Part shown: piece after piece, positions 1-64,000 of the stretch
Layout: each line of letters begins with the position of its first letter
Position numbering within the stretch: the stretch's first letter is position 1
Source of the DNA: Candidatus Saccharimonadota bacterium
GTDB taxonomy: Bacteria; Patescibacteriota; Saccharimonadia; Saccharimonadales; OFTM59
Reading direction: 5' to 3'
NCBI GenBank assembly: GCA_029260855.1
Contig: JAJDCK010000009.1
Location: 1,233 to 65,232, forward strand
DNA length: 64,000 nt
The notes under the pieces: model-generated
The model's database searches: none
What the model was told of the DNA's origin: nothing
The model's input: the letters and a program-made list of their open reading frames with translations, nothing else
Position numbers and translations under genes: made by a program

Positions 1-1305
1 CTGGCTAGCGCGGATAGTCTTGATGACCTCGTCGATGTGATCCAACGCGATCTTAAGACCCTCAAGGATATGGGCACGGTCCTTCGCCTTGCGTAATTCA
101 AATTCTGTGCGCCGACGAACGACACTTTGGCGGTGCTTAATAAATTCCTGCAATATGTCCTGAAGACCAAGTACGCGCGGTTGAATGCCATCAATCAGGG
201 CAAGCATGTTGTAGTGAAATGTCTGCTGCAAAGCTGTGAGCTTATACAGCTGGTTCAATAATTTTTTAGGGTATGCGTCTTTTTTAAGGTCAATAACGAT
301 CCGGACTTCACCCCGGGCGGTTTCGTCCCTCAGGTCGCGGATGCCAGCAATTTTCTTTTCCCTGTACAGGTCAGCTATTTTTTCTAGCAGAGTGGCCTTG
401 TTAACACCGTAAGGAACCTCCGAAATGATAATCTGTTGCACGCCCTTTTTATTTTCTTCGATTGCGGCCACACCCCGAACGACTACTCCACCCTTACCGG
501 TTGCTAAAGCGGTACGGATAGATTCTTTGCCGTAGATAATGCCACCAGTCGGAAAGTCCGGACCCTTAACAAACTCAAGCAGCTCATCAAGCGTAGAATC
601 GGGTTTATCAACTAACTGAATAGTTGCATCAATAATTTCAGTAATATTATGCGGCGGAATATTAGTGGCCATACCGACAGCAATACCAATCTGACCGTTG
701 AGTAACAAGTTTGGCAACTTGGCAGGTAGCACCGAGGGCTCTTGGCGGGTGCCGTCGTAGTTGTCACGGAAATCTACTGTTTCCTTATCTATATCGGCCA
801 ACATTGCCTCGGCTTGGCTGGTCATTTTCGCTTCAGTGTACCGATGAGCAGCCGGAGGATCACCGTCCATAGAACCAAAGTTACCCTGACCATTAACCAA
901 TGTATAGCGCATAGCCCAGTCTTGCGCCATACGAACCATAGAGTCATAAATAGCGCTGTCACCGTGGGGGTGATATTTACCCATGACTTCACCGACGATC
1001 TGAGCGCTCTTAACGGTTTTGCCAGTTGGCCGAATACCCATTTTGTCCATGACGTATAAGATACGGCGATGAACTGGCTTCAGACCGTCCCTAACATCAG
1101 GTAAGGCGCGGGCAACAATAACGCTCATGGAATAGCGTAGATAACTGTCTTCCATGATGTTTTCTACTTTGCGCAACTCGACCACACGCGAGTGATCTAA
1201 GTCCAGCACTTCTGTGTCCAGTGAAGCCGTGCGTTCTGTCGCCCCCTGTTCTGGGGCTACGATTTCTTCGTTGGTATCTTCTTGTTTAATCACTTCGTCA
1301 TCCAT
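1..1305 (-). CDS. gyrA: DNA gyrase subunit A, N-terminal ~435 aa (the gene continues past the window start)
   Basis: The minus-strand frame is open from the ATG at 1305-1303 to the window edge; it is absent from the ORF track because it is truncated. My translation gives [10 protein letters not shown]...[26 protein letters not shown]...[26 protein letters not shown], the GyrA/ParC N-terminal signature including the catalytic Tyr region. The ATG lies 1 nt after the gyrB stop. Confidence 0.93.
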
Positions 1306-1306
1306 A

Positions 1307-3298
<1,992 letters not shown>

Positions 3299-3436
3299 CT
3301 AGTTCCCAAAGTTTAGATGTTGACCACTGATATGCAGTATAAGCGACATGCGGATAAATGACAACCAAAAATAGCTATTGTGTGAACACATAGTTTTATG
3401 GTTCAATAAGCACTAGAATTAAACCAAACAACAAAA

Positions 3437-5101
3437 ATGTTTAAAAAATTAATCAGCAACCTACCCTTCAACCCCAGCCTTATCAACCAGGTGTCTTTTT
3501 ATGCTAAGCGCATGCACAAGGAAGAAAAGCTAAGGCGCTTAGGCGTTATGATGGTGGTATTGTCGCTCTTTATCCAGATGTTTGCCATCATATCACCTCC
3601 CGAGCCAACACTTGCTGCGTCTGATAACGACATCTTGCGCGGTGGTTTTACTTCCCGTGATCAAGCTGTCGCCAAATGTCGGGCAAACGAACAAGGCTTT
3701 GCAACCATTCTTAGCGCTTACTTTTATACAAACGGCAACTTAAACGAAGCCTGTGATATGCTGGCTCGATCAATAAACTCTAAGATCAGGTCTACTGACC
3801 CCAATGGAAGCAAAAGACTTGTGTCTTTGGGCCGGATTAGCCAGGGACCAACCATTGCGCGTACCGGTAAGCCGACCGGTGAATATCCTGTGAATATTCA
3901 TGGAGCGGGAACTTTTTACATGAGAAACTTATGGGCATGGGACAGTGGCGAATACTCTACATATGATGCTTTAGCAGTAGCGAATAAGAATGGTACCACC
4001 ATATATGTATTATTCAATTGTGGCAACATCGTAACCAATGGCCATGTACCCCCACAAATACCAACTACACCACCCGTACCACAACCGCCAGTTACACCGG
4101 GTACTGCAGTTTGTACTAGCTTAGTCGCAACACCAATGAGCGAGCGGAAATACCGGTTTCAGGCTACGACAACCGGGAATGATTACACGGTAAAAAGTTA
4201 CGAGTTTAATTTCGGAAATAACAAGTCCAAAACAATAACCAGCAGCGCCAAGACAGCTACGACAGACCATACTTATGATGCGGCTAGCGCATATACCGCT
4301 AGCGTAAAGATAAATGTGGACGTCAAAGGCGCTAACGGCCCAGTTCCGCGAACCTTACTCTGCCAAGTTTCGGTGCTCACAACTACCCGCGACGAGTGCC
4401 CGCTAGTACCCGGCACCCAGACTAACAAGTCCGAGTGCGATGTCTGCCCCGCGATTCCGGGCGAACAAAGTACAACGGCAGAATGCAAACCCTGTGATGA
4501 CTCTCAAAACGATCAAGACGTAACCGCCTGCTTGGTGCTTACGAAAACAGCCAAGAACAATACGCAAAAAATTGAGAATGCGGACGGTACGATAGCTAAT
4601 GCCGACGATAGCGTAACTTATACGCTCAGAACCAAAAACACCGGCAAAGCGATTGTGCGTGGCTATGTAGTAGAAGAAAACATAAGCGACGTTTTGGACT
4701 ATGCTACCGTTACTAGTTTTGGCGGCGGCAAGCTGGAAGCAGACAATATTGTGCGCTGGCCAGCTACAGATATAAGCGCTGGCGGAACAATTACAAAGCA
4801 GTTAACTGTAAAGGTCAAAAATCCTATACCCCAAACACCGATTTCAGTCTCAGACCCAGCTAAGTTTGATTTGGTAATGAATAATGTCTACGGGAATGCC
4901 GTCAACATAAAGCTGCCTTCAAGCATTGTTAAAACTACCGAAACTATTACCGGCAGCCTGCCCAAGACTGGCCCCGGCACTACAGTAGTTATGAGTATTA
5001 TTATGACGATGATCGTGTCTTACTTCTTTGCCCGCAGTCGCCTGCTGGCCAAGGAAATGGATATGGTGCAGACTGAATACGTAATGAGTGGGAGCTATTA
5101 G
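3437..5101 (+). CDS. LPXTG-anchored cell-surface protein (sortase substrate) with Pro-rich linker, Cys-rich stalk and DUF11-like repeat region
   Basis: 554-aa ORF. It has an N-terminal hydrophobic anchor (GVMMVVLSLFIQMFAIISPP), a PPQIPTTPPVPQPPVTPG linker and Cys-containing mini-repeats. The C-terminus reads LPKTG, then a hydrophobic stretch (TTVVMSIIMTMIVSYFF), then ARSR, which is a classic sortase sorting signal. Confidence 0.75.
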   Translation: MFKKLISNLPFNPSLINQVSFYAKRMHKEEKLRRLGVMMVVLSLFIQMFAIISPPEPTLAASDNDILRGGFTSRDQAVAKCRANEQGFATILSAYFYTNGNLNEACDMLARSINSKIRSTDPNGSKRLVSLGRISQGPTIARTGKPTGEYPVNIHGAGTFYMRNLWAWDSGEYSTYDALAVANKNGTTIYVLFNCGNIVTNGHVPPQIPTTPPVPQPPVTPGTAVCTSLVATPMSERKYRFQATTTGNDYTVKSYEFNFGNNKSKTITSSAKTATTDHTYDAASAYTASVKINVDVKGANGPVPRTLLCQVSVLTTTRDECPLVPGTQTNKSECDVCPAIPGEQSTTAECKPCDDSQNDQDVTACLVLTKTAKNNTQKIENADGTIANADDSVTYTLRTKNTGKAIVRGYVVEENISDVLDYATVTSFGGGKLEADNIVRWPATDISAGGTITKQLTVKVKNPIPQTPISVSDPAKFDLVMNNVYGNAVNIKLPSSIVKTTETITGSLPKTGPGTTVVMSIIMTMIVSYFFARSRLLAKEMDMVQTEYVMSGSY

Positions 5102-5103
5102 AA

Positions 5104-5667
5104 ATGAGCGAGAAGATTGAACACGCAAGAAGCCCTGAACATAAGTCAGAATCGGTTGATGCGCTCGCAGAAGCTCAGCGAAACCTTGACCGTATACACA
5201 AAGAGGCCGGCAAGGAACGGCACCATGGCGCCAACATAGAGCAACTCCAGACGAAAGCCGAAAAGCAAGCCTTCAGTCGCGAAAAAATTACCGTCGGAGA
5301 GAAAGAGACTACCCCCTCACCCGTGGGCGTACAAAGGGAGTTAAAGACTACAGCTTACAAACAGACCATTAGGCGTATTCAAACCAAACTGAGGGGCTCA
5401 GATAAGGTTTTAAGCCACGTTATGCACCAACCTGTAGTAGAAAAATTGAGTAATTTTGGGGCCAATACTATAGCCAGGCCATCAGGTATCCTCGGTGGCG
5501 GAGTCATAGCTCTCCTTGGCAGTAGCATATTGCTATATCTGACCAAGTATTACGGATTTGAATACAACTTAACTGTATTTTTCATCCTTTTCATAGTCGG
5601 ATTCACAGCGGGAATTATTCTTGAAAGCCTAGTAAAACTCATGCGACGCAAACGAAGCATCAGCTAA
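5104..5667 (+). CDS. hypothetical membrane protein
   Basis: 187-aa ORF starting 2 nt after the previous stop. The N-terminal half is charged and there are two predicted C-terminal TM helices. I recognise no family. Confidence 0.6.
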   Translation: MSEKIEHARSPEHKSESVDALAEAQRNLDRIHKEAGKERHHGANIEQLQTKAEKQAFSREKITVGEKETTPSPVGVQRELKTTAYKQTIRRIQTKLRGSDKVLSHVMHQPVVEKLSNFGANTIARPSGILGGGVIALLGSSILLYLTKYYGFEYNLTVFFILFIVGFTAGIILESLVKLMRRKRSIS

Positions 5668-5718
5668 TAGCAGTATTGGGGGTTCGGGTAATAGTTTTTC
5701 TTAAACCTGTGCGGTTTA

Positions 5719-8694
5719 TTAGGCCTCTAGGTCTTTTGTGGTTCGAAGATTGCCGTCTTTATCAATATGAATAGTGTCTTCTGTTGAGTCCTGATTATCA
5801 CCTGTGGCGGGTTCGTTTCTGTTTATTTTGATCTCGCCGTGCATGGCTGACTGTTTAGGCCCTGGTTTAATCTCATCCCCCCTGAATGATTTTGATGTAT
5901 GATCGGTGCTATCGGTAGCGACCGTCGCATGATGTACAGCCTGGGGGGCTGCGGGAGTTTGTGGCGGGGTGCTTGCTGTACCAGGAGGCTGCGATGATAT
6001 AGGAGATGATGCTGTATGAGGCGGATCAGGCGCAGCGAATGGGGTTTGGGTGGTGGGTCCTGCTGCTGCCGTCTTAGGCCTAACAGGTCCTGTATCAGGC
6101 GAACCAGGGGTTTTTCGCTTCGCAAGCCACTCATCCAAGAATGACGCAGCACCGGGCTTGGGTGGTGCCTTAAAAGGCCCTCCCGCTGCCCCTGCACCAG
6201 CTGCTGGATAGCCACCGCCCATGGGGCCACCAAACGCTGGTCTAGCATCTTCTTTAGTGGCAAGTCTGGCAAAAATCTCTGATTCAACCGTATTCTTGGG
6301 TCGGCCAAATTTTGCCGCAGACAATTGCTTCAGCGCCTGTGCCAATTGTGGGTTAGGCGTACCGAGGGGCGGTAGAGCAGACATACTAAACGCATGTGTC
6401 GGCACACCACCGACAAGCGTGCGTACGATAGCATTGTAGTTTGGCACCCTTAGAAGGTCCTCCACTTCAAAGGATGGCTGGAAGTACTTTACGAGAGCGT
6501 CCACGTCTTTGTCGCCGACACGGAAAGCCACAATCGTACCCATATTACCGAAGACCGCATCGCGGATCTCTTCGGATAGCTGGGTAGTAAACTGGTTAGC
6601 CACAATCAAGTTAAGGTGATATTTACGAGCTTCTGACATGATGGTTGCAAACGAGTCAGTTGAGAAGTTCTGGAACTCATCTACATACAGACAGAAGTCT
6701 TTGCGTTCGCTTTCCGGCACATTGGCCCGACTCATAGCAGCTGCCTGAAACTTCATAACAAAGACCATACCAAGAAGTTTGGAGTTAAGTTCACCAGTGC
6801 GGCCCTTGCTAAGATTAACGATCAGTATCTTCTTATTGTCCATGATCTCCCGCAAGTTAAAAGCACTCTTTGTTTGGCCAATGATGTTGCGCATCATTTC
6901 ATTACTCAAGAATGCGCCAAACTTACTCACGAACCAGCCCAGCACCTCACTCTTGTGATAGTCGCTTGTAGAGGCCATCTCTTTATTCCAGAAGTCCAAA
7001 ACCGCCTGATCTTTAACGTGTTGGAGTTTTTGCTTGGCATACTTGTTATCTGTAAATACTTTAGGAATATCAATAAATGTAGCGCCTTCTGGGTCCGCCA
7101 TAATGGTCAAAGCAGCATTGCGGAACCAGTGTTCGTACCGGGGTCCTATAATACCTTGATGTTGAGGGTCGTACAGTTTGTAGAGCATATTAATGGCTTC
7201 CTGAATAAGAAAGTCTTTCTGTTCTGGCTGATGAAACTCAAACAAGTTAAGGCCCATCGGATAGTCCATGTCTGCTGGGCAAAAATAAATTACATCCTCA
7301 GTACGCTCCTTGGGGACCATTGAGAGTAGCCTTTCGGCTGTATCACCATGTGGATCAATAAAGGCAAACCCCTCCCCGTTAAGCATGTCTTGAAAGGCTA
7401 GGTTCTCTAGAAAGGTAGACTTACCGGTACCAGTCTGCCCCACAACATACATGTGTCTTTGGCGGTCTGGTAGAGCTAGTTTTATTTCCTTTTTGACTCC
7501 TCGGAAGATGTTGTAGCCAAGCATTATCCCTTCCTCGGCTATGTTTCTAGGACCGTCCACCTGCTTAGAGGCCTGGCGCTCCAGTTGTGAGGTCGGAATA
7601 TTCTTCTGGTCTGGAAAATGAAACAGTGTAGCGAGTTCAATTGAATTTAGAATACTTTTATTATTCTCTTGGGGGAAAAACCGCAATATATAAGCAGTAA
7701 CGAAGCGTTCAATGTCTTTAGCGGGAGTATATTTAAAACCATTCCTTCCCGGTGCATCAAAAAGCGAAAAAGTAGCCACAACGTTACTAAGAATCGACTG
7801 GGCCCTTTGAGATATATTAGACGAAGCCACCACACGTATGAGCACTTCGTAGCCTGTATGGCGAGTTTTTTCGTCAATAGCATCCAGAATTGCTTGATCC
7901 AAACCGGAAAGTTCAGGTTTGTCGCTACCGCCACCGCTCTTTTCCTCTGGTGGCTTTACGAAAGCGGTTATTAAATCACGTATTAATGCCGCTGTTTTTT
8001 CCAGCCCCTTCTTGCTGTTTTTGCCTTTGCGTTTTTTACTAGCAACCTCAGTTGCAGCCTTGCGCCACTCCGGGTTAGCTGGCCTCATCAAGAACTGTAT
8101 GCCGAGCCCGTCATCCTTATCAAGAGTTGAAAGGGCATTCAGCAGCGATTGCATTGCGTCGCGCTTCAGATCCTGATAAGTAGCTATAGGGTAGGCAAAA
8201 TTCTCTTTAAGTGTAAGCTCCCCGCCAACAGTACCGCTAATCTTGCCGACTGGGCTAAAAATATTGTGCTCCGCGACCTCTTCTAGCCTGACCGCAGGAT
8301 AAGCGCTTACCAAAGCCTGTTTCACCACATCAACCAATGCTACTGGCACGGCGGTATAGAAACGAACAAAGCCTTTACTGCCCACAATCTCAAATGTGAG
8401 GTGCCGCTGGCCATAAAACCTACTTTTAAGGCCTTTCTGAAGAGTGCTGGCTATTATGTTGTAGAGTATCTGGGCTTTGGATATGTTTTCGTCCACAACG
8501 TCACGCGTGTCTCTGCCGCCTATTTCAGTATCATCACTCTGTGGCGGCAAGTGAATAAGCAATGGCACCATCTTAAGGCCACGTTCAAAATTCTTTTGCT
8601 CACGAAATACTTTCCTAACTTGTATAAAAGCTATTGGCGAACCAACAGCTGCGATAATCAAGAGCACCACAAGCATAAAAAAGAAGGCTGTCAT
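5719..8694 (-). CDS. TrwB/TraD/VirD4-like (type IV coupling protein family) P-loop ATPase with N-terminal TM helix and long Pro/Ala-rich tail
   Basis: 991-aa ORF. Walker A VGQTGTGKST is followed by AFIDPHGD, and there is a Walker B-like LYVDEFQNF. An N-terminal TM helix (FFFMLVVLLIIAAVGSPIAF) is present. The C-terminal ~250 aa is low-complexity P/A/G-rich. Confidence 0.6.
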   Translation of the reverse strand: MTAFFFMLVVLLIIAAVGSPIAFIQVRKVFREQKNFERGLKMVPLLIHLPPQSDDTEIGGRDTRDVVDENISKAQILYNIIASTLQKGLKSRFYGQRHLTFEIVGSKGFVRFYTAVPVALVDVVKQALVSAYPAVRLEEVAEHNIFSPVGKISGTVGGELTLKENFAYPIATYQDLKRDAMQSLLNALSTLDKDDGLGIQFLMRPANPEWRKAATEVASKKRKGKNSKKGLEKTAALIRDLITAFVKPPEEKSGGGSDKPELSGLDQAILDAIDEKTRHTGYEVLIRVVASSNISQRAQSILSNVVATFSLFDAPGRNGFKYTPAKDIERFVTAYILRFFPQENNKSILNSIELATLFHFPDQKNIPTSQLERQASKQVDGPRNIAEEGIMLGYNIFRGVKKEIKLALPDRQRHMYVVGQTGTGKSTFLENLAFQDMLNGEGFAFIDPHGDTAERLLSMVPKERTEDVIYFCPADMDYPMGLNLFEFHQPEQKDFLIQEAINMLYKLYDPQHQGIIGPRYEHWFRNAALTIMADPEGATFIDIPKVFTDNKYAKQKLQHVKDQAVLDFWNKEMASTSDYHKSEVLGWFVSKFGAFLSNEMMRNIIGQTKSAFNLREIMDNKKILIVNLSKGRTGELNSKLLGMVFVMKFQAAAMSRANVPESERKDFCLYVDEFQNFSTDSFATIMSEARKYHLNLIVANQFTTQLSEEIRDAVFGNMGTIVAFRVGDKDVDALVKYFQPSFEVEDLLRVPNYNAIVRTLVGGVPTHAFSMSALPPLGTPNPQLAQALKQLSAAKFGRPKNTVESEIFARLATKEDARPAFGGPMGGGYPAAGAGAAGGPFKAPPKPGAASFLDEWLAKRKTPGSPDTGPVRPKTAAAGPTTQTPFAAPDPPHTASSPISSQPPGTASTPPQTPAAPQAVHHATVATDSTDHTSKSFRGDEIKPGPKQSAMHGEIKINRNEPATGDNQDSTEDTIHIDKDGNLRTTKDLEA

Positions 8695-9120
8695 TTATTT
8701 TTCTTCTAGTTTTAGGTCCTTGTTGTATCGCTTTTTCAGGTAATCGGCTTTGGCCTTATTCATCTCTTTGTTTTGGGCATGTGGGTCACCTTTTGTGTGC
8801 TCAACTATTTCCTTAGCTTTATGCACCCATTCGCGCTCTATCAGATCAACATCATCAGCTATAGCTGGCATACCTTGACTCCTTGTTGTCGTTGCGCCGA
8901 TTTGTTGAGCCAACGCTGATCCATCCCCTACCGTGGGGTGCTGCGACTGCACGGTAACAGGTGGTGGTCCCGAGCTAACAGAACCCGTCTCTAGAGCCAC
9001 ATTCTGCAATAGCTCCCCAGGGGAAGCAGTAGAGCCAGACTCATCACGAGCTGAACCTTGTTCTGTGTATGGCACCGGTAAGTCCATTGAGGCGTTGGGG
9101 TTGTTGTGTTGCTCGTTCAT
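8695..9120 (-). CDS. hypothetical protein (operon partner of the ATPase)
   Basis: 141-aa ORF whose stop abuts the ATPase start (8695/8694). The N-terminal half is low-complexity and the C-terminus is basic and helical. No family recognised. Confidence 0.55.
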   Translation of the reverse strand: MNEQHNNPNASMDLPVPYTEQGSARDESGSTASPGELLQNVALETGSVSSGPPPVTVQSQHPTVGDGSALAQQIGATTTRSQGMPAIADDVDLIEREWVHKAKEIVEHTKGDPHAQNKEMNKAKADYLKKRYNKDLKLEEK

Positions 9121-9150
9121 CTAATCTGTAATTATATCAAAATCACCCTG

Positions 9151-9495
9151 TTATAAAAAATCAATCTTACGAAAGTAAAATAGTAAAAGCACGATCAGCC
9201 CAGACGTAATTATAAAATCAATAAGTGTCAACTGGCCAATAGACTGTAGCAGCAGCAGCAAAACCGGCAACGCGGCAATAGCCAGGCTAAGCCCTCGTCT
9301 TGTTCGGGACTGTAAATTACTGGTGGCTTTTTCCAGGACTAGCTGGAGAACCAGGTAAAGTGCCATAAATAGCAGTATGAATGGCGCAGTCAAAAACGGA
9401 AGTGGCAGAGTATCTGGGCTGGTCATAAAGATCAAAGAATTAAAAAGTACAATAATTATACTCGCAAACAGTATTCGTTGATTATTGGTGCTCAT
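9151..9495 (-). CDS. small integral membrane protein
   Basis: 114-aa ORF with 3-4 predicted TM helices. It is the first gene downstream of the terminator-containing leader. Confidence 0.55.
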   Translation of the reverse strand: MSTNNQRILFASIIIVLFNSLIFMTSPDTLPLPFLTAPFILLFMALYLVLQLVLEKATSNLQSRTRRGLSLAIAALPVLLLLLQSIGQLTLIDFIITSGLIVLLLFYFRKIDFL

Positions 9496-9523
9496 ATCGC
9501 ATAAATTCTAATTGATTCATATG

Positions 9524-9554
9524 AAATAAAACAGCACCGCCACCCTGGCAGTGC
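9524..9554 (-). terminator. intrinsic terminator inside a 5' leader (candidate attenuator)
   Basis: Minus-sense hairpin GCACUGCCA-GGG-UGGCGGUGC (9 bp, one G.U) followed by UGUUUUAUUU. It ends about 30 nt upstream of the start codon at 9495. Confidence 0.6.
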
Positions 9555-9707
9555 TTTTAGAGCCGGGACGGTAAATCCGCTCATTATAATTAGATTAAAT
9601 AGCAGTTACCGTCCTAGGCTTGACTGACCGCTCTCGCCCGCTTTAGGCAGGGTCGAGCGCTATCAAATTCTCCCATGTAAGTATTTTTGTTTTCAACTTA
9701 CCTCGTA

Positions 9708-9736
9708 AACTTACTCTTTTATAAACAAAATGTCAA
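9708..9736 (-). promoter_or_regulatory. sigma-70-type promoter for the leader/operon
   Basis: Minus-sense TTGACA (9736-9731), 17-nt spacer, TAAGTT (9713-9708). Confidence 0.5.
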
Positions 9737-10602
9737 TAGTTTATTGTTGTTCTTTATACACTCCATATCTGTCAATCTAGCTAGAATAGTAGTAAGTATG
9801 CGATTATTTAGTTGTTAAAATTACTTGAATATATTATTGATACTACTTCATTAAGTAAAGTATATTACATTTTGTGCTGTCGTATCCAACGAGATAGGGC
9901 TGTTATTTAAACCTAAGGTTCTTGGTACACGACTAAACTAAAATTGTCAGAATAATTTATCAACCCTACCTGGGTGATAGCGCCGTAGCTGTCATTCTAG
10001 CCAATTTTTATTACTGAACCGGCGCGAAGCATGAACCTTGAATATGCGCCCACCGATTAGTTCACGAATACTGTTTTGGATTAGTTAGCTTTTATTATTG
10101 ATCTCAACTCAGACGTAACCTGTCCGCTGCAGCTACTGTACGCTCACATTGTGCCGTCAGCTTTCTACATTTACCTTAATATAACCTATGCGGCGCATTA
10201 AGACGGCGAAAGACCGCGCGCGCAAGTCTCGGCTTAGTTTGTATCAGCAACTAGAGACGCGCTCACATGTATAAAAAATTTACTGGTGTCGGTGTTTCTG
10301 TACTTCATTCGTACGTAACTGCCCGTATCATGATGCGTCATTCTTTCCAGTCGTGCAGTAACTTGGGCACCCTAATCGGCCAGTTCGCCTTGACCCTTAT
10401 CCATATTTTGCCGCTTCCACTAGGTCATAAAATGTCATATGGATATATTACTTTTTCACCACCCTGCCTTGAGCCTAACGAGCTGTGTATGGGGAGTGAA
10501 TACAGGGTGAAAAGACCTCCCTCGTCATGCAAAGAAGCCAATACCATGCCATAATCTTATTAAGTTATGCACAGGTATCGTAGGATTTAAACATAAGATG
10601 TA

Positions 10603-10631
10603 TTGACAGCTTAAATAAGCCCCGATAAGAT
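10603..10631 (+). promoter_or_regulatory. sigma-70-type promoter
   Basis: TTGACA (10603-10608), 17-nt spacer, TAAGAT (10626-10631). Confidence 0.5.
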
Positions 10632-10637
10632 AGGAAT

Positions 10638-10797
10638 GGCACTGAGTAAAAAAAGTGCTCAAAACAAAAACGACAAAAAACAACGGCTTCTCGCAAGCCG
10701 TTGTTCCATAGAAACAATAAAAACAAAGTAAACATCACAAACATTTTCAAAAATCAAAGCCCACCAACAGTCCCGAAAAAATCGGGACTGTTTTTAT
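10638..10797 (+). ncRNA. candidate small RNA (~160 nt, A/C-rich, two hairpins plus terminator)
   Basis: The unit is bounded by the promoter above and a strong terminator. Internal hairpins are GCACU...AGUGC and CAACGGCUU-CUCG-AAGCCGUUG. The single-stranded stretches are rich in CA/AAnAA. The only ORF is a 24-codon one with no RBS. Confidence 0.4.
10768..10795 (+). terminator. intrinsic terminator
   Basis: CAGUCCCGA-AAAAA-UCGGGACUG (9-bp perfect stem) followed by UUUUU. It lies 48 nt upstream of the comM start. Confidence 0.75.
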
Positions 10798-10843
10798 ATA
10801 GTTATATTTGTGTAGTATGCTTGGAATACTACAAGGGGGGTAG

Positions 10844-12361
10844 ATGAGCTCTAAGGTTCATAGCGTTGCAAGCAGCGGCGACAGCGCGCTTATAGTGGAC
10901 GTGGAATGTAACTTATCCAACGGCTTGCCTAACATAGTAATAGTTGGGTTTGCTAATAAGGCTGTTGATGAAGCAAAAGAACGAGTTAGAAGCGCTTTTA
11001 GCAACAGCGGTCTAGATTTACCCCGTAAAAGGATCACCATAAATCTAGCGCCAGCCGATATACCCAAGGAAAGCCCGGTATTTGATCTGGCAATAGCTAC
11101 CGCGATACTGCAAGCCAGTCAGCAAACAAAAGCTACCAATCTAAGGAAGACTCTTTTCATCGGTGAACTAGGGCTAGATGGCGACATAAGGGCGGTTAGA
11201 GGGATCATTGGCGCTCTGCTTTATGGGAAAAAAGCCGGATTTGATCAGTTTTATATACCAGAACAAAACCTGCAACAAGCAGCCCTAATACCCGACATCA
11301 CCCTTGTACCCGTTAGTAAGCTTCGGGGTATATACCTCGACTTGACTGGCGCAACGCCCTTGAAACGCATTGCAACTGGTGTTGGGATGTTAGTTAAACC
11401 CGAGAGCACTGGCACTGCCCATGATTTTTGTCATGTTATCGGGCAAGCAAGAGCCAAGCGGGCTCTAGAGATAGCTGCTGCCGGATCACATAATATATTA
11501 CTAAACGGTCCTCCAGGAACCGGTAAGAGCATGCTGGCTAAAGCGCTGCCCACCATCCTGTCGCCGCTTGAGCTGGATGAATCCTTAGAAGTAACGCATC
11601 TGCATAGTCTAGCTACGCGCCAATTTGATCGTATCGTAACAGACCGGCCTTTTCGCGCCCCGCATCATAGCGCCAGCCAGATATCTATAGTAGGAGGGGG
11701 TCAACGCCCTCGCCCTGGGGAAATAAGCTTAAGTCATCGTGGGGTACTGTTTTTTGACGAGCTGCCTGAATTTCACCGATCAACTGTTGAGGCCCTCAGA
11801 CAGCCTCTCGAGGACAAGGTCATAACTGTTGCTCGTGCTAAAGATACTGTTACCTTCCCGGCTGATTTTATCCTTGTGGCAACATCAAACCCCTGCCCCT
11901 GCGGCTACTATGGAACAAGTAAGCCCTGTACCTGCATGCCCTACAGTGTTATTAAGTATCAACAAAAGCTATCTGGGCCCATACTGGACCGTATCGACTT
12001 ATATGCGGAGGTAGATAGCGTTAAACATAAGGATTTATTAAGTAACGGCCAGGAGGAACCCAGTGCTGACATCGCCAAGCGCGTGGCTCAGGCTAGGCAC
12101 CGTCAAATGCTTCGCTACAAAGATAGCAGCAAAACAAACGCGGGGTTAAGCAATCAGGATATTAAGCGTTTTGCCAGTCTAACCACAGATGCCCAAACAC
12201 TTCTAAATACAGCCTCCGAGCGCTTGAATATATCTCCAAGGAGCTACATGAAGCTTATTAAGATAGCTCGGACCATCGCCGACCTAGAATGCGCAACGGT
12301 GATAAACACAGCACATATCAGCGAAGCCCTGCAATACCGCCGTCCTGTATCCGCCATATAA
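10844..12361 (+). CDS. comM: YifB/ComM family Mg-chelatase-like ATPase
   Basis: 505-aa ORF with an N-terminal Lon-protease-like domain, an AAA+ core with Walker A LNGPPGTGKSM and Walker B VLFFDELPEF, and a Cys cluster (SNPCPCGYYGTSKPCTC) typical of ComM. Confidence 0.9.
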   Translation: MSSKVHSVASSGDSALIVDVECNLSNGLPNIVIVGFANKAVDEAKERVRSAFSNSGLDLPRKRITINLAPADIPKESPVFDLAIATAILQASQQTKATNLRKTLFIGELGLDGDIRAVRGIIGALLYGKKAGFDQFYIPEQNLQQAALIPDITLVPVSKLRGIYLDLTGATPLKRIATGVGMLVKPESTGTAHDFCHVIGQARAKRALEIAAAGSHNILLNGPPGTGKSMLAKALPTILSPLELDESLEVTHLHSLATRQFDRIVTDRPFRAPHHSASQISIVGGGQRPRPGEISLSHRGVLFFDELPEFHRSTVEALRQPLEDKVITVARAKDTVTFPADFILVATSNPCPCGYYGTSKPCTCMPYSVIKYQQKLSGPILDRIDLYAEVDSVKHKDLLSNGQEEPSADIAKRVAQARHRQMLRYKDSSKTNAGLSNQDIKRFASLTTDAQTLLNTASERLNISPRSYMKLIKIARTIADLECATVINTAHISEALQYRRPVSAI

Positions 12362-12388
12362 ATAACGGATGTTTCTCGAAATATATTG

Positions 12389-12417
12389 TTGACCTCTGTT
12401 TATGTATCTGTTACAAT
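12389..12417 (+). promoter_or_regulatory. sigma-70-type promoter of the infC-rpmI-rplT operon
   Basis: TTGACC (12389-12394), 17-nt spacer, TACAAT (12412-12417). Confidence 0.6.
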
Positions 12418-12457
12418 GGGCCTAACCAGCAATGAATATATCTAAGGAGCCACTTCT

Positions 12458-12988
12458 ATCGACAAGTCTACTCGTCTGAATGGATTTATTCGGGCGGCAA
12501 ACTTACGCGTCATAGATGAGGACGGTGAGCAGCTCGGTGTACTCACAAAGGCAGAAGCCTTGCGAGCAGCTGAAGAACGAGGCCTAGATCTTGTAGAAAT
12601 TTCACCAGGCGCTAACCCGCCGGTAGCCAAGATAGTTGACTGGGGCAAATATAATTATCAGCGCGAAAAGCAGCTGCAGAAGAACAAGCGCAACACCAAG
12701 GTGCTTGAAGTAAAGCAAATGCGTATCGGCCTCAAGATTGGCGAGCACGATCTAGAAGTTAAGTTAAATAAAGTTAATAACTTCTTAGACGCTGGCCACA
12801 AGGTAAAAATTACAGTAATATATCGTGGACGAGAGCTTGCGCACAAGGAGCTAGGTTTCAAACTTGCGGAGAAAGTAATCGGCCAGCTTGGAGACCGAAT
12901 CTCCGTTGATCAGCAGCCACAGCTTGCAGGTAAGCAGCTAAATTTTGTCATAAGGAGTACTCAGAATGCCAAAGCTAAAAACACATAG
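12458..12988 (+). CDS. infC: translation initiation factor IF-3, probable non-canonical AUC start
   Basis: The frame is open from the stop at 12443. An AAGGAG Shine-Dalgarno at 12444-12449 lies 8 nt before ATC 12458. Translation IDKSTRLNGFIRAANLRVIDEDGEQLGV...GLDLVEISPGANPPVAKIVDWGKYNY is the IF-3 N-domain and linker. The ORF-track start (TTG 12560) would remove the N-domain. Confidence 0.8.
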   Translation: MDKSTRLNGFIRAANLRVIDEDGEQLGVLTKAEALRAAEERGLDLVEISPGANPPVAKIVDWGKYNYQREKQLQKNKRNTKVLEVKQMRIGLKIGEHDLEVKLNKVNNFLDAGHKVKITVIYRGRELAHKELGFKLAEKVIGQLGDRISVDQQPQLAGKQLNFVIRSTQNAKAKNT

Positions 12989-13163
12989 CGGAACCAAGGA
13001 TCGGGTTCGTGTAACCAAGAACGGTAAAGTCCTACATGGTCACGCCGGAATGAGCCATTTATTAGCCAAGAAAGGTGCCGGCCGGAAGCGTCGCCTTGTT
13101 AGCACTGCAACCATGACCGGTAAAAGTGCTAAGAATATTAAGCTTAAGCTGGGGTCCAAATAA
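12966..13163 (+). CDS. rpmI: 50S ribosomal protein L35
   Basis: 65-aa ORF MPKLKTHSGTKDRVRVTKNGK... It overlaps the infC 3' end by 23 nt. Confidence 0.93.
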   Translation: MPKLKTHSGTKDRVRVTKNGKVLHGHAGMSHLLAKKGAGRKRRLVSTATMTGKSAKNIKLKLGSK

Positions 13164-13507
13164 TGCGCGTTAAAAGAGGCGTGGCAAGCCACGCCAAACA
13201 CCAGAAAATCCGCCACGCCACTAAAGGCATGACCCGAGGCAACCGTTCTTCTATAAAACGCGGCAAGCAAGCCATTACTAAATCTCTGCAATTCGCTACT
13301 CGTGACCGCAAAAACCGCAAGCGAACATTCCGCGAACTATGGAACACTCGTATCAACGCAGCCGCACGCCTAAACGGCACCACTTACTCGCGACTGATTG
13401 CAGGCCTAAAGCAAGCCAATGTTAACCTTGATCGTAAGATTCTGGCTGAACTAGCTGTCAACGAGCCCAAGGCTTTTGAAGCCGTAGTTAAAGCTGTCAA
13501 GAAATAA
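13163..13507 (+). CDS. rplT: 50S ribosomal protein L20
   Basis: 114-aa ORF MRVKRGVASHAKHQKI...RDRKNRKRTFRELWNTRINAAAR, with a TAATG stop/start overlap with rpmI. Confidence 0.95.
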   Translation: MRVKRGVASHAKHQKIRHATKGMTRGNRSSIKRGKQAITKSLQFATRDRKNRKRTFRELWNTRINAAARLNGTTYSRLIAGLKQANVNLDRKILAELAVNEPKAFEAVVKAVKK

Positions 13508-13530
13508 TTAACAACTAGCTCTAAATAAAA

Positions 13531-13565
13531 AACCGCCTGTCGCATATGCTTCAGGTGGTTTTTTA
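13531..13565 (+). terminator. intrinsic terminator after rplT
   Basis: AACCGCCUG...CAGGUGGUU hairpin followed by UUUUU. Confidence 0.7.
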
Positions 13566-13568
13566 TGC

Positions 13569-13904
13569 CAGATTATCCGTAAGCCGGGTTCTGTTTTAGC
13601 TAATCATCTATCTAGTTTTGCCGTTGCCGACATAATCGAGCGGATCTTGTGACATACTTTCGGCGGGAACCTTAGTGAAAATATGTCTCCTTGCAGCAGA
13701 CAGGGTTTACCTCTTCCCAGCGTCACCACTGGGAACTGTGGGCTTTTACCCCACTCGTTTCACCCTTACTCTTACGAGCGGTATTGTTTCTGTGGCACTT
13801 TCCCTAGGGTTACCCCCGGTTGCCGTTAGCAACTGTCTCTCCCTGAGCTGCCCGGACTTTCCTCTCCGACGCGCAAAGCGTCGGGGCGATCAGCCGATAA
13901 TCTG
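13569..13904 (-). ncRNA. rnpB: RNase P RNA (bacterial type A)
   Basis: The minus-sense sequence contains the universal GAGGAAAGUCCGGGC, plus GGGUAACCC, GGGUGAAAC, GGUAAACCC and the 3' ACAGAACCCGGCUUA. The P1 helix is formed by AGAUUAUC (5') and GAUAAUCU (3'). Confidence 0.93.
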
Positions 13905-13943
13905 ACAATGAATATTATACCAAATAAATTCTTGCTTCTCTAT

Positions 13944-14339
13944 TTAACGCACGCTAATACGTCGAATTACGAACGTAATAACTTCATAAGCCACTATTCC
14001 GGATATCGCAAGACTGATTGGTAGCAATAATACAAAATATATAGGTATACCGGATATAAAATCTACACGTTTCGGGTCATCCTTACCGTAAAAGGCCGTT
14101 ACCTTGTCTCCCACCTTTTTGCCATCTATCAATCTTAACGGATTGTCCTCTTTATATGACTCCAAGTAACGATTGCTCGCAATATGTACATTGCCCCGTT
14201 GGTCATAGTACTGATAAACCGGATATAAAGCGTCTGCGCGGCTACAAAACCCTTGTCGAGGTGGGCAATAACTACGTTCTCTGTCAATCCTTATGACCGT
14301 TGCGGTTGTCTTATAAGCCTCTTGATTCTCGCGATGCAT
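13944..14339 (-). CDS. membrane protein with TM-beta domain-TM (DUF3592-like) architecture; the gene appears split by a frameshift, with its N-terminal segment at 14416-14291
   Basis: 131-aa ORF with a C-terminal TM helix. A 41-codon ORF (MSKKHKVLLIILGFSIILELPW...) starts at ATG 14416 in an ATGA overlap with the upstream gene. It would join this frame if one C were added to the CCCC run (plus-strand GGGG at 14354-14357). Confidence 0.6.
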   Translation of the reverse strand: MHRENQEAYKTTATVIRIDRERSYCPPRQGFCSRADALYPVYQYYDQRGNVHIASNRYLESYKEDNPLRLIDGKKVGDKVTAFYGKDDPKRVDFISGIPIYFVLLLPISLAISGIVAYEVITFVIRRISVR

Positions 14340-14412
14340 AGCAAGAGATACCAGGGGAGTTCAAGTATAATAGAAAACCCAAGAATAATTAGCAGCACTT
14401 TGTGTTTCTTAC

Positions 14413-15090
14413 TCATACACTTTTTAGTTCGGCGTCAAGGATCTCGTTGACTTCGGCGTCAGCTAACTTATTAAGCTCGCGGGGCACATGTGTGAATGTA
14501 ACTTTATGAAAGCCTTTTATAAGATCTTTTATAGCCTCATGTATAGGCCACAAGTCCCGGTTTTTAACCTTAAAAATGCCTTTCATCTGATTAACAACTA
14601 GTAGGCTGTCCATATAGATTGCAATATCTAATGCCCCCGCTTTGCGGGCCTCCTCCAGGCCTATCTTGACAGCCTGATATTCGGCTTGATTATTAGTAGT
14701 AATACCTTGATAGATTCCGCTCTTCTTGATAACGACGTCATTCATGTCCATTATTACGTACGCTGACGCAGACGGACCGGGGTTACCCCTAGACCCTCCG
14801 TCGGTATACAGCTTGATTTGTTTAACCACAACTGGCGGTTTTTGTTCCTTTGGTGGCGCTGCCCCAATGGCGTCTACCCTTTCTGCAAATGTACGGTCTT
14901 TATCTGTTATTTTATTACCGGCATCATGACTGGTAAGCCATAGCTCGACAGTGCTATAACTGTTTCTAATTTCAGGATGATGGGTCAACTCTTCGGCGAT
15001 ATTAGCCACTTGGTTCATAAAGGCCACAGCCTCTTTGAAGCTACCAAAGCTGAATTTCTGATAAAGTTTATTGTCTGTTTCCTGCCACAT
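14413..15090 (-). CDS. fusion protein: pterin-4a-carbinolamine dehydratase (PCD/DCoH)-like N-domain + RNase HI C-domain
   Basis: 225-aa ORF. Residues ~1-75 carry the PCD signature (EELTHHPEIRNSYSTVELWLTSHDAGNKITDKD). Residues ~90-225 carry the RNase H type 1 DEDD residues in YTDGGSRGNPG, NNQAEYQAV, IYMDSLLVV and NKLADAEVN. Confidence 0.8.
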   Translation of the reverse strand: MWQETDNKLYQKFSFGSFKEAVAFMNQVANIAEELTHHPEIRNSYSTVELWLTSHDAGNKITDKDRTFAERVDAIGAAPPKEQKPPVVVKQIKLYTDGGSRGNPGPSASAYVIMDMNDVVIKKSGIYQGITTNNQAEYQAVKIGLEEARKAGALDIAIYMDSLLVVNQMKGIFKVKNRDLWPIHEAIKDLIKGFHKVTFTHVPRELNKLADAEVNEILDAELKSV

Positions 15091-15105
15091 TCGTATATCT
15101 TAACA

Positions 15106-15181
15106 TGGTCGGGGTGACAGGACTTGAACCTGCGACCTCACGGCCCCCAGCCGTACGCGCTACCAACTGCGCTACACCCCG
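15106..15181 (-). tRNA. tRNA-Pro (anticodon GGG), CCA encoded
   Basis: Manual cloverleaf: CGGGGUG/UA/GCGC-AGUUGGUA-GCGC/G/UACGG-CUGGGGG-CCGUG/AGGUC/GCAGG-UUCAAGU-CCUGU/CACCCCG/A/CCA. Confidence 0.9.
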
Positions 15182-15183
15182 AT
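15145..15183 (-). repeat. 39-nt direct repeat, copy 1 (tRNA-Pro positions 1-37 plus 2 upstream nt, within the intact gene)
   Basis: The sequence ccccagccgtacgcgctaccaactgcgctacaccccgat is identical to 15406-15444. Confidence 0.95.
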
Positions 15184-15405
15184 GTATTTGAATAGTATAG
15201 CGTAAAGATGTCCGGGCCGTGAGGGCCTCACGATCACCTTCGGCGCCTACTTCCAGCAGGCTTGACATTGACTTGCTTGAAGCATAGCTTCAAATCAGTC
15301 AAGTGTCCTTGCGATGAGCTACAAGCTCATCTCACCCGAAACTTCATCTTTGAAAACAAGTTTTCAAGAGAAGGCTTCCTTGCACACTGCCGCTGGCAGT
15401 GCTCA

Positions 15406-15444
15406 CCCCAGCCGTACGCGCTACCAACTGCGCTACACCCCGAT
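15406..15444 (-). repeat. 39-nt direct repeat, copy 2 (orphan 5' half of tRNA-Pro: acceptor 5' strand, D-arm, anticodon stem 5' strand and loop through position 37)
   Basis: Perfect 39/39 identity with 15145-15183, located 261 nt upstream in tRNA orientation. No matching 3' half follows it. Confidence 0.95.
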
Positions 15445-15549
15445 AACTCTCGACCCTGAAAACTATAAGAGCTCCTAGAACTATACTGATAAAAATAGAG
15501 CTTTTAAAGAATTAGGCTTAGACTTGCGTACTTGAGTGCAGTTTGGTTC

Positions 15550-15591
15550 AAAAAAGAGCACCGTAAGTGAGCCGTACTTCATGGTACGGTG
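15550..15591 (-). terminator. intrinsic terminator
   Basis: Minus-sense CACCGUA...UACGGUG stem (an alternative inner hairpin is CCGUAC-CAUGAA-GUACGG) followed by CUCUUUUUUG. Confidence 0.6.
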
Positions 15592-15646
15592 AATGCGGGG
15601 CGCAGTTTTTGGGCCGAAATGTGCCAAGTACGAAAGTATAAAAATA

Positions 15647-15778
15647 GCTGGAGGGCCAGATGACAACCTGGTTTATTAATCCCAGGTGGGTCTCCGCACG
15701 ATAACACCACAGCGTTATCGAATATTGGAATCCCGAATGATAAGTATTCAGATTATCATTTACTGGCCCTTGCCCAGC
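15647..15778 (-). ncRNA. candidate structured ncRNA: 132-nt four-helix junction (family not recognised)
   Basis: The closing helix pairs GCUGG+GGGCCAG (15778-15763) with CUGGCCC+CCAGC (15659-15647). Three hairpins sit inside it: AAUGAUAA/UUAUCAUU (8 bp), CGAUAAC/GUUAUCG (7 bp) and ACCUGG/CCAGGU (6 bp). All pairs are Watson-Crick. An extended -10 promoter ends 7 nt upstream and UAUUUUUAU follows. No ORF is present. Confidence 0.5.
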
Positions 15779-15785
15779 AGGTCTT

Positions 15786-15794
15786 ATTATACCA
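15786..15794 (-). promoter_or_regulatory. extended -10 promoter (TGgTATAAT)
   Basis: Minus-sense TGGTATAAT overlaps the last bases after the M50 protease stop. The predicted transcription start coincides with the first base of the closing helix at 15778. Confidence 0.45.
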
Positions 15795-15799
15795 ACTTA

Positions 15800-16453
15800 T
15801 CAGCCTATAAGAAGATTCAAAATCGTAATATTAACGGTTCTTAAAATCGGGCTAATGAGTGGAAAAAAGAGAAAAATAAAGATAAACAACCCTGCAAGCC
15901 CCATATTCTCTATTTGGGCCATTATGTTTCTGACCGGCTCAGGCGCTAAGGCATAAAGCAGCCTCGACCCATCAAGAGGAGGAAAAGGGATCATATTAAA
16001 AACAAAAAAGCCGACATTAACCTGAAGGAATATAAATAATAGGCTAAGTAAGACCTCGCCACCTCCGGCATTAAACGAAAGACGTATCAAAACGGCCGTT
16101 ACTAGAGCCAGGGCTAGATTAGTCAACGGACCAGCCAGACCGACCATCGCCGCGCCGAAGTCATCGTATTTTACCCTAGCTGGATTAAATGGCACCGGCT
16201 TGGCCGCACCAACTATAGGCAGATTACGCGCAGATACGCTATTAATGTTGAGAAGTATTAGGCTCAAAGGTAATAATACTGTCAGAAACGGATCAATGTG
16301 CCTGATAGGGTTTAGTGTCAGCCTACCTTCTAGCCGTGCGGTGTCGTCTCCAAGCCAGTTACTTGCAAAGGCATGCATGGCTTCATGCAAGGTCATAGAT
16401 ACCAAGATTGAACCCACAACCGCTATAATCAGAAAAATCGTACTGTCTGCCAT
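15800..16453 (-). CDS. site-2 protease family (peptidase M50) membrane metalloprotease
   Basis: 217-aa polytopic membrane ORF with HExxH (LHEAMHAF) in the first TM region and a downstream PPLDGSRLL motif. Confidence 0.85.
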   Translation of the reverse strand: MADSTIFLIIAVVGSILVSMTLHEAMHAFASNWLGDDTARLEGRLTLNPIRHIDPFLTVLLPLSLILLNINSVSARNLPIVGAAKPVPFNPARVKYDDFGAAMVGLAGPLTNLALALVTAVLIRLSFNAGGGEVLLSLLFIFLQVNVGFFVFNMIPFPPLDGSRLLYALAPEPVRNIMAQIENMGLAGLFIFIFLFFPLISPILRTVNITILNLLIG

Positions 16454-16481
16454 AAGCCATACTAGTATACCAGCTACATCG

Positions 16482-16510
16482 TTGACTTATTAGTCTAAAA
16501 CAGATACAAT
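16482..16510 (+). promoter_or_regulatory. sigma-70-type promoter of rpmB
   Basis: TTGACT (16482-16487), 17-nt spacer, TACAAT (16505-16510). Confidence 0.6.
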
Positions 16511-16547
16511 TATGCGCTGAATCTATATAACTTTTAGGAATTATGTT

Positions 16548-16736
16548 ATGCAAAAGTGTGATCTTACCGGCAAAGGCAAACAGTTTGGCAGCAATGTCAG
16601 CTTTTCTCAGCGCCACACCAAGAAAGTCTGGAAGCCAAACTTACAGACTAAGACAGTTGTAGTCGACGGCAAAAAAGTGACAATGAAGCTCAGCACGCAA
16701 GCTATCCGTACTCTCAAGAAAAAGAACCTTCTGTAA
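16548..16736 (+). CDS. rpmB: 50S ribosomal protein L28
   Basis: 62-aa ORF MQKCDLTGKGKQFGSNVSFSQRHTKKVWKPNLQ... Confidence 0.93.
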   Translation: MQKCDLTGKGKQFGSNVSFSQRHTKKVWKPNLQTKTVVVDGKKVTMKLSTQAIRTLKKKNLL

Positions 16737-16761
16737 ACCTAGACCATAAACCGGTTTGTTG

Positions 16762-17391
16762 TTACTGGCGTTCTAGGATAATTAAGTGGGTGATATCGCC
16801 CATTTCACCGGCTTTGAGTTTAAGCTTAGGCACAGTCTCTTTTGGCTCCATAGCCAAACCTTTTAGGGCCTCTTCCAGTGGCTGCTGGGGCACCTCATAG
16901 TTAATATCTTTATCCGCAAAGTGCGTGGGAATAATAATCTTTGGTTCGATCTTTTTTATGATCTTCAGCGCGCCAATACCGTCTAGGGTGTAACCGTTGC
17001 CGCCAACCGGGATTATAAGAACATCTATGGTCCCAAAGGCCTCTAGCTGATCATCTGATAACTCTGGGTAAATATGACCCACAACCGCCACACGAATATC
17101 TTCTCCTATAATCTTGAACATCGTGGCTGTTTTTTTACCTTCTTCGTCCATATGCGAACGCGCTCCAATACCCTGGATAGACGTATCGGATACCTCGTAT
17201 TCACCTGGTAAATCAATAACCACAGAGCTAGGTATAGTAGCCTGGGATTTGTGCTCGCTCGTATATAAAACTATACCTGCCGCCTTATTGGACGACCCAA
17301 GACCTAGCTCGTCCAAATTATCATCAATGGTAATCGTAGCCCTTTTAGTAGTCAGCCTAATACAGTTAGCCCCATAGAATTGTACTTCCAT
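16762..17391 (-). CDS. MBL-fold metal-dependent hydrolase (UPF0173-like)
   Basis: 209-aa ORF. The overall pattern (N-terminal beta strands, VVGHIYPE, IPVGGNGYTLD, IIPTHF) resembles small metallo-beta-lactamase-fold hydrolases. This is a family-level call only. Confidence 0.6.
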   Translation of the reverse strand: MEVQFYGANCIRLTTKRATITIDDNLDELGLGSSNKAAGIVLYTSEHKSQATIPSSVVIDLPGEYEVSDTSIQGIGARSHMDEEGKKTATMFKIIGEDIRVAVVGHIYPELSDDQLEAFGTIDVLIIPVGGNGYTLDGIGALKIIKKIEPKIIIPTHFADKDINYEVPQQPLEEALKGLAMEPKETVPKLKLKAGEMGDITHLIILERQ

Positions 17392-17533
17392 TAGTAACCC
17401 CTTGAGCTGTTTGCTATTAGACGTTTGGAACTAGGCGTTTGGCAAACCAAAGCAACCGTAGCTAAATGTTTAATGGCTGGTATATGTAAAACACATGTGA
17501 ATTGTGAATTAATAAATGTTAAACCTGGCATTT

Positions 17534-18163
17534 TTACTCCTCTTCTTTATCTTTCTTCTTGGCCTTTTCGGGTTTCGGGCTAACTATGCCCTGCTTGTCT
17601 ATCAGCACCTGTTTCTTAGCTGCCAGGATAAGCCCGAGGAACCGGTCATTCACCTGACGGCGATATACGAACTCGTCGTATGGCATCACTGTGTAACGAA
17701 TTTCCTTGCCCTCCTTTTTCTCTAGCTCGGCCACAAATTTTGCCAGCTGGGTTGGGTTTACGTCGCCCACGACCATGAAATCTATGCCACTTGATTCGTC
17801 ACGCGTGAATTGACCTGTATAGATAGCCAGTTCCACGTTGCCGAGTATCTTGATGTCTTGTGAATCTTCGCCTGGTACTGCTTTTGGTTCACTCGGGCTA
17901 GTTCGTTGGCCACCACCAAATATTGCCGACAGCGGAGGATAGTGCTGGTATTTCTGATCTACTTCATAGTACAAGCGATTATTGTTTGTGTCAGAAGAGA
18001 TAATACCGATGCTGAGGAGATTAGCTAATTCCCTGCGAACAGAGTTAATCTGTTCGTCTATTTTGCGCGTGATTTCGCGCACATAAAAAGAGCGATTCGG
18101 GTTGCTATAGAACAAATGCAGCAGCTTAACCCTCGTTTTAGACCCAAACAATTGCTCAACCAT
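17534..18163 (-). CDS. winged-helix (ArsR/MarR-like) DNA-binding protein with C-terminal domain of unknown function
   Basis: The N-terminus LFGSKTRVKLLHLFYSNPNRSFYVREITRKIDEQINSVRRELANLLSIGII is a wHTH. I prefer ATG 18163 (MVEQLFGSK), which has GGAGG 6 nt upstream. The ORF-track start at 18187 lies in the loop of a 9-bp hairpin. Confidence 0.65.
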   Translation of the reverse strand: MVEQLFGSKTRVKLLHLFYSNPNRSFYVREITRKIDEQINSVRRELANLLSIGIISSDTNNNRLYYEVDQKYQHYPPLSAIFGGGQRTSPSEPKAVPGEDSQDIKILGNVELAIYTGQFTRDESSGIDFMVVGDVNPTQLAKFVAELEKKEGKEIRYTVMPYDEFVYRRQVNDRFLGLILAAKKQVLIDKQGIVSPKPEKAKKKDKEEE

Positions 18164-18249
18164 GAAGCCTCCACAAGAGGGGAACATCCCCTCTTATCGC
18201 GCCGGCAAAATGAGATACATTTTGGCGGGCTGTTCTCCCCTGAAAACAA

Positions 18250-18269
18250 AATTGCTCAACCATGAAGCC
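18250..18269 (-). repeat. 20-nt direct repeat of the regulator gene start region (copy 2; copy 1 at 18150-18169)
   Basis: aattgctcaaccatgaagcc occurs at 18150-18169 and 18250-18269, exactly 100 nt apart. The copies bracket two strong hairpins. Confidence 0.9.
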
Positions 18270-18291
18270 ATTGTATCAGATAAGTGCACAA

Positions 18292-19194
18292 TTACTTAGG
18301 CAACTTGTTCAAAAATGTTGTTACAATTTCTACAGCTTTACCGGGGTCGCCTATCCATTGAATACTATTGTTGCGCTTGAACCAGGCACGCTGTCGTTTG
18401 GCCAAATTCATGGTACTAGAAATTATTCGCTCACGAGTTTGCTCCATATCTTGCGAACCAGCGAAGTACTCACGCCACTCGCGGTAACCTATACCTTTTA
18501 AAGCCTCGCAGTCCCAGCCGTATGTTTCAGCTAGCCCCCTAACCTCTTGTTCTAAGCCAAGCGCCAACATACTATCTACACGAGCCGTTACGCGCTGTCT
18601 TAGTTCTTCTCGCGACACCGTGATACCCAGTGTCAGAGTGTTCGGGCGCATTTGGTCTTTTGTCGGCGTCTTTCCCTCGGTTTCTAGTAATCGTATAAGC
18701 CGACGCTTGTTACGCACATCAACACCTCCCAGGTCTATATTTTTGCTCTTCACCAATTCCTGTAGGTCTTCTACAGATAGATTATTAAGACCCTGCCTTT
18801 TTGAGCGATCGCCTTCGGGTAAAAAACCAAAATCGTATAAAACTCCGTCTATATAAAGACCGGTGCCGCCTACCATAATCGGCAATTTACCACGAGCGAT
18901 GATACTAGCAATAGTCTTTTGGGCCATCTGTTTAAAAACCGCAGCCGTGAAGTCAGCGCATGGGTCAACAATATCTATTAGGTGGTGGGGGGCACGCTTT
19001 AGGTCATCAGCATTAGGTTTGGCAGTCCCTATATTTACCTCTCGTCGGACCGTCCATGAATCAGCACAGATGATTTCGCCGTTAAACTGCTCTGCCAGAT
19101 GGATAGCTAATGCAGACTTGCCACTGGCTGTTTCGCCAACCAACACCACAAGGGGTGCTCGGCTAGATGGTAGATGGCATATGGCATATGGCAT
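18292..19194 (-). CDS. miaA: tRNA dimethylallyltransferase
   Basis: 300-aa ORF with P-loop GETASGKSALA, IICADSWTVRREVNIGTAKP and PHHLIDIVDP, the MiaA pattern. Confidence 0.9.
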   Translation of the reverse strand: MPYAICHLPSSRAPLVVLVGETASGKSALAIHLAEQFNGEIICADSWTVRREVNIGTAKPNADDLKRAPHHLIDIVDPCADFTAAVFKQMAQKTIASIIARGKLPIMVGGTGLYIDGVLYDFGFLPEGDRSKRQGLNNLSVEDLQELVKSKNIDLGGVDVRNKRRLIRLLETEGKTPTKDQMRPNTLTLGITVSREELRQRVTARVDSMLALGLEQEVRGLAETYGWDCEALKGIGYREWREYFAGSQDMEQTRERIISSTMNLAKRQRAWFKRNNSIQWIGDPGKAVEIVTTFLNKLPK

Positions 19195-19213
19195 AAAAAC
19201 TCCTATCTATAGT

Positions 19214-19552
19214 CTATCTACTACTGTCGTCTGCAATAGTAGGCTGCCATAGGTATTTATCCAAATCTAATCGGTAGTCTTCTGATACTTTAATGCCCTC
19301 GGCTTCTAGTGACCGCTTGTGGCCTTCATATCCGCCCCATGTGTAGCTACGCGCTAAACCACCCTGTTTATTAACGATACGTTGCCACGGCAGTTCTTCT
19401 GGACCCGCGTGGGCTATTTGCCCTACCTCCCATGCTGCCCACGCCACACCGCAAAGCGCCGCAACCTGCCCATAAGTCATCAGACGCCCCTCAGGAATCT
19501 GCGCTACTAGGCTATAAACTCGTTCTTTAAACTCCGCATCTACCCTTGGCAT
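19214..19552 (-). CDS. alkyltransferase-like (ATL) protein / MGMT DNA-binding domain protein lacking the acceptor Cys
   Basis: 112-aa ORF with the MGMT helix-turn-helix (TYGQVAALCG). The active-site PCHRV is replaced by PWQRIV. Confidence 0.75.
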   Translation of the reverse strand: MPRVDAEFKERVYSLVAQIPEGRLMTYGQVAALCGVAWAAWEVGQIAHAGPEELPWQRIVNKQGGLARSYTWGGYEGHKRSLEAEGIKVSEDYRLDLDKYLWQPTIADDSSR

Positions 19553-19555
19553 AGT

Positions 19556-21400
19556 CTAAAAGGTGGTCTTGTTGGTGCGATTTTTTGCTTCGCTAGAAAC
19601 AGCGGGCAGGAACTCGCTAACCGGTAATGATTTACTGTTTTCTTGTTCCGACAAATCTTTGCGGATGCGCGGCGTAACTTGACCTGATTCAATTTCTTTT
19701 TCGCCGATTACTACGATGTACGGGACCTTCATCATCTCGGCTGCCCGGATCTTTTTACCTACGGATTCATTAGAGTTATCTACCTCAATCCTTAATCCGA
19801 GCTCCTTGGCTTGTTTTAAGATTGTCTCAGCAAACTGCACGGTTTTGTCTTCTTGGTTAACTGTAATTAAACGCACCTGCTCTGGCGCCAACCACACCGG
19901 GAACCTACCAGCCGTATGTTCTATGTAAACACTCATAAACCGTTCAACCGAGCCCAGTAACGCACAGTGGATCATAACTGGAGTGTTAGCCACACTATCT
20001 TGTGCAATATATTCTAAACCGAATCGTTCTGGCTGCACAAAGTCCAGCTGAACTGTTGCAACTTGGTGTTCGCGGCCGATTGCATCCGTAGCCATGAAAT
20101 CAATCTTAGGGCCATAAAAGGCTGCTTCGCCTTCTTGTTCAAAAAATTCTATTTCATTGGCTGTAACTGCATTTTTTAGTTGTGTTTGAGCACTTTCCCA
20201 CAACACTTTAGAGCCAAGATAAGCATCACTTTCGTCTCTATATGAAAGCCTCACGCGCAGCGCCATATCAACAGTGGCATATAAATCACTAGCTGCTTGT
20301 AGGAGATTGTGAATTTCCTGCTCAATTTGATCCTGACGGCAAAACACATGGCTATCGTCTTGTGTAATTGAACGTACTCGGCTCAGGCCGCCAAGCTCCC
20401 CCGTCTTCTCGTCTCGGTAAACTGTTGTAGTCTCAAGATATCTAACAGGTAAATCGCGATAACTGCGCGGTCGGCTGGCATAGAGCCTGGTATGGTGCGG
20501 GCAGTTCATAGGCTTCATTACTAGTTCGTCAGAAGTCTCTTGGCTCTTTATCAAGAATAATTCCTCGCCAAATTTAGCCCAATGTCCAGAAGCTTCATAA
20601 AGTTCTTTCTTAGTAATATGCGGGACCCATACTTTTTCGAAGCCATAACGCTGCCTAAGTTCGTTTGAATAGTTAGATAGCTCTTCTCTTAGTACGGTTC
20701 CTCGCGGCGTAAAAAGTGGTAGTCCAGATCCGACCATATCTGAGAAAACAAATAAATCTAGTTCTTGACCGAGCTTGCGGTGATCACGCTTTTTGGCCTC
20801 TTCTAGCCTTTCCAGATAAATACGTAGGTCCTTCTCTGTTTCAAATGCTACTCCGTAGAGGCGCTGCATTTGCGGGTTGGTCTCTTTACCACGCCAGTAC
20901 GCACCAGCTACACGCATCAGCTTAAATGCGCCGACTTTGCCAGTTGACTCCACGTGCGGTCCGCGGCAAAGATCACAAAATTCCCCGTTCTGATAAAAAG
21001 AAACCTTGTCAACTGCGCTCTTGCCCGCAGTGATCGTCCCTAATTCGTCAGCATTTAAATCTTTGGCTACCGTTGTACCAGCACGCTTTAGGTCATTTAA
21101 TAATTCCTCTTTATAGGGCTGGCCTGACTCCTTAGCCCAGCTTATTGCACCGTCTATAGGCTTTTCCAAACGCTCAAACGACTGGTTCTCGTCAATAATT
21201 TTGCGCATCTCTATTTCTATACCCTTAAAGTCTGCTTCGGAAATTTTTACGTCATCTAGATCAATATCGTAATAAAATCCGTTCTCTACGACTGGCCCAA
21301 TCCCTAGCTTGGCCTTTGGCCAGAGACGCACTATAGATGCTGCCATTATATGCGCCAAGCTATGGCGCATCGCGTTAAGTTCATCTGTAGAGTTGGTCAT
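19556..21400 (-). CDS. thrS: threonine--tRNA ligase
   Basis: 614-aa ORF with an editing/second-additional-domain HSLAHIMA motif, a class II core (FRDESD-like YRDEKTGELGGLSRVRSITQDDSHVF, GPKIDF) and a C-terminal anticodon-binding domain. Confidence 0.95.
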   Translation of the reverse strand: MTNSTDELNAMRHSLAHIMAASIVRLWPKAKLGIGPVVENGFYYDIDLDDVKISEADFKGIEIEMRKIIDENQSFERLEKPIDGAISWAKESGQPYKEELLNDLKRAGTTVAKDLNADELGTITAGKSAVDKVSFYQNGEFCDLCRGPHVESTGKVGAFKLMRVAGAYWRGKETNPQMQRLYGVAFETEKDLRIYLERLEEAKKRDHRKLGQELDLFVFSDMVGSGLPLFTPRGTVLREELSNYSNELRQRYGFEKVWVPHITKKELYEASGHWAKFGEELFLIKSQETSDELVMKPMNCPHHTRLYASRPRSYRDLPVRYLETTTVYRDEKTGELGGLSRVRSITQDDSHVFCRQDQIEQEIHNLLQAASDLYATVDMALRVRLSYRDESDAYLGSKVLWESAQTQLKNAVTANEIEFFEQEGEAAFYGPKIDFMATDAIGREHQVATVQLDFVQPERFGLEYIAQDSVANTPVMIHCALLGSVERFMSVYIEHTAGRFPVWLAPEQVRLITVNQEDKTVQFAETILKQAKELGLRIEVDNSNESVGKKIRAAEMMKVPYIVVIGEKEIESGQVTPRIRKDLSEQENSKSLPVSEFLPAVSSEAKNRTNKTTF

Positions 21401-21467
21401 ATTTGCTCCCTTGAGTTATATAATATCACCCCTGTTTAGTAAGAGCCAGCTCTTGACCCGTAAACAT

Positions 21468-21503
21468 AAAAACGGTCGAGTGCTCTCGCAAAGACACTCG
21501 ACC
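21468..21503 (-). terminator. intrinsic terminator inside the thrS 5' leader (candidate attenuator)
   Basis: Minus-sense GGUCGAGUG...CACUCGACC (9-bp perfect stem) followed by GUUUUUAUG. It ends 67 nt upstream of the thrS ATG. No minus-strand gene lies upstream that it could terminate. Confidence 0.6.
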
Positions 21504-21560
21504 GCGCTCACCCTTGGACTAAAACCCATCTCAAAACTTAACCTACCGATAGAGCATAGC

Positions 21561-21569
21561 ATACTAGCA
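21561..21569 (-). promoter_or_regulatory. extended -10 promoter (TGcTAGTAT) for thrS
   Basis: Minus-sense TGCTAGTAT about 160 nt upstream of the thrS start. Confidence 0.35.
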
Positions 21570-21661
21570 CTATCATGCTAGTACTTTTGTATTGTTTTTC
21601 TTACATCTTTCCTGTGGATTTACTTTTCTACGCTAGTTCTGGTATTCTTTTATCTGTTTCT

Positions 21662-21738
21662 GGGCAATTAGCTCATTTGGCTAGAGCGCCACATTGACGT
21701 TGTGGAGGTGATAGGTTCGAATCCTATATTGCCCACCA
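21662..21738 (+). tRNA. tRNA-Val (anticodon GAC), CCA encoded
   Basis: Manual cloverleaf: GGGCAAU/UA/GCUC-AUUUGGCUA-GAGC/G/CCACA-UUGACGU-UGUGG/AGGUG/AUAGG-UUCGAAU-CCUAU/AUUGCCC/A/CCA. Confidence 0.9.
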
Positions 21739-21836
21739 GAAATAGGTCTTGTTCGCGCTCACCCACCCTAAGCTATGTTGCTCCTCCGTATTTATATAAT
21801 TAGACCTGTATTTTACTTTTAAGTTATGTCATATAA

Positions 21837-21865
21837 TTGACCGTCAGACCTTTTTGCTGTAGTAT
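21837..21865 (+). promoter_or_regulatory. sigma-70-type promoter
   Basis: TTGACC (21837-21842), 17-nt spacer, TAGTAT (21860-21865). Confidence 0.55.
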
Positions 21866-21871
21866 GGCTCG

Positions 21872-22066
21872 GTTAAACGGGAGGCGCTCAAGTTTTGAGT
21901 ACCAATTCGAGTTCGCTTGAGAATTTTAAGTTATTTTACGAAGAGCTTTCTCGGGCGAAATCAATAAGTCGCATACGACGCGCACGGCGAGTTATCTCTA
22001 CAGAGAGCTAGGCTATGTGTTCAGCCCCTCTAGAATCTATTAGATTTTTGGCGGGGCTTTTATTTT
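21872..22066 (+). ncRNA. candidate structured RNA (sRNA, or terminator-containing leader of nrdR), ~195 nt
   Basis: An ORF-free unit between the promoter above and a terminator (AGCCCC...GGGGCU + UUUUAUUUU at 22023-22066). Internal helices include CUCAAG/CUUGAG, GUCG-CAUA-CGAC and CUCU-ACA-GAGAG. It ends 60 nt before the nrdR ATG. Confidence 0.4.
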
Positions 22067-22125
22067 CCCCAGTTTATAGTGGTTTTCCACTGGCATAAAT
22101 TATAGCGTTATGCCAATATGTAGCC

Positions 22126-22536
22126 ATGGTATGTATATATTGTCATGGAGGGACTCAGGTCGTTAACTCTAGACCTCAGAAACGCACTAACAGCACATGG
22201 AGAAGGCGTCGCTGCAATCAGTGTGGAGGCGTTTTTACTAGTATAGAGGTGATCGATTTAGGGGTTGGTTTGGCCTTTAAGAAGTCAGGGGGTATTGAGC
22301 CCTTCTCGCGCGATAAATTACTCTTAAGCGTGTATGACAGCCTTAGACACCGCAAGACGGCTCTGAGCGACGCAGGGAGCCTCACAAACACTATCTTGGG
22401 ATATGTTTATAAGCAGTTAGCGGATGCTACGATAGACAGGGATAATCTTGTGAGGATAACTTGTTCGGTTTTAAACCGTTTTGATCAAGCGGCCGCAACG
22501 CACTACCACGCCTTTCACCCGGCTAAAACAGACTGA
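22126..22536 (+). CDS. nrdR: transcriptional repressor NrdR
   Basis: 136-aa ORF with an N-terminal Zn ribbon (CIYCHGGTQVVNSRP...RRRRCNQCGGVFTSIE) followed by an ATP-cone-like region. Confidence 0.85.
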   Translation: MVCIYCHGGTQVVNSRPQKRTNSTWRRRRCNQCGGVFTSIEVIDLGVGLAFKKSGGIEPFSRDKLLLSVYDSLRHRKTALSDAGSLTNTILGYVYKQLADATIDRDNLVRITCSVLNRFDQAAATHYHAFHPAKTD

Positions 22537-24147
22537 CTACAGTATTTTCTTCTTGTCTTCCGTAACAACTGCTTTGTCTGTAACATCAAATCTATCCAAA
22601 TATCTTCCAAACATTAGGCGTGTTTGGGAGTAAAGAGCTGATAAAGCGTTATAGAGTATGGTGGTTATTGGCAACAGAATCCACTGTAGTACCATAAAAA
22701 TTGTTCGGTGATTCTTGTATCTCCTTGGCTTAGGTGGGAGCATTTTTAGGCTTAAAAACAGCGTAATAAAGATACCCGCTAGTGCAATCGTCTGGATTCT
22801 GCTTGCTATAAAGGGCAGCTGTTGAGCAGCAAAGCTGTCAGGGTTGAAGCTAGATGGGATAAAAGCCGCAAAGGCTAATATAAGCGGTGCAGTAGCCCAG
22901 CTAACATGGCCCTCTAGTAGTCTGAGAAACTTGAACCATAAATCAAGCTTAGGCACTCTGTTGTTTCGGAAGAAGCCCATTTCAGCAACATACGCCACAT
23001 CTGAAGCACCCCACGCCCACCGCCTAAGCTGTATAAACTGTGCCTTGAGGGTTTTTCGGTATGTATTAGAGAGAACAGCGTCTTGGTAAATTGGTATGTA
23101 TACGGGATACACGTCATGCTTCCCGTCGTATCGGAAGTATGTGCGCCAAAATTGATGTCCATCCTCTACAATGGTCCGCACACTCCAATAATCTGTGTCT
23201 ATTAAGGTCTGCATGCTCTGAGCATGAGCCGAGAAGTTACGAATCAGATGTTGGCGCATAGACATCACAACATTCCAAAACGAGCTGCCGGTGGCGATTA
23301 CGCGCATCGGGGCCGGGGCATCCCAAATATTGTTGGTGTACATCGTGATCGGCTGAAAAGATATGTTAATGGGCTCTGGGACCATGGCATAAACATAGCT
23401 CAACGCTGCCAGGTACTTGGGGTGTGGTCGGTTGTCGGAATCCAGGGTGGTCACAATAACACTGAGAGGGTTTATGTGCTGCTTCTCAAGCCAAGTCGCA
23501 AGCGCACGCGCAGCATATGTAATGTTCCCGCCCTTACCTATCACCTCTCCAGGCATATCAGCTGGATGCTTGACAGCCATCGCGTATTTGAACTTACTCC
23601 CGTATTTTGCCAATAAGGCCTGGACCGACTCCTCAGATTGAGCACCATTACGAGCTTCATACGCCATTACCAAAATCACATCTTTCATGTCGTATTCGGA
23701 GTCCAGTATCGCCTGTATGGTAGGCTCTAGTATCTCTCTGCTTTCATTATAGGCGGCTACAATAACCGCATGGACTATTTCGTCTGCCTTGATAGGATTG
23801 GGTGTTTCCAGAATACGTTTGATGCTTTCATAGTGCCAAGTTGGTATGTGACTGTCCGGCTGCTCCACTTTACCTGCGGCTAGCTCCTTGAGCATTTGCT
23901 GCCACGGTAGCTTCATTTGCTGTTTCAAGGTTTTGTAACCTTGCATTACTCTAATATTCAAAGCGATTGATTTAACGAACCACATTAACAGATAAGCAAT
24001 AATAAAAAATATAGGAATTACTGGGCTAATAAAGCTTAGGATTGCAGGCAAAATCAATATGGTCCAGCTGAGCATACCGGGCAGGATTTCGAAGAATCTA
24101 TAGCGCTTGCCACGCTCGCGTACGTAAGGTATCTCTATATTTTTCAT
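22537..24147 (-). CDS. processive family-2 glycosyltransferase (cellulose/chitin/PNAG-synthase-like), polytopic membrane protein
   Basis: 536-aa ORF. TM helices flank a GT-A domain with TLDSDN (DxD), VEDGH (TED-like) and QLRRWAWG (Q(Q/R)xRW), the hallmarks of processive beta-glycan synthases. Confidence 0.75.
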   Translation of the reverse strand: MKNIEIPYVRERGKRYRFFEILPGMLSWTILILPAILSFISPVIPIFFIIAYLLMWFVKSIALNIRVMQGYKTLKQQMKLPWQQMLKELAAGKVEQPDSHIPTWHYESIKRILETPNPIKADEIVHAVIVAAYNESREILEPTIQAILDSEYDMKDVILVMAYEARNGAQSEESVQALLAKYGSKFKYAMAVKHPADMPGEVIGKGGNITYAARALATWLEKQHINPLSVIVTTLDSDNRPHPKYLAALSYVYAMVPEPINISFQPITMYTNNIWDAPAPMRVIATGSSFWNVVMSMRQHLIRNFSAHAQSMQTLIDTDYWSVRTIVEDGHQFWRTYFRYDGKHDVYPVYIPIYQDAVLSNTYRKTLKAQFIQLRRWAWGASDVAYVAEMGFFRNNRVPKLDLWFKFLRLLEGHVSWATAPLILAFAAFIPSSFNPDSFAAQQLPFIASRIQTIALAGIFITLFLSLKMLPPKPRRYKNHRTIFMVLQWILLPITTILYNALSALYSQTRLMFGRYLDRFDVTDKAVVTEDKKKIL

Positions 24148-24165
24148 TATCGTACGACCAGTAAG

Positions 24166-24519
24166 CTAAAAGTTAAGCAGCTCGTTACTGACAATCAAAG
24201 CTAAAATATGTAGTAGCGACCCTAGACCTAGGACGGCAATCGAAAAGTGTCGCCTCAGATGATAGACGCGCTTACTGAGAAACGTGTGAAAAATAAGCAC
24301 CAGAACAGAAAAAAGGATAAAACTAGTAATACCGCTGGACGTTCCGAGCTTATATTCGTCAAATCCTAGATTGGAACGATATTGAACAATATAATTAGCA
24401 CCTTGCTCAGGCTCTAAGTTCAGCATAATCAATAAGCCGCACAAAACAGTCAAAAAAGCGTTGACGCTTAAGAGCAGCAAAATTGTACGGTCATGCAAAA
24501 ATTTTTTGGGAACTGGCAT
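24166..24519 (-). CDS. small membrane protein upstream of the GT2 synthase
   Basis: 117-aa ORF with 3 predicted TM helices, 18 nt upstream of the synthase start on the same strand. Confidence 0.55.
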   Translation of the reverse strand: MPVPKKFLHDRTILLLLSVNAFLTVLCGLLIMLNLEPEQGANYIVQYRSNLGFDEYKLGTSSGITSFILFSVLVLIFHTFLSKRVYHLRRHFSIAVLGLGSLLHILALIVSNELLNF

Positions 24520-24588
24520 TTCTATATAGTTTATAGCTTAAAGTGAAAAGTTTAAAGAAGGTTAAGGTCTGTAGTTAACACTTTATAC

Positions 24589-24666
24589 TGGCGGGCCCGA
24601 CCGGATTCGAACCGGCGATCTCCTCCGTGACAGGGAGGCGTGATAGGCCGACTTCACTACGAGCCC
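24589..24666 (-). tRNA. tRNA-Asp (anticodon GUC), CCA encoded
   Basis: Manual cloverleaf: GGGCUCG/UA/GUGA-AGUCGGCCUA-UCAC/G/CCUCC-CUGUCAC-GGAGG/AGAUC/GCCGG-UUCGAAU-CCGGU/CGGGCCC/G/CCA. Confidence 0.9.
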
Positions 24667-24769
24667 GTATTGGCCTTACATCAATTTAGACAAATGCAAG
24701 AATAGCAGTTACAGAGGTAAAACGCAACTAAACTTACGCCGTGTTTGCTATACTGTGGCGGATATGTAC

Positions 24770-24845
24770 GCCACCTTAGCTCAGTTGGTAGAGCGACACA
24801 TTCGTAACGTGTAGGTCGCCGGTTCGATTCCGGCAGGTGGCTCCA
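24770..24845 (+). tRNA. tRNA-Thr (anticodon CGU), CCA encoded
   Basis: Manual cloverleaf: GCCACCU/UA/GCUC-AGUUGGUA-GAGC/G/ACACA-UUCGUAA-CGUGU/AGGUC/GCCGG-UUCGAUU-CCGGC/AGGUGGC/U/CCA. Confidence 0.9.
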
Positions 24846-24889
24846 AGCTCTTTTAAAGCTTCGTAGGCCACGATAGAGCATTTATATGG

Positions 24890-24944
24890 GCGGGTATGGT
24901 TTAATGGCAGAATGTAGTCTTCTTCCATCCTACGTAGCCATTGC
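24890..24944 (+). other. truncated tRNA-Gly(UCC)-like fragment / long interrupted hairpin abutting tRNA-Gly(CCC)
   Basis: GCGGGUA-UG-GUUUAAUGGCAGAAU resembles a tRNA-Gly acceptor 5' strand and D-arm. A stem ATGTAG/CTACGT follows, with a 12-nt loop UCUUCUUCCAUC that contains UUCC. There is no T-arm and no 3' acceptor strand. As an alternative fold, AATGGC (24903-08) pairs with GCCATT (24937-42). Confidence 0.4.
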
Positions 24945-25018
24945 GCGAGATTAGTATAATGGCAGTACATTTGCTTCCCAAGCAAGGGGCACGAGTTCGA
25001 TTCTCGTATCTCGCACCA
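24945..25018 (+). tRNA. tRNA-Gly (anticodon CCC), CCA encoded
   Basis: Manual cloverleaf: GCGAGAU/UA/GUAU-AAUGGCA-GUAC/A/UUUGC-UUCCCAA-GCAAG/GGGC/ACGAG-UUCGAUU-CUCGU/AUCUCGC/A/CCA. Confidence 0.88.
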
Positions 25019-25205
25019 GCAATAAACCCGCCCCATCTTAAGTCCTCACAGTAGCTCACGGCCCCCAATCAATCCAAATAACAGATAGATTTGCCAGAAA
25101 TCACATTCTGCTTCCCTGTTAGAGCTGTTAGAGGACAGTCCTCTTTCTCCCCTGCCTAGAATTATGAGCCGTTATTGTGTCCTGTGCAAGGGTCTGGGCC
25201 GTAGG

Positions 25206-25883
25206 CTACTTACACTCCGGCAAAGGTAAATCGTAGTTATACATCTCGGACAAGAAATCATTATTAGCACCGCGCTTTAGGTTAATAAAATCTGGTGGCG
25301 TTTGGCGCTTAGCCACGTCTTTGATACTAAACTGTATATCTACTACTTGGGGCGTGGGCGAAATGCGTATAATGCGGTAAACGTTGTTGTCCTCAAAACT
25401 TTGCATTAGCAGCCAAACACTCTGGAAGCTAGGCTTCATTTTCTGTACTGCCTTGGCTATTTTTACAGGGTAGATTTTTTCACCACTATGCTCCCTAATA
25501 ACCACCAATAAGCGCCTATTTTCCTTGCCATGAGGGCCTTGGTGCTTAATTTTGTTAGCTATAACATCTGGTATTTTATCGCTGTGGCCCTCGTATTCCG
25601 TAACCTGAATGTCGTCAGTTTGGAAAATTGGCTTATCCGGCTCTCCCCAGTTTATGGCCCTAACGTCAACATCAGGGGCAACATCTTCCCGGGGCCGCAG
25701 GTAGTAATCGTAGCCAGAGTGCAGAAACAAGCCCAGGTAAAACTTACCCACATTAAGCAGCTCCTTCTCAACCTTAAAGTGGCTAGGGTGTTCAACGTAA
25801 TCAGGCCCACACTTTTCTATTAGCGCGTTAAAGCGGGCAACGGCATTCCGGGAGCTCATGTAGATTGTGTCCGGATACTTCAC
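25206..25883 (-). CDS. hypothetical protein (orphan)
   Basis: 225-aa ORF with no TM helix and no family I recognise. Acidic motifs (APDVDVRAI ... IQVTEYEGH) are only loosely reminiscent of PD-(D/E)xK nucleases. Confidence 0.5.
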   Translation of the reverse strand: MKYPDTIYMSSRNAVARFNALIEKCGPDYVEHPSHFKVEKELLNVGKFYLGLFLHSGYDYYLRPREDVAPDVDVRAINWGEPDKPIFQTDDIQVTEYEGHSDKIPDVIANKIKHQGPHGKENRRLLVVIREHSGEKIYPVKIAKAVQKMKPSFQSVWLLMQSFEDNNVYRIIRISPTPQVVDIQFSIKDVAKRQTPPDFINLKRGANNDFLSEMYNYDLPLPECK

Positions 25884-25963
25884 TCCTTTATTATAGCTTG
25901 TTAAAGGTGAGCATGTAGGCTGCTATTAGACATATAATATTCGGGTTTTGCTATGATTAGGTC

Positions 25964-26437
25964 ATGTCAGGTATAGAACAAGCCGCATGGACCGCAGCAT
26001 TCACCTTACTGGGCGGCACACTACTTTTTATTTTTGGAGAGTTTGCCAAGGTTCTAATTATTGTGCCTCTCCAGAAGTATAAAGAACATGTTCAGGTCAC
26101 CTTAGACCGAGTTGAGTTTTACTCAAATCAACTTACTAACTTTTTTTCAGAAAAACCGGATAATGAAGAGCTGGAGCGAATGCGACAAATCAGCGCCGAC
26201 CTTCGGTCTGCAGCAACCCAGCTAAAATCAAAATATACAGTAATCTCACTTAACTGGCCCCTAGCAATCATTAGGGTTATTCCAAATAAAAAACAGCTTG
26301 GTGAAGCATGCGGCTGCTTAATCTTTTTATCAAATAACCTCCCTCAACCCGATAGACCCAGAAATCGTGACCCTAAATACGACCAAATAACGCTTAATGA
26401 TAATCGTATTGAAGAAATAAAGGCCTTACTCGGCTGA
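25964..26437 (+). CDS. hypothetical protein with N-terminal TM helix (orphan)
   Basis: 157-aa ORF with one N-terminal TM helix (AAWTAAFTLLGGTLLFIFGEFAKVLIIV) followed by a helical region. It is divergent from the previous ORF. Confidence 0.5.
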   Translation: MSGIEQAAWTAAFTLLGGTLLFIFGEFAKVLIIVPLQKYKEHVQVTLDRVEFYSNQLTNFFSEKPDNEELERMRQISADLRSAATQLKSKYTVISLNWPLAIIRVIPNKKQLGEACGCLIFLSNNLPQPDRPRNRDPKYDQITLNDNRIEEIKALLG

Positions 26438-26500
26438 CTGACCTATAAAGTTATGGACCGCCAAGTGGACAAATTATGTTTTTTGTGATATCATAAGTCA

Positions 26501-27013
26501 ATGTTATTTTTATTAACTGGCGGCACTATTGATAAGCAACCTGTCTACCTACCCGATGGTAAGACCTTTGACAATGACTCTAAAGTTTTTGGCGAAACTC
26601 ACTTACCAGAAATGCTAGAAAAAGCTCAGTTTTTAGGCGCTCACTCAATTAAAACCCTCTTTATGATTGACAGTTTGGATATGACAGATGAGCATCGTGA
26701 GCAATTAGAGACTGCCATTGTAGAGACTGACGAAACCCAAATAGTCGTAACTCACGGGACTGATACAATGCCTGAAACAGCTAGTTATTTAAACCGTAAT
26801 GAACGTTTAGCAGCCAAGACTATAGTGCTGACAGGTGCAATGCTTCCATATAGCGTTGGCGAAGAGTCAGATGCGCTGTTTAACCTTGGTAATGCCATTG
26901 CTTACGCCCAAGCCTTGCCATCAGGTGTATATGTTGCCATGAACGGTCAAGCGTTTGAAGCTGATAACGTACGCAAAGACGTTGAAGCTGGTGTGTTCAA
27001 GCCCATAAAGTAG
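26501..27013 (+). CDS. asparaginase N-terminal-domain-only protein
   Basis: 170-aa ORF with LLTGGTIDK (the TGGTI nucleophile motif) and VVTHGTDTM (HGTDT). It lacks the C-terminal domain of type I/II asparaginases. Confidence 0.7.
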   Translation: MLFLLTGGTIDKQPVYLPDGKTFDNDSKVFGETHLPEMLEKAQFLGAHSIKTLFMIDSLDMTDEHREQLETAIVETDETQIVVTHGTDTMPETASYLNRNERLAAKTIVLTGAMLPYSVGEESDALFNLGNAIAYAQALPSGVYVAMNGQAFEADNVRKDVEAGVFKPIK

Positions 27014-27228
27014 TTCCATACCTCTAAAGTAACGGCCCGCCAAACTAATTTATTCGTCACTGAGTTATTGGAATCCAAATTCACATTTTTTCTATCTGTT
27101 AAGGGTCAAACCTCTGTCGCACAGCTCAAAACGCAGGGATGCAGACAGTTTTAGTAGACAGCCATATTTCTAGGCAGTTACCTGGCTTTCCCAAACGGCC
27201 TATTTCAGGCTAGAAGGAGTCTATAGTC

Positions 27229-28326
27229 CTACTGCCGAGGCTCTAGGTCTTCGTTGGTTGGCAGAGTTATATATGTGCGAGCTTTTTGTTGCTCTTTCAG
27301 GTCATTTATATAGGTGTTGATGTCTTTGAAGTTAAATAATATATGGGCACCACGAACTCGGTCCGGGGTTTTTTCTATAGTTTTGACAATTTCCAGCGCA
27401 TACCCGATGTTGATTAAACCAGAAATCTGTCCTGCCTGTAGCGCAAAAAGCGCTTCTGTAGTCTGTGCTGTCAGCTCAGGTGAAGAACGTCCAACGGGAG
27501 CTGGGAATTCTCCGCCCGCTTCTTTTGTGGCCGGATCATCTGAGTACTTCTTGGCTGTCTCGGCAAAATCTGCCCCGGACTGCAACTCTTGCAAGGCCAC
27601 CCGAGCTCTTTCGTTGGTTTCTGCATCTAACGTTGCTAACGCCTTTTGAGTAAGAAGTTGTTGGCGTAAACTACGCTGAAAGTCGTCTACCGACCAGCCC
27701 CAGAAATTCTTCAGAACATCTTCAAATACGTTTTCGTTATTGCCCAATCGATTTTGGGCGCGCACAACTTTTAGCTGATCCTCTACTTCTTGGTTACTAA
27801 CACTGACGTTGCTTTGTTCGGCTAGTTGTTTGATGTATGCGTCATTGACCACTTTTTCCAGGGCGCGTCTTTTGTATTCGGCCAGTTGTTTTTGACCAGC
27901 CTCTGTGTCAAAGTCCAACTCCTGTTGGTTTTCGTAATAATGCATGTAGTGGCGTAGCTCAAAAAGATAGTTCTCGTAAGCTATGAAACGTCCTCCTGTC
28001 CTCGCAATCGGAAACGGGATAACTTGAGTTACACGATAAACGAACGTAGAGGAAGACTGATATCTGTATAACGCCAACGTGCTATAAGTAAAAAAGCCTA
28101 CGATCATAACGATAAATAGCGCTAAAGATATAATTACGATACGATGTTTTGAATGTTGAAGTGGATATATATATTTTCGGGCACTAGATAACACCTCTTC
28201 GCGGTGAGCAGCAACGGTTTCGTTCGTAATACGTGGCATCGATTCTTTGGGCGGCAAAAATTCAGAGAGGCTTTTTTTGTGTCTGCGGCGGTTGGTCAAA
28301 ATATGTTTAATTCTAGGTTTTTTCAT
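27229..28326 (-). CDS. membrane-anchored SurA/PrsA-like parvulin-type peptidyl-prolyl isomerase
   Basis: 365-aa ORF with an N-terminal TM helix, a SurA-N-like helical region and a parvulin-like segment (LQSGADFAETAKKYSDDPATKEAGGEF...GAHILF). Confidence 0.65.
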   Translation of the reverse strand: MKKPRIKHILTNRRRHKKSLSEFLPPKESMPRITNETVAAHREEVLSSARKYIYPLQHSKHRIVIISLALFIVMIVGFFTYSTLALYRYQSSSTFVYRVTQVIPFPIARTGGRFIAYENYLFELRHYMHYYENQQELDFDTEAGQKQLAEYKRRALEKVVNDAYIKQLAEQSNVSVSNQEVEDQLKVVRAQNRLGNNENVFEDVLKNFWGWSVDDFQRSLRQQLLTQKALATLDAETNERARVALQELQSGADFAETAKKYSDDPATKEAGGEFPAPVGRSSPELTAQTTEALFALQAGQISGLINIGYALEIVKTIEKTPDRVRGAHILFNFKDINTYINDLKEQQKARTYITLPTNEDLEPRQ

Positions 28327-28891
28327 CTTGTATTGTCTCCGGGTTTTGAGGATAACTTTCGGTTGTAATGCCTTCTTTGCGGATAATGTCCACTATTTTC
28401 TGTTGCGTCTTGGCGGGATGATGAACGTCATGGATAAATAAATCGCCCATATAAGTCTGTATCACTATTGTACCAAAACCAAGCACGGTTTCCTGCAAAC
28501 CATTTACTTCATAGTTAATTGTCTGTACATGCTGTAGCCCCAGGTCTGAAACACTTCGGTGGAACAAACCTCTCTGTGTAATTTGGATAAATCTCTGGTT
28601 GGTAACGATAAACACGCTGTAATACCAGCCCAGCCACGATGGGAAGAACAAGATTATGCCGATCATGAATCCTGCAGCTAGCCCGCCATAAAGGTAACTA
28701 AACTCTGGTTTTATGAAGGCCGGTACGGTGCCAAGTAATATCGCCAACATGCCCAAAATCAATCCCCGACGCATAACAACGGGATGTTTTCTGAACACGA
28801 ACAAAACATCTTCATCGTCTAACTGATTATCAAAATATTTCTGTCTTGGCGCTGATGTTTTTTGTGTAACTGTTTTTTTATGCTGAACCAT
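28313..28891 (-). CDS. bacterial PH-domain (YdbT/bPH_2-like) membrane protein
   Basis: 192-aa ORF with DEDVLFVFRKHPVVM, then two TM helices, then a PH-like beta region. It overlaps the downstream gene by 14 nt. Confidence 0.6.
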   Translation of the reverse strand: MVQHKKTVTQKTSAPRQKYFDNQLDDEDVLFVFRKHPVVMRRGLILGMLAILLGTVPAFIKPEFSYLYGGLAAGFMIGIILFFPSWLGWYYSVFIVTNQRFIQITQRGLFHRSVSDLGLQHVQTINYEVNGLQETVLGFGTIVIQTYMGDLFIHDVHHPAKTQQKIVDIIRKEGITTESYPQNPETIQDEKT

Positions 28892-29050
28892 ACGTCTTAA
28901 GGTTATCCGGCCTTTGTGGCAAATGCAACAAAATACACACCATAAATATAGTTCGCTTTCTTAGTTTTATCTTAACCTTATCATTTCAGCGGAGTAAGTC
29001 AGGTCAAGAGTTATGGGTTCGGAGCTTTTACGCTATACTGTGCAGGATTC

Positions 29051-29125
29051 GTCCCCGTAGTTCAACGGATAGAATAACTCCGTCCTAAGGAGCAGATAGA
29101 GGTTCGATTCCTCTCGGGGATACCA
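29051..29125 (+). tRNA. tRNA-Arg (anticodon CCU), CCA encoded
   Basis: Manual cloverleaf: GUCCCCG/UA/GUUC-AACGGAUA-GAAU/A/ACUCC-GUCCUAA-GGAGC/AGAU/AGAGG-UUCGAUU-CCUCU/CGGGGAU/A/CCA. Confidence 0.88.
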
Positions 29126-29196
29126 TCAGCAATTAACCACTCCTGTCCGCACGTGTCCAGAAAAAACGGCCCAGTAGTATCACTGGCTAATTTGGC

Positions 29197-29781
29197 TTAT
29201 TTGGCGGTCATGTGATTTTGGTGAATCGTGTTGTATTCAAAGAGTTCGTCCGGGCTAAACCACAGGTCAATTTCAAAGGCAGCCTCTTCTGCATTACCAG
29301 ACGCATGAACAAGGTTACGGATTGGTCGCAGATCATTATTAGCAATTGAAGACGAGTCAAAGGAATAATCACCTGTAATGGTACCTGGTTGAGCCTTCAG
29401 GGGTAATGTATGTCCCCGGATCTTACGAACGACCTCTATAGCATGAGGCCCTTCCAGTACCAAGGCGAACACAGGTGACGAAATCATAAAATCAACCAAC
29501 CATTTCTGTACCTCCAAGCCAATTTTTAGCGCATCCTCGTGGTCGAAATGAGCCTTAGGGTCAATGCCAAGCTCTTTATAGTTGTCTAAGGTTTTTTGGC
29601 CCATGCCTTTTATGAATTCTTCGCGGTCTCGAGGATAATGCTTATTCAACAAATCCTCGGACGGAACAAACATTTTAGCACCGACTAGTTTGAGCCCCAC
29701 TTTTTCAAAACGAGTGACAATGTCACCTATAATGCCCCTTTGTATGGCGTCAGGCTTGATGACCACTAAAGTTCGTTCCAT
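29197..29781 (-). CDS. ndk: nucleoside-diphosphate kinase (long form)
   Basis: 194-aa ORF MERTLVVIKPDAIQRGIIGDIVTRFEKVGLKLVGAKM... with the catalytic-His region RNLVHASG. Confidence 0.85.
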   Translation of the reverse strand: MERTLVVIKPDAIQRGIIGDIVTRFEKVGLKLVGAKMFVPSEDLLNKHYPRDREEFIKGMGQKTLDNYKELGIDPKAHFDHEDALKIGLEVQKWLVDFMISSPVFALVLEGPHAIEVVRKIRGHTLPLKAQPGTITGDYSFDSSSIANNDLRPIRNLVHASGNAEEAAFEIDLWFSPDELFEYNTIHQNHMTAK

Positions 29782-30117
29782 GCATATCCTTTTCTGTTAT
29801 TTTACCCAGTATAACAGATAGAGGTCAAAAGTCTGGAGTGAATTCTTTTAGCCTGCAGGGGGCTGCAAGTGCTTCCCTTTTGACCGACTTCAGAGATTTA
29901 AGGGTGGGAGCCCGGCACCACAAGGATAAAAGTATCAGCAAGATGCCGTACAATGAAGTAGTGAACCCGTTTAATACCCCCTTTTCAGATTCAATAATCG
30001 GATACGACTTGAAAAAGACGTACCGCTCGCTCGCGTATCTATGGATACATTTATCTTGCCTGGTAATTGTTTCAACCTCGCGCCCGGTCATTTCACTTAA
30101 CGAATGTGACACATAAA

Positions 30118-31044
30118 ATGGGTTCTGTGTTGTTCGCTAAAGCTAAGATTGATTTCTTGGAATACATGGAAATCGAACAAAACCGTTCACAAAAAACTAT
30201 CCGCAATTATGACCACTACCTCACACGGCTATCGGATTTTGCAGGCGATATTCGTGTGGGAGATATAGACATAGAGCTCATACGTAAGTGGCGACTGTGG
30301 TTGAATCGTTTGGGGACTAACTCTAGCGATGAGCTGCAAAAAACTACGCAAAATTATCATTTGATAGCCTTGCGTAGCTTCTTAAAATACTGCACCAAAC
30401 ACGATATAGCCGCCCTCCCAGCGGATAAGATTGAGCTTGCCCGAGCTCAGCGTAAGCAAGTAACTTTTTTGAACCCTGAAGAGCTAGACAGATTATTTGC
30501 CCAGCCTAAGATTGATACGATGCCAGGGCTACGTGATCGGGCTATTTTAGAACTACTTTTCTCCTCTGGGCTGCGTGTATCCGAGCTTGTCGGACTGGAT
30601 AAAGAGCACATCAATCTCAAGCGACGAGAGTTCATGGTCCGTGGAAAAGGGCAAAAGGACCGCCCCATATTTATAAGTGAGGGGGCCGCTCACTGGCTAC
30701 AGCAATACATGGACAAGCGCCAAGATACTACGAGGCCACTTTTTATACGATACAGCGGACGTAAGGCGGTTGATACCAGCGGTAATTACCACCGCTTGAC
30801 CGCCAGAAGCGTGCAACGAATGATTGCCAGAAGCGCCATATTGGCCGGCATAACCAAACACGTGAGTCCTCATACCTTGAGACATTCGTTCGCAACGGAT
30901 CTTTTGATGAATGGCGCTGATTTGCGCTCGGTCCAGGCACTGCTTGGTCATAGCAATATTTCAACTACACAGATATATACTCATGTAACTGATCCGCACC
31001 TGAAGTCAGTTCATGAAAAATTTCATAATAAAGAAGCTGGTTAA
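30118..31044 (+). CDS. tyrosine recombinase, XerC/XerD family
   Basis: Contains the SAM-like N-domain (IDFLEYMEIEQNRSQKTIRNYDHYL) and the catalytic residues in the usual order (R in GLRVSEL, HTLRHSFAT, LLGHSNISTTQIYTHV). ATG 30118 is preferred over the longer ORF-track start at 30067. Confidence 0.85.
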   Translation: MGSVLFAKAKIDFLEYMEIEQNRSQKTIRNYDHYLTRLSDFAGDIRVGDIDIELIRKWRLWLNRLGTNSSDELQKTTQNYHLIALRSFLKYCTKHDIAALPADKIELARAQRKQVTFLNPEELDRLFAQPKIDTMPGLRDRAILELLFSSGLRVSELVGLDKEHINLKRREFMVRGKGQKDRPIFISEGAAHWLQQYMDKRQDTTRPLFIRYSGRKAVDTSGNYHRLTARSVQRMIARSAILAGITKHVSPHTLRHSFATDLLMNGADLRSVQALLGHSNISTTQIYTHVTDPHLKSVHEKFHNKEAG

Positions 31045-31079
31045 GTTTTCACTCAGGGCTTATTTAGCCAACGATATGA

Positions 31080-32249
31080 CTATGGATAAGGTGTAGGTTC
31101 TAGTAAATTACATCGCTCCTGACCACCCCATTCGATTGGTACATTTGGAGCAAAAGCAAACCGTTTACAGATACTATCAATACTATGTATAGCAAATTCA
31201 GGATAAGGCAAATCTGTGGCCGATATGGGTACACGGACTTGTATACGACGTAAAACGTCGCTAGATTTACCAGTTGCATCAACCATCGCTTGAGCTGCTT
31301 TTAGCTCCAGCTGAGACGCACCACGAGTAGCGGTAACCGTTGCTGCTGATGGTTTGTAAATAGACTTTAAGCGGAGCATAAACGCGTTAGAGTTTAGACT
31401 TTGCAAACCCGTAATCGTCATATTACACTGCTTGCTTGCCCCGGCTACCGCGGCAGGTCCGCAATTAACTCGAACAATGCTTCCTTGGCGCTCAAATCCG
31501 GGTCGCGCAGTACCACCCCCTACATAAGAAGCCTCGTTCGTTGCGCCATTACTGCTTGACGGCCACGGGTATAAATAAACCGTTGATAACGAATCTAGCA
31601 AGGCGTTGCGCTGCAAAGTGCCCGCGATCGGGACCAAATCCACCCGCATCATGCCAGTGTCGCAGCCAGACGGCCAAATATTGGGTAGTTCCGGTATAGC
31701 GCTAGTGTCATTACACCCGTTCAGATTAGTCCCGCCAGACTTGTCCTGCCAGCCAATAGAGATAGAGTGTATTGCACCCCCGTCCTTAGCAAAAACCGGC
31801 ACGACCCTTGAGCTATTGGTGTCAATATTGCCGTACTCCAAGCTTAAAGGGTCGGGGTCAACTAGCAAACAGGTATAGGATATGGTGTTACCAGTACCGC
31901 CTATTTGATTTACGAGCCCGCCCTTTGTTATAAAACTATTTACTCCCTCACATTTGTCTACATAACTATCAGTATCAAAGTTAAGACCAGTTGCTGCAGA
32001 ATCTTTGAGCTCATCTTTCATGGTTTTTATTGCATCGCTGACGCCGGTTTCCGCTGCATAGAAGGCCTGAGCACTGAGTTGTCGATCAAGTATCTGCCGC
32101 TGTTCTCTCCGGCTTATGCGGGCGAAGCCAATAACTATCAAAGTCAAAATAATCATAATAATCAGGGTTACGATTATCGAGACTAGCCCTTTTTGATCTT
32201 TGTGAAGTGTAATATTTTGCATGGTTTTATTCTTATGCTTAGTTGTCAT
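31080..32249 (-). CDS. PilX/GspK-like large pseudopilin (no Glu+5)
   Basis: 389-aa ORF. QKG|LVSIIVTLIIMIILTLIVIGF is followed by RREQRQILDRQLSAQAFYAAETG, a PilX_N-like pattern. It overlaps the upstream pseudopilin gene by 4 nt. Confidence 0.65.
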   Translation of the reverse strand: MTTKHKNKTMQNITLHKDQKGLVSIIVTLIIMIILTLIVIGFARISRREQRQILDRQLSAQAFYAAETGVSDAIKTMKDELKDSAATGLNFDTDSYVDKCEGVNSFITKGGLVNQIGGTGNTISYTCLLVDPDPLSLEYGNIDTNSSRVVPVFAKDGGAIHSISIGWQDKSGGTNLNGCNDTSAIPELPNIWPSGCDTGMMRVDLVPIAGTLQRNALLDSLSTVYLYPWPSSSNGATNEASYVGGGTARPGFERQGSIVRVNCGPAAVAGASKQCNMTITGLQSLNSNAFMLRLKSIYKPSAATVTATRGASQLELKAAQAMVDATGKSSDVLRRIQVRVPISATDLPYPEFAIHSIDSICKRFAFAPNVPIEWGGQERCNLLEPTPYP

Positions 32250-32950
32250 TTTACACGTTTTTGGACGGTTGTGCTAAGTTCTGCCACTGCGCAGAACTGA
32301 CCGCCGACAGAGTTTGGCAAACATTCACCCGGCAAATCAGGCCCAGGTCGTGCGTTGTCGTTGTCCACTAGTACGTCTTGATGGCCGGCTACAACCCTGA
32401 CTGTAACTTTGTACAGGTTGTCAGTAAGGCAGTCGGACGGATCTGGTGTGGATTCGTTTTTGACGCAAGTCACCTCAAACTTTGTTAAGCGCATATTTGG
32501 TGGCACCAGCTCTCTAGAATCCGTAATAAGGCTACTATTGTTTAGTGGCTGCGGGACGCCGCCCGTGCACGCGCTAGTATCAACAGCCAGCACGTGTCTG
32601 GATTGATTTGGACCTAAAGTATCCGACGAGATCAGTTGATTGTTAAGCACAAAGGCAAAGCGCCGATCGCCAATGCATATATATGACGGGGTCGCAGGAT
32701 TTTCGCTCGGGTCTGACCCCGGGTGAATCATCAAGCCTACATTACCACCGTTAAATTGTATGGTTTTGCTGACTTCTTCGATAATAGAACGCGCAGCTTC
32801 TTGTGTTTTGCTAGAGGTGATACCTTTGTAATAAGTTCGGCCGATCTGGAGGAGCCCAACCGCACAAACAAGAAGCACTACAGAAAAAACCGCACTCGCA
32901 ATAAGCAATTCAACAATAGTAAACCCTTTGTGCCCCACCCGTCCGCTCAT
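32246..32950 (-). CDS. type IV pseudopilin (PilW/GspJ-like)
   Basis: 234-aa ORF with a class III signal HKG|FTIVELLIASAVFSVVLLV (Gly-1, Phe+1, Glu+5). Confidence 0.75.
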   Translation of the reverse strand: MSGRVGHKGFTIVELLIASAVFSVVLLVCAVGLLQIGRTYYKGITSSKTQEAARSIIEEVSKTIQFNGGNVGLMIHPGSDPSENPATPSYICIGDRRFAFVLNNQLISSDTLGPNQSRHVLAVDTSACTGGVPQPLNNSSLITDSRELVPPNMRLTKFEVTCVKNESTPDPSDCLTDNLYKVTVRVVAGHQDVLVDNDNARPGPDLPGECLPNSVGGQFCAVAELSTTVQKRVK

Positions 32951-32963
32951 TGGTCGTGCTTAT

Positions 32964-34112
32964 TTATAGGTCTGTACATGTCTTTACACCGTTTCTGGTG
33001 GAACAAACGGTCCCCGACGACGAACCAGAACTGGGCGAGCTAGGTGAGCTGGGGGCGCTATTGCCTCCGCTCCCCCCGGGGGCGCTATTACTACCACTCC
33101 CTCCGTCTCCGGCATCTCCGTTACACGCATCACCACTTGATCCATCTCCTCCAGCCCCACCCGTAGAAGAATCACCGTCATGACCATGGCCAACAGGGCC
33201 AGGGTGCGCAAAATACGTACTCACCCCACAAACACCCCCAGGAGCGCTAGGATTTGATGGATTGCTAGGTCCAGAGGGTCCTGGTGCGCTGGGAGCGCGT
33301 ACGCTTACAGTTATTGAGCTTATTTTACGTACTCCGTCCCTCCAGCATTCAATTCTAAAGGTAGTCGTATTATTAATCTCGCCCGTGCGCTCGTCTCCTT
33401 CACCATCTTCCACATCGCCATCGTCAAGCCTGCCATTCCAGTTACGGTGATTAGATTGTTCGAATGAAGCTTGGGCATCACAGTAGTCAAACGGACCATT
33501 AGTAGTTTTCCACCTCAACCTTGTGCGACTACCCGGGTCTACTAATATAGCGTCCGCTTCTAGGCTCACACTAGGATCGGTACTTGGAGGCGGAGGGGGG
33601 GGAGGACTACCACAACCAGGGCTACCAGGACACGGAGGAGCAGCTACTAAGACAGCACTAGCCGGGTATAGTCTGTACACAAGTTCAAGCTGATCGTCGC
33701 CCTGACCATTTGCCCGATACCATGTACTATGTATGATGAAATTGTTTTGGCCTACTCTTTCAACACCTATGAAATACTCTGCGCCACCTTGGGGCTTCTG
33801 TGCGCACGTCTCGTACTCTTCAAACTTATGCAAGTTGGGCATACTGGTAAACTTAGTGTATGTCAGGTCTTCATTGATACAAAAAAACGGCTCTGTCTCA
33901 GTAAGTAAGGCTGGCTGGAGCCTAGCAACCGTCTTAAGTCGCTCTAGTTGTTGCTCTGCCAGCTTCAAAGATTCGCCGCGTTCTTGAGCTTGTCTTGTGG
34001 CATTAAGGCTACGGTTACTGGACGCATACGCACCCCCCAATATAACGCTTATGACAGTTATAGAGACAAGAACCTCTATTATGGTATCGCCCCGGATGCG
34101 TAGCTTATTCAT
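32964..34112 (-). CDS. type IV pseudopilin (PilV/GspI-like) with long G/S/P/D-rich C-terminal tail
   Basis: 382-aa ORF with signal IRG|DTIIEVLVSITVISVILGG (Glu+5). It has a poly-Pro hinge (SPPPPPPPS). The C-terminal ~120 aa is low complexity with NSAPGGSG repeats and terminal Cys residues. Confidence 0.7.
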   Translation of the reverse strand: MNKLRIRGDTIIEVLVSITVISVILGGAYASSNRSLNATRQAQERGESLKLAEQQLERLKTVARLQPALLTETEPFFCINEDLTYTKFTSMPNLHKFEEYETCAQKPQGGAEYFIGVERVGQNNFIIHSTWYRANGQGDDQLELVYRLYPASAVLVAAPPCPGSPGCGSPPPPPPPSTDPSVSLEADAILVDPGSRTRLRWKTTNGPFDYCDAQASFEQSNHRNWNGRLDDGDVEDGEGDERTGEINNTTTFRIECWRDGVRKISSITVSVRAPSAPGPSGPSNPSNPSAPGGVCGVSTYFAHPGPVGHGHDGDSSTGGAGGDGSSGDACNGDAGDGGSGSNSAPGGSGGNSAPSSPSSPSSGSSSGTVCSTRNGVKTCTDL

Positions 34113-34204
34113 ATGACACTATTGTAACTGCTATCATTGATTTTGAGTATAGCATAAGGGTGTTCGGTACGCTTTTGATCATACGGCACACCGATTATTT
34201 GAAG

Positions 34205-35137
34205 CTAAAGAGCGCAGTCACTAACTTTATTGCCATTATGGAAGCTTAAATTTGTAATTAGCTGGCTAGAATTTCCCCCTATCCTCAATCTTGCATGCTG
34301 TTCAACCGATTTACTTAACAGACATATAGTAATACCGGACTCCTGTGCATCATTAACATATGTCCGATAGGCAGAATTTGACCATGCTGCTGACGTTCCA
34401 CTCAATTTTTCATTGACGCTAGTCACAAACTCATATGAAGGCTGATTTATGCGTGAGGGCTGGGCTGGAGTGGAAACAATTGGCACTAGCTGCGCAGTAG
34501 TAGTCCCAGACTGAAGCGAGTTGCCACTATATGTTCCAAAGGTAGAAAACACTCCAATTCCTCCTATTTCTTCCGCCGAGGAGCAGGTCTTGTAACAGAC
34601 CTTGCCTATAGTAATATCGTGGCTTCCGGTGATTGTTTCATACGCGTTAGGGGTTGTGTCAGCAGAGCTCTTCGCAGCGATAAGTATTGCTTTTGTCTCA
34701 CTGAGCGTCTTGGACTCACGCCGTAGCGAGCCCTCCATAACTTGTCTTTGGCCCGCTACAGTATGTATATGCATGGCTCCCTGACCTTCCCCTTGAGGAG
34801 AAAACTGAATAACCCTTCCGACAAATATACAGTCTGAGTTAGTCCCTTGTGTTGTGCCGCTTCCGTTGGTCAGCTTGATGCCACTGCCGGGCAAGCCACC
34901 ACCTGCCGGATCATAGGCACATCGCACCGAACCGTTATTCGGATAAAACCCGGTTGATACATCGTTAATAATATCTTGTATTTGGGAGTCGAGCTCCCGG
35001 ACAGCTTGAGTAAACTGAGTTCTTCGCTGCTGCCCGCCGAATAACGACAGAGCGCTCGCCAACAGAGCGCCAGATACTGCCAAGAAAATCAAAACCTCTA
35101 CAATCGTATAGCCGCGTGAGTAAGCACCACTTATCAT
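34205..35137 (-). CDS. type IV pseudopilin (FimT/FimU/GspH-like)
   Basis: 310-aa ORF with signal SRG|YTIVEVLIFLAVSGALLASAL (Glu+5). Confidence 0.72.
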   Translation of the reverse strand: MISGAYSRGYTIVEVLIFLAVSGALLASALSLFGGQQRRTQFTQAVRELDSQIQDIINDVSTGFYPNNGSVRCAYDPAGGGLPGSGIKLTNGSGTTQGTNSDCIFVGRVIQFSPQGEGQGAMHIHTVAGQRQVMEGSLRRESKTLSETKAILIAAKSSADTTPNAYETITGSHDITIGKVCYKTCSSAEEIGGIGVFSTFGTYSGNSLQSGTTTAQLVPIVSTPAQPSRINQPSYEFVTSVNEKLSGTSAAWSNSAYRTYVNDAQESGITICLLSKSVEQHARLRIGGNSSQLITNLSFHNGNKVSDCAL

Positions 35138-35214
35138 AGCGCTCAGTATAGCATAAGGAGTATGCGCTTACTTCGGTCCAGGCCCCATAATAGCCATTAT
35201 GCTTCAGGGGCAAT

Positions 35215-36039
35215 TTATATTAATAAGAATTGATTTTGGTACCAAGCGACGATTACAGGCCCGAAAAGCTGGACCACTATAGTTGCTGTGACTAAAAAGG
35301 GACCGAAAGGCACCTGGGTCTTCTTAGATGCTTTATTGGCTAACAGCAGGACTGCTGAAACCACCGTACCGATAGCCGATGCTAAGAAAAGAAGTAATAA
35401 TGCCCCTGATAAATTACCGGCTATAATACCCAGCCCTAAACCAAGCTTTACGTCCCCTCCGCCAATCCAGCGACCACCCGAGACCTGAAACAAAGCATAG
35501 AAAAAGCCACCCAGTGCCATGACTCCAAGCAGTGCGCTCCATAATAGACTAGCTTCTCCCTCAGAAAATATTAACAGTCCAGCAAGCTGCACAAACGCCA
35601 GGCCCAGCAGGATGAATGTTAGCTTGTCGGGCAACACCATATGTCGTAAATCATATATAAACAATGCTATCAACAGCACTAGTACGGGCAGCCAAACCAT
35701 AAACAGAAACAGCCCCTCCTCATCAAAACCATACGGCCAGACCAAGTATGACAAGACAAAGAGTAGCGCTGTTGTAAGTTCTATGGCCGGGCTGTCCTGA
35801 ATTTTTTCGTGGCAGTAACGGCACTTACCACCGAGTGATAACCAGCTTATAACTGGAATAAGATCGCGTACACCCAACCGGTGGCCGCAGTGCGAGCACA
35901 TGGAGCGGCCTTTTAATATTGAATAGTTTTTTAGCAGCTTTTTGTCTTCTGTAGCAAATTGTTTTTGTATACGCCAGATCAGTGCGCTAATGAAGCTGCC
36001 AAAACAAAGCCCGAGTAGTACAAGTACCGCTATAATCAT
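35215..36039 (-). CDS. pilD: prepilin peptidase / N-methyltransferase (peptidase A24)
   Basis: 274-aa polytopic ORF with an N-terminal Cys-x2-Cys...Cys-x2-Cys motif (CSHCGHRL...CRYCHEKI), the conserved Asp in GGGDVKL, and a second acidic site upstream. Confidence 0.88.
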   Translation of the reverse strand: MIIAVLVLLGLCFGSFISALIWRIQKQFATEDKKLLKNYSILKGRSMCSHCGHRLGVRDLIPVISWLSLGGKCRYCHEKIQDSPAIELTTALLFVLSYLVWPYGFDEEGLFLFMVWLPVLVLLIALFIYDLRHMVLPDKLTFILLGLAFVQLAGLLIFSEGEASLLWSALLGVMALGGFFYALFQVSGGRWIGGGDVKLGLGLGIIAGNLSGALLLLFLASAIGTVVSAVLLLANKASKKTQVPFGPFLVTATIVVQLFGPVIVAWYQNQFLLI

Positions 36040-36056
36040 TTACGTTTATGCTAACA

Positions 36057-36088
36057 CAAAAATGGGCTCTCAGTGGAACCCATTTTAT
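36057..36088 (-). terminator. intrinsic terminator after the major pilin gene
   Basis: AUGGG(uu)C...G(ag)CCCAU hairpin flanked by A/T runs, with UUUUUG following in minus sense, 20 nt after the pilA stop. Confidence 0.5.
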
Positions 36089-36106
36089 TAAATTTACATT
36101 TATTAA

Positions 36107-36574
36107 TTATGATTCTTGACACTGGTGTATAGCGCTACCGTTCGAGCCCTCTACTGTATAGCGTATGGCGATTGCCCTGCCCGCAGCGACGACAGTGTTG
36201 CCGATTGTCCCAGTATCACAACGAGCCCCAGTTACAAGCTCCATGCGCTGGAGCACTAGTGCATGCGCTGTATTGTTTCTAGAACCTGTTACTACACTAG
36301 TTGGCTCTTCCATAAATGTACTGTTTGCAAGATCGTTTACGCCACTTATATCAGCAGGAGAAGCAGGTACTTTGCCGTTGTTGTTGTTTGACCACTCCTG
36401 GACGGCGCCCAAGTAGTTCGATACCTCACTACGTGCTTGGGTATTACGCTTGTTACGGTTTAGGGCCGGTACAGCCATGAAAACAATCAGCATAATCAGA
36501 CCGGCAATGGCCAAGACGATCAAGACTTCAATAATTGTGAAGCCCTTATTCTGCTCTTTAAATTTCTTTAACAT
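36107..36574 (-). CDS. pilA: major type IV pilin
   Basis: 155-aa ORF with signal NKG|FTIIEVLIVLAIAGLIMLIVFMAV (Gly-1, Phe+1, Glu+5). It has its own promoter and terminator and a C-terminal Cys pair (ARC...HQC). Confidence 0.85.
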   Translation of the reverse strand: MLKKFKEQNKGFTIIEVLIVLAIAGLIMLIVFMAVPALNRNKRNTQARSEVSNYLGAVQEWSNNNNGKVPASPADISGVNDLANSTFMEEPTSVVTGSRNNTAHALVLQRMELVTGARCDTGTIGNTVVAAGRAIAIRYTVEGSNGSAIHQCQES

Positions 36575-36627
36575 ATAACAATGCCCCCTTGTGATAGTTT
36601 TGTTTATTACTTTACGCTTATGGTTAG

Positions 36628-36656
36628 ATAGTACTGAGCTTGATTATAAAAAGCAA
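36628..36656 (-). promoter_or_regulatory. sigma-70-type promoter of pilA
   Basis: Minus-sense TTGCTT (36656-36651), 17-nt spacer, TACTAT (36633-36628). Confidence 0.5.
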
Positions 36657-36669
36657 GGATTTATGTTAA

Positions 36670-37887
36670 TTATCGGATTATGTTCTGTCCCGCAAGACTA
36701 TATATAGGCAGAAGCACTGCCGCCACGATAATAAACGCGAAGACACCAAGTATCACCATAAGCACCGGCTCAATCACAGTTGAGACGGTCTTGATCTGAT
36801 TGTCAACTTCCTTTTCATAGTAATCAGCAGTCTTAGCAAGCATCTGCTCTATAGAACCCGACTGCTCACCCACACGGAGCATATCTGGCACCAAGCTTAA
36901 AAAGTTCGGATCATGCTCAAGAGCTTCGGACAGGGACTTGCCCCCTTTTACCTTCTCGATAGCTGACCTAATAGACGCCTCGATCTGCATGTTGTCGATA
37001 GCTCTAGCGGTCACCTCTAGCATTTGTATAAGAGGCACGCCGGTAGAGACAAGCGTTGTGCCAGTCCGTGAGAACCGCGCCATGTAAAGCTTCATGAACA
37101 AAGGACCAATTGGCCATACCCGCATCTTAGCTTTGTCAACCACCCTCTTACCGCCTAGCGTCCTCGCCCAGCGCGTCATAAAGAATAAGCCAGCACCAAG
37201 GAATATCAATATGTATATCCAGTAATTGACTATGAATCTAGATATCGCCAACATAAAACTAGTCAGCGGCGGCAGGTTGGCCCCCGGTATGCCGTCGTAC
37301 AATACCTCAACCTGCGGTAGCACCTTGACGATCATAAATACAATTACCGCCAACATAACTAAAAGTACAATAAGCGGATAAATCATCGCCCCTTTTACCT
37401 TGCTCATAATCTCAGCGTCTTTTTCTTGTTGATCGGCAAGCCTCTCTAGCGCAGCATCTAACGTACCTGATGTTTCACCGGCTGCAACTAGACTTACAAA
37501 AACCTGGTTGAAGACGTCGGGGTGGCGTGATAGTGCAGTTGAGAAATTCTGCCCCGACTCCACGTCTTGTATGACCTGGCTGATGACAACTTTTAGCGGC
37601 TTAGAGGGGGTCTGATCCCCTACGCTGCGCAAGCTTTGTACAAGTGGCAGCCCTGCATTGATAAGTGTAGCTAGCTGCCGAGAAAAAAGCGTCTTGTCTT
37701 TTGTGCGTATGCGGTGAAAATACCTGGCTAGGCCCTTAGTAGTATCACCGCTAAGCTCAATAGTTAAAGGCGCAAAGCCTTGATCATGAATCAGCTTTGC
37801 TGCAGCTTGCTCGTTCTCGGCCTGCACCTCTGCTTTAATCTTTTGGCCTGTCGCCGGGTCCCTCGCAATATATTTATATGTCAGCAT
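36670..37887 (-). CDS. pilC: type IV pilus platform protein PilC (GspF family)
   Basis: 405-aa ORF with two T2SF repeats, each with a cytoplasmic helical domain plus TM helices (e.g. FSRQLATLINAGLPLVQSL and FSRTGTTLVSTGVPLIQML). Confidence 0.9.
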   Translation of the reverse strand: MLTYKYIARDPATGQKIKAEVQAENEQAAAKLIHDQGFAPLTIELSGDTTKGLARYFHRIRTKDKTLFSRQLATLINAGLPLVQSLRSVGDQTPSKPLKVVISQVIQDVESGQNFSTALSRHPDVFNQVFVSLVAAGETSGTLDAALERLADQQEKDAEIMSKVKGAMIYPLIVLLVMLAVIVFMIVKVLPQVEVLYDGIPGANLPPLTSFMLAISRFIVNYWIYILIFLGAGLFFMTRWARTLGGKRVVDKAKMRVWPIGPLFMKLYMARFSRTGTTLVSTGVPLIQMLEVTARAIDNMQIEASIRSAIEKVKGGKSLSEALEHDPNFLSLVPDMLRVGEQSGSIEQMLAKTADYYEKEVDNQIKTVSTVIEPVLMVILGVFAFIIVAAVLLPIYSLAGQNIIR

Positions 37888-37903
37888 ATCGATATTTTTC
37901 TAA

Positions 37904-38986
37904 TTAAGTCCTCATCAGACGGTCAAGCTCTTCTATGTCTACAGCAACGTTACGCGCCTCTTCATATGAGATTGTGCCACTATGGATCAGGCTGACTAGC
38001 GTCTTATCCATGGACTGCATACCAAATTCTGCTCCAGTTTGTATAACTGCTTCTAGCTGGTGTGTCTTACCTTCTCGTATGATGTTTCGTACGGCCGGTG
38101 TGGCAACTAGAATTTCGGCTGCCGCTATGCGCCCACCACCGATGGCTGGCACCAAGCGCTGCGAACAGATGGCCATCAGAATATTTGATAACTGAGTGCG
38201 AATTTGTGGCTGCTGATGTGGTGGAAAAACGTCAACCATACGGTCAATACTCTGCGAGGCAGAGTTGGTGTGTAATGTTGCTAATACCAGGTGGCCTGTC
38301 TCAGCAATCGTAATAGCAGCGGCAATAGTCTCAAGGTCACGCATCTCACCGATTAACACCACATCCGGGTCTTGACGCAAGCTTGAACGCAGCGCCGCTG
38401 AGAATGAATAAGTGTCGTAGTGAACCTCGCGCTGAACAATAACCGATTTCTTGGACTTGTGCGTGAACTCAATCGGATCCTCAATAGTAACAATATGTGC
38501 TGCCTGCTCATTATTGATCTTGTTTATAATACCGGCAAGTGTAGTTGACTTCCCTGAACCAGTCGGTCCGGTTACGAGTACTAAACCACGCGGATAATCT
38601 GCAAACTTATTAACAATCTGGGGTAATCCCAGCTGCTCAATACTCAGGAGCTCATTGGGTATCAGGCGCATGGCAGCAGCCAGATTACCCCTTTCATGAA
38701 AAGCATTCACCCTAAAACGACCAAGGTCACCAAAGGCGAAGCTAAAGTCAAATTCCTTATCCTTGAGCAAAATTTGCTTCTGGTCTTCGTCTAGAACAGC
38801 GAATATGAGCAACTCGACAGCTTCTTCTGTTAAGGCAGTAGCGCCACTGACAGCCACAAGAGCACCGTCGACTCTTAACATTGGCGGCAGGCCGACCTGA
38901 AGATGAAGGTCGGAACCTTTCTTTTTTATAACCTCTTCTAGAAGAATTTCGATCCGTGGTTGTCCTGCCATATGTTCCTTTGTCAT
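37904..38986 (-). CDS. pilT: type IV pilus retraction ATPase PilT
   Basis: 360-aa ORF with Walker A GPTGSGKST, an Asp box, Walker B and His box (LVLATLHTNSA), and the PilT-specific AIRNLIREGK-like motif (AVRNIIREGK). Confidence 0.9.
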   Translation of the reverse strand: MTKEHMAGQPRIEILLEEVIKKKGSDLHLQVGLPPMLRVDGALVAVSGATALTEEAVELLIFAVLDEDQKQILLKDKEFDFSFAFGDLGRFRVNAFHERGNLAAAMRLIPNELLSIEQLGLPQIVNKFADYPRGLVLVTGPTGSGKSTTLAGIINKINNEQAAHIVTIEDPIEFTHKSKKSVIVQREVHYDTYSFSAALRSSLRQDPDVVLIGEMRDLETIAAAITIAETGHLVLATLHTNSASQSIDRMVDVFPPHQQPQIRTQLSNILMAICSQRLVPAIGGGRIAAAEILVATPAVRNIIREGKTHQLEAVIQTGAEFGMQSMDKTLVSLIHSGTISYEEARNVAVDIEELDRLMRT

Positions 38987-38999
38987 TTATATGTACCCT

Positions 39000-40796
39000 T
39001 TAGGCGTTATCAACTGCCGCCACCCTATTTACTTCATCTATGGTCGTATCACCAGCCAGGGCTTTGAAATAGCCGTCCTCTCGCATTCTCACCATGCCTT
39101 CTTGAACAGCGATATCTTGGATCTCTGAGCTAGGGGCCCGTTTAAGAATTTTTTCTTGAATGGCTTCAGTAACTTCAAAAACCTCGTATAGACCCATCCG
39201 CCCCTTATAGCCAGCCGGGGTCTCAGGGCTATCCTTGCCCCTGAATAAAGTATAAGCGTTTTGGTCGGCTAGAGGCAAGCTTTCATAACCCAAATCATGC
39301 GCAACTCGTTTTACATCCGCTTCTTTGGTTGGCAACAATCTTCCAAGCGCTGCCTTGATGGCTTCGGTCTCTGAGGCGTCAGATTTATAGCTATCCTTGT
39401 GGTCAGGACTGATGCGCCTCACCAGGCGTTGACCAATGACTGTATGTACAGTGCTGGCTATCAGAAACGGCTCAATTCCCATATCAAGCAAACGGGGCAA
39501 AATACCTGCTGCGGAGTTTGTGTGAAGGGTAGAAAACACTAGGTGCCCAGTCAAAGCGGCCTGTACTGCCAGTTGGGCGGTTTCTTTATCTCTAATCTCC
39601 CCCACCATCACAACGTCAGGGTCCTGACGTAATATAGAGCGCAGCCCAGAAGCAAACGTAAGACCGACATCTGGATTTACCTGGATTTGGTTTACACCGT
39701 TTATTTTATATTCAACCGGATCCTCTAGAGTAACGATATTAATGGCATCGTTCTTAATTTCTTGAAGAAGCGCATACATAGATGTCGACTTGCCTGAGCC
39801 GGTGGGGCCAGAGGTCAAAATCATACCGTTTGGGCGCTTTAGGCCGTTGCGTATCATCGCCAGCGCTCGCCCTCTGTACCCCATATCTTCAAGCTTCAGA
39901 CTTGTGCCGGTTTTATCCAATAAACGAATAACTACCTGCTCCCCCCACACTACTGGTGATATAGCTATACGTAAGTCAATATCTTTTTGGGCGGCTATGA
40001 CTGTAAACTGACCGTCTTGCGGAATACGGTGCTCGTCTATCTTCAGATTCGCTAAAATTTTTACTCTTGAAACCAGTGGGGCCTCGGTATCTTTTGGCAA
40101 TTTCATGATTTCGCGTAGAACCCCATCAATCCGACAGCGAATCTTAAGCTCTTTCTCTAGGGGCTCAATGTGTATATCACTCGCTCGGTTCCTGGCAGCA
40201 TAATCAAGAATACTAGAAAGAGTTTTAGTAATCGGCGAATCTTGGACTATGGTTTTCATGCTTCTCTGAGCATCATCAACTGGCGCGGCCATGGCAGGCC
40301 CTTCGGCCTGTAGAGTTGATTCAGTAAACTTACCGCTGACTGTTCCGTCCAAACTATTGGCATACTGTTTTAGTACGCTTCTTACCCCTTCTTCGCTAGC
40401 AGCATAGACCTTGATTGGTCGCCCTACTTTGTTAGACAAGAAATCTACCGCCTGAATATTATCCGCGTCTAGCATAGCCACCACTAGACGATGGTGAATC
40501 TCACCAAGAGGTACAGCCATGTACCGTTCGGCAATGTCATAAGGCAGCAAAGCTAGTATCTCCGGGTTTATCTTGGCCTTGGTAAGATTGACATAAGGGA
40601 GCTTGTTGATGTGCGCGACTGTTTTTGTGAGATCTTCATTAGAAACATGGCCGTCATGAACTAGCAGGCTGAAAAAAGGGGTATCGCTTTTTATCGCCTT
40701 ATCTTTGAGCTCGCGAATCTTTTCTTCCGTAAGCAAGCCGGCGCCAACCAAGCTTTCTTCAACTTGCCTCTGTGTAGTAGATGATAAGACACTCAT
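39000..40796 (-). CDS. pilB: type IV pilus extension ATPase PilB (GspE family)
   Basis: 598-aa ORF with N-terminal GSPII_E_N-like domains, Walker A GPTGSGKSTS and His box LVFSTLHTNSA. Confidence 0.9.
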   Translation of the reverse strand: MSVLSSTTQRQVEESLVGAGLLTEEKIRELKDKAIKSDTPFFSLLVHDGHVSNEDLTKTVAHINKLPYVNLTKAKINPEILALLPYDIAERYMAVPLGEIHHRLVVAMLDADNIQAVDFLSNKVGRPIKVYAASEEGVRSVLKQYANSLDGTVSGKFTESTLQAEGPAMAAPVDDAQRSMKTIVQDSPITKTLSSILDYAARNRASDIHIEPLEKELKIRCRIDGVLREIMKLPKDTEAPLVSRVKILANLKIDEHRIPQDGQFTVIAAQKDIDLRIAISPVVWGEQVVIRLLDKTGTSLKLEDMGYRGRALAMIRNGLKRPNGMILTSGPTGSGKSTSMYALLQEIKNDAINIVTLEDPVEYKINGVNQIQVNPDVGLTFASGLRSILRQDPDVVMVGEIRDKETAQLAVQAALTGHLVFSTLHTNSAAGILPRLLDMGIEPFLIASTVHTVIGQRLVRRISPDHKDSYKSDASETEAIKAALGRLLPTKEADVKRVAHDLGYESLPLADQNAYTLFRGKDSPETPAGYKGRMGLYEVFEVTEAIQEKILKRAPSSEIQDIAVQEGMVRMREDGYFKALAGDTTIDEVNRVAAVDNA

Positions 40797-40805
40797 AATT
40801 GGTGC

Positions 40806-41057
40806 CTATTGTGTTGATTGCTGAAACGGACTCGGATTGTTGTTGGGGGTAATCTCAATCAGCAAGGTGGGGTTGAGGGACTTTTCGTTAAAGAATCTTT
40901 CATTGGGTGTTGGGAAATCAGTCGTGATCGGACCGACAACTTCCACCTGCGTCTTCCTATCCTTAGGAGAACTAATAAACGCGCGCGACACAAATAGAGA
41001 GAATAAAGCGCTAACTATTATAACGACGGCTAGCGTACTAAAGTCATTCTTTTTCAT
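40806..41057 (-). CDS. small single-pass membrane protein in the pilus operon
   Basis: 83-aa ORF with one N-terminal TM helix. It has a 4-nt overlap with the upstream pilO-like gene. Confidence 0.5.
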   Translation of the reverse strand: MKKNDFSTLAVVIIVSALFSLFVSRAFISSPKDRKTQVEVVGPITTDFPTPNERFFNEKSLNPTLLIEITPNNNPSPFQQSTQ

Positions 41058-41725
41058 TTTATTTCCTTTGTCGTGATATCTAGATTTTTAGCAGGCTGGT
41101 AGTACGTTTTGGCGCTAATTGAAAGCCGTGTCGCTTCGTTGTTGCCTGAAAGGGTCAGAGCAGTAATGTGCATCGGCCGGATTGAAAGCTCAAATACCTC
41201 AATTAGTGATTTGAGCGAATTGTAATTTGAGTTAACAGTTAGTTCAAATGGTATTTCTACGGCTAACGGGCTAGGACTTGTCTGCGAGGTCTGCGAGAGC
41301 TCATCGTCGGTACCGGCTATACTTTCTACACCAAAATTGCGTTCATCTAGTAGTTTTTCTAAGCTACTAGCCAGAGCCGGAAAATCGTATTTACTGGGCA
41401 ATGCGTCAAGTATAATCTTGGCATTATCGCCATTCCTGTCGCCGTTTAACTTTGGGTCACCACCAATTATATTCTGCACTGTCCCTACAAATACCAAATA
41501 TGAATCTCGGAGGTTTTTGATATTTTCGAGGTTGTCTTCAAGTTGCCTGGCAGCTTTTTCCTTTTCGCTAATAACACGCGCCTGGTAAGACCGCTGGCTC
41601 AGTAATGCATTACTGGCTACCAATGAGAAAGTCGTCAGGATGGCTGCAAGCGATATAGCAGCGACGGTACGAGTGTTTTCTTTATTAATCTGAAGCCTTT
41701 TGGCTGAAAATGTGATTTTTGGCAT
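41054..41725 (-). CDS. pilO: PilO-like pilus alignment protein
   Basis: 223-aa ORF with an N-terminal TM helix, a coiled coil (EKEKAARQLEDNLENIKNL) and a ferredoxin-like C-domain. Its position is after pilN. Confidence 0.6.
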   Translation of the reverse strand: MPKITFSAKRLQINKENTRTVAAISLAAILTTFSLVASNALLSQRSYQARVISEKEKAARQLEDNLENIKNLRDSYLVFVGTVQNIIGGDPKLNGDRNGDNAKIILDALPSKYDFPALASSLEKLLDERNFGVESIAGTDDELSQTSQTSPSPLAVEIPFELTVNSNYNSLKSLIEVFELSIRPMHITALTLSGNNEATRLSISAKTYYQPAKNLDITTKEIK

Positions 41726-41736
41726 AGTATTACCCC

Positions 41737-42429
41737 TTATTGAGGGAGCTCCCCTTCGGCTGTAGGTATGGTTAGCGGCTGGAAAAGCGCTTCTTCGGGT
41801 CTTTCGGTCTGCGACCTAGTAGTTATTATGTTAGGAACAACGAGCTCGACTGCACTGGCAGACTCAAATATTGTTGGCTTGAACTTTAGATTGATGGTGT
41901 AGCTCGCACCGCGCCCGTCTCTCCCAAAAGATGAAAGCACGACATCAAAAAAGGCTCGCTCCTGAACGTCGCCATTCTTGAACTCAGTAAATTTCAGCGT
42001 GTCTACGAATTTATTTATTGTGCCCAGGGTATCTGCTGCGCCAGTTATGGTGATCGTCTGGTCAGTAAAGCTGATATTCAAGCGGGCAATGCTTGTATTA
42101 ACAGGCGTTACTTGACTTGTGTATGCAAACAAGCGACTAGCTACCGGCTTCTGTTCATGCAGAGCCGGCAAACTAGTCAATTGGCTCTGTATTGTTAAGA
42201 TTTTGTCTAAATCCTCAGTATCCTTGATAGCTGTGCCGGTGCGTTCGATATCACTAGACAAATTATTGAGATGTGATTTCTGGAATCCGTTCACCACAGT
42301 GAAGAGCAAGACCATAACCGTCACCGATACTGCAGTAACGACTGAGGCAATCAGCATAATTAACCGTTTTGTACGGCGTGTTCTTATATACTCTAGCTTT
42401 ATATCGGGCAGCAGATTGAACTGAATCAT
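41737..42429 (-). CDS. pilN: PilN-like pilus alignment protein
   Basis: 230-aa ORF. The N-terminus MIQFNLLPD...RRTKR, followed by a TM helix, is the conserved PilM-binding INLLP motif. It overlaps pilM by 4 nt. Confidence 0.72.
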   Translation of the reverse strand: MIQFNLLPDIKLEYIRTRRTKRLIMLIASVVTAVSVTVMVLLFTVVNGFQKSHLNNLSSDIERTGTAIKDTEDLDKILTIQSQLTSLPALHEQKPVASRLFAYTSQVTPVNTSIARLNISFTDQTITITGAADTLGTINKFVDTLKFTEFKNGDVQERAFFDVVLSSFGRDGRGASYTINLKFKPTIFESASAVELVVPNIITTRSQTERPEEALFQPLTIPTAEGELPQ

Positions 42430-43466
42430 TCTGTCCTCTCCGCTAATCCGGCGGCCACACCAAAGTGGTTTGACAATGCCAGCAGCTCGTTTTGTCGTTC
42501 AGCTGGAAACGATATGTTGCGCCACGAGCTACCGATTTCAATATTAATCCCAAACTTGTTGGCCAGATAGACGGGAAATTCTGGGAGTGAAGAAGCCCCG
42601 CCCGTAACGATAATCCTGTCAAGCTTGGTGTCACCATACCGCGACTGAAAAAATTTAATAGACTTGTCAACTTCACTTACCAGTAGGTCAATCGTACCTA
42701 TTATCGCCTGGTAAATCTGTCCCTCTAACTTGTCTTTGGAAAGTCCAAACTTAAACACAAACTGCTCTGCCTGGCTTTCCTCGATGCTAAGATTTTGCAT
42801 GGCTGCGCGGACAATAGCGTCCGAGCCCGTAGGTATGGCCCTTGTTAATCTAGGGGCGCCATTCATAGCAATTACTAGATCGGTACTTTTACTGCCAATG
42901 TCTAGAACCATCTGCGGAATCGTTGCTTCCGTAGCGATTAATGCGCGCGCAATGGCAACGTTATCTGGCTCAAATGCGATTACATTTAGACCGATAGACT
43001 CGAGCATATCAAGTCGGCTTTCTATAAATTCATTCGTCACGCTGGATAAAAGAACCTCTACTTTGTTCTTGTCTTTTGGCGAATCACCCAGCAATGCCCA
43101 ATCCAATTTAGACTCAGATAAGGGGGTGGGGATTAGCGAATCCGCTTGATACTGGATAGTGCTAGCTAGCTCGTCCGGCTCCAGCCGATCAATATCCACA
43201 ACAGCAGTAAAAACTCGTGAGGACGGCAAGCCCACTGCGACATTATGTGTGGTTATACGTGCTTCGTTAATCATGTCTCGTATGACCAATGCGACCTTTT
43301 GCTGGTCAGCCCTGGAATCACTAACCCCCGTTTTTCCATCAAGGTTGACGTAGGCGTATTTAACAAGCGTTTTTAGTGGAGGGTTGCCCCTAAGTTGCAC
43401 GAGCCGAACAGCTGTCGTGCCAATATCTAGCCCAAAAAAATCACTGACGCCGCTGACAAGGCTCAT
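42426..43466 (-). CDS. pilM: type IV pilus assembly protein PilM (actin-like ATPase fold)
   Basis: 346-aa ORF with FFGLDIGTTAVRLVQL (phosphate-1), LDIGSKSTDLVI and IIVTGGASSLP motifs. Confidence 0.88.
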   Translation of the reverse strand: MSLVSGVSDFFGLDIGTTAVRLVQLRGNPPLKTLVKYAYVNLDGKTGVSDSRADQQKVALVIRDMINEARITTHNVAVGLPSSRVFTAVVDIDRLEPDELASTIQYQADSLIPTPLSESKLDWALLGDSPKDKNKVEVLLSSVTNEFIESRLDMLESIGLNVIAFEPDNVAIARALIATEATIPQMVLDIGSKSTDLVIAMNGAPRLTRAIPTGSDAIVRAAMQNLSIEESQAEQFVFKFGLSKDKLEGQIYQAIIGTIDLLVSEVDKSIKFFQSRYGDTKLDRIIVTGGASSLPEFPVYLANKFGINIEIGSSWRNISFPAERQNELLALSNHFGVAAGLAERTE

Positions 43467-43571
43467 ATATATATATTATGGGTGCGCTTTAATTGATATC
43501 TCAAATAGCGCTTACCCACCCCTAATTTCAAATATGTTTTTCTTATTATTACATCGTTCATGTTACAAGCG

Positions 43572-43601
43572 ATTATAGCATAAGCTTTTAGGCAGACTCA
43601 A
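43572..43601 (-). promoter_or_regulatory. sigma-70-type promoter of the pilM operon
   Basis: Minus-sense TTGAGT (43601-43596), 18-nt spacer, TATAAT (43577-43572). Confidence 0.5.
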
Positions 43602-43610
43602 TGTATGCGA

Positions 43611-46340
43611 TTAAAGTATTGGCGGCAACGTAGTGATGGAATCGTATGACTCAAAACCACCAGCCGGGCTAATTGACGAACTCAGCCAAGCCTCTGGACT
43701 AAAGATAAACTTCTCAGCCATTGTTGCGCTGTCTCTGGTTTCGTTCGGAGAGCTACTACTCAACGACCCGTTGGTGCGCAATAATCGTATTCTTTTGGCG
43801 ATAAAGCTGCCGTAGATGGTGAGTTGGTTACGGCAATTATCACTTCCTGGGGTACCAGTAACTCTTGTCAGTTGAGACTCTGTAGGGGGGGTCGTGCCAA
43901 ATGCACACGTATATATCTCGCCCCCTTCAGTATCTGGGTCAAGCAAGCTTTTTGGCTGGGCGATAAAAATACCGGCAAGTTCGGTAACATTAGCTCCAAT
44001 AAATACATTGCCTCTTGCCACTAGAGTAAAGTTCGGCATCTCACTATAGTTCCAGCCACCAGATACGCCAGCATATGAGATATTGTTACTAATCACCACA
44101 TCACCGTCAACATATAGGGTTACCCGCTTATTCAAGTCTACTACACCGCTGACACGCACCCCGGCGGCCGTACGTAAACTACCGTTCCACCCGCTTAAGT
44201 TTATATCTGAGCCCACAAACTCTCGCGTAGTCGGCTGAGTACCGAAGTAATCCTGTGGGCATGAACCACCCGCAACCATCTCGCCCCCCCACGCCCCGCT
44301 AGCTGCGACATTTGCAAACGAAAGCCCCTTTGGAGGAGTAGGCGCGGGTGTGCGGCCAGTGGCACTACTAAATTCATGAATAGCCCCGATAGCCAGCGCT
44401 GCAAGCTGAGCACCCGAGCCTTTACCCGGAGTAGAGGTGCTATTATACGCCGTAATCATCCCTGGAGTTCGGAATGCTGACCAGCCGCGACATTCGATTG
44501 ATCCGGCTGATATATCGCCACCAAATACCTTGAAGTACGATTTGTTCATAAATTTGGCGCAGCCTTCATCCGAGCTGACCGCCGGACCTGGTGAGGTTAC
44601 GTTTCCATTACTATCGACACTGCCCGAGCCAGGACTGACCGTGATCGTAATACAGACTTGATCCCCTACCGTAAAGCTCGGCGGTATGCTCCTGTTTTCT
44701 TGGTAGTTGTGCCCGTTAGCGTCCACACCGTTAAACCAGCGATTGTCTGGGCTCGGACTAGGACTCGGGGTAAGTGCAACTATGCTGCCGTTGGCCTTTC
44801 TTATGAAGAAAGATCTTGTAACCACTAGCCTAACACCTTGTGGGTTAGGCGCGCCAGAAGGACCATAGTTCACGCTAAAACCAGCAGATAAATCAACATT
44901 TTGGGGGTCTGATTCGTCCGGATTCAACTGAGCTCTGGCCGTAGGTTTTGGTACGTTAAACTGCCAACATGAAGGTGCTGTAAAGCTTGCAACTTGTGAG
45001 TGTTGGTTAGAGTTGACATAATAGACCCTTACGAAATATTGTTGACCCCGCTGCAACACTAGCGGGCCACCCCCCGATGGATACGGGTTAAAACCCGCAG
45101 GCGAATCCGTTGAAGAGGTCCCCTGCGGTATAGCCTTGTTCCAGAATTGATTAAAATTATTTGCGTCATCAACGTCAAGCATATAAGACGTGGCCGGCAA
45201 AGCTGATGTACTCCAGCTAATTTGTGCACTCACCGTCCCGTTGGTGCACTGAGCATTGATTGTTGGCGCAGGAGGGGTTAAGCGCTCGTAATGCCACCAT
45301 ACATTTACTGGATTGCCTACGTATACATCCACGACCACGGTATTGCTCCATGTCACACCGTCTCGGCCATTGTCGCAGGGGTTTCTCCAGCCAGCTGCCT
45401 GGTTATTGTTGTAGCACACGTTGTATCCAACCCTCCAGCCGGCGGGTACTTCGGCGGTTACACGGTGGAAGGCCCTATTGGGGCCTCCGGGACCGTCATC
45501 ATCAGCCGGTACATCCGTAAAGAAATACGCATTATCCCTAGTGCTGCGCCCACCTTTGTGCGATGAGGTAATCAATGCGCTCTTAGGCGGCTCAATATTA
45601 GAGTTTAGCCCAGGGTTTGCAACCTTGAATCCCTGTATCACTCCCTCAGGCTGGGGCACTGGCCTTAGCCCCGGAGTTGACCCAATCGGATTGCCACAGT
45701 TTTTCTTGATGATAAAGTCACGCTGTGGGGTTGACGAAGCAGGACCATGGCCAGGAGTATAGAAAAGCACGATAAACTGGTCGTCATCTAACCTATTGTC
45801 GCGATAAAAAACATCGTCACCCGTGGCATGATCGTAAAGTGAGTTATCAAAATTAGCGTGGCGCCTAAATGTGTGCCAATCTACCAAACCTTGAGAATCA
45901 TACCAACGTACGCGTTTTTCCCATTCACTAAAGTTATTGCGGGCATAGATAACCCCGGCATCTCTTGAGCCATAGTCACTACCCCACCGCCCAAGCATCG
46001 TATTTATTATGAAAGCCGCGCCAGTTGTATCCTGATATTTGTCAACTGGGCTTCCATCGTGTAGCCGATTATGAATAAAACCTACGAATTCATTAACATT
46101 GTTAACCGGCATACCCCCCACTCCAGTTGGACCACCAGTACTCATCACATAAGTGCCCGCGCCCCCCATGTGGTATTCTCTGTTTGTGAAATAACCGTGC
46201 TGCGAACATCTATTATAAAAACTGGGGCTACAACCGACATGCCCTGCTCGTGCGGGGGTCACAGCCAAGAAAACCATACCAACAGAACCAACCAGCAATA
46301 AAACAATTCCTAAACGGTGCCTCTTAATCAGATTTAGCAT
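43611..46340 (-). CDS. large secreted/surface protein of unknown function (909 aa) upstream of pilM
   Basis: It has an N-terminal signal/anchor (IVLLLVGSVGMVFLAVTPARA). An Fn3/Ig-like segment lies around residues 350-460 (PPAPTINAQCTNGTVSAQISWS...FVRVYYVNS), and the C-terminal half is beta-rich. No family is recognised for the N-terminal ~220 aa. Confidence 0.6.
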   Translation of the reverse strand: MLNLIKRHRLGIVLLLVGSVGMVFLAVTPARAGHVGCSPSFYNRCSQHGYFTNREYHMGGAGTYVMSTGGPTGVGGMPVNNVNEFVGFIHNRLHDGSPVDKYQDTTGAAFIINTMLGRWGSDYGSRDAGVIYARNNFSEWEKRVRWYDSQGLVDWHTFRRHANFDNSLYDHATGDDVFYRDNRLDDDQFIVLFYTPGHGPASSTPQRDFIIKKNCGNPIGSTPGLRPVPQPEGVIQGFKVANPGLNSNIEPPKSALITSSHKGGRSTRDNAYFFTDVPADDDGPGGPNRAFHRVTAEVPAGWRVGYNVCYNNNQAAGWRNPCDNGRDGVTWSNTVVVDVYVGNPVNVWWHYERLTPPAPTINAQCTNGTVSAQISWSTSALPATSYMLDVDDANNFNQFWNKAIPQGTSSTDSPAGFNPYPSGGGPLVLQRGQQYFVRVYYVNSNQHSQVASFTAPSCWQFNVPKPTARAQLNPDESDPQNVDLSAGFSVNYGPSGAPNPQGVRLVVTRSFFIRKANGSIVALTPSPSPSPDNRWFNGVDANGHNYQENRSIPPSFTVGDQVCITITVSPGSGSVDSNGNVTSPGPAVSSDEGCAKFMNKSYFKVFGGDISAGSIECRGWSAFRTPGMITAYNSTSTPGKGSGAQLAALAIGAIHEFSSATGRTPAPTPPKGLSFANVAASGAWGGEMVAGGSCPQDYFGTQPTTREFVGSDINLSGWNGSLRTAAGVRVSGVVDLNKRVTLYVDGDVVISNNISYAGVSGGWNYSEMPNFTLVARGNVFIGANVTELAGIFIAQPKSLLDPDTEGGEIYTCAFGTTPPTESQLTRVTGTPGSDNCRNQLTIYGSFIAKRIRLLRTNGSLSSSSPNETRDSATMAEKFIFSPEAWLSSSISPAGGFESYDSITTLPPIL

Positions 46341-46902
46341 TCAGCTCCTCAATGCGTTTTTCATAACCGCTCTTATCCGCCTCATATAACGGATGATTTT
46401 TATCAAGGGCCTCTATAGCTTTACGGCTATATTCAATTTCCAGGGCCTTGTCATTATTAATCCTTGCGATGTTAATAATACCGTTGTATATACTTTGGTT
46501 CGGATGCGACGATAGCTGCTCCGCTCGTTTATAACTTTCCAAAGCCGCCGCGTAATCTTGCTTATTAATATAGACAACAGCGATGCCGAGATGTCCTTGC
46601 GCTTGATCCTCCGGATTAGTCTGATGTGCCATAAATTTGTTCCACTCGCTTAAGGCTTCGTCATAATTTTTGTTCGATAATAGGACGTCATTTTTCTGGA
46701 ATGTCTCGTCAAGACTATGGGGCTGCTCTTCGGATTGGTCTCGGTTCCTAATAGAACCATAGGCTACAATTAAGCCTATTAAAATTACTATCAAGACCAG
46801 CAGGATAGCGTATTTACGGGGAAGTTTTGCGCCCAATTTTTTTGGTTGAGCTCGATTGTCGTCTGCGGGCTCATTGGTGTTGTTTTTGTCAATATTAGTC
46901 AT
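46324..46902 (-). CDS. membrane-anchored TPR-repeat protein
   Basis: 192-aa ORF with a charged N-terminus, one TM helix (YAILLVLIVILIGLIVAYG), then 3 TPR-like repeats (NYDEALSEWNKF, DYAAALESYKRA, NNDKALEIEYSRKA). It overlaps the 909-aa gene by 17 nt. Confidence 0.7.
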   Translation of the reverse strand: MTNIDKNNTNEPADDNRAQPKKLGAKLPRKYAILLVLIVILIGLIVAYGSIRNRDQSEEQPHSLDETFQKNDVLLSNKNYDEALSEWNKFMAHQTNPEDQAQGHLGIAVVYINKQDYAAALESYKRAEQLSSHPNQSIYNGIINIARINNDKALEIEYSRKAIEALDKNHPLYEADKSGYEKRIEELNAKSD

Positions 46903-47044
46903 TAGCGAGCACTAGCGTTGGTTACCTTGCCCCAATATTAGCAAAAGCACTATAAAATTGAAAGCTTACGCCCCTACTTTTGGGAAGCAGGCAAGATCAC
47001 AGTTAATTGCTAGAATTACCCCCGTAAACTACAATAGGCCAAGT

Positions 47045-48130
47045 ATGAGTTTAGCAATAGGCATAGTTGGGTTACCGAATGTGGGTAAATCTACACTTTT
47101 TAACGTGTTGACTACTAACAACGTGCTGGCGGCAAACTATCCTTTCGCAACCATTGAGCCTAATACCGGTATTGTGCCTGTTCCGGATGAGCGGCTACAA
47201 AAATTAGCTAACCTATATATGACAGGTAAGATCGTACCTGCCACTGTAACTTTTGTAGACATCGCCGGGCTAGTAGCTGGTGCCAGTAAGGGCGAAGGGC
47301 TCGGCAATCAGTTTTTGGCAAACATCCGCAGCTGCAACGCAATCGCACACGTAGTTCGTGCTTTTAATGACCCGAACGTCCAGCATGTCGATGAGAAGCA
47401 CAATCCCCTTCGTGACATAGAGGTCGTAAACACCGAACTAGTCTTAGCCGATCTTCAAACCGTTCAAAAACGTCTGCCGCGCCTGGAAAAAGAAATGAAA
47501 TCCAACCCAAAGCTAAACCCCCTGTATGAAATGCTTACCCGTGCGCACTTCCTGCTGGACGAAGGCAAAACACTGGGCAGCGAGTTGACTGCCGATGAAT
47601 TTAAAGGACTTGAAGATTTACAGCTACTTACAATGAAACCAGTAATTTATGTGTTCAACGTCGATGAGCAAACACTAGCGTCAGAAGAGAAAAAACAGAG
47701 CCTAAAGGGCCTGGTGGGCCCCTCGCAAGTTATATTTGTCTGCGCAAAAATAGAGCACGAGCTCCAAGCTCTTGACGAAAATGATCGACAAGAGCTACTG
47801 GAAAGTTATGGAATTACAAACTCTGGTCTAGAACAACTTATACATACAGCCTACAAGATTTTGGGCCTGCAAAGTTATCTGACCGCAGGCGAAAAAGAAG
47901 TTCGGGCCTGGACAATACAAAAAAGCTCAACCGCCCCACAAGCCGCCGGTGTGATTCATGGGGATTTTGAACGAGGTTTTATCGCTGCAGAGATAGTGAC
48001 CTACCAGGATCTGATGGCTGCCGGGTCATTAACTAGCGCACGCTCACAGGGCAAGGTTCGCACCGAGGGCAAAACTTACCTCATGAAACCCGACGACATT
48101 GTCGAGTTCCGCTTCAACGTCTCCAAGTAA
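47045..48130 (+). CDS. ychF: redox-regulated ribosome-binding ATPase YchF
   Basis: From ATG 47045: MSLAIGIVGLPNVGKSTLFNVLT (G1), DIAGLVAGASKGEGLGN (G3), and a TGS domain at the C-terminus. The upstream extension in the ORF track has no homology signal. Confidence 0.92.
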   Translation: MSLAIGIVGLPNVGKSTLFNVLTTNNVLAANYPFATIEPNTGIVPVPDERLQKLANLYMTGKIVPATVTFVDIAGLVAGASKGEGLGNQFLANIRSCNAIAHVVRAFNDPNVQHVDEKHNPLRDIEVVNTELVLADLQTVQKRLPRLEKEMKSNPKLNPLYEMLTRAHFLLDEGKTLGSELTADEFKGLEDLQLLTMKPVIYVFNVDEQTLASEEKKQSLKGLVGPSQVIFVCAKIEHELQALDENDRQELLESYGITNSGLEQLIHTAYKILGLQSYLTAGEKEVRAWTIQKSSTAPQAAGVIHGDFERGFIAAEIVTYQDLMAAGSLTSARSQGKVRTEGKTYLMKPDDIVEFRFNVSK

Positions 48131-48163
48131 TCAAAACTAATATTACACCTTGGACCATAGGTG

Positions 48164-48205
48164 CACTTAACATAAAACGTCCGATCGGACGTCTTATGTT
48201 AAGTG
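48164..48205. terminator. long palindromic hairpin between the convergent ychF and PRTase genes
   Basis: CACTTAACATAA-a-ACGTCC-GATC-GGACGT-c-TTATGTTAAGTG (12+6 bp). Only a short T run follows on the plus strand. Confidence 0.5.
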
Positions 48206-48254
48206 TTTACTCGCTAGTTGTGACATTTTTAGCCATTATGACGTTTTTTGATAA

Positions 48255-48911
48255 TTAACGCTTCCAGTGCGTGCTAATATTGTTCATCATGCGAAACAAA
48301 TCGTTGATTTTTGGAATCGTATTATCGTCATAATAATGATCAACTGATATAAAGTTCTCCACCACACTAAGGCAGCAGATCTCATCGCCAACTAGGTGCA
48401 TACGGTCAACCGCCACAACGTTAGCAATAGGCGCAGCTATGATCAACCTCTCTATGGCTATGGTTTTTAAGAAATCGTAAGCGATATCAAGCGAATAACC
48501 ACTTACTAATCCATCCGAAACAAGCACGACCACATGATGCCTGAGCTGCTTAGCGTGAATCTCTCCGTCCCTGCCCATCAGTACGTTCAGCCGGTGCATT
48601 TTCTCCATTCGCTGAGCATCTATGTATTGATGAAACTCGCTTGCTAGTTCTTCTAGCTGGCCAGGGCTAAACATATCATTGTAGGTAAAGTTGCCGTATG
48701 AGCTGATGGCGGCAATCGCCTCGTGCTCTCCTGGCAAAATAATATTTTCAGTCAATAGCAGCATCATATTCGCGTGCAGCCTCATGGCAATCTGGGCGCC
48801 GACTATAGCAGCACCATTGCTTAGGCAGACTACAGATACATTATGGTTATTATAGTGTTCGAGTTTATTTGCTATTTTTCGTCCCGCATCAGCACGGTTT
48901 CTAAAGTACAT
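48255..48911 (-). CDS. phosphoribosyltransferase-family protein
   Basis: 218-aa ORF with a PRPP-binding-like acidic loop (HHVVVLVSDGLVSGYSL). Family-level call only. Confidence 0.65.
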   Translation of the reverse strand: MYFRNRADAGRKIANKLEHYNNHNVSVVCLSNGAAIVGAQIAMRLHANMMLLLTENIILPGEHEAIAAISSYGNFTYNDMFSPGQLEELASEFHQYIDAQRMEKMHRLNVLMGRDGEIHAKQLRHHVVVLVSDGLVSGYSLDIAYDFLKTIAIERLIIAAPIANVVAVDRMHLVGDEICCLSVVENFISVDHYYDDNTIPKINDLFRMMNNISTHWKR

Positions 48912-48964
48912 ATCAGCAGTTTAGCATAGGTTTTGGCGGGGTTAGACGAGCAGGGTCGCTTCGG

Positions 48965-49591
48965 CTATCTGCTCAACTGGCTAGTAGTCACAAACCTAGA
49001 GATCCTTCGCCTGAAATACGGCCTGCCTTGATACGAGGTTTTGTTAATCAAAGAGCTGTTATTAGTTTGCGGCACCTCGTAACTAGATATTTTCGGCTCA
49101 AGAAGCGAGAATTGCGGTTGAGGGGCTTGCTCGGAATTTATAGGCGTAAATATATAAGGTGATTGTTGATGTTGCTCGTCATAACGTCTACGCACTTCCA
49201 TGACGCGCTGCTGTATGTATGCAGCAAGGCGTCTAAGGTTCGCCTGGTTCCAGCTTTTGAACTGTAGTGACTTAGCCACAAATGTAAGTGTTACCGTAGC
49301 ATCAAGCAGACGATGTTGGTACATAACCTCGGCGATCATATCGTAGCGACAATCTTCCAGGGTGAGAAAAAAAAGCTTCTTATCAATTAGTAGCACGCGC
49401 TGATCCGTGCAACACAAAAGCGCAAAACCACCGTTATACCACCCCATGGAGACCTGCTGGAGTCGCTCCCCAGGGATGAGAATCCTCGGCAACTCGTGAA
49501 TTTCCGCTTTAGTCCAAAGGCTTGGCCTCATACCGAGTTGTTTAAGCTGGCTTAGAACTTCATGCATGGTTACCATAGCTGCCTCCTTCAA
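48965..49591 (-). CDS. bacterial PH-domain (YokE-like) protein
   Basis: 208-aa ORF. LPRILIPGERLQQVSMGWYNGGFALLCCTDQRVLLIDKK matches the YokE-like PH pattern. The C-terminus is low complexity. Confidence 0.55.
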   Translation of the reverse strand: MKEAAMVTMHEVLSQLKQLGMRPSLWTKAEIHELPRILIPGERLQQVSMGWYNGGFALLCCTDQRVLLIDKKLFFLTLEDCRYDMIAEVMYQHRLLDATVTLTFVAKSLQFKSWNQANLRRLAAYIQQRVMEVRRRYDEQHQQSPYIFTPINSEQAPQPQFSLLEPKISSYEVPQTNNSSLINKTSYQGRPYFRRRISRFVTTSQLSR

Positions 49592-49652
49592 GTGACAACC
49601 ATATCATATTCCGTTAATTGGGATTATTCAGTAATTTCCATCACTATATATG

Positions 49653-49668
49653 TGTGACTTTCGTCACA
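49653..49668. promoter_or_regulatory. perfect CRP/FNR-type palindrome TGTGAC-TTTC-GTCACA
   Basis: A 16-bp site fitting TGTGA-N6-TCACA exactly. It lies in the divergent spacer, 62 nt from the PH-domain gene start and 17-41 nt upstream of the candidate Crp/Fnr gene starts. Confidence 0.6.
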
Positions 49669-49684
49669 GAGACTTTGCCTGTTA

Positions 49685-50356
49685 ATGTTTTCATGTCACA
49701 ATAGGCTCATGCTTGCTACGCAAAAGCAGTTAGACGTCATGGTGAAGGTCTTCAGGTCTGGAACTAATACGACGTTCCGCAAAGGAGAATTTATTATACG
49801 CCCCGGAGAAACGCCACCAGGCGTTTTTTTTATAGAGAAAGGCCTTGTCAAAGCTTTTGATATTACTAAGTACGGCGAGGAGAACTTACTTATAGTCCGC
49901 AAGGAGAATGAAATTTTCCCCCTTATATGGGCCATCACCGGTCAAGAGCGCAACATTATTTATCAAGCGCTCGTTCCGACCAGTGTCTGGCGAATCAAAC
50001 GAGAGGATTTTGAGAACTATATAAAAAATCCAATCAACCCCCTCTCGCCGCTACTGGATATGACAATTGAGATGTACCGAATCCATTCGGAGCATATTAT
50101 AAACCTAGAGTATCGGACTGTTCGTGAAAGGCTTGTATCATTTCTGCTAAGTATGGCGGAAAGATTCGGAGAAAAGACGGCAAGCGGCACACTGATCAAC
50201 GTACCCCTCAGACAGCAAGACATGGCTAGCTCTATTAGTGCAACCAGGGAAACCACTAGTAGAGAATTATCTGTACTTGAAAAGCACGGTTATATACAAA
50301 CCAAATCGCCGTATGTTGTTATATGTAATGTTAAGAAAATGCGCTCATTTTTGTAA
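49685..50356 (+). CDS. Crp/Fnr family transcriptional regulator
   Basis: 223-aa ORF with a cNMP-binding beta-barrel (FRKGEFIIRPGETPPGVFFIEKGLVKAF) and a C-terminal HTH (QQDMASSISATRETTSRELSVLEKHGYI). The start could alternatively be ATG 49709. Confidence 0.85.
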   Translation: MFSCHNRLMLATQKQLDVMVKVFRSGTNTTFRKGEFIIRPGETPPGVFFIEKGLVKAFDITKYGEENLLIVRKENEIFPLIWAITGQERNIIYQALVPTSVWRIKREDFENYIKNPINPLSPLLDMTIEMYRIHSEHIINLEYRTVRERLVSFLLSMAERFGEKTASGTLINVPLRQQDMASSISATRETTSRELSVLEKHGYIQTKSPYVVICNVKKMRSFL

Positions 50357-51064
50357 AAGTTTCAGAAGGTAAAATCGTTCTTGGTTGCCCTTAGCTCCAG
50401 CAACTCCGGAGTCGGCCTTTGCAATAATTTTGAATAATTTTTGTATCCAATTCTCTAGATCTTTTAAGGTGTTGCGTCTAATTTTATCATTTTTAATCAC
50501 CCCTTTATGTTTGGCTGCCAGGCCAACCTCAAACTGTGGTTTAGCCATGGCGACCACGTGAGTTAGGGGCGTAATAATATCTGCTATGTGGACCAGTATT
50601 TCTCTCAGGCTTATGAAACTAACGTCTATCACCGCAATATCTATCGTGTGCTCTGTTTTGAAATTACGAATATCAGTTTGCTCGTGCAGCTCTATTTTTG
50701 GATTGCTCCGAAGGCTCTGCGACATCTGGTTCGTACCCACGTCCACAGCAACAACTTTGGCGGCACCATGTTTTAGGGCATAGTCGGTAAAACCGCCCGT
50801 TGACGAACCGACATCTAGTACGATTTTGTTCCGAAAATCTAGCTGCAAAGCCTGAGAAACTGAACTTAATTTAAGCCCTGCCCTTGATACGTACTGTTCA
50901 CTATTAATGATTAATGTGTCTTGACCATTAACCATCGTGCCCGGTTTAGAAACTACGCTGCCGTTAACCTTAACCTTACCGAGTCGTATATAGCTCTCAG
51001 CTTGGCTCCTCGTAGCGACTAATTCTTTTCCGACCAGTGCTTGGTCTAGGCGTTTTCTTGTCAT
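50345..51064 (-). CDS. tlyA: TlyA-family rRNA 2'-O-methyltransferase
   Basis: 239-aa ORF with an N-terminal S4 domain (RLDQALVGKELVATRSQAESYIRLGKVKVNG) plus an FtsJ-like SAM-binding motif (VLDVGSSTGGFTDYAL). Confidence 0.85.
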   Translation of the reverse strand: MTRKRLDQALVGKELVATRSQAESYIRLGKVKVNGSVVSKPGTMVNGQDTLIINSEQYVSRAGLKLSSVSQALQLDFRNKIVLDVGSSTGGFTDYALKHGAAKVVAVDVGTNQMSQSLRSNPKIELHEQTDIRNFKTEHTIDIAVIDVSFISLREILVHIADIITPLTHVVAMAKPQFEVGLAAKHKGVIKNDKIRRNTLKDLENWIQKLFKIIAKADSGVAGAKGNQERFYLLKLLQK

Positions 51065-51147
51065 ATCTTTGCAGCTCCATCACGGCCTTCACTGTTGTTA
51101 TTGACGCTCACCGATTACTAATTAATGCGGGATGCGCTACCGTATGG

Positions 51148-51714
51148 TCATACCTTAACTCGCTCAAGGTATTCCCCGGTTCGCGTGTCAACTTTTATAA
51201 TATCGCCCTGCTTGATGAACGCCGGCACCTTGACTTTAATACCGGTCTCAAGCTGAGCTTCCTTTGTTATGGCAGAGCTAGTATCGCCCTTAACTACACT
51301 TTCCGTATAAGTTACTTTGAGGGGAATATTTTTAGCTAGCTCAATATTAATAACTCGGCTATCAAACATTTGAGCCTGGACCTTATCGCCCTCCTTCAAG
51401 AAACCGGCCTGATCGGCCATGTCGCTTGCCGGCAGATCAAATTGCTCATACGTGTCATCATCCATAAAGAAAAATGTCACACCATCGTTGTAAAGATACT
51501 GTACTTTTTTCTGGGTAACATCAGCTTGCTCGATAGATTCACTGCCCTTAAATGTTTTGTCTAAAACACGGCCGTCTATTAAGCTTTTGATCTTTACATT
51601 TACAATTGACCCGCCGCGGCCCATAACTTTTTGGCCATACTCAATAACCCTATACGGCGTGCCGTCCAGTTGAAATACTTGCCCCTTTTTTAGATCAGTG
51701 GGTCCAAATGCCAT
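51148..51714 (-). CDS. efp: elongation factor P
   Basis: 188-aa ORF. DLKKGQVFQLDGTPYRVIEYGQKVMGRGGSIVNVKIKSL has the EF-P KOW domain and the GRGG loop. Confidence 0.93.
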   Translation of the reverse strand: MAFGPTDLKKGQVFQLDGTPYRVIEYGQKVMGRGGSIVNVKIKSLIDGRVLDKTFKGSESIEQADVTQKKVQYLYNDGVTFFFMDDDTYEQFDLPASDMADQAGFLKEGDKVQAQMFDSRVINIELAKNIPLKVTYTESVVKGDTSSAITKEAQLETGIKVKVPAFIKQGDIIKVDTRTGEYLERVKV

Positions 51715-51725
51715 TTGTGCCGTCT

Positions 51726-51929
51726 CTAGTTGCTGGCCACAAATGGTAATAGCGCGATGTGACGAGCACGCTTGATAGCGGTGGCTAAACGGCGCTGTTC
51801 ATGTTCGAGTAGTCCGGTTTTCTTACGGATTTCAATCTGTCCGTATTGGTTTACGTAGCGCTGTAAGGTCTTTACGTCCTTGTAGTCAAAATACGCTACG
51901 TCTGTTCTGTTTTTAAAAATCTTTGCCAT
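51726..51929 (-). CDS. rpsR: 30S ribosomal protein S18
   Basis: 67-aa ORF containing DYKDVKTLQRYVNQYGQIEIRKKTGL...RRLATAIKRARHIALLPF. Confidence 0.93.
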   Translation of the reverse strand: MAKIFKNRTDVAYFDYKDVKTLQRYVNQYGQIEIRKKTGLLEHEQRRLATAIKRARHIALLPFVASN

Positions 51930-51939
51930 CTAATTCTCC

Positions 51940-52407
51940 TTAAAATGGGATATCGTCTAAGTTAATTGGTTCATCGCCGATGTCTTCTATTACTACATCG
52001 TCTTTTTTAGCTGGTTTACTTGGCTTTGGATTGTCATCAGCAGCTTGGCCGCCTCCGTTGTCATCGCCTCCAGCCCCTCGGCTGTCTAGGAATGTGACGT
52101 CATTTGCCAGCACTTCTACTTTGCTGCGCTTTTGACCGTCTTGTTCCCAGCTGCGGCTTTGTAAGCGCCCCTGCACTAAGCATCGGCGCCCCTTGCTCAG
52201 ATACTGCGCAACGCGCTCTGCTAAGTTGGCCCACGCAACTATATCTATGTAATCAGTAACTTCTTTCCACTCACCGCTTGCGTCCTTGTAAGAACGATTA
52301 AGCGCCAAACTAAAACTAACTACACTCTGACCGTTGGGTGTTTGCCTAAGCTCAGGGTCCCGAGTTAGGTTACCCATCAAAATTACTTGGTTTAAGCTTC
52401 GTGCCAT
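51940..52407 (-). CDS. ssb: single-stranded DNA-binding protein
   Basis: 155-aa ORF with an OB fold (LNQVILMGNLTRDPELRQTPNGQSVVSFSLA) and an acidic tail ending DDIPF. Confidence 0.93.
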   Translation of the reverse strand: MARSLNQVILMGNLTRDPELRQTPNGQSVVSFSLALNRSYKDASGEWKEVTDYIDIVAWANLAERVAQYLSKGRRCLVQGRLQSRSWEQDGQKRSKVEVLANDVTFLDSRGAGGDDNGGGQAADDNPKPSKPAKKDDVVIEDIGDEPINLDDIPF

Positions 52408-52436
52408 GTCTTTAGCTCCTCGTTATATGTCTTATT

Positions 52437-52826
52437 CTACTCTTCGTCGTCTTTGTCGCTAGAGTCATCTTCGCGGACCGGGCCACGCTCAGCTGCTTTC
52501 TTGGCCTTTTCGGCTTTGGTCGCATCAGCTTTAGCTATAGCTTTTAGGTCTGGCTTCGTAATCAAAAAGCGGATGACTTCATCTGTAATATTAAGGGTGG
52601 TCTCCACCTTACGCACACCTTCGCCTGGCATATCCACCGTATAGAAAACATACACGGCATGCTCTTGTTTTTTGATTGGGTAAGCTAGTTTGCGCTTGCC
52701 CCAGTTATCGGCCTTAACGACCTTACCACCGTTTGAGGTAATAATTTTTGTAACCCTTTCTTCGGCTTTGGATAAATCCACTTCCAGGTCCGGGTGATAC
52801 AATACGGCAATTTCGTACTGGTTCAA
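52437..52826 (-). CDS. rpsF: 30S ribosomal protein S6 (TTG start)
   Basis: 129-aa ORF (M)NQYEIAVLYHPDLE... with a GAAGGAG Shine-Dalgarno 6 nt upstream of the TTG and an acidic C-terminal tail. Confidence 0.92.
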   Translation of the reverse strand: MNQYEIAVLYHPDLEVDLSKAEERVTKIITSNGGKVVKADNWGKRKLAYPIKKQEHAVYVFYTVDMPGEGVRKVETTLNITDEVIRFLITKPDLKAIAKADATKAEKAKKAAERGPVREDDSSDKDDEE

Positions 52827-52906
52827 TTTGAACTCCTTCCTTTGGTCTAAGGGCTACTCGCTCTAAAGTTGGCAGTAACCTGAAGCTTAAGTCTAAGCTA
52901 GATACA

Positions 52907-52935
52907 AGTATAGCCCATTCGCCCCTGTTAGTCAA
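52907..52935 (-). promoter_or_regulatory. sigma-70-type promoter of rpsF-ssb-rpsR
   Basis: Minus-sense TTGACT (52935-52930), 17-nt spacer, TATACT (52912-52907), giving an ~80-nt leader. Confidence 0.55.
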
Positions 52936-53036
52936 CGTGAGAGATCTTATTAAATAATTTTATTGACTACGCACAGTATGATGCGGCAAAATAGGCATAA
53001 GAATGAAAGCAAAAAACAAAAGGATTGGTATATAAA

Positions 53037-53774
53037 ATGCTGGAGCCGCGATTATCGTCTGAACTTCCAGAACGATTCGCACTCCTCTACGATTACAAGT
53101 CCGGTATGTTTGGAGCTCCGCTTGATAAGGTTGGCATCGTGGATATTGATGCGCTGTACGAGCTAGCTATATGGACTTATCCTGATGAATTGCCCGACCT
53201 TAAGATCAATAGAGATAATCACCATGTTTATTGGACAGAGCAAGAATGGGAAGACTGGGCAGCTAGTCTGCCCCCGACCGAAAGCGATACAGTAACAACT
53301 TTTAGGAACTCAACACCGCAGATAGCATATGTTGCAAGGCCAATACATGCATGGATAGAAGAAAGCATAAAACGTCCGCCCCGCCCTCACATGGAGGTTA
53401 TGAAAAAACGCAATATATCCTGGGCGATATCAAAATTATTATTGGAGCAAGCTATCCTGCTAGACAAAGCTGTCATCAATTACAATGAAAAGAAAGGTAT
53501 AGTCCGTGCTATACCGGGTTATTTCGAAGGCTTAACACCAAAACATAAACGCAACGGCGTGCCAGTGCTTGAGAGAACGGACCGCGATTATTTGCAGAGT
53601 GAACTTGAGAGACGACTATTAGGTTGGCAGGCCTTAAAAGAGACGATTACCCAAACGCCCACAAAAAATCGTATAGTTCCTACGGCTAGATTAGCCGAAT
53701 TTCGTAAACTCGAAAAGAGGATTAAACACGGAGCAATAGTGCCTAAAACGCCAGAACTTTTACAAGTAGCTTAG
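53037..53774 (+). CDS. hypothetical protein (orphan)
   Basis: ORF of 245 aa counted from ATG 53037 (the ORF track starts at TTG 53025). It is Trp/Glu-rich (HHVYWTEQEWEDWAASLPP). No TM helix and no recognised family. It overlaps the convergent ftsK 3' end by 4 nt. Confidence 0.5.
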   Translation: MLEPRLSSELPERFALLYDYKSGMFGAPLDKVGIVDIDALYELAIWTYPDELPDLKINRDNHHVYWTEQEWEDWAASLPPTESDTVTTFRNSTPQIAYVARPIHAWIEESIKRPPRPHMEVMKKRNISWAISKLLLEQAILLDKAVINYNEKKGIVRAIPGYFEGLTPKHKRNGVPVLERTDRDYLQSELERRLLGWQALKETITQTPTKNRIVPTARLAEFRKLEKRIKHGAIVPKTPELLQVA

Positions 53775-55978
53775 GTAGTTTTGTCTTCTTCAGGGAAGTT
53801 TTCTTCGTAAATTTCGTCGTCAGCAGCGGCAGCAGTACCGGTTTGGCCGAATACTTCGTCCATAGAGCTGATTAATACCTCGCGCGGCCTCGAGCCGTCA
53901 GCCGGGCCTACAATACCCTGTTCTTCCATTGTTTCAATCAAGCGTGCTGCACGCCCATAACCAATGCGCAAGCGGCGCTGTAGCAGGCTAGTACTGGCTT
54001 TGTGGCCTTCGATAACCACTTTTATGGCATCCTTCCACATGTCGTCGTCGGCATCATTCTGGCCGTAATCGGCTACCACTCCGCCACGGCCATTTAACTG
54101 GACTGGCTGGGAGATAATCTCATCATCATAATTCGGTGGACGCTGCATACGTATAAAGTCAGTTACTTTCATCGTCTCTTCATCAGAGATAAATGAGCCC
54201 TGAATACGCTTAGGCTTAGGCATATCTGCTGTCAACAGCAGCATATCACCGAGACCTAACAATTTTTCAGCTCCAATCTGGTCAATAATAGTGCGAGAAT
54301 CCACCTGGCTAGCCGTAGTAAATGCAATTCTAGCTGGTACGTTAGCCTTAATAAGGCCGGTTATAACGTCTACGCTAGGTCGCTGTGTTGCCAGCACTAG
54401 ATGAATACCGGTAGCCCGAGCCTTTTGTGCCAGACGCACAATCAAGGATTCTACGTCGCGAGCGGCCATCATCATAAGATCAGCTAGCTCATCAATCACA
54501 ATGACAATGTACGGCATACCTTCTTCTTTTTTGAGGTTGTTATACTCCTGAATATTACGGCGGCCCACTTCTGCCATCGTCCTAAGTCGCCTCTCCATCT
54601 CAGCCACAGCCCATTTGAGTGCACTAATACATTTTTCTGGTTCATTTATAACAGGGGTAAGTAAATGAGGTATGTCGTTGTATGGAGTAAGCTCGACCTG
54701 CTTAGGGTCAACCAGAATCAGCTTAAGGTCAGACGGGCTGTTGTGATAGAGCAAGCTAGTCAGCACCGTGTTAATCATAACTGACTTACCCGACCCGGTT
54801 TGTCCGGCAATCAAAAGATGGGGCATTTTTACTAAGTCACCCATGACCGGTGCTCCAGCGATATCTTTGCCGATAACGAACCCAAGGGGGCTATTTAGAT
54901 CCTGCCAAGTTGATGACTGCAGAAGGCTACTGATGCGTACCGTAGCAGATTTAATGTTTGGCACCTCCACACCAACTAACCGCTTGCCGGGGATTGGAGC
55001 TTCCATGCGTATAGAATGAGCTGCAAGATCAAGTGACAGGTTGTTTTCTAGAGCTGTTATCTTGGTTAGCTTGACTCCTGTCGGCGGCTTAAGGGTGTAT
55101 TGGGTAACGCGTGGACCAATATTAGCGCCCTCCATTTCTACTGCAATATTAAAGTTGTTAAAGGTCTCTTTTATAATTTCGGCGTTTTCTTCTACATTAC
55201 CGGCATCAGCTTTATCTTGTTTTTGAATTAGTAGGCTAAGTGGCGGAAACTGCCAGTTCGGATCATTCGCTGTAGTCAACGCCTGATGGTCAGCTGCTGG
55301 CGCCAATTTCTCTGCGGTGTTACGAAAGCTGCTCAGACGTGAGCTTTCTCGGCCGGAGTGATGCTCTACGGGTACACCTTCGTTTAGCTTAAAGCCCCTG
55401 TCTTCTGCTTTAGCCTTGAGCTCACTCAGATCGGTAGTTTCTTCGTTCTTTTTAAAGCCATCCAGCAGCTGCAAAAATACTCTTGGCGAGATGCCAAAGG
55501 TAAGTAAGTATGTCAGCAACGTCAGCACAAAGAACAACAGACTGGCCGGCACCTGGTTAAGTGCGGTCAAAACCATGCCACCGATTCCTTGCCCAATCGC
55601 GCCCCCTTGCGCACTCTCCCATCTTCCAAAATCGTACTGACCAAAAGCGAGTTGCAGCCACGTCGCTGTAGTAATAAGCAAGGTGAGCATGCTGACAAAT
55701 TTATTAAACGGGACCTGGTAGTCTTCGTTTTTGAACTTGTGAACACCAAAGAACACTAGTGCTACAGGGGTTAGGTATGCAGCCAAACCTAGAGCAGCGT
55801 ACGCTGCCTCAAATAGGCTCAACGGCAACGGGCCACCAGCTCCAAACCCGCCAAGAATCAAAAACAACGCCAAGACGAACATAAGGATGGCGCCAGCAAG
55901 AGGCCAAAAAGCCGATCGCTCCGCGACTTCTGGTGTTGTCTTTTTTCTTTTAGCTGATTTTTTCTTTTTTTTGGCCAT
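53771..55978 (-). CDS. ftsK: DNA translocase FtsK
   Basis: 735-aa ORF with N-terminal TM helices, a motor domain with Walker A GQTGSGKSV and Walker B VIVIDELADLMM, and a C-terminal gamma wHTH domain (SLLQRRLRIGYGRAARLIETMEEQGIVG). Confidence 0.93.
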   Translation of the reverse strand: MAKKKKKSAKRKKTTPEVAERSAFWPLAGAILMFVLALFLILGGFGAGGPLPLSLFEAAYAALGLAAYLTPVALVFFGVHKFKNEDYQVPFNKFVSMLTLLITTATWLQLAFGQYDFGRWESAQGGAIGQGIGGMVLTALNQVPASLLFFVLTLLTYLLTFGISPRVFLQLLDGFKKNEETTDLSELKAKAEDRGFKLNEGVPVEHHSGRESSRLSSFRNTAEKLAPAADHQALTTANDPNWQFPPLSLLIQKQDKADAGNVEENAEIIKETFNNFNIAVEMEGANIGPRVTQYTLKPPTGVKLTKITALENNLSLDLAAHSIRMEAPIPGKRLVGVEVPNIKSATVRISSLLQSSTWQDLNSPLGFVIGKDIAGAPVMGDLVKMPHLLIAGQTGSGKSVMINTVLTSLLYHNSPSDLKLILVDPKQVELTPYNDIPHLLTPVINEPEKCISALKWAVAEMERRLRTMAEVGRRNIQEYNNLKKEEGMPYIVIVIDELADLMMMAARDVESLIVRLAQKARATGIHLVLATQRPSVDVITGLIKANVPARIAFTTASQVDSRTIIDQIGAEKLLGLGDMLLLTADMPKPKRIQGSFISDEETMKVTDFIRMQRPPNYDDEIISQPVQLNGRGGVVADYGQNDADDDMWKDAIKVVIEGHKASTSLLQRRLRIGYGRAARLIETMEEQGIVGPADGSRPREVLISSMDEVFGQTGTAAAADDEIYEENFPEEDKTT

Positions 55979-56074
55979 AACTTACTATTAAAATTATATC
56001 ACTTTTCAACTGGGTTAGCATATGCTTCTGGGTAGATACATTAAGTTTATTGGCAGCATCATACGTAACGCTGA

Positions 56075-56103
56075 TATTATAGCAATTTTTACAACCTTTG
56101 TCA
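56075..56103 (-). promoter_or_regulatory. consensus sigma-70 promoter of ftsK
   Basis: Minus-sense TTGACA (56103-56098), 17-nt spacer, TATAAT (56080-56075): a perfect consensus. Confidence 0.65.
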
Positions 56104-56132
56104 ATCGTACTTGCGCTGCCGTGGGTACTTAA

Positions 56133-58178
56133 TTAGTCGGTGCGGGCGTCTTGGCCTAGCAGGCGAGCGCGCATCTCTTCAAATCGTCTCTGCTGTTCGG
56201 CGGCGATGTCTTCTGGTTTTTGTTGGGCAGCTTGAGCTTGACCATTGCCGTTTTGTTGTGGTTTTTCAACCCCACTTGGTTTGCCGCTTATAACGTTCAC
56301 CACCGGGATAACAATCGGGCTGCGTTGTGTTTGTTCAAACAAAAAGTGCGTCACGTGTTCACGGATTTCAATCTTGAAACGATCCAAATCAACACGTTTA
56401 AAGCGTTGTTGTACAGCACGACGCAATTCTGTACGGAAGGCATTCATTAGCTCCTCGTTGTCGCGCATGTATATAAAGCCCCGACTAATAATGTCCGGGC
56501 TCGTCATGAGTTGACCAGACTTTTTATCGATGGTCAGGACAACTGCAACCAGACCCTCTTCGGAGAGCAGCAACCTGTCCTTAATAACGATACTGCTAAC
56601 AATCGCCCCAGTCTGGTCAACCAATACCGTACCGTTCTGAACTCGGCCGGTAATTTCCATTTTATCCGGGGAAAGCTCAATAACCTCACCATTTTCAGCG
56701 TTAACCATGTTCCTGCGTGGAATACCCTCTTCAACTGCAATTTCAATATGCTGCCTCTTAGCTGTGTAGTCACCGTAAATAGGGACGAAGAACTTCGGCT
56801 TGGTCATATTAATCATGTCTTTGTATTCGTCGATGCTGCCATGGCCAGAAACATGTAGGGGCCCCATGCCATCTATCTCGCGGGTTTCGTGACGGAAAAC
56901 ATGGACACCCTTACGGAATAGGTCGTCCACCATAGCGCGAATCTTAGAGTCATTACCTGAGTAAGGAATCGGTGTGGACGACAAAATGACTGTGTCCTGC
57001 TCCTTTAGCTTCACGTGGCGGTGTTCACCATTACTCATACGCTGTAAGGCCGAGCTTGGCTCGCCCTGAGAGCCAGTACAAACCACTACCAAGTCAGTAT
57101 CTTTCATGGTTGCGGCTGCAGCAATTGGTACGAAAGTTCCCTTTGGAATCTTCACAAATCCGTGACGGACAGCCATCTCTAGAGTAGAAACCATACTACG
57201 ACCGTCCATGGCAACTTTTTTGTTGTTATGTACGGCTGCATTGATGATCATCTGCACACGATTCATGTTAGTAGAGAACAGACCAACAAATATACGACCA
57301 GGTGCTTGTTTCATTATATCCGTAAAGCTCTGCTCGATCGTACTCTCACTCGGCGTACGTCCTGGACGCTCGGTCGTGGTGCTTTCTGACAATAGCGCTA
57401 AAACACCTTCGCTGCCAAGCTGTATCAGCCGCTCGGTGTCTGTACGTTCATGGTCCAGAGGGTTCGGGTCTAGACGGAAATCACCAGTGTTGATAATACG
57501 TCCAATCGGCGTGTCTAGCACTATAACCGTTGATCCCGGAATAGAGTGTGTAACCCGCACCAACTCTACATAAAATGGGCCGATCTTTAGTCGTTCGTGG
57601 GTGTCTTCATTCATCATTACGGTCTGTAGTTCGAAGCCTTCGGGCATGGGCAGGCCAAAGTTGCCGAAAATTTCTTCTACTCGACCAATCGAAAACTTTG
57701 AGCCGTAAATCGGCGCCGGGAACTTCGGCACCAGGTGCGGCATGCCGCCTATATGGTCAAGGTGGCCATGTGTAATTATGTAAGCTTTGATCTTGTGGCG
57801 GATAGTTTCTAGGTAGGCTGTGTCGCATATACCGTAGTTAATCCCAGGAAGATCAACCCCCAGGTCGTTACCGCAGTCCATGATCACAGCATCGTTCATA
57901 TACTCCACAACGATCATGTTTTTGGACCCACCACCGTCCATACCACCTAGCCCAATAATTTTCACTCTCGGGTTATCGTCTATAACGTTAGCCCGTGATC
58001 TATCTTGAGATTGTGGCTCGCTGTTGTTAGAAGCGTACTGGCTTAATATACGGTGGGCGTCTTCTTGGTTGCGCTTTTGTGCGCGCATGGCGGCACCACG
58101 ACTTATCGAGCGACCTTCAGTTATGGGTTTTTGCTGTTTGCTTTGCCCTGTGTTGTTAGGTTTGTTGTTCTGGTACAT
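56133..58178 (-). CDS. rnj: ribonuclease J (beta-CASP metallo-beta-lactamase RNase) with ~70-aa basic/low-complexity N-terminal extension
   Basis: 681-aa ORF with motif ITHGHLDHIGG, beta-CASP motifs and a C-terminal domain. The tail is Q/A-rich. Confidence 0.9.
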   Translation of the reverse strand: MYQNNKPNNTGQSKQQKPITEGRSISRGAAMRAQKRNQEDAHRILSQYASNNSEPQSQDRSRANVIDDNPRVKIIGLGGMDGGGSKNMIVVEYMNDAVIMDCGNDLGVDLPGINYGICDTAYLETIRHKIKAYIITHGHLDHIGGMPHLVPKFPAPIYGSKFSIGRVEEIFGNFGLPMPEGFELQTVMMNEDTHERLKIGPFYVELVRVTHSIPGSTVIVLDTPIGRIINTGDFRLDPNPLDHERTDTERLIQLGSEGVLALLSESTTTERPGRTPSESTIEQSFTDIMKQAPGRIFVGLFSTNMNRVQMIINAAVHNNKKVAMDGRSMVSTLEMAVRHGFVKIPKGTFVPIAAAATMKDTDLVVVCTGSQGEPSSALQRMSNGEHRHVKLKEQDTVILSSTPIPYSGNDSKIRAMVDDLFRKGVHVFRHETREIDGMGPLHVSGHGSIDEYKDMINMTKPKFFVPIYGDYTAKRQHIEIAVEEGIPRRNMVNAENGEVIELSPDKMEITGRVQNGTVLVDQTGAIVSSIVIKDRLLLSEEGLVAVVLTIDKKSGQLMTSPDIISRGFIYMRDNEELMNAFRTELRRAVQQRFKRVDLDRFKIEIREHVTHFLFEQTQRSPIVIPVVNVISGKPSGVEKPQQNGNGQAQAAQQKPEDIAAEQQRRFEEMRARLLGQDARTD

Positions 58179-58217
58179 AGTTTTTTAAATTTCCTTTCAA
58201 AAAATTCTGTAAATTGC

Positions 58218-58778
58218 TTATATTGCTTTCAAAATTTGTGGGATAAGAGCAAAGTCATCAATCAATGTCTGCCTCATACCTCCGTTATATAGCGCCGCTG
58301 CCGGGTGGAACAAAGGCAGGTAAATCTGGTCTTTGAACTTTTTGGGCTGGCCATGCACTTGGCTGATTTTCAGCCCGGGCAGTAGCACATCCATGCTGTG
58401 CCTGCCTAGGGTGACAATCAATTTTGGTCTAATTATTTCAAGCTGCTGTCTCAGATAGGGTAAGAACGCCGTCTTTTCCTCGGGCAACGGATCACGATTG
58501 TTCGGCGGCCGATATTTTACAATGTTCGTAATATAAATATCCCCCCTCTTCAGCCCGATCATCTCCAGCATCTCATTTAGAAACTTCCCGGCTGCTCCAA
58601 CAAATGGTTTGCCTTGCAGATCCTCGTTTTTACCTGGCGCCTCACCGATAAAAACCATATCGGCATCCGGGTTACCGTCCCCAAATACCAGCTGCGTCGC
58701 CTGCTCCGCCAACTCCTCGCAGACTTTGTTTATAATGATTCGTTCCTTCACTTTTTCAAGTTGTGACTGTTTACCCAT
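58218..58778 (-). CDS. uracil-DNA glycosylase, family 4
   Basis: 186-aa ORF with FIGEAPGKNED (the GEAPG motif) and LFHPAAALYN (the HPAA motif). Confidence 0.85.
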   Translation of the reverse strand: MGKQSQLEKVKERIIINKVCEELAEQATQLVFGDGNPDADMVFIGEAPGKNEDLQGKPFVGAAGKFLNEMLEMIGLKRGDIYITNIVKYRPPNNRDPLPEEKTAFLPYLRQQLEIIRPKLIVTLGRHSMDVLLPGLKISQVHGQPKKFKDQIYLPLFHPAAALYNGGMRQTLIDDFALIPQILKAI

Positions 58779-59145
58779 TGCTAGCCTTTTTATGTAATTC
58801 AGCGCTTATCCTTTGCTTATCGCCTTGTGAAAGCGCCTTGGTCGTGTAATATGGCGGGCTTGCTGTGGCTGTGTATTGCAAAAAGAAGTACACGAGAAAA
58901 TGTAGCATTTCCAAGATGAAGATCATAATTGTCCAGTTTTTATCAAGGTAGATGATGCTAAGGGCTATGGGCACATAGATAAACAGGATTGGGTACAGAC
59001 CTAAACTATTCTTAGCCAAATAGCCATTTGGGGCTTTCCCGGAAGATGGGCCACCAAACCACCAAGGATGTTTGCGCATAAAGGCAGCGACTTTAGAATT
59101 ACTGTGCCAATTTATGAAGAATGGAATGGGTTTCATTAAGTTCAT
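58771..59145 (-). CDS. hypothetical membrane protein
   Basis: 124-aa ORF with 2 predicted TM helices, overlapping the udg start by 8 nt. Confidence 0.5.
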   Translation of the reverse strand: MNLMKPIPFFINWHSNSKVAAFMRKHPWWFGGPSSGKAPNGYLAKNSLGLYPILFIYVPIALSIIYLDKNWTIMIFILEMLHFLVYFFLQYTATASPPYYTTKALSQGDKQRISAELHKKASNG

Positions 59146-59184
59146 GGTTTGCTCTCCAACGGTATTTTGCTGAGCTCTTGTTGC

Positions 59185-59385
59185 TTATTTGTTGCCATGG
59201 GTTTTTAAAGAACGAATCAAATATTTGACTGCGAAAACTAAGAAAACTATACCTAAGAAGTACTGGAACAAACTGCCGCTATCTATAGCAAGCGATACGA
59301 ACAGATACGATATCAGCAAACTGGCTGCCGAGGCGACGAACAATTTTGTTCGTGTGCTGAGTGTTTTATCCGATGTCTTTGCCAT
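59185..59385 (-). CDS. small membrane protein
   Basis: 66-aa ORF with two TM helices, beginning 1 nt after the pnp stop. Confidence 0.45.
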   Translation of the reverse strand: MAKTSDKTLSTRTKLFVASAASLLISYLFVSLAIDSGSLFQYFLGIVFLVFAVKYLIRSLKTHGNK

Positions 59386-59386
59386 C

Positions 59387-61531
59387 TTAACCTTCTTTTT
59401 TGCCGTTTAGCTCGCGGGCAGCTGCCTTCATACTTAGATTTAACCTACCTTTTTCATCAATTGCTACTAATTTCACAGTAACCAGATCGCCTTCTTTGAC
59501 GACATCGCTTGGCTTGCCTACGCGCTCTTCACTCATTTCTGAAACGTGCACTAGGCCGTCCTTGCCGGGTAAAATCTGCACGAAAGCACCAAAGTCCATA
59601 ACACTAACAACGGGTACATTTTCGTAAATAGTGCCGACTTCAGGCTCTACGGTAAGGTGCTTGATGTACTGGATGGCTCCGTCAATTGATTTCTTATCAG
59701 GGCTAGAAATAAACACCGTACCGTCGTCTTTGATGTCAATCTCGGCACCCGTCTCGGCAATGATCTTATTGATAGTCTCGCCACCTTTACCTATGACTTC
59801 ACGGATCTTATCGGGGTTAATCTTGATTGACTCTACGCGAGGGGCGTACGGACTCATTTCTTTGCGCGGTTCAGCCATGACACTTATCATGTGGTCAAGA
59901 ATCTTAGCGCGGCCAGCTTTGCCCTCTTGCAAGGCCTGCTTCAGGATATCTATACCCAAGCCGTGCACCTTCATATCCATCTGTAGCGCTGTTATACCAT
60001 TAGCGGTACCGGTAACCTTAAAATCCATATCCCCGGCAAAATCTTCAGCGTCTGCAATGTCGGTTAAGATATAAGATTTGTCGCCGTCTAGCATCAACCC
60101 CATGGCAATACCACTGACTAGAGCCTTAAGCGGCACACCCGCGTCCATTAGAGCTAAACAGCTTGAGCAAGTCGCCGCCATGGACGTACTACCGTTTTGG
60201 CTCATGATTTCAGTTACTGAACGGATTGCGTACGGAAAAGTTGCCTCGTCTGGGATTACGGATAAGAGAGCGCGCTCGGCAAGTGCACTGTGGCCGATTT
60301 CGCGCCGGCCTGGGCTACCGAGTCGGCGGACTTCGCCAACGGTATAGCCAGGTGCGTTGTAGTGGTGCATGTAGCGCTTTTCATCATCGTTGCGCTCCAT
60401 CGTGTCAAGCATCTGTGCGTAGCTAAGTGGTGCCAGCGTAACTATGTTCATAGCTTGTGTCACACCTCTAGTAAAGAGGGCTGAACCATGCGCACGAGGC
60501 AAGAAGCCGACCTCACTGGATAGTGGGCGTACTTCATCCAGCTTTCGGCCGTCTGGACGAGTTTGATCGTTGATAATGCCTGCGCGTACGTCCTTATGGA
60601 TCGCCATATTGAAGGCTTCGTCGTAGTCGTTTTTCACGTCGGCAAAAACTTCACCAAGCTTCTCGCCAAACTCCAGCTCCAATGATCCCCGCAGTTGCTG
60701 AACGAGCTCGTTGCGCTCTGGGTAGGGCACCCTGAGTCCTTGTCCGAGCTTGTCTTTCACCCATGCGTCAACTTCTTTTTGGATGCCTTCATCAGGCACG
60801 GCAAGTTCATATTTTTGCGCCGTGACGCCTACTTTAGCAATCAGTTCCTTTTGAAGCTTAATGGCTGGCTGCATAGCTGTGTGAGCAAACTGCAAGGCTT
60901 CTACTATCTGTTCTTCGGTAACTTCATCGGCACCAGCTTCTACCATCATAATGGCATCGTCTGTACCGGCAACAACCAGGTCCAGCTTACCGCTAAGAAG
61001 CTGTTCTGAAGATGGAAAAGCTGTCAGTTTACCGTCTACTAAACCTACTCGCAGGCCAGCGACCGGGCCTTCAAATGGAGCACCAGTAAGCATGAAGGCC
61101 GAGCTCATCGCAATCATAGCGACCATGTCGGGGCGGAAGCTTGGATCCATACTCAGCACAGTTGCTACCCCTTGGACCTCGTGACGATAACCTTTTGGCC
61201 ACAACGGACGAATTGGTCGGTCAATAAGTCGCCCGATCAATACTGCATCATCAGACGGACGACCTTCTCGTTTGACGAATCGTGAGCCGCTGATTTTGCC
61301 AGCCGCGTAAAACTTTTCTTCGTAATCTATGGATAAAGGGAAATAGTCCATTCCCTTAACAGATTTAGGGCTAACCATAGCCGTAGCCAGGACAACTGTG
61401 TCACCGTAACGAGCTAGGACCGATGCCGTGCTACGAAAGCCAACACGGTTTACTTCAAGTGTTAGCGTCCGGCCGCAAAGCTCGGTTTCTAATTTTATAA
61501 TTTCTTTGCCTAATGGATTTATTGTACTCAC
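59387..61531 (-). CDS. pnp: polyribonucleotide nucleotidyltransferase (PNPase), GTG start
   Basis: 714-aa ORF with two RNase PH domains, KH (IREVIGKGGETINKI) and S1 (GAFVQILPGKDGLVHVSE) domains. The start codon is GTG at 61531-61529. Confidence 0.95.
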   Translation of the reverse strand: MSTINPLGKEIIKLETELCGRTLTLEVNRVGFRSTASVLARYGDTVVLATAMVSPKSVKGMDYFPLSIDYEEKFYAAGKISGSRFVKREGRPSDDAVLIGRLIDRPIRPLWPKGYRHEVQGVATVLSMDPSFRPDMVAMIAMSSAFMLTGAPFEGPVAGLRVGLVDGKLTAFPSSEQLLSGKLDLVVAGTDDAIMMVEAGADEVTEEQIVEALQFAHTAMQPAIKLQKELIAKVGVTAQKYELAVPDEGIQKEVDAWVKDKLGQGLRVPYPERNELVQQLRGSLELEFGEKLGEVFADVKNDYDEAFNMAIHKDVRAGIINDQTRPDGRKLDEVRPLSSEVGFLPRAHGSALFTRGVTQAMNIVTLAPLSYAQMLDTMERNDDEKRYMHHYNAPGYTVGEVRRLGSPGRREIGHSALAERALLSVIPDEATFPYAIRSVTEIMSQNGSTSMAATCSSCLALMDAGVPLKALVSGIAMGLMLDGDKSYILTDIADAEDFAGDMDFKVTGTANGITALQMDMKVHGLGIDILKQALQEGKAGRAKILDHMISVMAEPRKEMSPYAPRVESIKINPDKIREVIGKGGETINKIIAETGAEIDIKDDGTVFISSPDKKSIDGAIQYIKHLTVEPEVGTIYENVPVVSVMDFGAFVQILPGKDGLVHVSEMSEERVGKPSDVVKEGDLVTVKLVAIDEKGRLNLSMKAAARELNGKKEG

Positions 61532-61729
61532 TTATCCTTCTTTCTGAGGTGATAGGGTTCAAGCACCCTTTAGTCGTAAGGGGACCTGTGCTCCATCACC
61601 TGCTTTGATTTATAATTTTACACCTTACAATTCACATCTATTTATCAATTTTCATCGTTTAGGCATTTAGTAAATGTTAACCGTGAAATAAATAACAAAT
61701 GTGAAATGACAAATGTGAAATTTAAGGTT

Positions 61730-61996
61730 CTATCGGCGAATGCCTAGTTTTTTGATTAATTCTAGGTATTGTTTGCTGTCTTTGTCGGCAATATATTTCA
61801 GCAGTCGTTTACGCTTACCTACGGCCTGCAAAAGACCACGTCGAGCCATAAAATCATGCTTGTTAGCCTTAAGATGTTCAGTAAGCTCTTTGACTCGCTC
61901 GGTAAGAATGCCGACCTGAACAGCGCTACTGCCAGTGTCGTTTTTGCTTGCTTGCAGGTCTTTTACTATAGCCTGTTTTTTCTCAGTTGAAATCAT
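61730..61996 (-). CDS. rpsO: 30S ribosomal protein S15
   Basis: 88-aa ORF containing GSSAVQVGILTERVKELTEHLKANKHDFMARRGLLQAVGKRKRLLKY. Confidence 0.95.
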   Translation of the reverse strand: MISTEKKQAIVKDLQASKNDTGSSAVQVGILTERVKELTEHLKANKHDFMARRGLLQAVGKRKRLLKYIADKDSKQYLELIKKLGIRR

Positions 61997-62048
61997 GTAC
62001 TTCCTTGAATAATTAATTTATGACGAGATTACGATGGCGTTACGGATA

Positions 62049-62077
62049 ACTCTAGCACACCTGCCCCTGTTAAGCAA
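62049..62077 (-). promoter_or_regulatory. sigma-70-type promoter of rpsO
   Basis: Minus-sense TTGCTT (62077-62072), 17-nt spacer, TAGAGT (62054-62049). Confidence 0.5.
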
Positions 62078-62103
62078 GGGGTATTCTTGCAAGTGGTGTG
62101 GAC

Positions 62104-63801
62104 CTATAAGGGCGTTAGGGGCTGCTGGGGCTGGTTATCGTCCTGGCTGCCTAGTGGTTGCCCGTCTAGCCTGATAGAGTTATGCGCGGGCATAATTGGT
62201 GGCGGGACCAGTGGTGGGGGTGCTAGAGGTGGCACAGAAAACCTCTGTGCGCTAGGTGTTGGGTCGGATAATTCATCCCTGGCCTCTGCGCTAGCAGGCA
62301 ACCCCGTCTCTTCATCTAGCTTACTTACATCAAGATACTGATGATTAGCGTCTGGCGCAGCATCGGCAGTTGGTGTGACTGTAGCCGAGGGCGGCAAATT
62401 ATGGCCTAAGTCCAAGTCAACAGGCTGGGACCCCACAGCAACAGATTCCTCTTGGTCAGAGGCGTTGCCGCTAGACTCTTCTGGTGCAACAGTTTTTTCA
62501 TTGTCCTGGTTAAGATGGGGGCTGTCTACTGCTTCTTCTATTGACTCAAGTGTCTTGCTGTCTTCTTTTTTGGGGGTAGAAGTTTTTTGACTGGCTTGTT
62601 GAGCCGCCTCACTAGGCTTTGCTGCATCTGTCTTGTTTTGATGTTTTTCTGCGACATCATGATGCAGCAACGGCGTGTCAACCGGCGGAAGACTAAGTGG
62701 ATTCGCGAATCCGCTTAGGTCATTTGACTGGCCGCTGGCCGTCAACGTGCCCCCTCTGGAAGGAGGCTCCGTAACGCGTTTAGGCGTTTCCGGAACAACT
62801 GCCTGACCCTGACCCCTATCCTCCTGTTCTGACTGTTGGGTGACCTCCGGCACTTTTACTGCTGCTATGCCTGGTCTAGCACCACGTCCGGTGCTTTTTT
62901 CTGAATCGTCGTGGTCAATCCTTAGGGCTCCCTTGCCATCACCAGCTTCACCTGTCTCGTCTGCCCCAGACGTGTAACTTTCCGATCGGGCTTCTGGCAG
63001 CATGTTATCAGAACTTTCCTGGAGCTTGGTTGCGACTAGCTGCTGATTGGCCCCTGCGGCCATAAGTTTTGCGCTTATGCCCATAGTAACTGAGGTAGTC
63101 TTTTGATTACTGAACCGCTCTGTCTCGGCTACAATTCCAGTTAGCAACGCTGTAGACATTTGAGCATCAAGCACATCACTTTTCAGGGTAAGCCCCAGAT
63201 CAGCAAGCATTTCTGATAGGCTGCTTGCCTGCGGATCAACCCAGCTGATCGTGCCAAGATTACCATTTGGCTGCGTGTTGATCGTAATGATGGTAGCATC
63301 ATGCAATATACGGCCATGGGCGCTGATAGCTTGGTCCAAATCTTGCTGCTCGTGAACACCAAGTGCAACTATGACATCTACGTTGAAATCCCCCAGGCTG
63401 AACTCCAGATCATCATGGCTCAGAGAAGTGTGATATGGGGTAATAAAGATCCTAACTAGTTTTTCTTCAACCTTATAGCGGAGCTTATCGGCTTTTGCTT
63501 TATCTAAAGATATGATGAAATCGCGAAGTGAATCAGTATTTCTTTCTATAGTCTCCTCAGGTTTCAAAAATTCAATCGTAGAAGGAATATCACCACTAAA
63601 TACAGCGGTCGCATGCTTGCCCAACTTGTTCAAGAGCAGCGTCAAACCGATTACGCCGGCCAATTGGTCAACGGACGGGTTGGTACTAACCGTCACGAGC
63701 ACATTACTAGCTTCCTTAAGGCGCTGGACTGCCGACGCTTTGGGATTTTCCATAATTTTTGTTTTTTGCTTAACCTCTGGTAGGAGACTATCATAAAACA
63801 T
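62104..63801 (-). CDS. DHH-phosphoesterase-like fold protein with degenerate catalytic motifs and ~330-aa disordered acidic/Pro-rich tail
   Basis: 565-aa ORF. The N-terminal ~230 aa follows the spacing of NrnA/DHH proteins (VLVTVSTNPSVDQLAG in place of the H-x-x-PDGD-A-x-G motif, then FNVDVIVALGVHEQ). The canonical Asp/His residues are largely substituted. The remainder is low complexity. The start may instead be the internal MENPKAS. Confidence 0.4.
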   Translation of the reverse strand: MFYDSLLPEVKQKTKIMENPKASAVQRLKEASNVLVTVSTNPSVDQLAGVIGLTLLLNKLGKHATAVFSGDIPSTIEFLKPEETIERNTDSLRDFIISLDKAKADKLRYKVEEKLVRIFITPYHTSLSHDDLEFSLGDFNVDVIVALGVHEQQDLDQAISAHGRILHDATIITINTQPNGNLGTISWVDPQASSLSEMLADLGLTLKSDVLDAQMSTALLTGIVAETERFSNQKTTSVTMGISAKLMAAGANQQLVATKLQESSDNMLPEARSESYTSGADETGEAGDGKGALRIDHDDSEKSTGRGARPGIAAVKVPEVTQQSEQEDRGQGQAVVPETPKRVTEPPSRGGTLTASGQSNDLSGFANPLSLPPVDTPLLHHDVAEKHQNKTDAAKPSEAAQQASQKTSTPKKEDSKTLESIEEAVDSPHLNQDNEKTVAPEESSGNASDQEESVAVGSQPVDLDLGHNLPPSATVTPTADAAPDANHQYLDVSKLDEETGLPASAEARDELSDPTPSAQRFSVPPLAPPPLVPPPIMPAHNSIRLDGQPLGSQDDNQPQQPLTPL

Positions 63802-64000
63802 AACCTTTGTCTATGCTTTTCAAACACATTTTGGCCAACCTTTACAAAAGAGGTGGTTAAGTGGTACATTCAACTCCGAACATAATTTTCATTTACTAAT
63901 TCACATTTACCAAGATATTTTTCATTAGCCATTTTTCAGAAATGATAAATGACCAATAATTGAAAAATGATACCTGGTAAATGGTAAATTCTCTGAAGGA

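Follow-up and report, generated by a model that had tools for sequence, protein, structure and literature searches.

The window, by which we mean the whole 64-kb stretch of Saccharibacteria DNA that was analysed, carries an intact tRNA-Pro(GGG) gene with encoded CCA at 15106-15181 of the minus strand (ARAGORN; Rfam tRNA model, 64.6 bits), with the anticodon placed at positions 34-36 by both programs. Genes for a PCD-RNase H and a site-2 protease neighbour the locus. A second minus-strand segment, 15406-15444, is identical in 39/39 nt to 15145-15183 within the gene. Since ARAGORN and Rfam set the gene at 15106-15181, the repeat corresponds to tRNA positions 1-37 plus 2 upstream nt. The orphan half lies upstream of the intact gene in the same orientation, exactly as the first-pass annotation of this DNA had described. 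At up to 3 mismatches the 39-nt repeat gave two matches in the window, where 0 were expected from 100 shuffles, and no further orphan tRNA halves were found elsewhere in the 64 kb. Promoter scanning detected a promoter-like TTTAAA-17-TATAGT upstream of the orphan (15480-15508, minus strand), which would transcribe the orphan together with the element described below. An assembly artefact, considered earlier as a possible source of the repeat, was excluded: unique sequence keeps the two copies apart, independent assemblies have the same architecture, and an independent Logan contig of the same sequence stops within the repeat, the behaviour that a genuine repeat should produce.

On the tRNA-sense strand the 222 nt between the repeat copies fold with -84.5 kcal/mol (z = -4.8; 0/200 shuffles equally stable), and the opposite strand reached z = -3.6. 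This spacer is the insert itself, comprising a structured element of about 86 nt, here termed E, and a nested, divergent second copy of it; all parts are given on the minus strand. The 5' 71 nt of copy a (15335-15405) consist of U-G-A-G, hairpin P1, UGCAAGG, hairpin P2 and GGG; they scored 74.8 bits with model R1 (E-value 2.5e-17) and are 97% identical to the genome L002. The 3' remainder of copy a, the P3 region (15233-15245), was recognised by comparison with the uninterrupted L002 copies and has been pushed off by the nested insertion. The latter, copy b (15246-15334, 89 nt), belongs to a divergent subfamily (model R1, 28.6 bits, E-value 1.5e-5) and takes the place of GU in the copy a sequence CGGG|GU|CGCC. 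A homologue of copy b with 86.6% identity interrupts another E copy, in L177, at this very point. The element is immediately followed on its 3' side by a 7-nt remnant of tRNA positions 40-46 (CGUGAGG, 15226-15232); remnants of this kind, 5-13 nt long (mode 7-8), accompany every upstream-type unit among the matches listed. After the remnant comes a fold-back antisense segment, CCUCACGGCCC (15214-15224; inverted repeat I11, 11/11), which is the reverse complement of positions 36-46 of the uninterrupted tRNA and spans the insertion site. The corresponding segments of other loci match each genome's own tRNA. A -10-like TATACT box, already noted in the first-pass annotation, lies in the remaining 30-nt spacer (15184-15213) at 15199-15194, 12 nt ahead of tRNA position 1, and other loci have a -10 box at the corresponding place before the intact gene. 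This spacer is part of a conserved cassette: it sits in a 101-nt block that is 94% identical to L002, compared to 79-82% for the flanking genes, and by eye 29/30 of its bases are the same in L002.

All spacer hairpins listed in the first-pass annotation are present, and each was assigned to copy a, copy b or the remnant and its antisense. CACUGCC/GGCAGUG constitutes P1 of copy a and UUGAAAAC/GUUUUCAA the distal part of its P2, GAUGAGCU/AGCUCAUC and UUGACU..AGUCAA form P1 and P2 of the nested copy b, and CGUGAG/CUCACG is the tRNA 40-46 remnant paired with its own fold-back antisense. The spacer encodes a tRNA-linked structured RNA, one of the possibilities raised at that stage; the nested twin, the fold-back antisense, the 2-nt replacement rule and the large family described in the following had been missed.

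E measures about 86 nt (84-93 nt) and forms three hairpins in the order U-G-A-R, P1, Y-GCAAG, a long bulged P2, GGG and a 6-bp P3 carrying a conserved G.U pair. At least about 80 further copies were found on taxonomically unassigned metagenome contigs, inside partial gene copies representing 15 or more tRNA species, and model R1 yielded at least 109 matches in 85 metagenome loci, often 2-5 per locus. In an alignment of 72 distinct copies among the matches listed, analysed with RNAalifold, 98.3% of cells were paired, compared to 27-46% when the partners were slid, and 22 of the 31 modelled pairs showed compensatory double changes. The covariation score in these 72 listed copies was 0.556, against at most 0.09 in controls, and was reached in 0/500 shuffles, so that base pairs are kept by compensatory change beyond controls. 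G.U pairs are far commoner than A.C pairs, which indicates that one strand folds. Because the retrieval pattern fixes 21 bases and P3 pairing was used as a filter, the apparent conservation in the patterned and P3 columns is inflated.

Rfam 15, which covers group I and II introns, hammerhead, twister, twister-sister, pistol, hatchet, HDV-like, hairpin and tRNA-like RNAs, gave no match on E at E-values up to 10 in the window, nor up to 1 in 15 loci whose copies are either intact or larger variants. Comparison by eye to the hammerhead, HDV-like, hairpin and twister ribozymes revealed no fit either. In the literature no paper describing E was found: only PMC13011429, which reports classical group I introns at position 35/36, and its preprint surfaced, and E is not described there. 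E is apparently an undescribed structured RNA element. Model R1 detected no other credible copy in the 64-kb window, a match at 29256-29336 having been set aside because it appears to be coding sequence, and E was absent from the phage, plasmid and viral collections searched.

The position of E within tRNA genes follows a sharp rule. Among the matches listed, identity of the flanks with the adjoining intact tRNA ends at a position p and restarts at p+3 in 40/40 copies; each of these 40 mappable insertions lies behind a G-run and has exactly 2 nt exchanged for E. G immediately precedes E in 68 of 70 listed copies and is also present at position -2 in 57 and at position -3 in 51 of the 70. The targets include the D-arm besides the anticodon, T and variable loops, and in the window E replaces G38 and C39 of tRNA-Pro(GGG). 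As two tRNA nucleotides are missing in each of these 40 listed cases, excision cannot restore the tRNA. In line with this, removing E in silico gave a tRNA recognised by ARAGORN in only 1 of 81 constructs among the matches listed, implying that the interrupted copy is probably non-functional.

Upstream units consist of the tRNA 5' part, E, the 7-8 nt of tRNA that follow, the fold-back antisense, a -10 box and the intact gene. Downstream units are their mirror image, carry the tRNA 3' part and are placed behind the terminator, with a palindrome that is centred on the terminator and includes the CCA. In L090 this palindrome extends over 20/20 positions across CCA and terminator, and a 24-nt, 88% identical inverted copy of the tRNA 3' half accompanies a 26-nt direct copy; the window keeps merely 11 nt of inverted copy. 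An antisense segment crosses the insertion site in 29 of 39 copies among the matches listed. L050 and L005 contain downstream-type units with a small unrelated hairpin in place of E, and the direct-inverted-direct architecture is hence not strictly dependent on E. Among 208 loci, no fold-back tRNA-Pro orphans devoid of E were found.

Five other, phylogenetically scattered Saccharibacteria share this architecture at the same tRNA position. In L002, L047, L041 and L048 the insertion is at position 37/40 of tRNA-Pro(GGG), and each matches the tRNA of its own genome; the inserts of five genomes fall into one size class of 175-261 nt. Of 80 syntenic Saccharibacteria loci, only 5 were found by model R1 to carry E, and the closest relatives of L047, L048 and L023 are devoid of it. 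An empty site, sought by comparison of related genomes, was provided by L056, a close relative of L047: the 175-nt block occupying the locus in L047 is missing there, while the upstream promoter region is common to both, the sequence preceding the L047 orphan being homologous to the native tRNA promoter region of L056. L002 harbours two tandem units without copy b in a block inverted relative to the flanking genes, and between this genome and the window the block is 94-97% identical, well above the flanking genes. E is 76-97% conserved across hosts, compared to 55-87% identity of the neighbouring protein. This conservation does not agree with a freely drifting spacer. Nested copies were found in the window, L177, L108 and L190. 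At the tRNA-Gln loci L102 and L084, the intact gene has two units upstream and one downstream, and the outer units hold extra variant elements. L023 has E within a tRNA-Pro-like gene of full length, and no intact copy is present in 8.7 kb.

The best explanation for these data, to which we give about an even chance, is that E is a non-coding mobile element and that each surviving insertion lies in a partial duplication of its target. The 39-nt repeat would then be the boundary duplication left by such a small element in the tRNA-Pro(GGG) gene. E would land directly after a G-run, swapping out two nucleotides, and insertions would survive in a partial target copy adjoining the intact gene. Since this partial copy would be dispensable, further insertions could pile up in it, as copy b may have done in copy a. 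The direct-inverted-direct order, turning a few nucleotides from E, could be a product of template switching in replication or repair, and the duplication would be a by-product of this process rather than a device. The whole block may then pass between lineages, probably by recombination with the conserved tRNA sequence as homology. Movement of E is suggested by the nested copies, by the stacked units of the tRNA-Gln loci L102 and L084 and by the block shared between the window and L002. The ORF lists of the loci examined contain no transposase, reverse transcriptase or recombinase near any copy. In this explanation E would act as RNA and not as a folded DNA single strand.

The proposed turn has a counterpart in the tandem inversion duplications of Salmonella, which reportedly were attributed by the Roth laboratory to snap-back or template switching at quasi-palindromes. 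Like these, E units show the direct-inverted-direct order, junctions at short palindromes, one of them centred on the terminator palindrome, and very short junction loops. They differ in that their segments span tens of nucleotides instead of kilobases, that they are stably kept at many tRNA genes, and that E is in every case found within a few nucleotides of one turn. Several observations speak against this explanation: no mobility gene adjoins a copy in the loci examined, the 64-kb window has this single E locus, the conservation of E and the regular fold-back geometry could reflect selection on behalf of the host or of an RNA role, downstream-type units exist with an unrelated hairpin, and an exact 2-nt replacement is not obviously explained by replication template switching.

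Alternatively, the units would be functional RNA devices, with E as a small ribozyme or ribonucleoprotein scaffold and the antisense as a guide acting on the neighbouring tRNA, by a trans-splicing swap of its damaged 5' or 3' part or by RNA-level exchange with the target dinucleotide. We consider this fairly unlikely, even though the antisense can pair with the uninterrupted tRNA throughout, also at the two nucleotides absent from the sense copy, and minimum-free-energy folds put E at the junction of the guide:exon helices. The strong conservation of E would fit as well, as would the tRNA 3' part that is identical through CCA in 15 downstream units among the matches listed, the downstream antisense arm that drifts by C-to-T changes with G.U pairing kept, and the G.U pair beside the junction that recurs in L090, L153 and L196. 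However, no catalytic motif was recognised, 86 nt is far below the size of any splicing ribozyme, and the antisense segment is missing from some upstream units (L089, L041 in part). Moreover, tRNA parts have diverged in several copies, the terminator palindrome resembles a DNA rearrangement, and nesting and pile-ups resemble selfish spread. That E specifically belongs to a novel class of small RNAs, mobile or catalytic, whose fold-back antisense guides dinucleotide exchange in the uninterrupted tRNA, or a natural trans-splicing system replacing a damaged tRNA half, is in our view unlikely; under either version upstream and downstream units would be working RNA machines, not debris. Engineered trans-splicing group I ribozymes and archaeal split tRNAs offer a resemblance only, with antisense that pairs on either side of the reaction site, an attached tRNA part and a wobble pair beside the junction; E has no recognisable catalytic core. 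Archaeal split or intron-containing tRNAs with complementary leaders also differ in that no bulge-helix-bulge motif is apparent in E units on inspection and that an intact tRNA adjoins these. If E were instead a true tRNA intron, self-spliced or enzyme-spliced, the orphan would stem from a tandem tRNA-Pro duplication, as a paralogue that still contains the intron and is decaying. The insertion point next to the canonical 37/38 intron site, the full-length host gene of L023 with no intact copy in 8.7 kb, the abundance of tRNA introns in Patescibacteria (PMC13011429) and a nesting like that of twintrons agree with this proposal, which is nevertheless quite unlikely: a complete gene hosts E in just 1 of about 80 copies among the matches listed, the regular truncation after 7-8 nt followed by an antisense segment is unlike random decay, and there was no match to group I or other Rfam models. 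Inspection of borders and minimum-free-energy folds revealed no 3-nt bulge/4-bp helix/3-nt bulge arrangement of the type known from enzyme-spliced tRNA introns of archaea and eukaryotes, although the position beside 37/38 fits. Group I tRNA introns, including those of Patescibacteria, are likewise structured RNAs in the anticodon loop with patchy distribution and twintron-like nesting, yet they exceed 200 nt, with a ribozyme core of about 200 nt or more comprising P3-P9, whereas E is too short, has three hairpins, leaves no restored tRNA upon removal, almost always lies in a partial copy adjoining an intact gene, and also occupies T-loop, D-arm and variable-loop sites. The complete 261-nt unit was rejected as a group I intron too: an in-repeat splice site cannot yield a 5' exon ending with U together with an intron ending with G, and Rfam gave no match.

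E might also be a single-stranded-DNA element moved in trans by an enzyme encoded elsewhere, such as a mini non-autonomous relative of IS200/IS605-type or other HUH-mobilised elements or a folded recombination site resembling an integron attC. Its terminal hairpins P1 and P3, its location just 3' of a fixed short target (the G-run), the strand-specific pairing tolerating G.T, and the multi-copy, nested distribution fit this reading. It is nonetheless quite improbable, as known elements of this kind neither remove nor duplicate target bases, while E units lack 2 nt of the target and come with large partial duplications; the long, highly conserved internal P2 and junction sequences are unexpected for transposon ends, and neither TnpA nor TnpB was found in any locus examined. 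Accordingly, the likeness to MITE- or PATE-type elements (e.g. IS200/IS605 derivatives), which are short, non-coding, hairpin-rich, multi-copy and nestable with a short preferred target, is limited by the strand-specific, G.U-rich pairing and conserved junction nucleotides typical of functional RNAs and by the lack of terminal inverted repeats and of a fixed-length target-site duplication. Retron-like and omega-RNA/TnpB-like readings were discarded because no reverse transcriptase or TnpB lies beside any copy, a 2-bp target-site duplication or integron-type G|TT crossover because the flanks misfit, and palindromic additions by hairpin opening after transposon excision because the antisense runs into uninterrupted tRNA and not into the E end. 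The first-pass annotation had put first an att-type scar of an integrative element, which would here be the remains of an integrase-driven element almost wholly deleted. Its notion of an insertion-type duplication of the 5' half is supported by the L047/L056 pair. Foreign DNA flanked by a direct repeat of a tRNA segment, tRNA genes as usual targets and 3'-end duplications at other loci are in keeping with a scar. An integrase scar as such is very unlikely: the insert is conserved, not decayed, and of one size class in five genomes, no integrase is encoded nearby, none of 80 related loci holds a longer integrase-bearing element between the repeats, and the 5' rather than the 3' half is duplicated in the window. 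Sublocation rules for tRNA-targeting integrative elements were reportedly set out by Williams in 2002. These elements share with E units the flanking tRNA repeat (39/39 here), the empty site in relatives, an anticodon-loop or T-loop location, and an insert bringing the tRNA part that keeps the gene intact. The E unit differs in that it contains no tyrosine or serine recombinase gene and only 175-261 nt of insert (222 non-coding nt in the window), which is a covarying structured RNA; it swaps two target nucleotides, has an inverted copy of the site beside the insert, and in the window duplicates positions 1-37 and supplies a promoter instead of running from a crossover to the tRNA 3' end. Finally, a cis-encoded antisense RNA pairing with tRNA-Pro had been derived from a plus-strand TTGACA, 17 nt, then TAGCTT in the spacer. 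This is extremely improbable, since the promoter scan was negative, the second hexamer fitting 3/6 positions, both hexamers lie inside P2 of the nested copy b, TTGACA is missing from the sole homologue of copy b, in L177, and copy b itself is missing from L002, which otherwise has the unit in common with the window.

Few mobile elements have been recognised in the tiny genomes of Patescibacteria. On metagenome contigs of unassigned taxonomy, E constitutes an abundant family of covarying RNA elements that goes along with a rebuilding of tRNA loci, leaving partial copies of the tRNA in direct and inverted orientation. Were E selfish, a protein-less element would live in essential, ultra-conserved genes, with the host spared and the tRNA serving as a portable homology arm. 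A functional E might be a novel small ribozyme or a device for RNA-guided tRNA processing. In both cases E accounts for orphan half-tRNAs, which cause breaks in assemblies and confusion in the annotation of tRNAs, and it provides a defined 86-nt RNA that is directly testable at the bench.

We affirmed the perfect duplication described in the first-pass annotation: an orphan half-tRNA (15406-15444, minus strand), a copy of positions 1-37 of tRNA-Pro(GGG) (15106-15181, minus strand) plus two upstream bases, matches 15145-15183 at 39 of 39 positions and has the same orientation as the intact gene. At up to 3 mismatches the repeat has no further match in the window, and none is expected by chance. 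The segment is chromosomal and derives from Saccharibacteria (TM7), relatives of the neighbouring gene belonging almost all to Saccharibacteria MAGs, and housekeeping genes surround the locus (IF3, L35, L20, RNase P RNA, miaA and ThrRS). The repeat is not an assembly artefact, a possibility considered earlier: unique sequence separates the copies and independent assemblies share the design. An independent Logan contig with an identical neighbouring gene breaks off inside the repeat. Compared to shuffled sequences, the 222-nt spacer between the copies folds far more stably in the tRNA sense (z = -4.8), as anticipated from its hairpins, and with a weaker excess in the opposite sense (z = -3.6). 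No support was found for the plus-strand promoter and antisense RNA that had also been proposed.

The spacer contains two copies of a structured element of about 86 nt, termed E, with hairpins P1, P2 and P3. All parts of the spacer are on the minus strand. Copy a is split into a first piece (15405-15335) and a remainder (15245-15233), between which the divergent copy b (15334-15246) is nested, standing in for the GU of the copy a sequence CGGG-GU-CGCC. In locus L177, within a different tRNA context, a copy b homologue (86.6% identity) interrupts another E copy at the same point. Copy a is followed by CGUGAGG, a remnant of tRNA positions 40-46 (15232-15226), a single C (15225), the antisense of tRNA positions 46-36, CCUCACGGCCC (15224-15214), and, 3' of this antisense segment, a 30-nt spacer with TATACT. 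R1, a covariance model built for E, detected copy a (74.8 bits) and copy b (E-value 1.5e-5) and nothing else credible across the 64-kb window. A weak match at 29256-29336 (plus strand; 18.9 bits, E-value 0.004), 130 nt downstream of tRNA-Arg(CCU), is in apparent coding sequence and probably due to chance.

A degenerate pattern from the conserved core, scanned against metagenome contigs, identified at least 120 loci; among the matches listed, about 80 are true E copies and about a quarter represent an unrelated coding gene. RNAalifold predicted three hairpins from an alignment of 72 distinct copies (91 columns), with compensatory double changes in 22 of 33 predicted pairs. For the three modelled helices (31 pairs), 98.3% of cells were paired versus 27-46% with partners slid by 1-3 columns, the covariation score was 0.556 versus at most 0.09 in controls, and none of 500 shuffles reached the observed values. 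Because the search pattern fixed 21 bases and only copies with a well-paired P3 were kept, conservation in those columns is less informative than it appears. G.U pairs are frequent, one of them nearly invariant in P3, and A.C pairs are rare, which implies that only one strand folds, be it RNA or the top strand of single-stranded DNA. R1 yielded 109 matches in 85 metagenome loci, frequently several per locus, and variant subfamilies have U-G-A-R, P1, Y-GCAAG, GGG and P3 in common and differ in their P2 regions. No Rfam 15 family matches E or its larger variants, E was not found in phage, plasmid and viral collections, of which phage and plasmid sequences had been suggested for a search in the first-pass annotation, and literature searches turned up only work on classical group I introns in Patescibacteria tRNAs, in which E is not described. 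Since no family tested gave a match, E and its architecture appear to be new.

Among 80 syntenic Saccharibacteria loci, BLAST detected the orphan half and the next 71 nt in L002, L047, L041, L048 and L023; R1 found E in only 5 of the 80. The common design starts with the tRNA-Pro 5' part up to G37 and the conserved element of about 86 nt opening with UGAG, continues with 7-8 nt of tRNA from position 40 and a short turn, and ends with the sequence around the uninterrupted tRNA site in reverse complement, followed by a -10 box and the intact tRNA. Orphan half and antisense piece match the tRNA-Pro of their own genome, even though these tRNAs differ among genomes. The E-bearing genomes are scattered, and the nearest relatives of L047, L048 and L023 lack E. 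Occupied and empty sites, a comparison envisaged earlier, are provided by L047 and its closest relative L056 (neighbouring protein 76% identical), whose alignment covers the sequence upstream of the orphan with its -10 box, breaks at a 175-nt block of L047 that L056 does not have, and resumes through the tRNA. Nor does the spacer drift freely: between the window and L002, identity is 97% for the orphan and copy a and 94% for the stretch that extends from the P3 remainder across the spacer and into the tRNA, compared to 79-82% at nucleotide level for the flanking genes. In L002 the block has the opposite orientation with respect to the neighbouring gene and is present as two or more tandem units, without copy b. 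L023 (2400-2700, minus strand) is the only case of E in a full-length tRNA-Pro-like gene, which has a hairpin of about 25 nt in place of part of the T-loop; ARAGORN found no intact tRNA in this 8.7-kb locus. In L016 (3670-3940, minus strand) an insert of about 250 nt separates positions 1-30 of the native tRNA-Pro from positions 47-76; it brings its own promoter and a complete tRNA-Pro(GGG) whose sequence type differs, and contains a degenerate E-like segment adjoining the 3' fragment.

The insertion rule was derived from 40 copies, among the matches listed, with a nearby intact tRNA on the same strand. In these the 5' flank shows full identity with the tRNA as far as position p, and tRNA sequence returns in the 3' flank at p+3; thus, E always replaces exactly two nucleotides. 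The sites are 37/40 in tRNA-Pro(GGG), 53/56 or 54/57 in the T-loop (Lys, Val, Gln, His, Glu, Ile, Leu, Arg, Ala, Gly and Pro(UGG)), 22/25 and 24/27 in the D-arm, and 46/49 in the variable loop. G directly precedes E in 68 of 70 copies and is also favoured at -2 to -4, and the nested insertion of copy b follows the same two-nucleotide and G rule. In L174 and L105/L127, E is also located in an incomplete copy of a non-tRNA hairpin (GAGCCUCCAGAGGGGGUGGGCACCGCUGGAGGCUC), whose intact version follows immediately downstream, implying that targets are not confined to tRNAs.

The 40 mapped copies comprise 18 upstream units, as in the window, and 22 downstream units. Upstream units begin with a promoter and the tRNA 5' part, followed by E, a remnant of 5-13 nt and an antisense segment. 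In downstream units the intact tRNA and a terminator come first; the tRNA 3' half then appears in antisense, and after a turn the sense sequence resumes for 7-13 nt before E and the tRNA 3' part, which extends through CCA. In these downstream units the terminator loop forms the palindrome centre and the CCA end is included; L090 has a 20/20 inverted repeat and a 24-nt inverted copy, then a direct copy. A site-spanning antisense segment is present in 29 of 39 copies, and the overall segment order is direct-inverted-direct. In L050 (1240-1445, minus strand) and L005 (2600-2845, minus strand), downstream-type units (tRNA and terminator, then the 3' half inverted and the 3' part direct) carry a small unrelated hairpin or other sequence at the T-loop position in place of E, so rearrangement and E are associated but not inseparable. 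Partial tRNA-Gln copies with E or variants pile up around one intact tRNA-Gln in L102 (380-1250, minus strand), L084 (1-1000, minus strand) and L178 (570-1400, plus strand). In L102 and L084 the intact gene has two units on its upstream side and one on its downstream side, and further variant elements are present in the outer units. The anticodon stem of one orphan bears compensated changes relative to the intact gene, suggesting an origin in a different functional allele. In L178 three element copies start at 576, 758 and 941, spaced by about 180 nt, and the same 12-nt tRNA-Gln segment precedes each. L151 contains three downstream-type E units within 3 kb (5197-8102, minus strand) between co-oriented protein genes, and no tRNA gene in its 9 kb.

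Altogether, E is best supported as a mobile non-coding element. The 39-nt repeat would be a duplication accompanying its insertion, and the orphan half-tRNA may have been a dispensable landing pad, later struck again by copy b. Of the att-type scar suggested in the first-pass annotation, insertion with target duplication is retained, but the insert is a conserved structured-RNA element and not a scar. Template switching in replication or repair fits the segment order and the very short turns. Recent transfer or homogenisation, with no evident homology arms other than the tRNA halves, could account for why the block as a whole, unstructured spacer included, is conserved in excess of its flanks. 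None of the E copies has an accompanying enzyme gene in the loci examined.

A functional reading, in which the unit produces a guide-bearing RNA acting on the neighbouring tRNA, is a less probable alternative, favoured by the facts that the antisense is complementary to the uninterrupted tRNA, the tRNA parts are preserved and a G.U pair recurs at the junction. That E is an intron is disfavoured, as two tRNA nucleotides are missing and E is nearly absent from complete genes; removing E from the units gave a tRNA in 1 of 81 constructs.

Across Saccharibacteria (L002-L081), tRNA-Pro(GGG) constantly adjoins a gene (14413-15090 in the window, minus strand) for a pterin-4a-carbinolamine dehydratase (PCD)-RNase H fusion, whose domain combination (Pfam PF01329 and PF00075) is kept across the group. 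The tRNA orientation relative to this gene flips between lineages and is opposite in the window and L002 despite 87% protein identity. The interval separating the site-2 protease gene from the tRNA-Pro locus contains a conserved block of about 115 nt that resembles a structured RNA (15655-15765, minus strand). This block has no Rfam match, occurs beside tRNA-Pro at 70-90% identity in more than 30 Saccharibacteria loci, shows compensatory changes in 16 of 35 predicted pairs, and is followed near 15545 by a hairpin that by eye resembles a terminator.

Follow-up and report, generated by a model that had tools for sequence, protein, structure and literature searches.

The window analysed here is a stretch of 64,000 nucleotides from a Candidatus Saccharimonadota bacterium (contig JAJDCK010000009.1), and all positions below refer to it. 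An ORF at 15800-16453 encodes a Peptidase_M50 protein, for which an exact-sequence look-up returned no record, and a tRNA-Pro(GGG) gene lies at 15181-15106, confirming the M50 protease gene and the tRNA-Pro locus between which an earlier note on this DNA had placed a structured RNA. An Rfam scan of the window located RNase P RNA as a separate gene at 13564-13905. The element itself is read from the minus strand. An extended -10 promoter box (TGGTATAAT, 15794-15786) starts 6 nt past the M50 stop codon, so that a -35 region would fall within the M50 coding sequence, and 7 nt separate the box from G15778, where the closing stem begins. The 5′ strand of this stem (15778-15763, helices 1 and 2 of the family described below) consists of GCUGG (15778-15774), a GCAA bulge and GGGCCAG (15769-15763); the 3′ strand (15659-15647) consists of CUGGCCC (15659-15653), a bulged U and CCAGC (15651-15647). 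Enclosed by the stem, three hairpins can be seen on the minus strand: AAUGAUAA/UUAUCAUU, CGAUAAC/GUUAUCG and ACCUGG/CCAGGU. Immediately 3′ of the stem lies a U-rich tail (UAUUUUUAU, 15646-15638), and stem and tail together resemble an intrinsic terminator. The helices, -10 box, U-run and coordinates of the earlier note all proved exact. The predicted RNA spans 15778-15638, with a paired core of 132 nt (15778-15647) followed by the tail; its assignment rests on RF00013 and on the covariance model R1. A second hairpin followed by CUCUUUUUU was found at 15591-15550, where a second terminator had been proposed, and is a possible back-up; an nhmmer search with 15445-15646 gave no homologue in related loci, and the back-up terminator is not conserved with the RNA. 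Within the 64-kb window the element is single-copy.

The folding energy of the 132-nt RNA is -53.7 kcal/mol, compared with -34.2 ± 3.8 kcal/mol for 200 dinucleotide shuffles (z = -5.17), none of which folded as well. The complementary plus strand folds equally well (z = -6.0), so folding energy alone does not give the strand. The minus strand was assigned from the G-U pairs of helix P2 (see below), from the conserved promoter and U-tail, and from the homologues, which all lie on the M50 strand.

The best relatives of the M50 protein are 45-58% identical to it, and nearly all come from Saccharibacteria MAGs, which assigns the window to this group. Searching 80 M50 loci with the element by nhmmer gave 16 matches, all directly downstream of the M50 gene and on its strand, and a simple regular expression raised the count to 39 loci. 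R1, built from a 40-sequence alignment with a hand-specified structure, found the element in 48 Saccharibacteria loci as well as in the window (33-162 bits), in every case downstream of M50 on the same strand. The window copy scored 74.1 bits (E = 2.6e-13), and nine of the 48 loci had played no part in building the model. R1 found no copy in the M50 loci from outside the Saccharibacteria. It also matched seven metagenome loci adjoining tRNA-Pro, which had been fetched independently and for an unrelated reason. Both the M50 loci and these seven carry one copy each, at a conserved position. The paired core is 127-156 nt long (median 144, 49 sequences). In 47 of the 49 homologues a -10 box with no more than one mismatch to TATAAT precedes the closing helix by 3-12 nt, and in 35 the 9 nt that follow this helix form a U-run, with 5 or more U. 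Further downstream the loci vary: tRNA-Pro is found in some and is absent in many, RNase P RNA lies 1-3 kb away in several, and at one locus, L019, RNase P RNA follows the element immediately, with tmRNA 3 kb further on. The homologue search that the earlier note had proposed thus yields 48 Saccharibacteria and 7 metagenome loci, and the synteny it had asked about is conserved with M50 and frequent with tRNA-Pro.

A separate structure was observed on the tRNA-Pro side of the locus. Over 39 nt, positions 15444-15406 exactly repeat the start of tRNA-Pro, covering the 2 nt that precede the gene and its nt 1-37; the copy then continues into a conserved structured module (module M) rather than into the remaining tRNA, and the same arrangement of partial tRNA and module M occurs in L022, L044, L010 and L016. 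The 5′ signature of module M was found in metagenomes in at least 120 stretches, with at least 125 copies among the matches listed, several contigs among them carrying two or three. The common form is 86 nt long and folds into three consecutive hairpins, with compensatory changes in 22 of 35 pairs and a conserved G-U pair that makes the structure strand-specific. Among the matches listed, the orientation of the module is always that of the adjacent tRNA gene, and it sits inside a truncated copy of a tRNA beside the intact gene in two arrangements. Class 1 consists of tRNA(1..x), M, about 10 nt continuing the tRNA, a spacer and the intact tRNA, and here the breakpoint x clusters in the D, anticodon and T loops and where the D arm ends; in class 2 the intact tRNA is followed by a terminator, about 45 nt, M and a copy of the tRNA 3′ end. 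In the unit in the window, a second M-like module is nested after the GGG of the first. Module M was rejected as the intron of a working tRNA, since of 130 copies only 4 regain a tRNA once the module is removed in silico, and the downstream partial tRNA-Pro was rejected as a group I intron, since Intron_gpI gave no match. Known tRNA introns of Patescibacteria belong to group I, are 184-894 nt long and lie in the anticodon loop, from which module M differs. No Rfam family matched it, and a phage-borne origin was discarded after a search of viral contigs gave no matches. Candidate explanations for module M are a miniature integrative or transposing element targeting tRNA-like stem-loops, or a functional RNA composed of a tRNA fragment and a scaffold.

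To return to the element, RNAalifold applied to MAFFT alignments gave no more than the apical stem, or P2 in a shifted register, and was abandoned. As this shortfall results from misalignment of the 3′ strand between subgroups, a hand-specified structure and realignment with the covariance model were used instead, giving the 49-sequence alignment A3. In A3, 89.1% of cells are paired, compared with 71.2% in column shuffles, and both sides have changed in 35 of the 43 pairs; none of 500 shuffles reached the observed values. Doubly changed cells number 420, where about 116 would be expected, and in a control with the partners slid by 1-3 columns pairing falls to 43-51%. The covariation check advocated in the earlier note therefore gave a strong result, and its claim of a self-contained non-coding transcription unit and genuine RNA is supported by this covariation together with the -10 box and the U-run. 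On this comparative sequence evidence, the element represents a genuine small-RNA gene, conserved in Saccharibacteria (TM7), for which transcription is predicted to start at a -10 promoter of its own and to stop at the closing stem and U-run.

Support from covariation is strongest for the two helices of the closing stem and for both parts of the long hairpin. All 16 pairs of closing-stem helices 1 and 2 have changed on both sides (83-90% of cells paired), and the apical stem displays the strongest covariation in the family (93-97% paired, 11 of 14 pairs doubly changed). The predicted fold is a 6S-type rod composed of a closing stem (the two helices plus P2), a 5′ bulge, a 3′-side hairpin and a short apical stem. 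In the window, the P2 5′ strand (AUGAUAAUC, 15759-15751), which adjoins the bulge and is the predicted template of a product RNA, pairs with the P2 3′ strand (GGUUGUCAU, 15668-15660) through a helix containing two U-G pairs; P2 reads AUGAUUUUCC/GGAAUAUCA in most members and is paired in 83.8% of cells across the family. The 5′ central bulge (UGAAUACUUAUCAUUC, 15750-15735) is 16 nt long, and the stretch between P2 and the apical stem measures 13-18 nt in all members. The shortened apical stem (15734-15688) comprises GGG-A-UUCC/GGAG-A-CCC, an internal loop, CGAUAACGC/GUGUUAUCG and a UGUG tetraloop (15711-15708), consistent with the family pattern of a stem closed by GGG-A-NNNN/NNNN-A-CCC and capped by a YGYG tetraloop. 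The hairpin of the 3′ central bulge, ACCUGG-GAUUAAUAAA-CCAGGU (15687-15666), shares 2-3 nt of its 3′ strand with the P2 3′ strand; its helix is 91.7% paired in the family, with 3-4 pairs doubly changed.

The earlier note had recognised no known family in this RNA. However, when Rfam was searched with the element only, the window copy (15773-15647, minus strand) matched the 6S/SsrS family RF00013 with 28.2 bits (E = 2.2e-4) and no other family. Under the same search L001 matched RF00013 over the full-length model (36.0 bits, E = 4.4e-6), L018 of the main subgroup matched it with 31.8 bits (E = 3.2e-5), and neither had another family below E = 3. L001 was also matched by RF00013 in an unbiased Rfam scan of eight related loci (67 kb, E ≤ 5; 36.0 bits, E = 1.2e-3). 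The gathering score of RF00013 is 46.4 bits, 10-18 bits above all three element scores, which is why ordinary annotation misses the gene. Scanned at gathering thresholds, the 64-kb window gave only RNase P RNA and tRNAs and no 6S RNA, and a 1.2-kb scan at E ≤ 10 gave nothing on the element. The earlier statement that the element lacks the signatures of known families thus fails for 6S RNA, the sole meaningful match, and stands for the others: in Rfam 15, SRP RNA, tmRNA, RNase P RNA, tRNA and the riboswitch classes gave no match to the element at E ≤ 10. Readings as an SRP RNA, 5S rRNA, tRNA-like RNA, Y RNA, riboswitch or small ribozyme, prompted by sequence motifs, were dropped for want of a matching Rfam model at E ≤ 10.

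The match falls on the positions that both families conserve. The most conserved columns of RF00013, GGGagccc...gggcaCCCACCUgg..CaGGuUCa, coincide with the invariant and near-invariant positions of the family, namely G57 G58 (G59) A60 ... (A100 C101) C102 C103 A104 C105 (C106) T107 in alignments A1 and A2, and the invariant core GGGA..ACCCACCU(G/U)G is the 6S consensus around the central bulge. P2 of the family aligns to the 6S helix gcccCuGAgCC/GGuUCaAgggc, the 5′ bulge to the unpaired gAaaauuuuuauaaua of RF00013, and GGGA.CC/GG.ACCC to GGGagccc/gggcaCCC. ACCUGG..CCAGGU aligns to ACCUgg..CaGGuU, within the CCCACCUgg..CaGGuU segment of the model, and the aligned parts are invariant columns of the family.

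Comparison with E. coli ssrS and RF00013 extends the resemblance to overall architecture. In both, the ends pair in an interrupted closing stem, a large single-stranded 5′ central bulge, predicted for the element, faces a small hairpin, the apical stem is closed by GGG-A-NNNN/NNNN-A-CCC, and a CCCACCU(U/G)G...GG motif is present, for which E. coli carries CACCUUGAACCAAGGGUUCAAGG; at the conserved nucleotides flanking the bulge (GGG..CCC; CCCACCU...) E. coli ssrS has CACCUUGAACCAAGG. Both are also stand-alone genes with a sigma-70-type promoter, predicted in the case of the element. In contrast, E. coli ssrS is about 184 nt long compared with 127-156 nt in the element family, and its neighbourhood is zapA-ssrS-fau instead of M50 protease and tRNA-Pro. 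6S RNAs usually measure about 150-200 nt, which places the family at or below this range; typical members have about 180-200 nt, more than the roughly 130-160 nt of the element. Relative to RF00013, the apical stem retains about 47 nt, with 5-7 nt in place of the model's 32-nt distal segment, and the closing stem too is reduced in length, indicating a miniaturised 6S RNA. R1 did not match the E. coli ssrS locus, even with filters off.

Further likenesses link the element to B. subtilis 6S-1 RNA (bsrA) and the Lactobacillales 6S RNAs, which also form a 3′-bulge hairpin and can form a central-bulge-collapse helix after opening of P2. The product RNA predicted for most relatives (GUUAGGAAAAUCAU) resembles the 6S-1 product RNA, GUUCGGUCAAAACU (PMC12005410): both start with G and have GG at positions 5/6, AA at 9/10 and a template A beside the start site, and GG 5/6 and AA 9/10 are the product-RNA positions most conserved in Lactobacillales and B. 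subtilis 6S-1 (PMC8414754). The product predicted for the window (AUUCAGAUUAUCAU), however, has an A start and no GG. The element is also much shorter than the B. subtilis 6S-1 and Lactobacillales RNAs, and its product RNA is a prediction. The 6S RNAs of Aquifex aeolicus and Weissella are divergent and escape covariance models as well; they belong to lineages other than that of the element. Taken together, the element is most likely an unannotated, unusually short and divergent member of the 6S family rather than a new RNA class, and we consider it probable that it is the ssrS gene of this Saccharibacterium, encoding a miniaturised, sequence-divergent 6S RNA of about 140 nt.

The rod is not the only structure open to this RNA, and part of the 13-18-nt bulge can pair instead with either strand of P2. 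The first of the three hairpins, AAUGAUAA/UUAUCAUU, is the P2 5′ strand folded onto the 5′ bulge and thus excludes P2. The minimum-free-energy fold of the window RNA contains 6 bp of P2 and the full ACCUGG/CCAGGU hairpin, whereas the exact four-way junction has a folding energy of -51.1 kcal/mol, 2.6 kcal/mol worse; the mean pair probability is 0.59 for P2 compared with 0.21 for hairpin 1. The four-way junction, or "giant cloverleaf", of the earlier note is accordingly demoted to a secondary conformer, comparative data favouring the 6S-type rod with a central bulge. Both alternative helices recur in the family alignment. The 5′ hairpin (AUGAU/AUCAU) is formable in 89.5% of cells. The other helix, which joins the 3′ end of the bulge to the P2 3′ strand, is paired in 76.3%, in an alignment not optimised for it, and carries compensatory changes (UGAUA/UAUCA; CGAUA/UAUCG in L016; AGAUA/UAUCU in L028, L033 and L036; AGAUGA/UCAUCU in L020; ACCAAC/GUUGGU in L047). 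Since P2 is almost invariant, covariation cannot rank the open-bulge fold against the fold with the competing 5′ hairpin.

These alternative helices, together with the stability of the four-way fold in the window, the sub-threshold Rfam scores and the conserved YGYG tetraloop on the long hairpin, are the observations that would speak for a new class of trans-acting structured RNA with a function unrelated to 6S, a native four-way junction, and a likeness to 6S RNA that is convergent or a remnant. We regard such a class as unlikely: the matches to RF00013 are three, independent, significant and full-length, with no other family at E < 3, and the conserved nucleotides are exactly those conserved in 6S RNA. 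Moreover, in most members P2 is more stable than either of the two duplexes competing with it, and alternative pairings are expected of 6S RNAs, for which a "central bulge collapse helix" and an extended 3′-bulge hairpin have been described (PMC4793215, PMC12005410, PMC4227106). In the element family, the 3′-bulge hairpin can be lengthened by the G-run in the P2 3′ strand, as described for E. coli 6S RNA, and the UAUCA segment of that strand can pair with the bulge, much like the "central bulge collapse helix" known from 6S-1 and Aquifex 6S RNAs.

Read as a 6S RNA, the element may act by the established mechanism summarised in PMC12005410, PMC4793215, PMC4227106 and PMC8414754. By this analogy, the rod would mimic an open promoter and lodge in the active-site cleft of the RNA polymerase holoenzyme that carries the housekeeping factor sigma-70/sigma-A, and sequestration of the holoenzyme would damp transcription in the non-growing cell. 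On the return of NTPs, the polymerase would use the 5′ bulge, followed by the P2 5′ strand, as template for a short product RNA, predicted to be 5′-AUUCAGAUUAUCAU in this genome, where it would lack the GG doublet of the main group, and 5′-GUUAGGAAAAUCAU in most relatives; its start is placed opposite U15746 by analogy with PMC8414754. The product-RNA hybrid would free the P2 3′ strand, which would form new pairs both with the 3′-bulge hairpin and with the 3′ portion of the 5′ bulge, and this re-pairing would collapse the bulge and release the polymerase. The conserved alternative pairings match the product-RNA-driven rearrangement described for 6S RNA, as judged by the same analogy. It is conceivable, if improbable, that the RNA descends from 6S RNA and is not a plain polymerase decoy, its fully conserved, mutually exclusive rod and four-way folds forming a built-in switch that works free of product RNA, or serving a different partner. 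If true, such a switch or partner would make the element a minimal global regulator with a new mechanism in ultra-small episymbiotic Saccharibacteria.

A cis-acting role, either as the 3′-UTR or terminator of the M50 gene or as a leader or riboswitch controlling tRNA-Pro through mutually exclusive helices, would account for the position of the element, always directly past the M50 stop codon and often before tRNA-Pro, and for its two alternative folds and terminator-like end. Yet 47 of the 49 copies have their own -10 box, set at a constant spacing from the closing helix, many loci have no tRNA-Pro downstream, the next gene in L019 is RNase P RNA, and no riboswitch family was found at E ≤ 10. 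The outermost helix makes the terminator in both folds, so the switch cannot gate read-through, and we hold a cis-acting role to be very improbable. That the element is a functionless chance or selfish palindrome, such as a repeat or a mobile-element remnant, might be suggested by the mobile-looking structured module just downstream, but is effectively refuted by conservation and covariation, as it is single-copy in the window, occupies the orthologous site in at least 55 loci with M50 protein identities of only 45-58%, and has extensive compensatory substitutions.

6S RNA is a near-universal global regulator that acts on RNA polymerase, and Saccharibacteria and other Patescibacteria have tiny genomes with few known regulators. 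A literature search found no paper linking 6S RNA with Saccharibacteria or CPR bacteria, and a transcriptome paper on TM7x, the cultured model, states that no small RNAs have been validated. The identification of the element as a 6S RNA would close this annotation gap, and the 56 sequences supplied could extend the Rfam 6S model. As a natural "minimal 6S" of about 140 nt, it would help to define what RNA polymerase needs for recognition, and its identity as a 6S RNA would provide a testable handle on the switching of these episymbionts between dormancy and growth.

In the 6S-like RNA, a predicted divergent and short 6S RNA, a conserved YGYG tetraloop closes the apical hairpin and is followed by G (columns 98-104 of A3, the covariance-model-based alignment of 49 6S-like RNA sequences). 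The loop reads CGUG in most members and UGUG in the window (15708-15711). Such a feature is not known from other 6S RNAs, and the tetraloop might make contact with a protein or take part in a tertiary interaction. The neighbourhood of the 6S-like gene is a cluster of housekeeping RNA genes. RNase P RNA lies 1-3 kb 3′ of it in the window (13564-13905, minus strand) and in all 8 of the 8 relatives scanned; at L019, a related M50 locus, RNase P RNA directly follows the 6S-like gene (4794-5137) and tmRNA lies another 3 kb on (7899-8295).

The tRNA-Pro locus of the window holds a partial copy of tRNA-Pro(GGG) joined to the structured element module M (15184-15444, minus strand), as read from the sequence. 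The start of the tRNA gene is duplicated exactly over 39 nt, beginning 2 nt before the gene and running to nt 37, and this copy is followed by the conserved module M, consisting of UGAGCACUGCC-AGC-GGCAGUGUGCAAGG, a long hairpin and ..GAAGUUUCGGG. Nested after the GGG of this first module is a second, M-like one (UGAGAUGAGCU..GCAAGG..), 3′ of which the tRNA sequence resumes (..UCGUGAGG), succeeded by a TATACT box and finally by the intact tRNA-Pro(GGG) (15181-15106, minus strand). The same layout is common to four related M50 loci (L022, L044, L010 and L016). Near the tRNA, an ORF (14413-15090, minus strand; Pfam Pterin_4a, RNase_H and RVT_3) carries a pterin-4a-carbinolamine dehydratase domain at its N terminus, fused to an RNase H domain at its C terminus, a pairing that is unusual.

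Module M is widespread: a metagenome scan found it in at least 120 stretches (contigs L082-L201; for example L094:2490-2760, L098, L109, L119 and L151), with up to three copies per contig among the matches listed. Its common form is 86 nt long with three hairpins, and compensatory changes were observed in 22 of its 35 pairs. The host is a truncated copy of a tRNA adjoining the intact gene of that tRNA, and among the matches listed module M always has the sense of the neighbouring tRNA gene. The tRNA breakpoints cluster in the D loop (nt 17), at nt 22-25, in the anticodon loop (nt 37) and in the T loop (nt 50-54).

In L097 and L098, both tRNA-Gln loci, and in L119, some of these tRNA genes have their 3′ end repeated directly downstream, so that TCGAATCCCTCATCCCCAGCCA is present twice; the repeated stretch in L119 also takes in the identical terminator. 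These duplicated 3′ ends suggest that such tRNA loci have been repeatedly reshaped by recombination or duplication.

Module M as an intron of working tRNA genes was considered and rejected. It matched no Rfam family, and a search of viral contigs found no copy. Module M may represent a new type of small RNA element of Patescibacteria, either mobile or associated with tRNAs.
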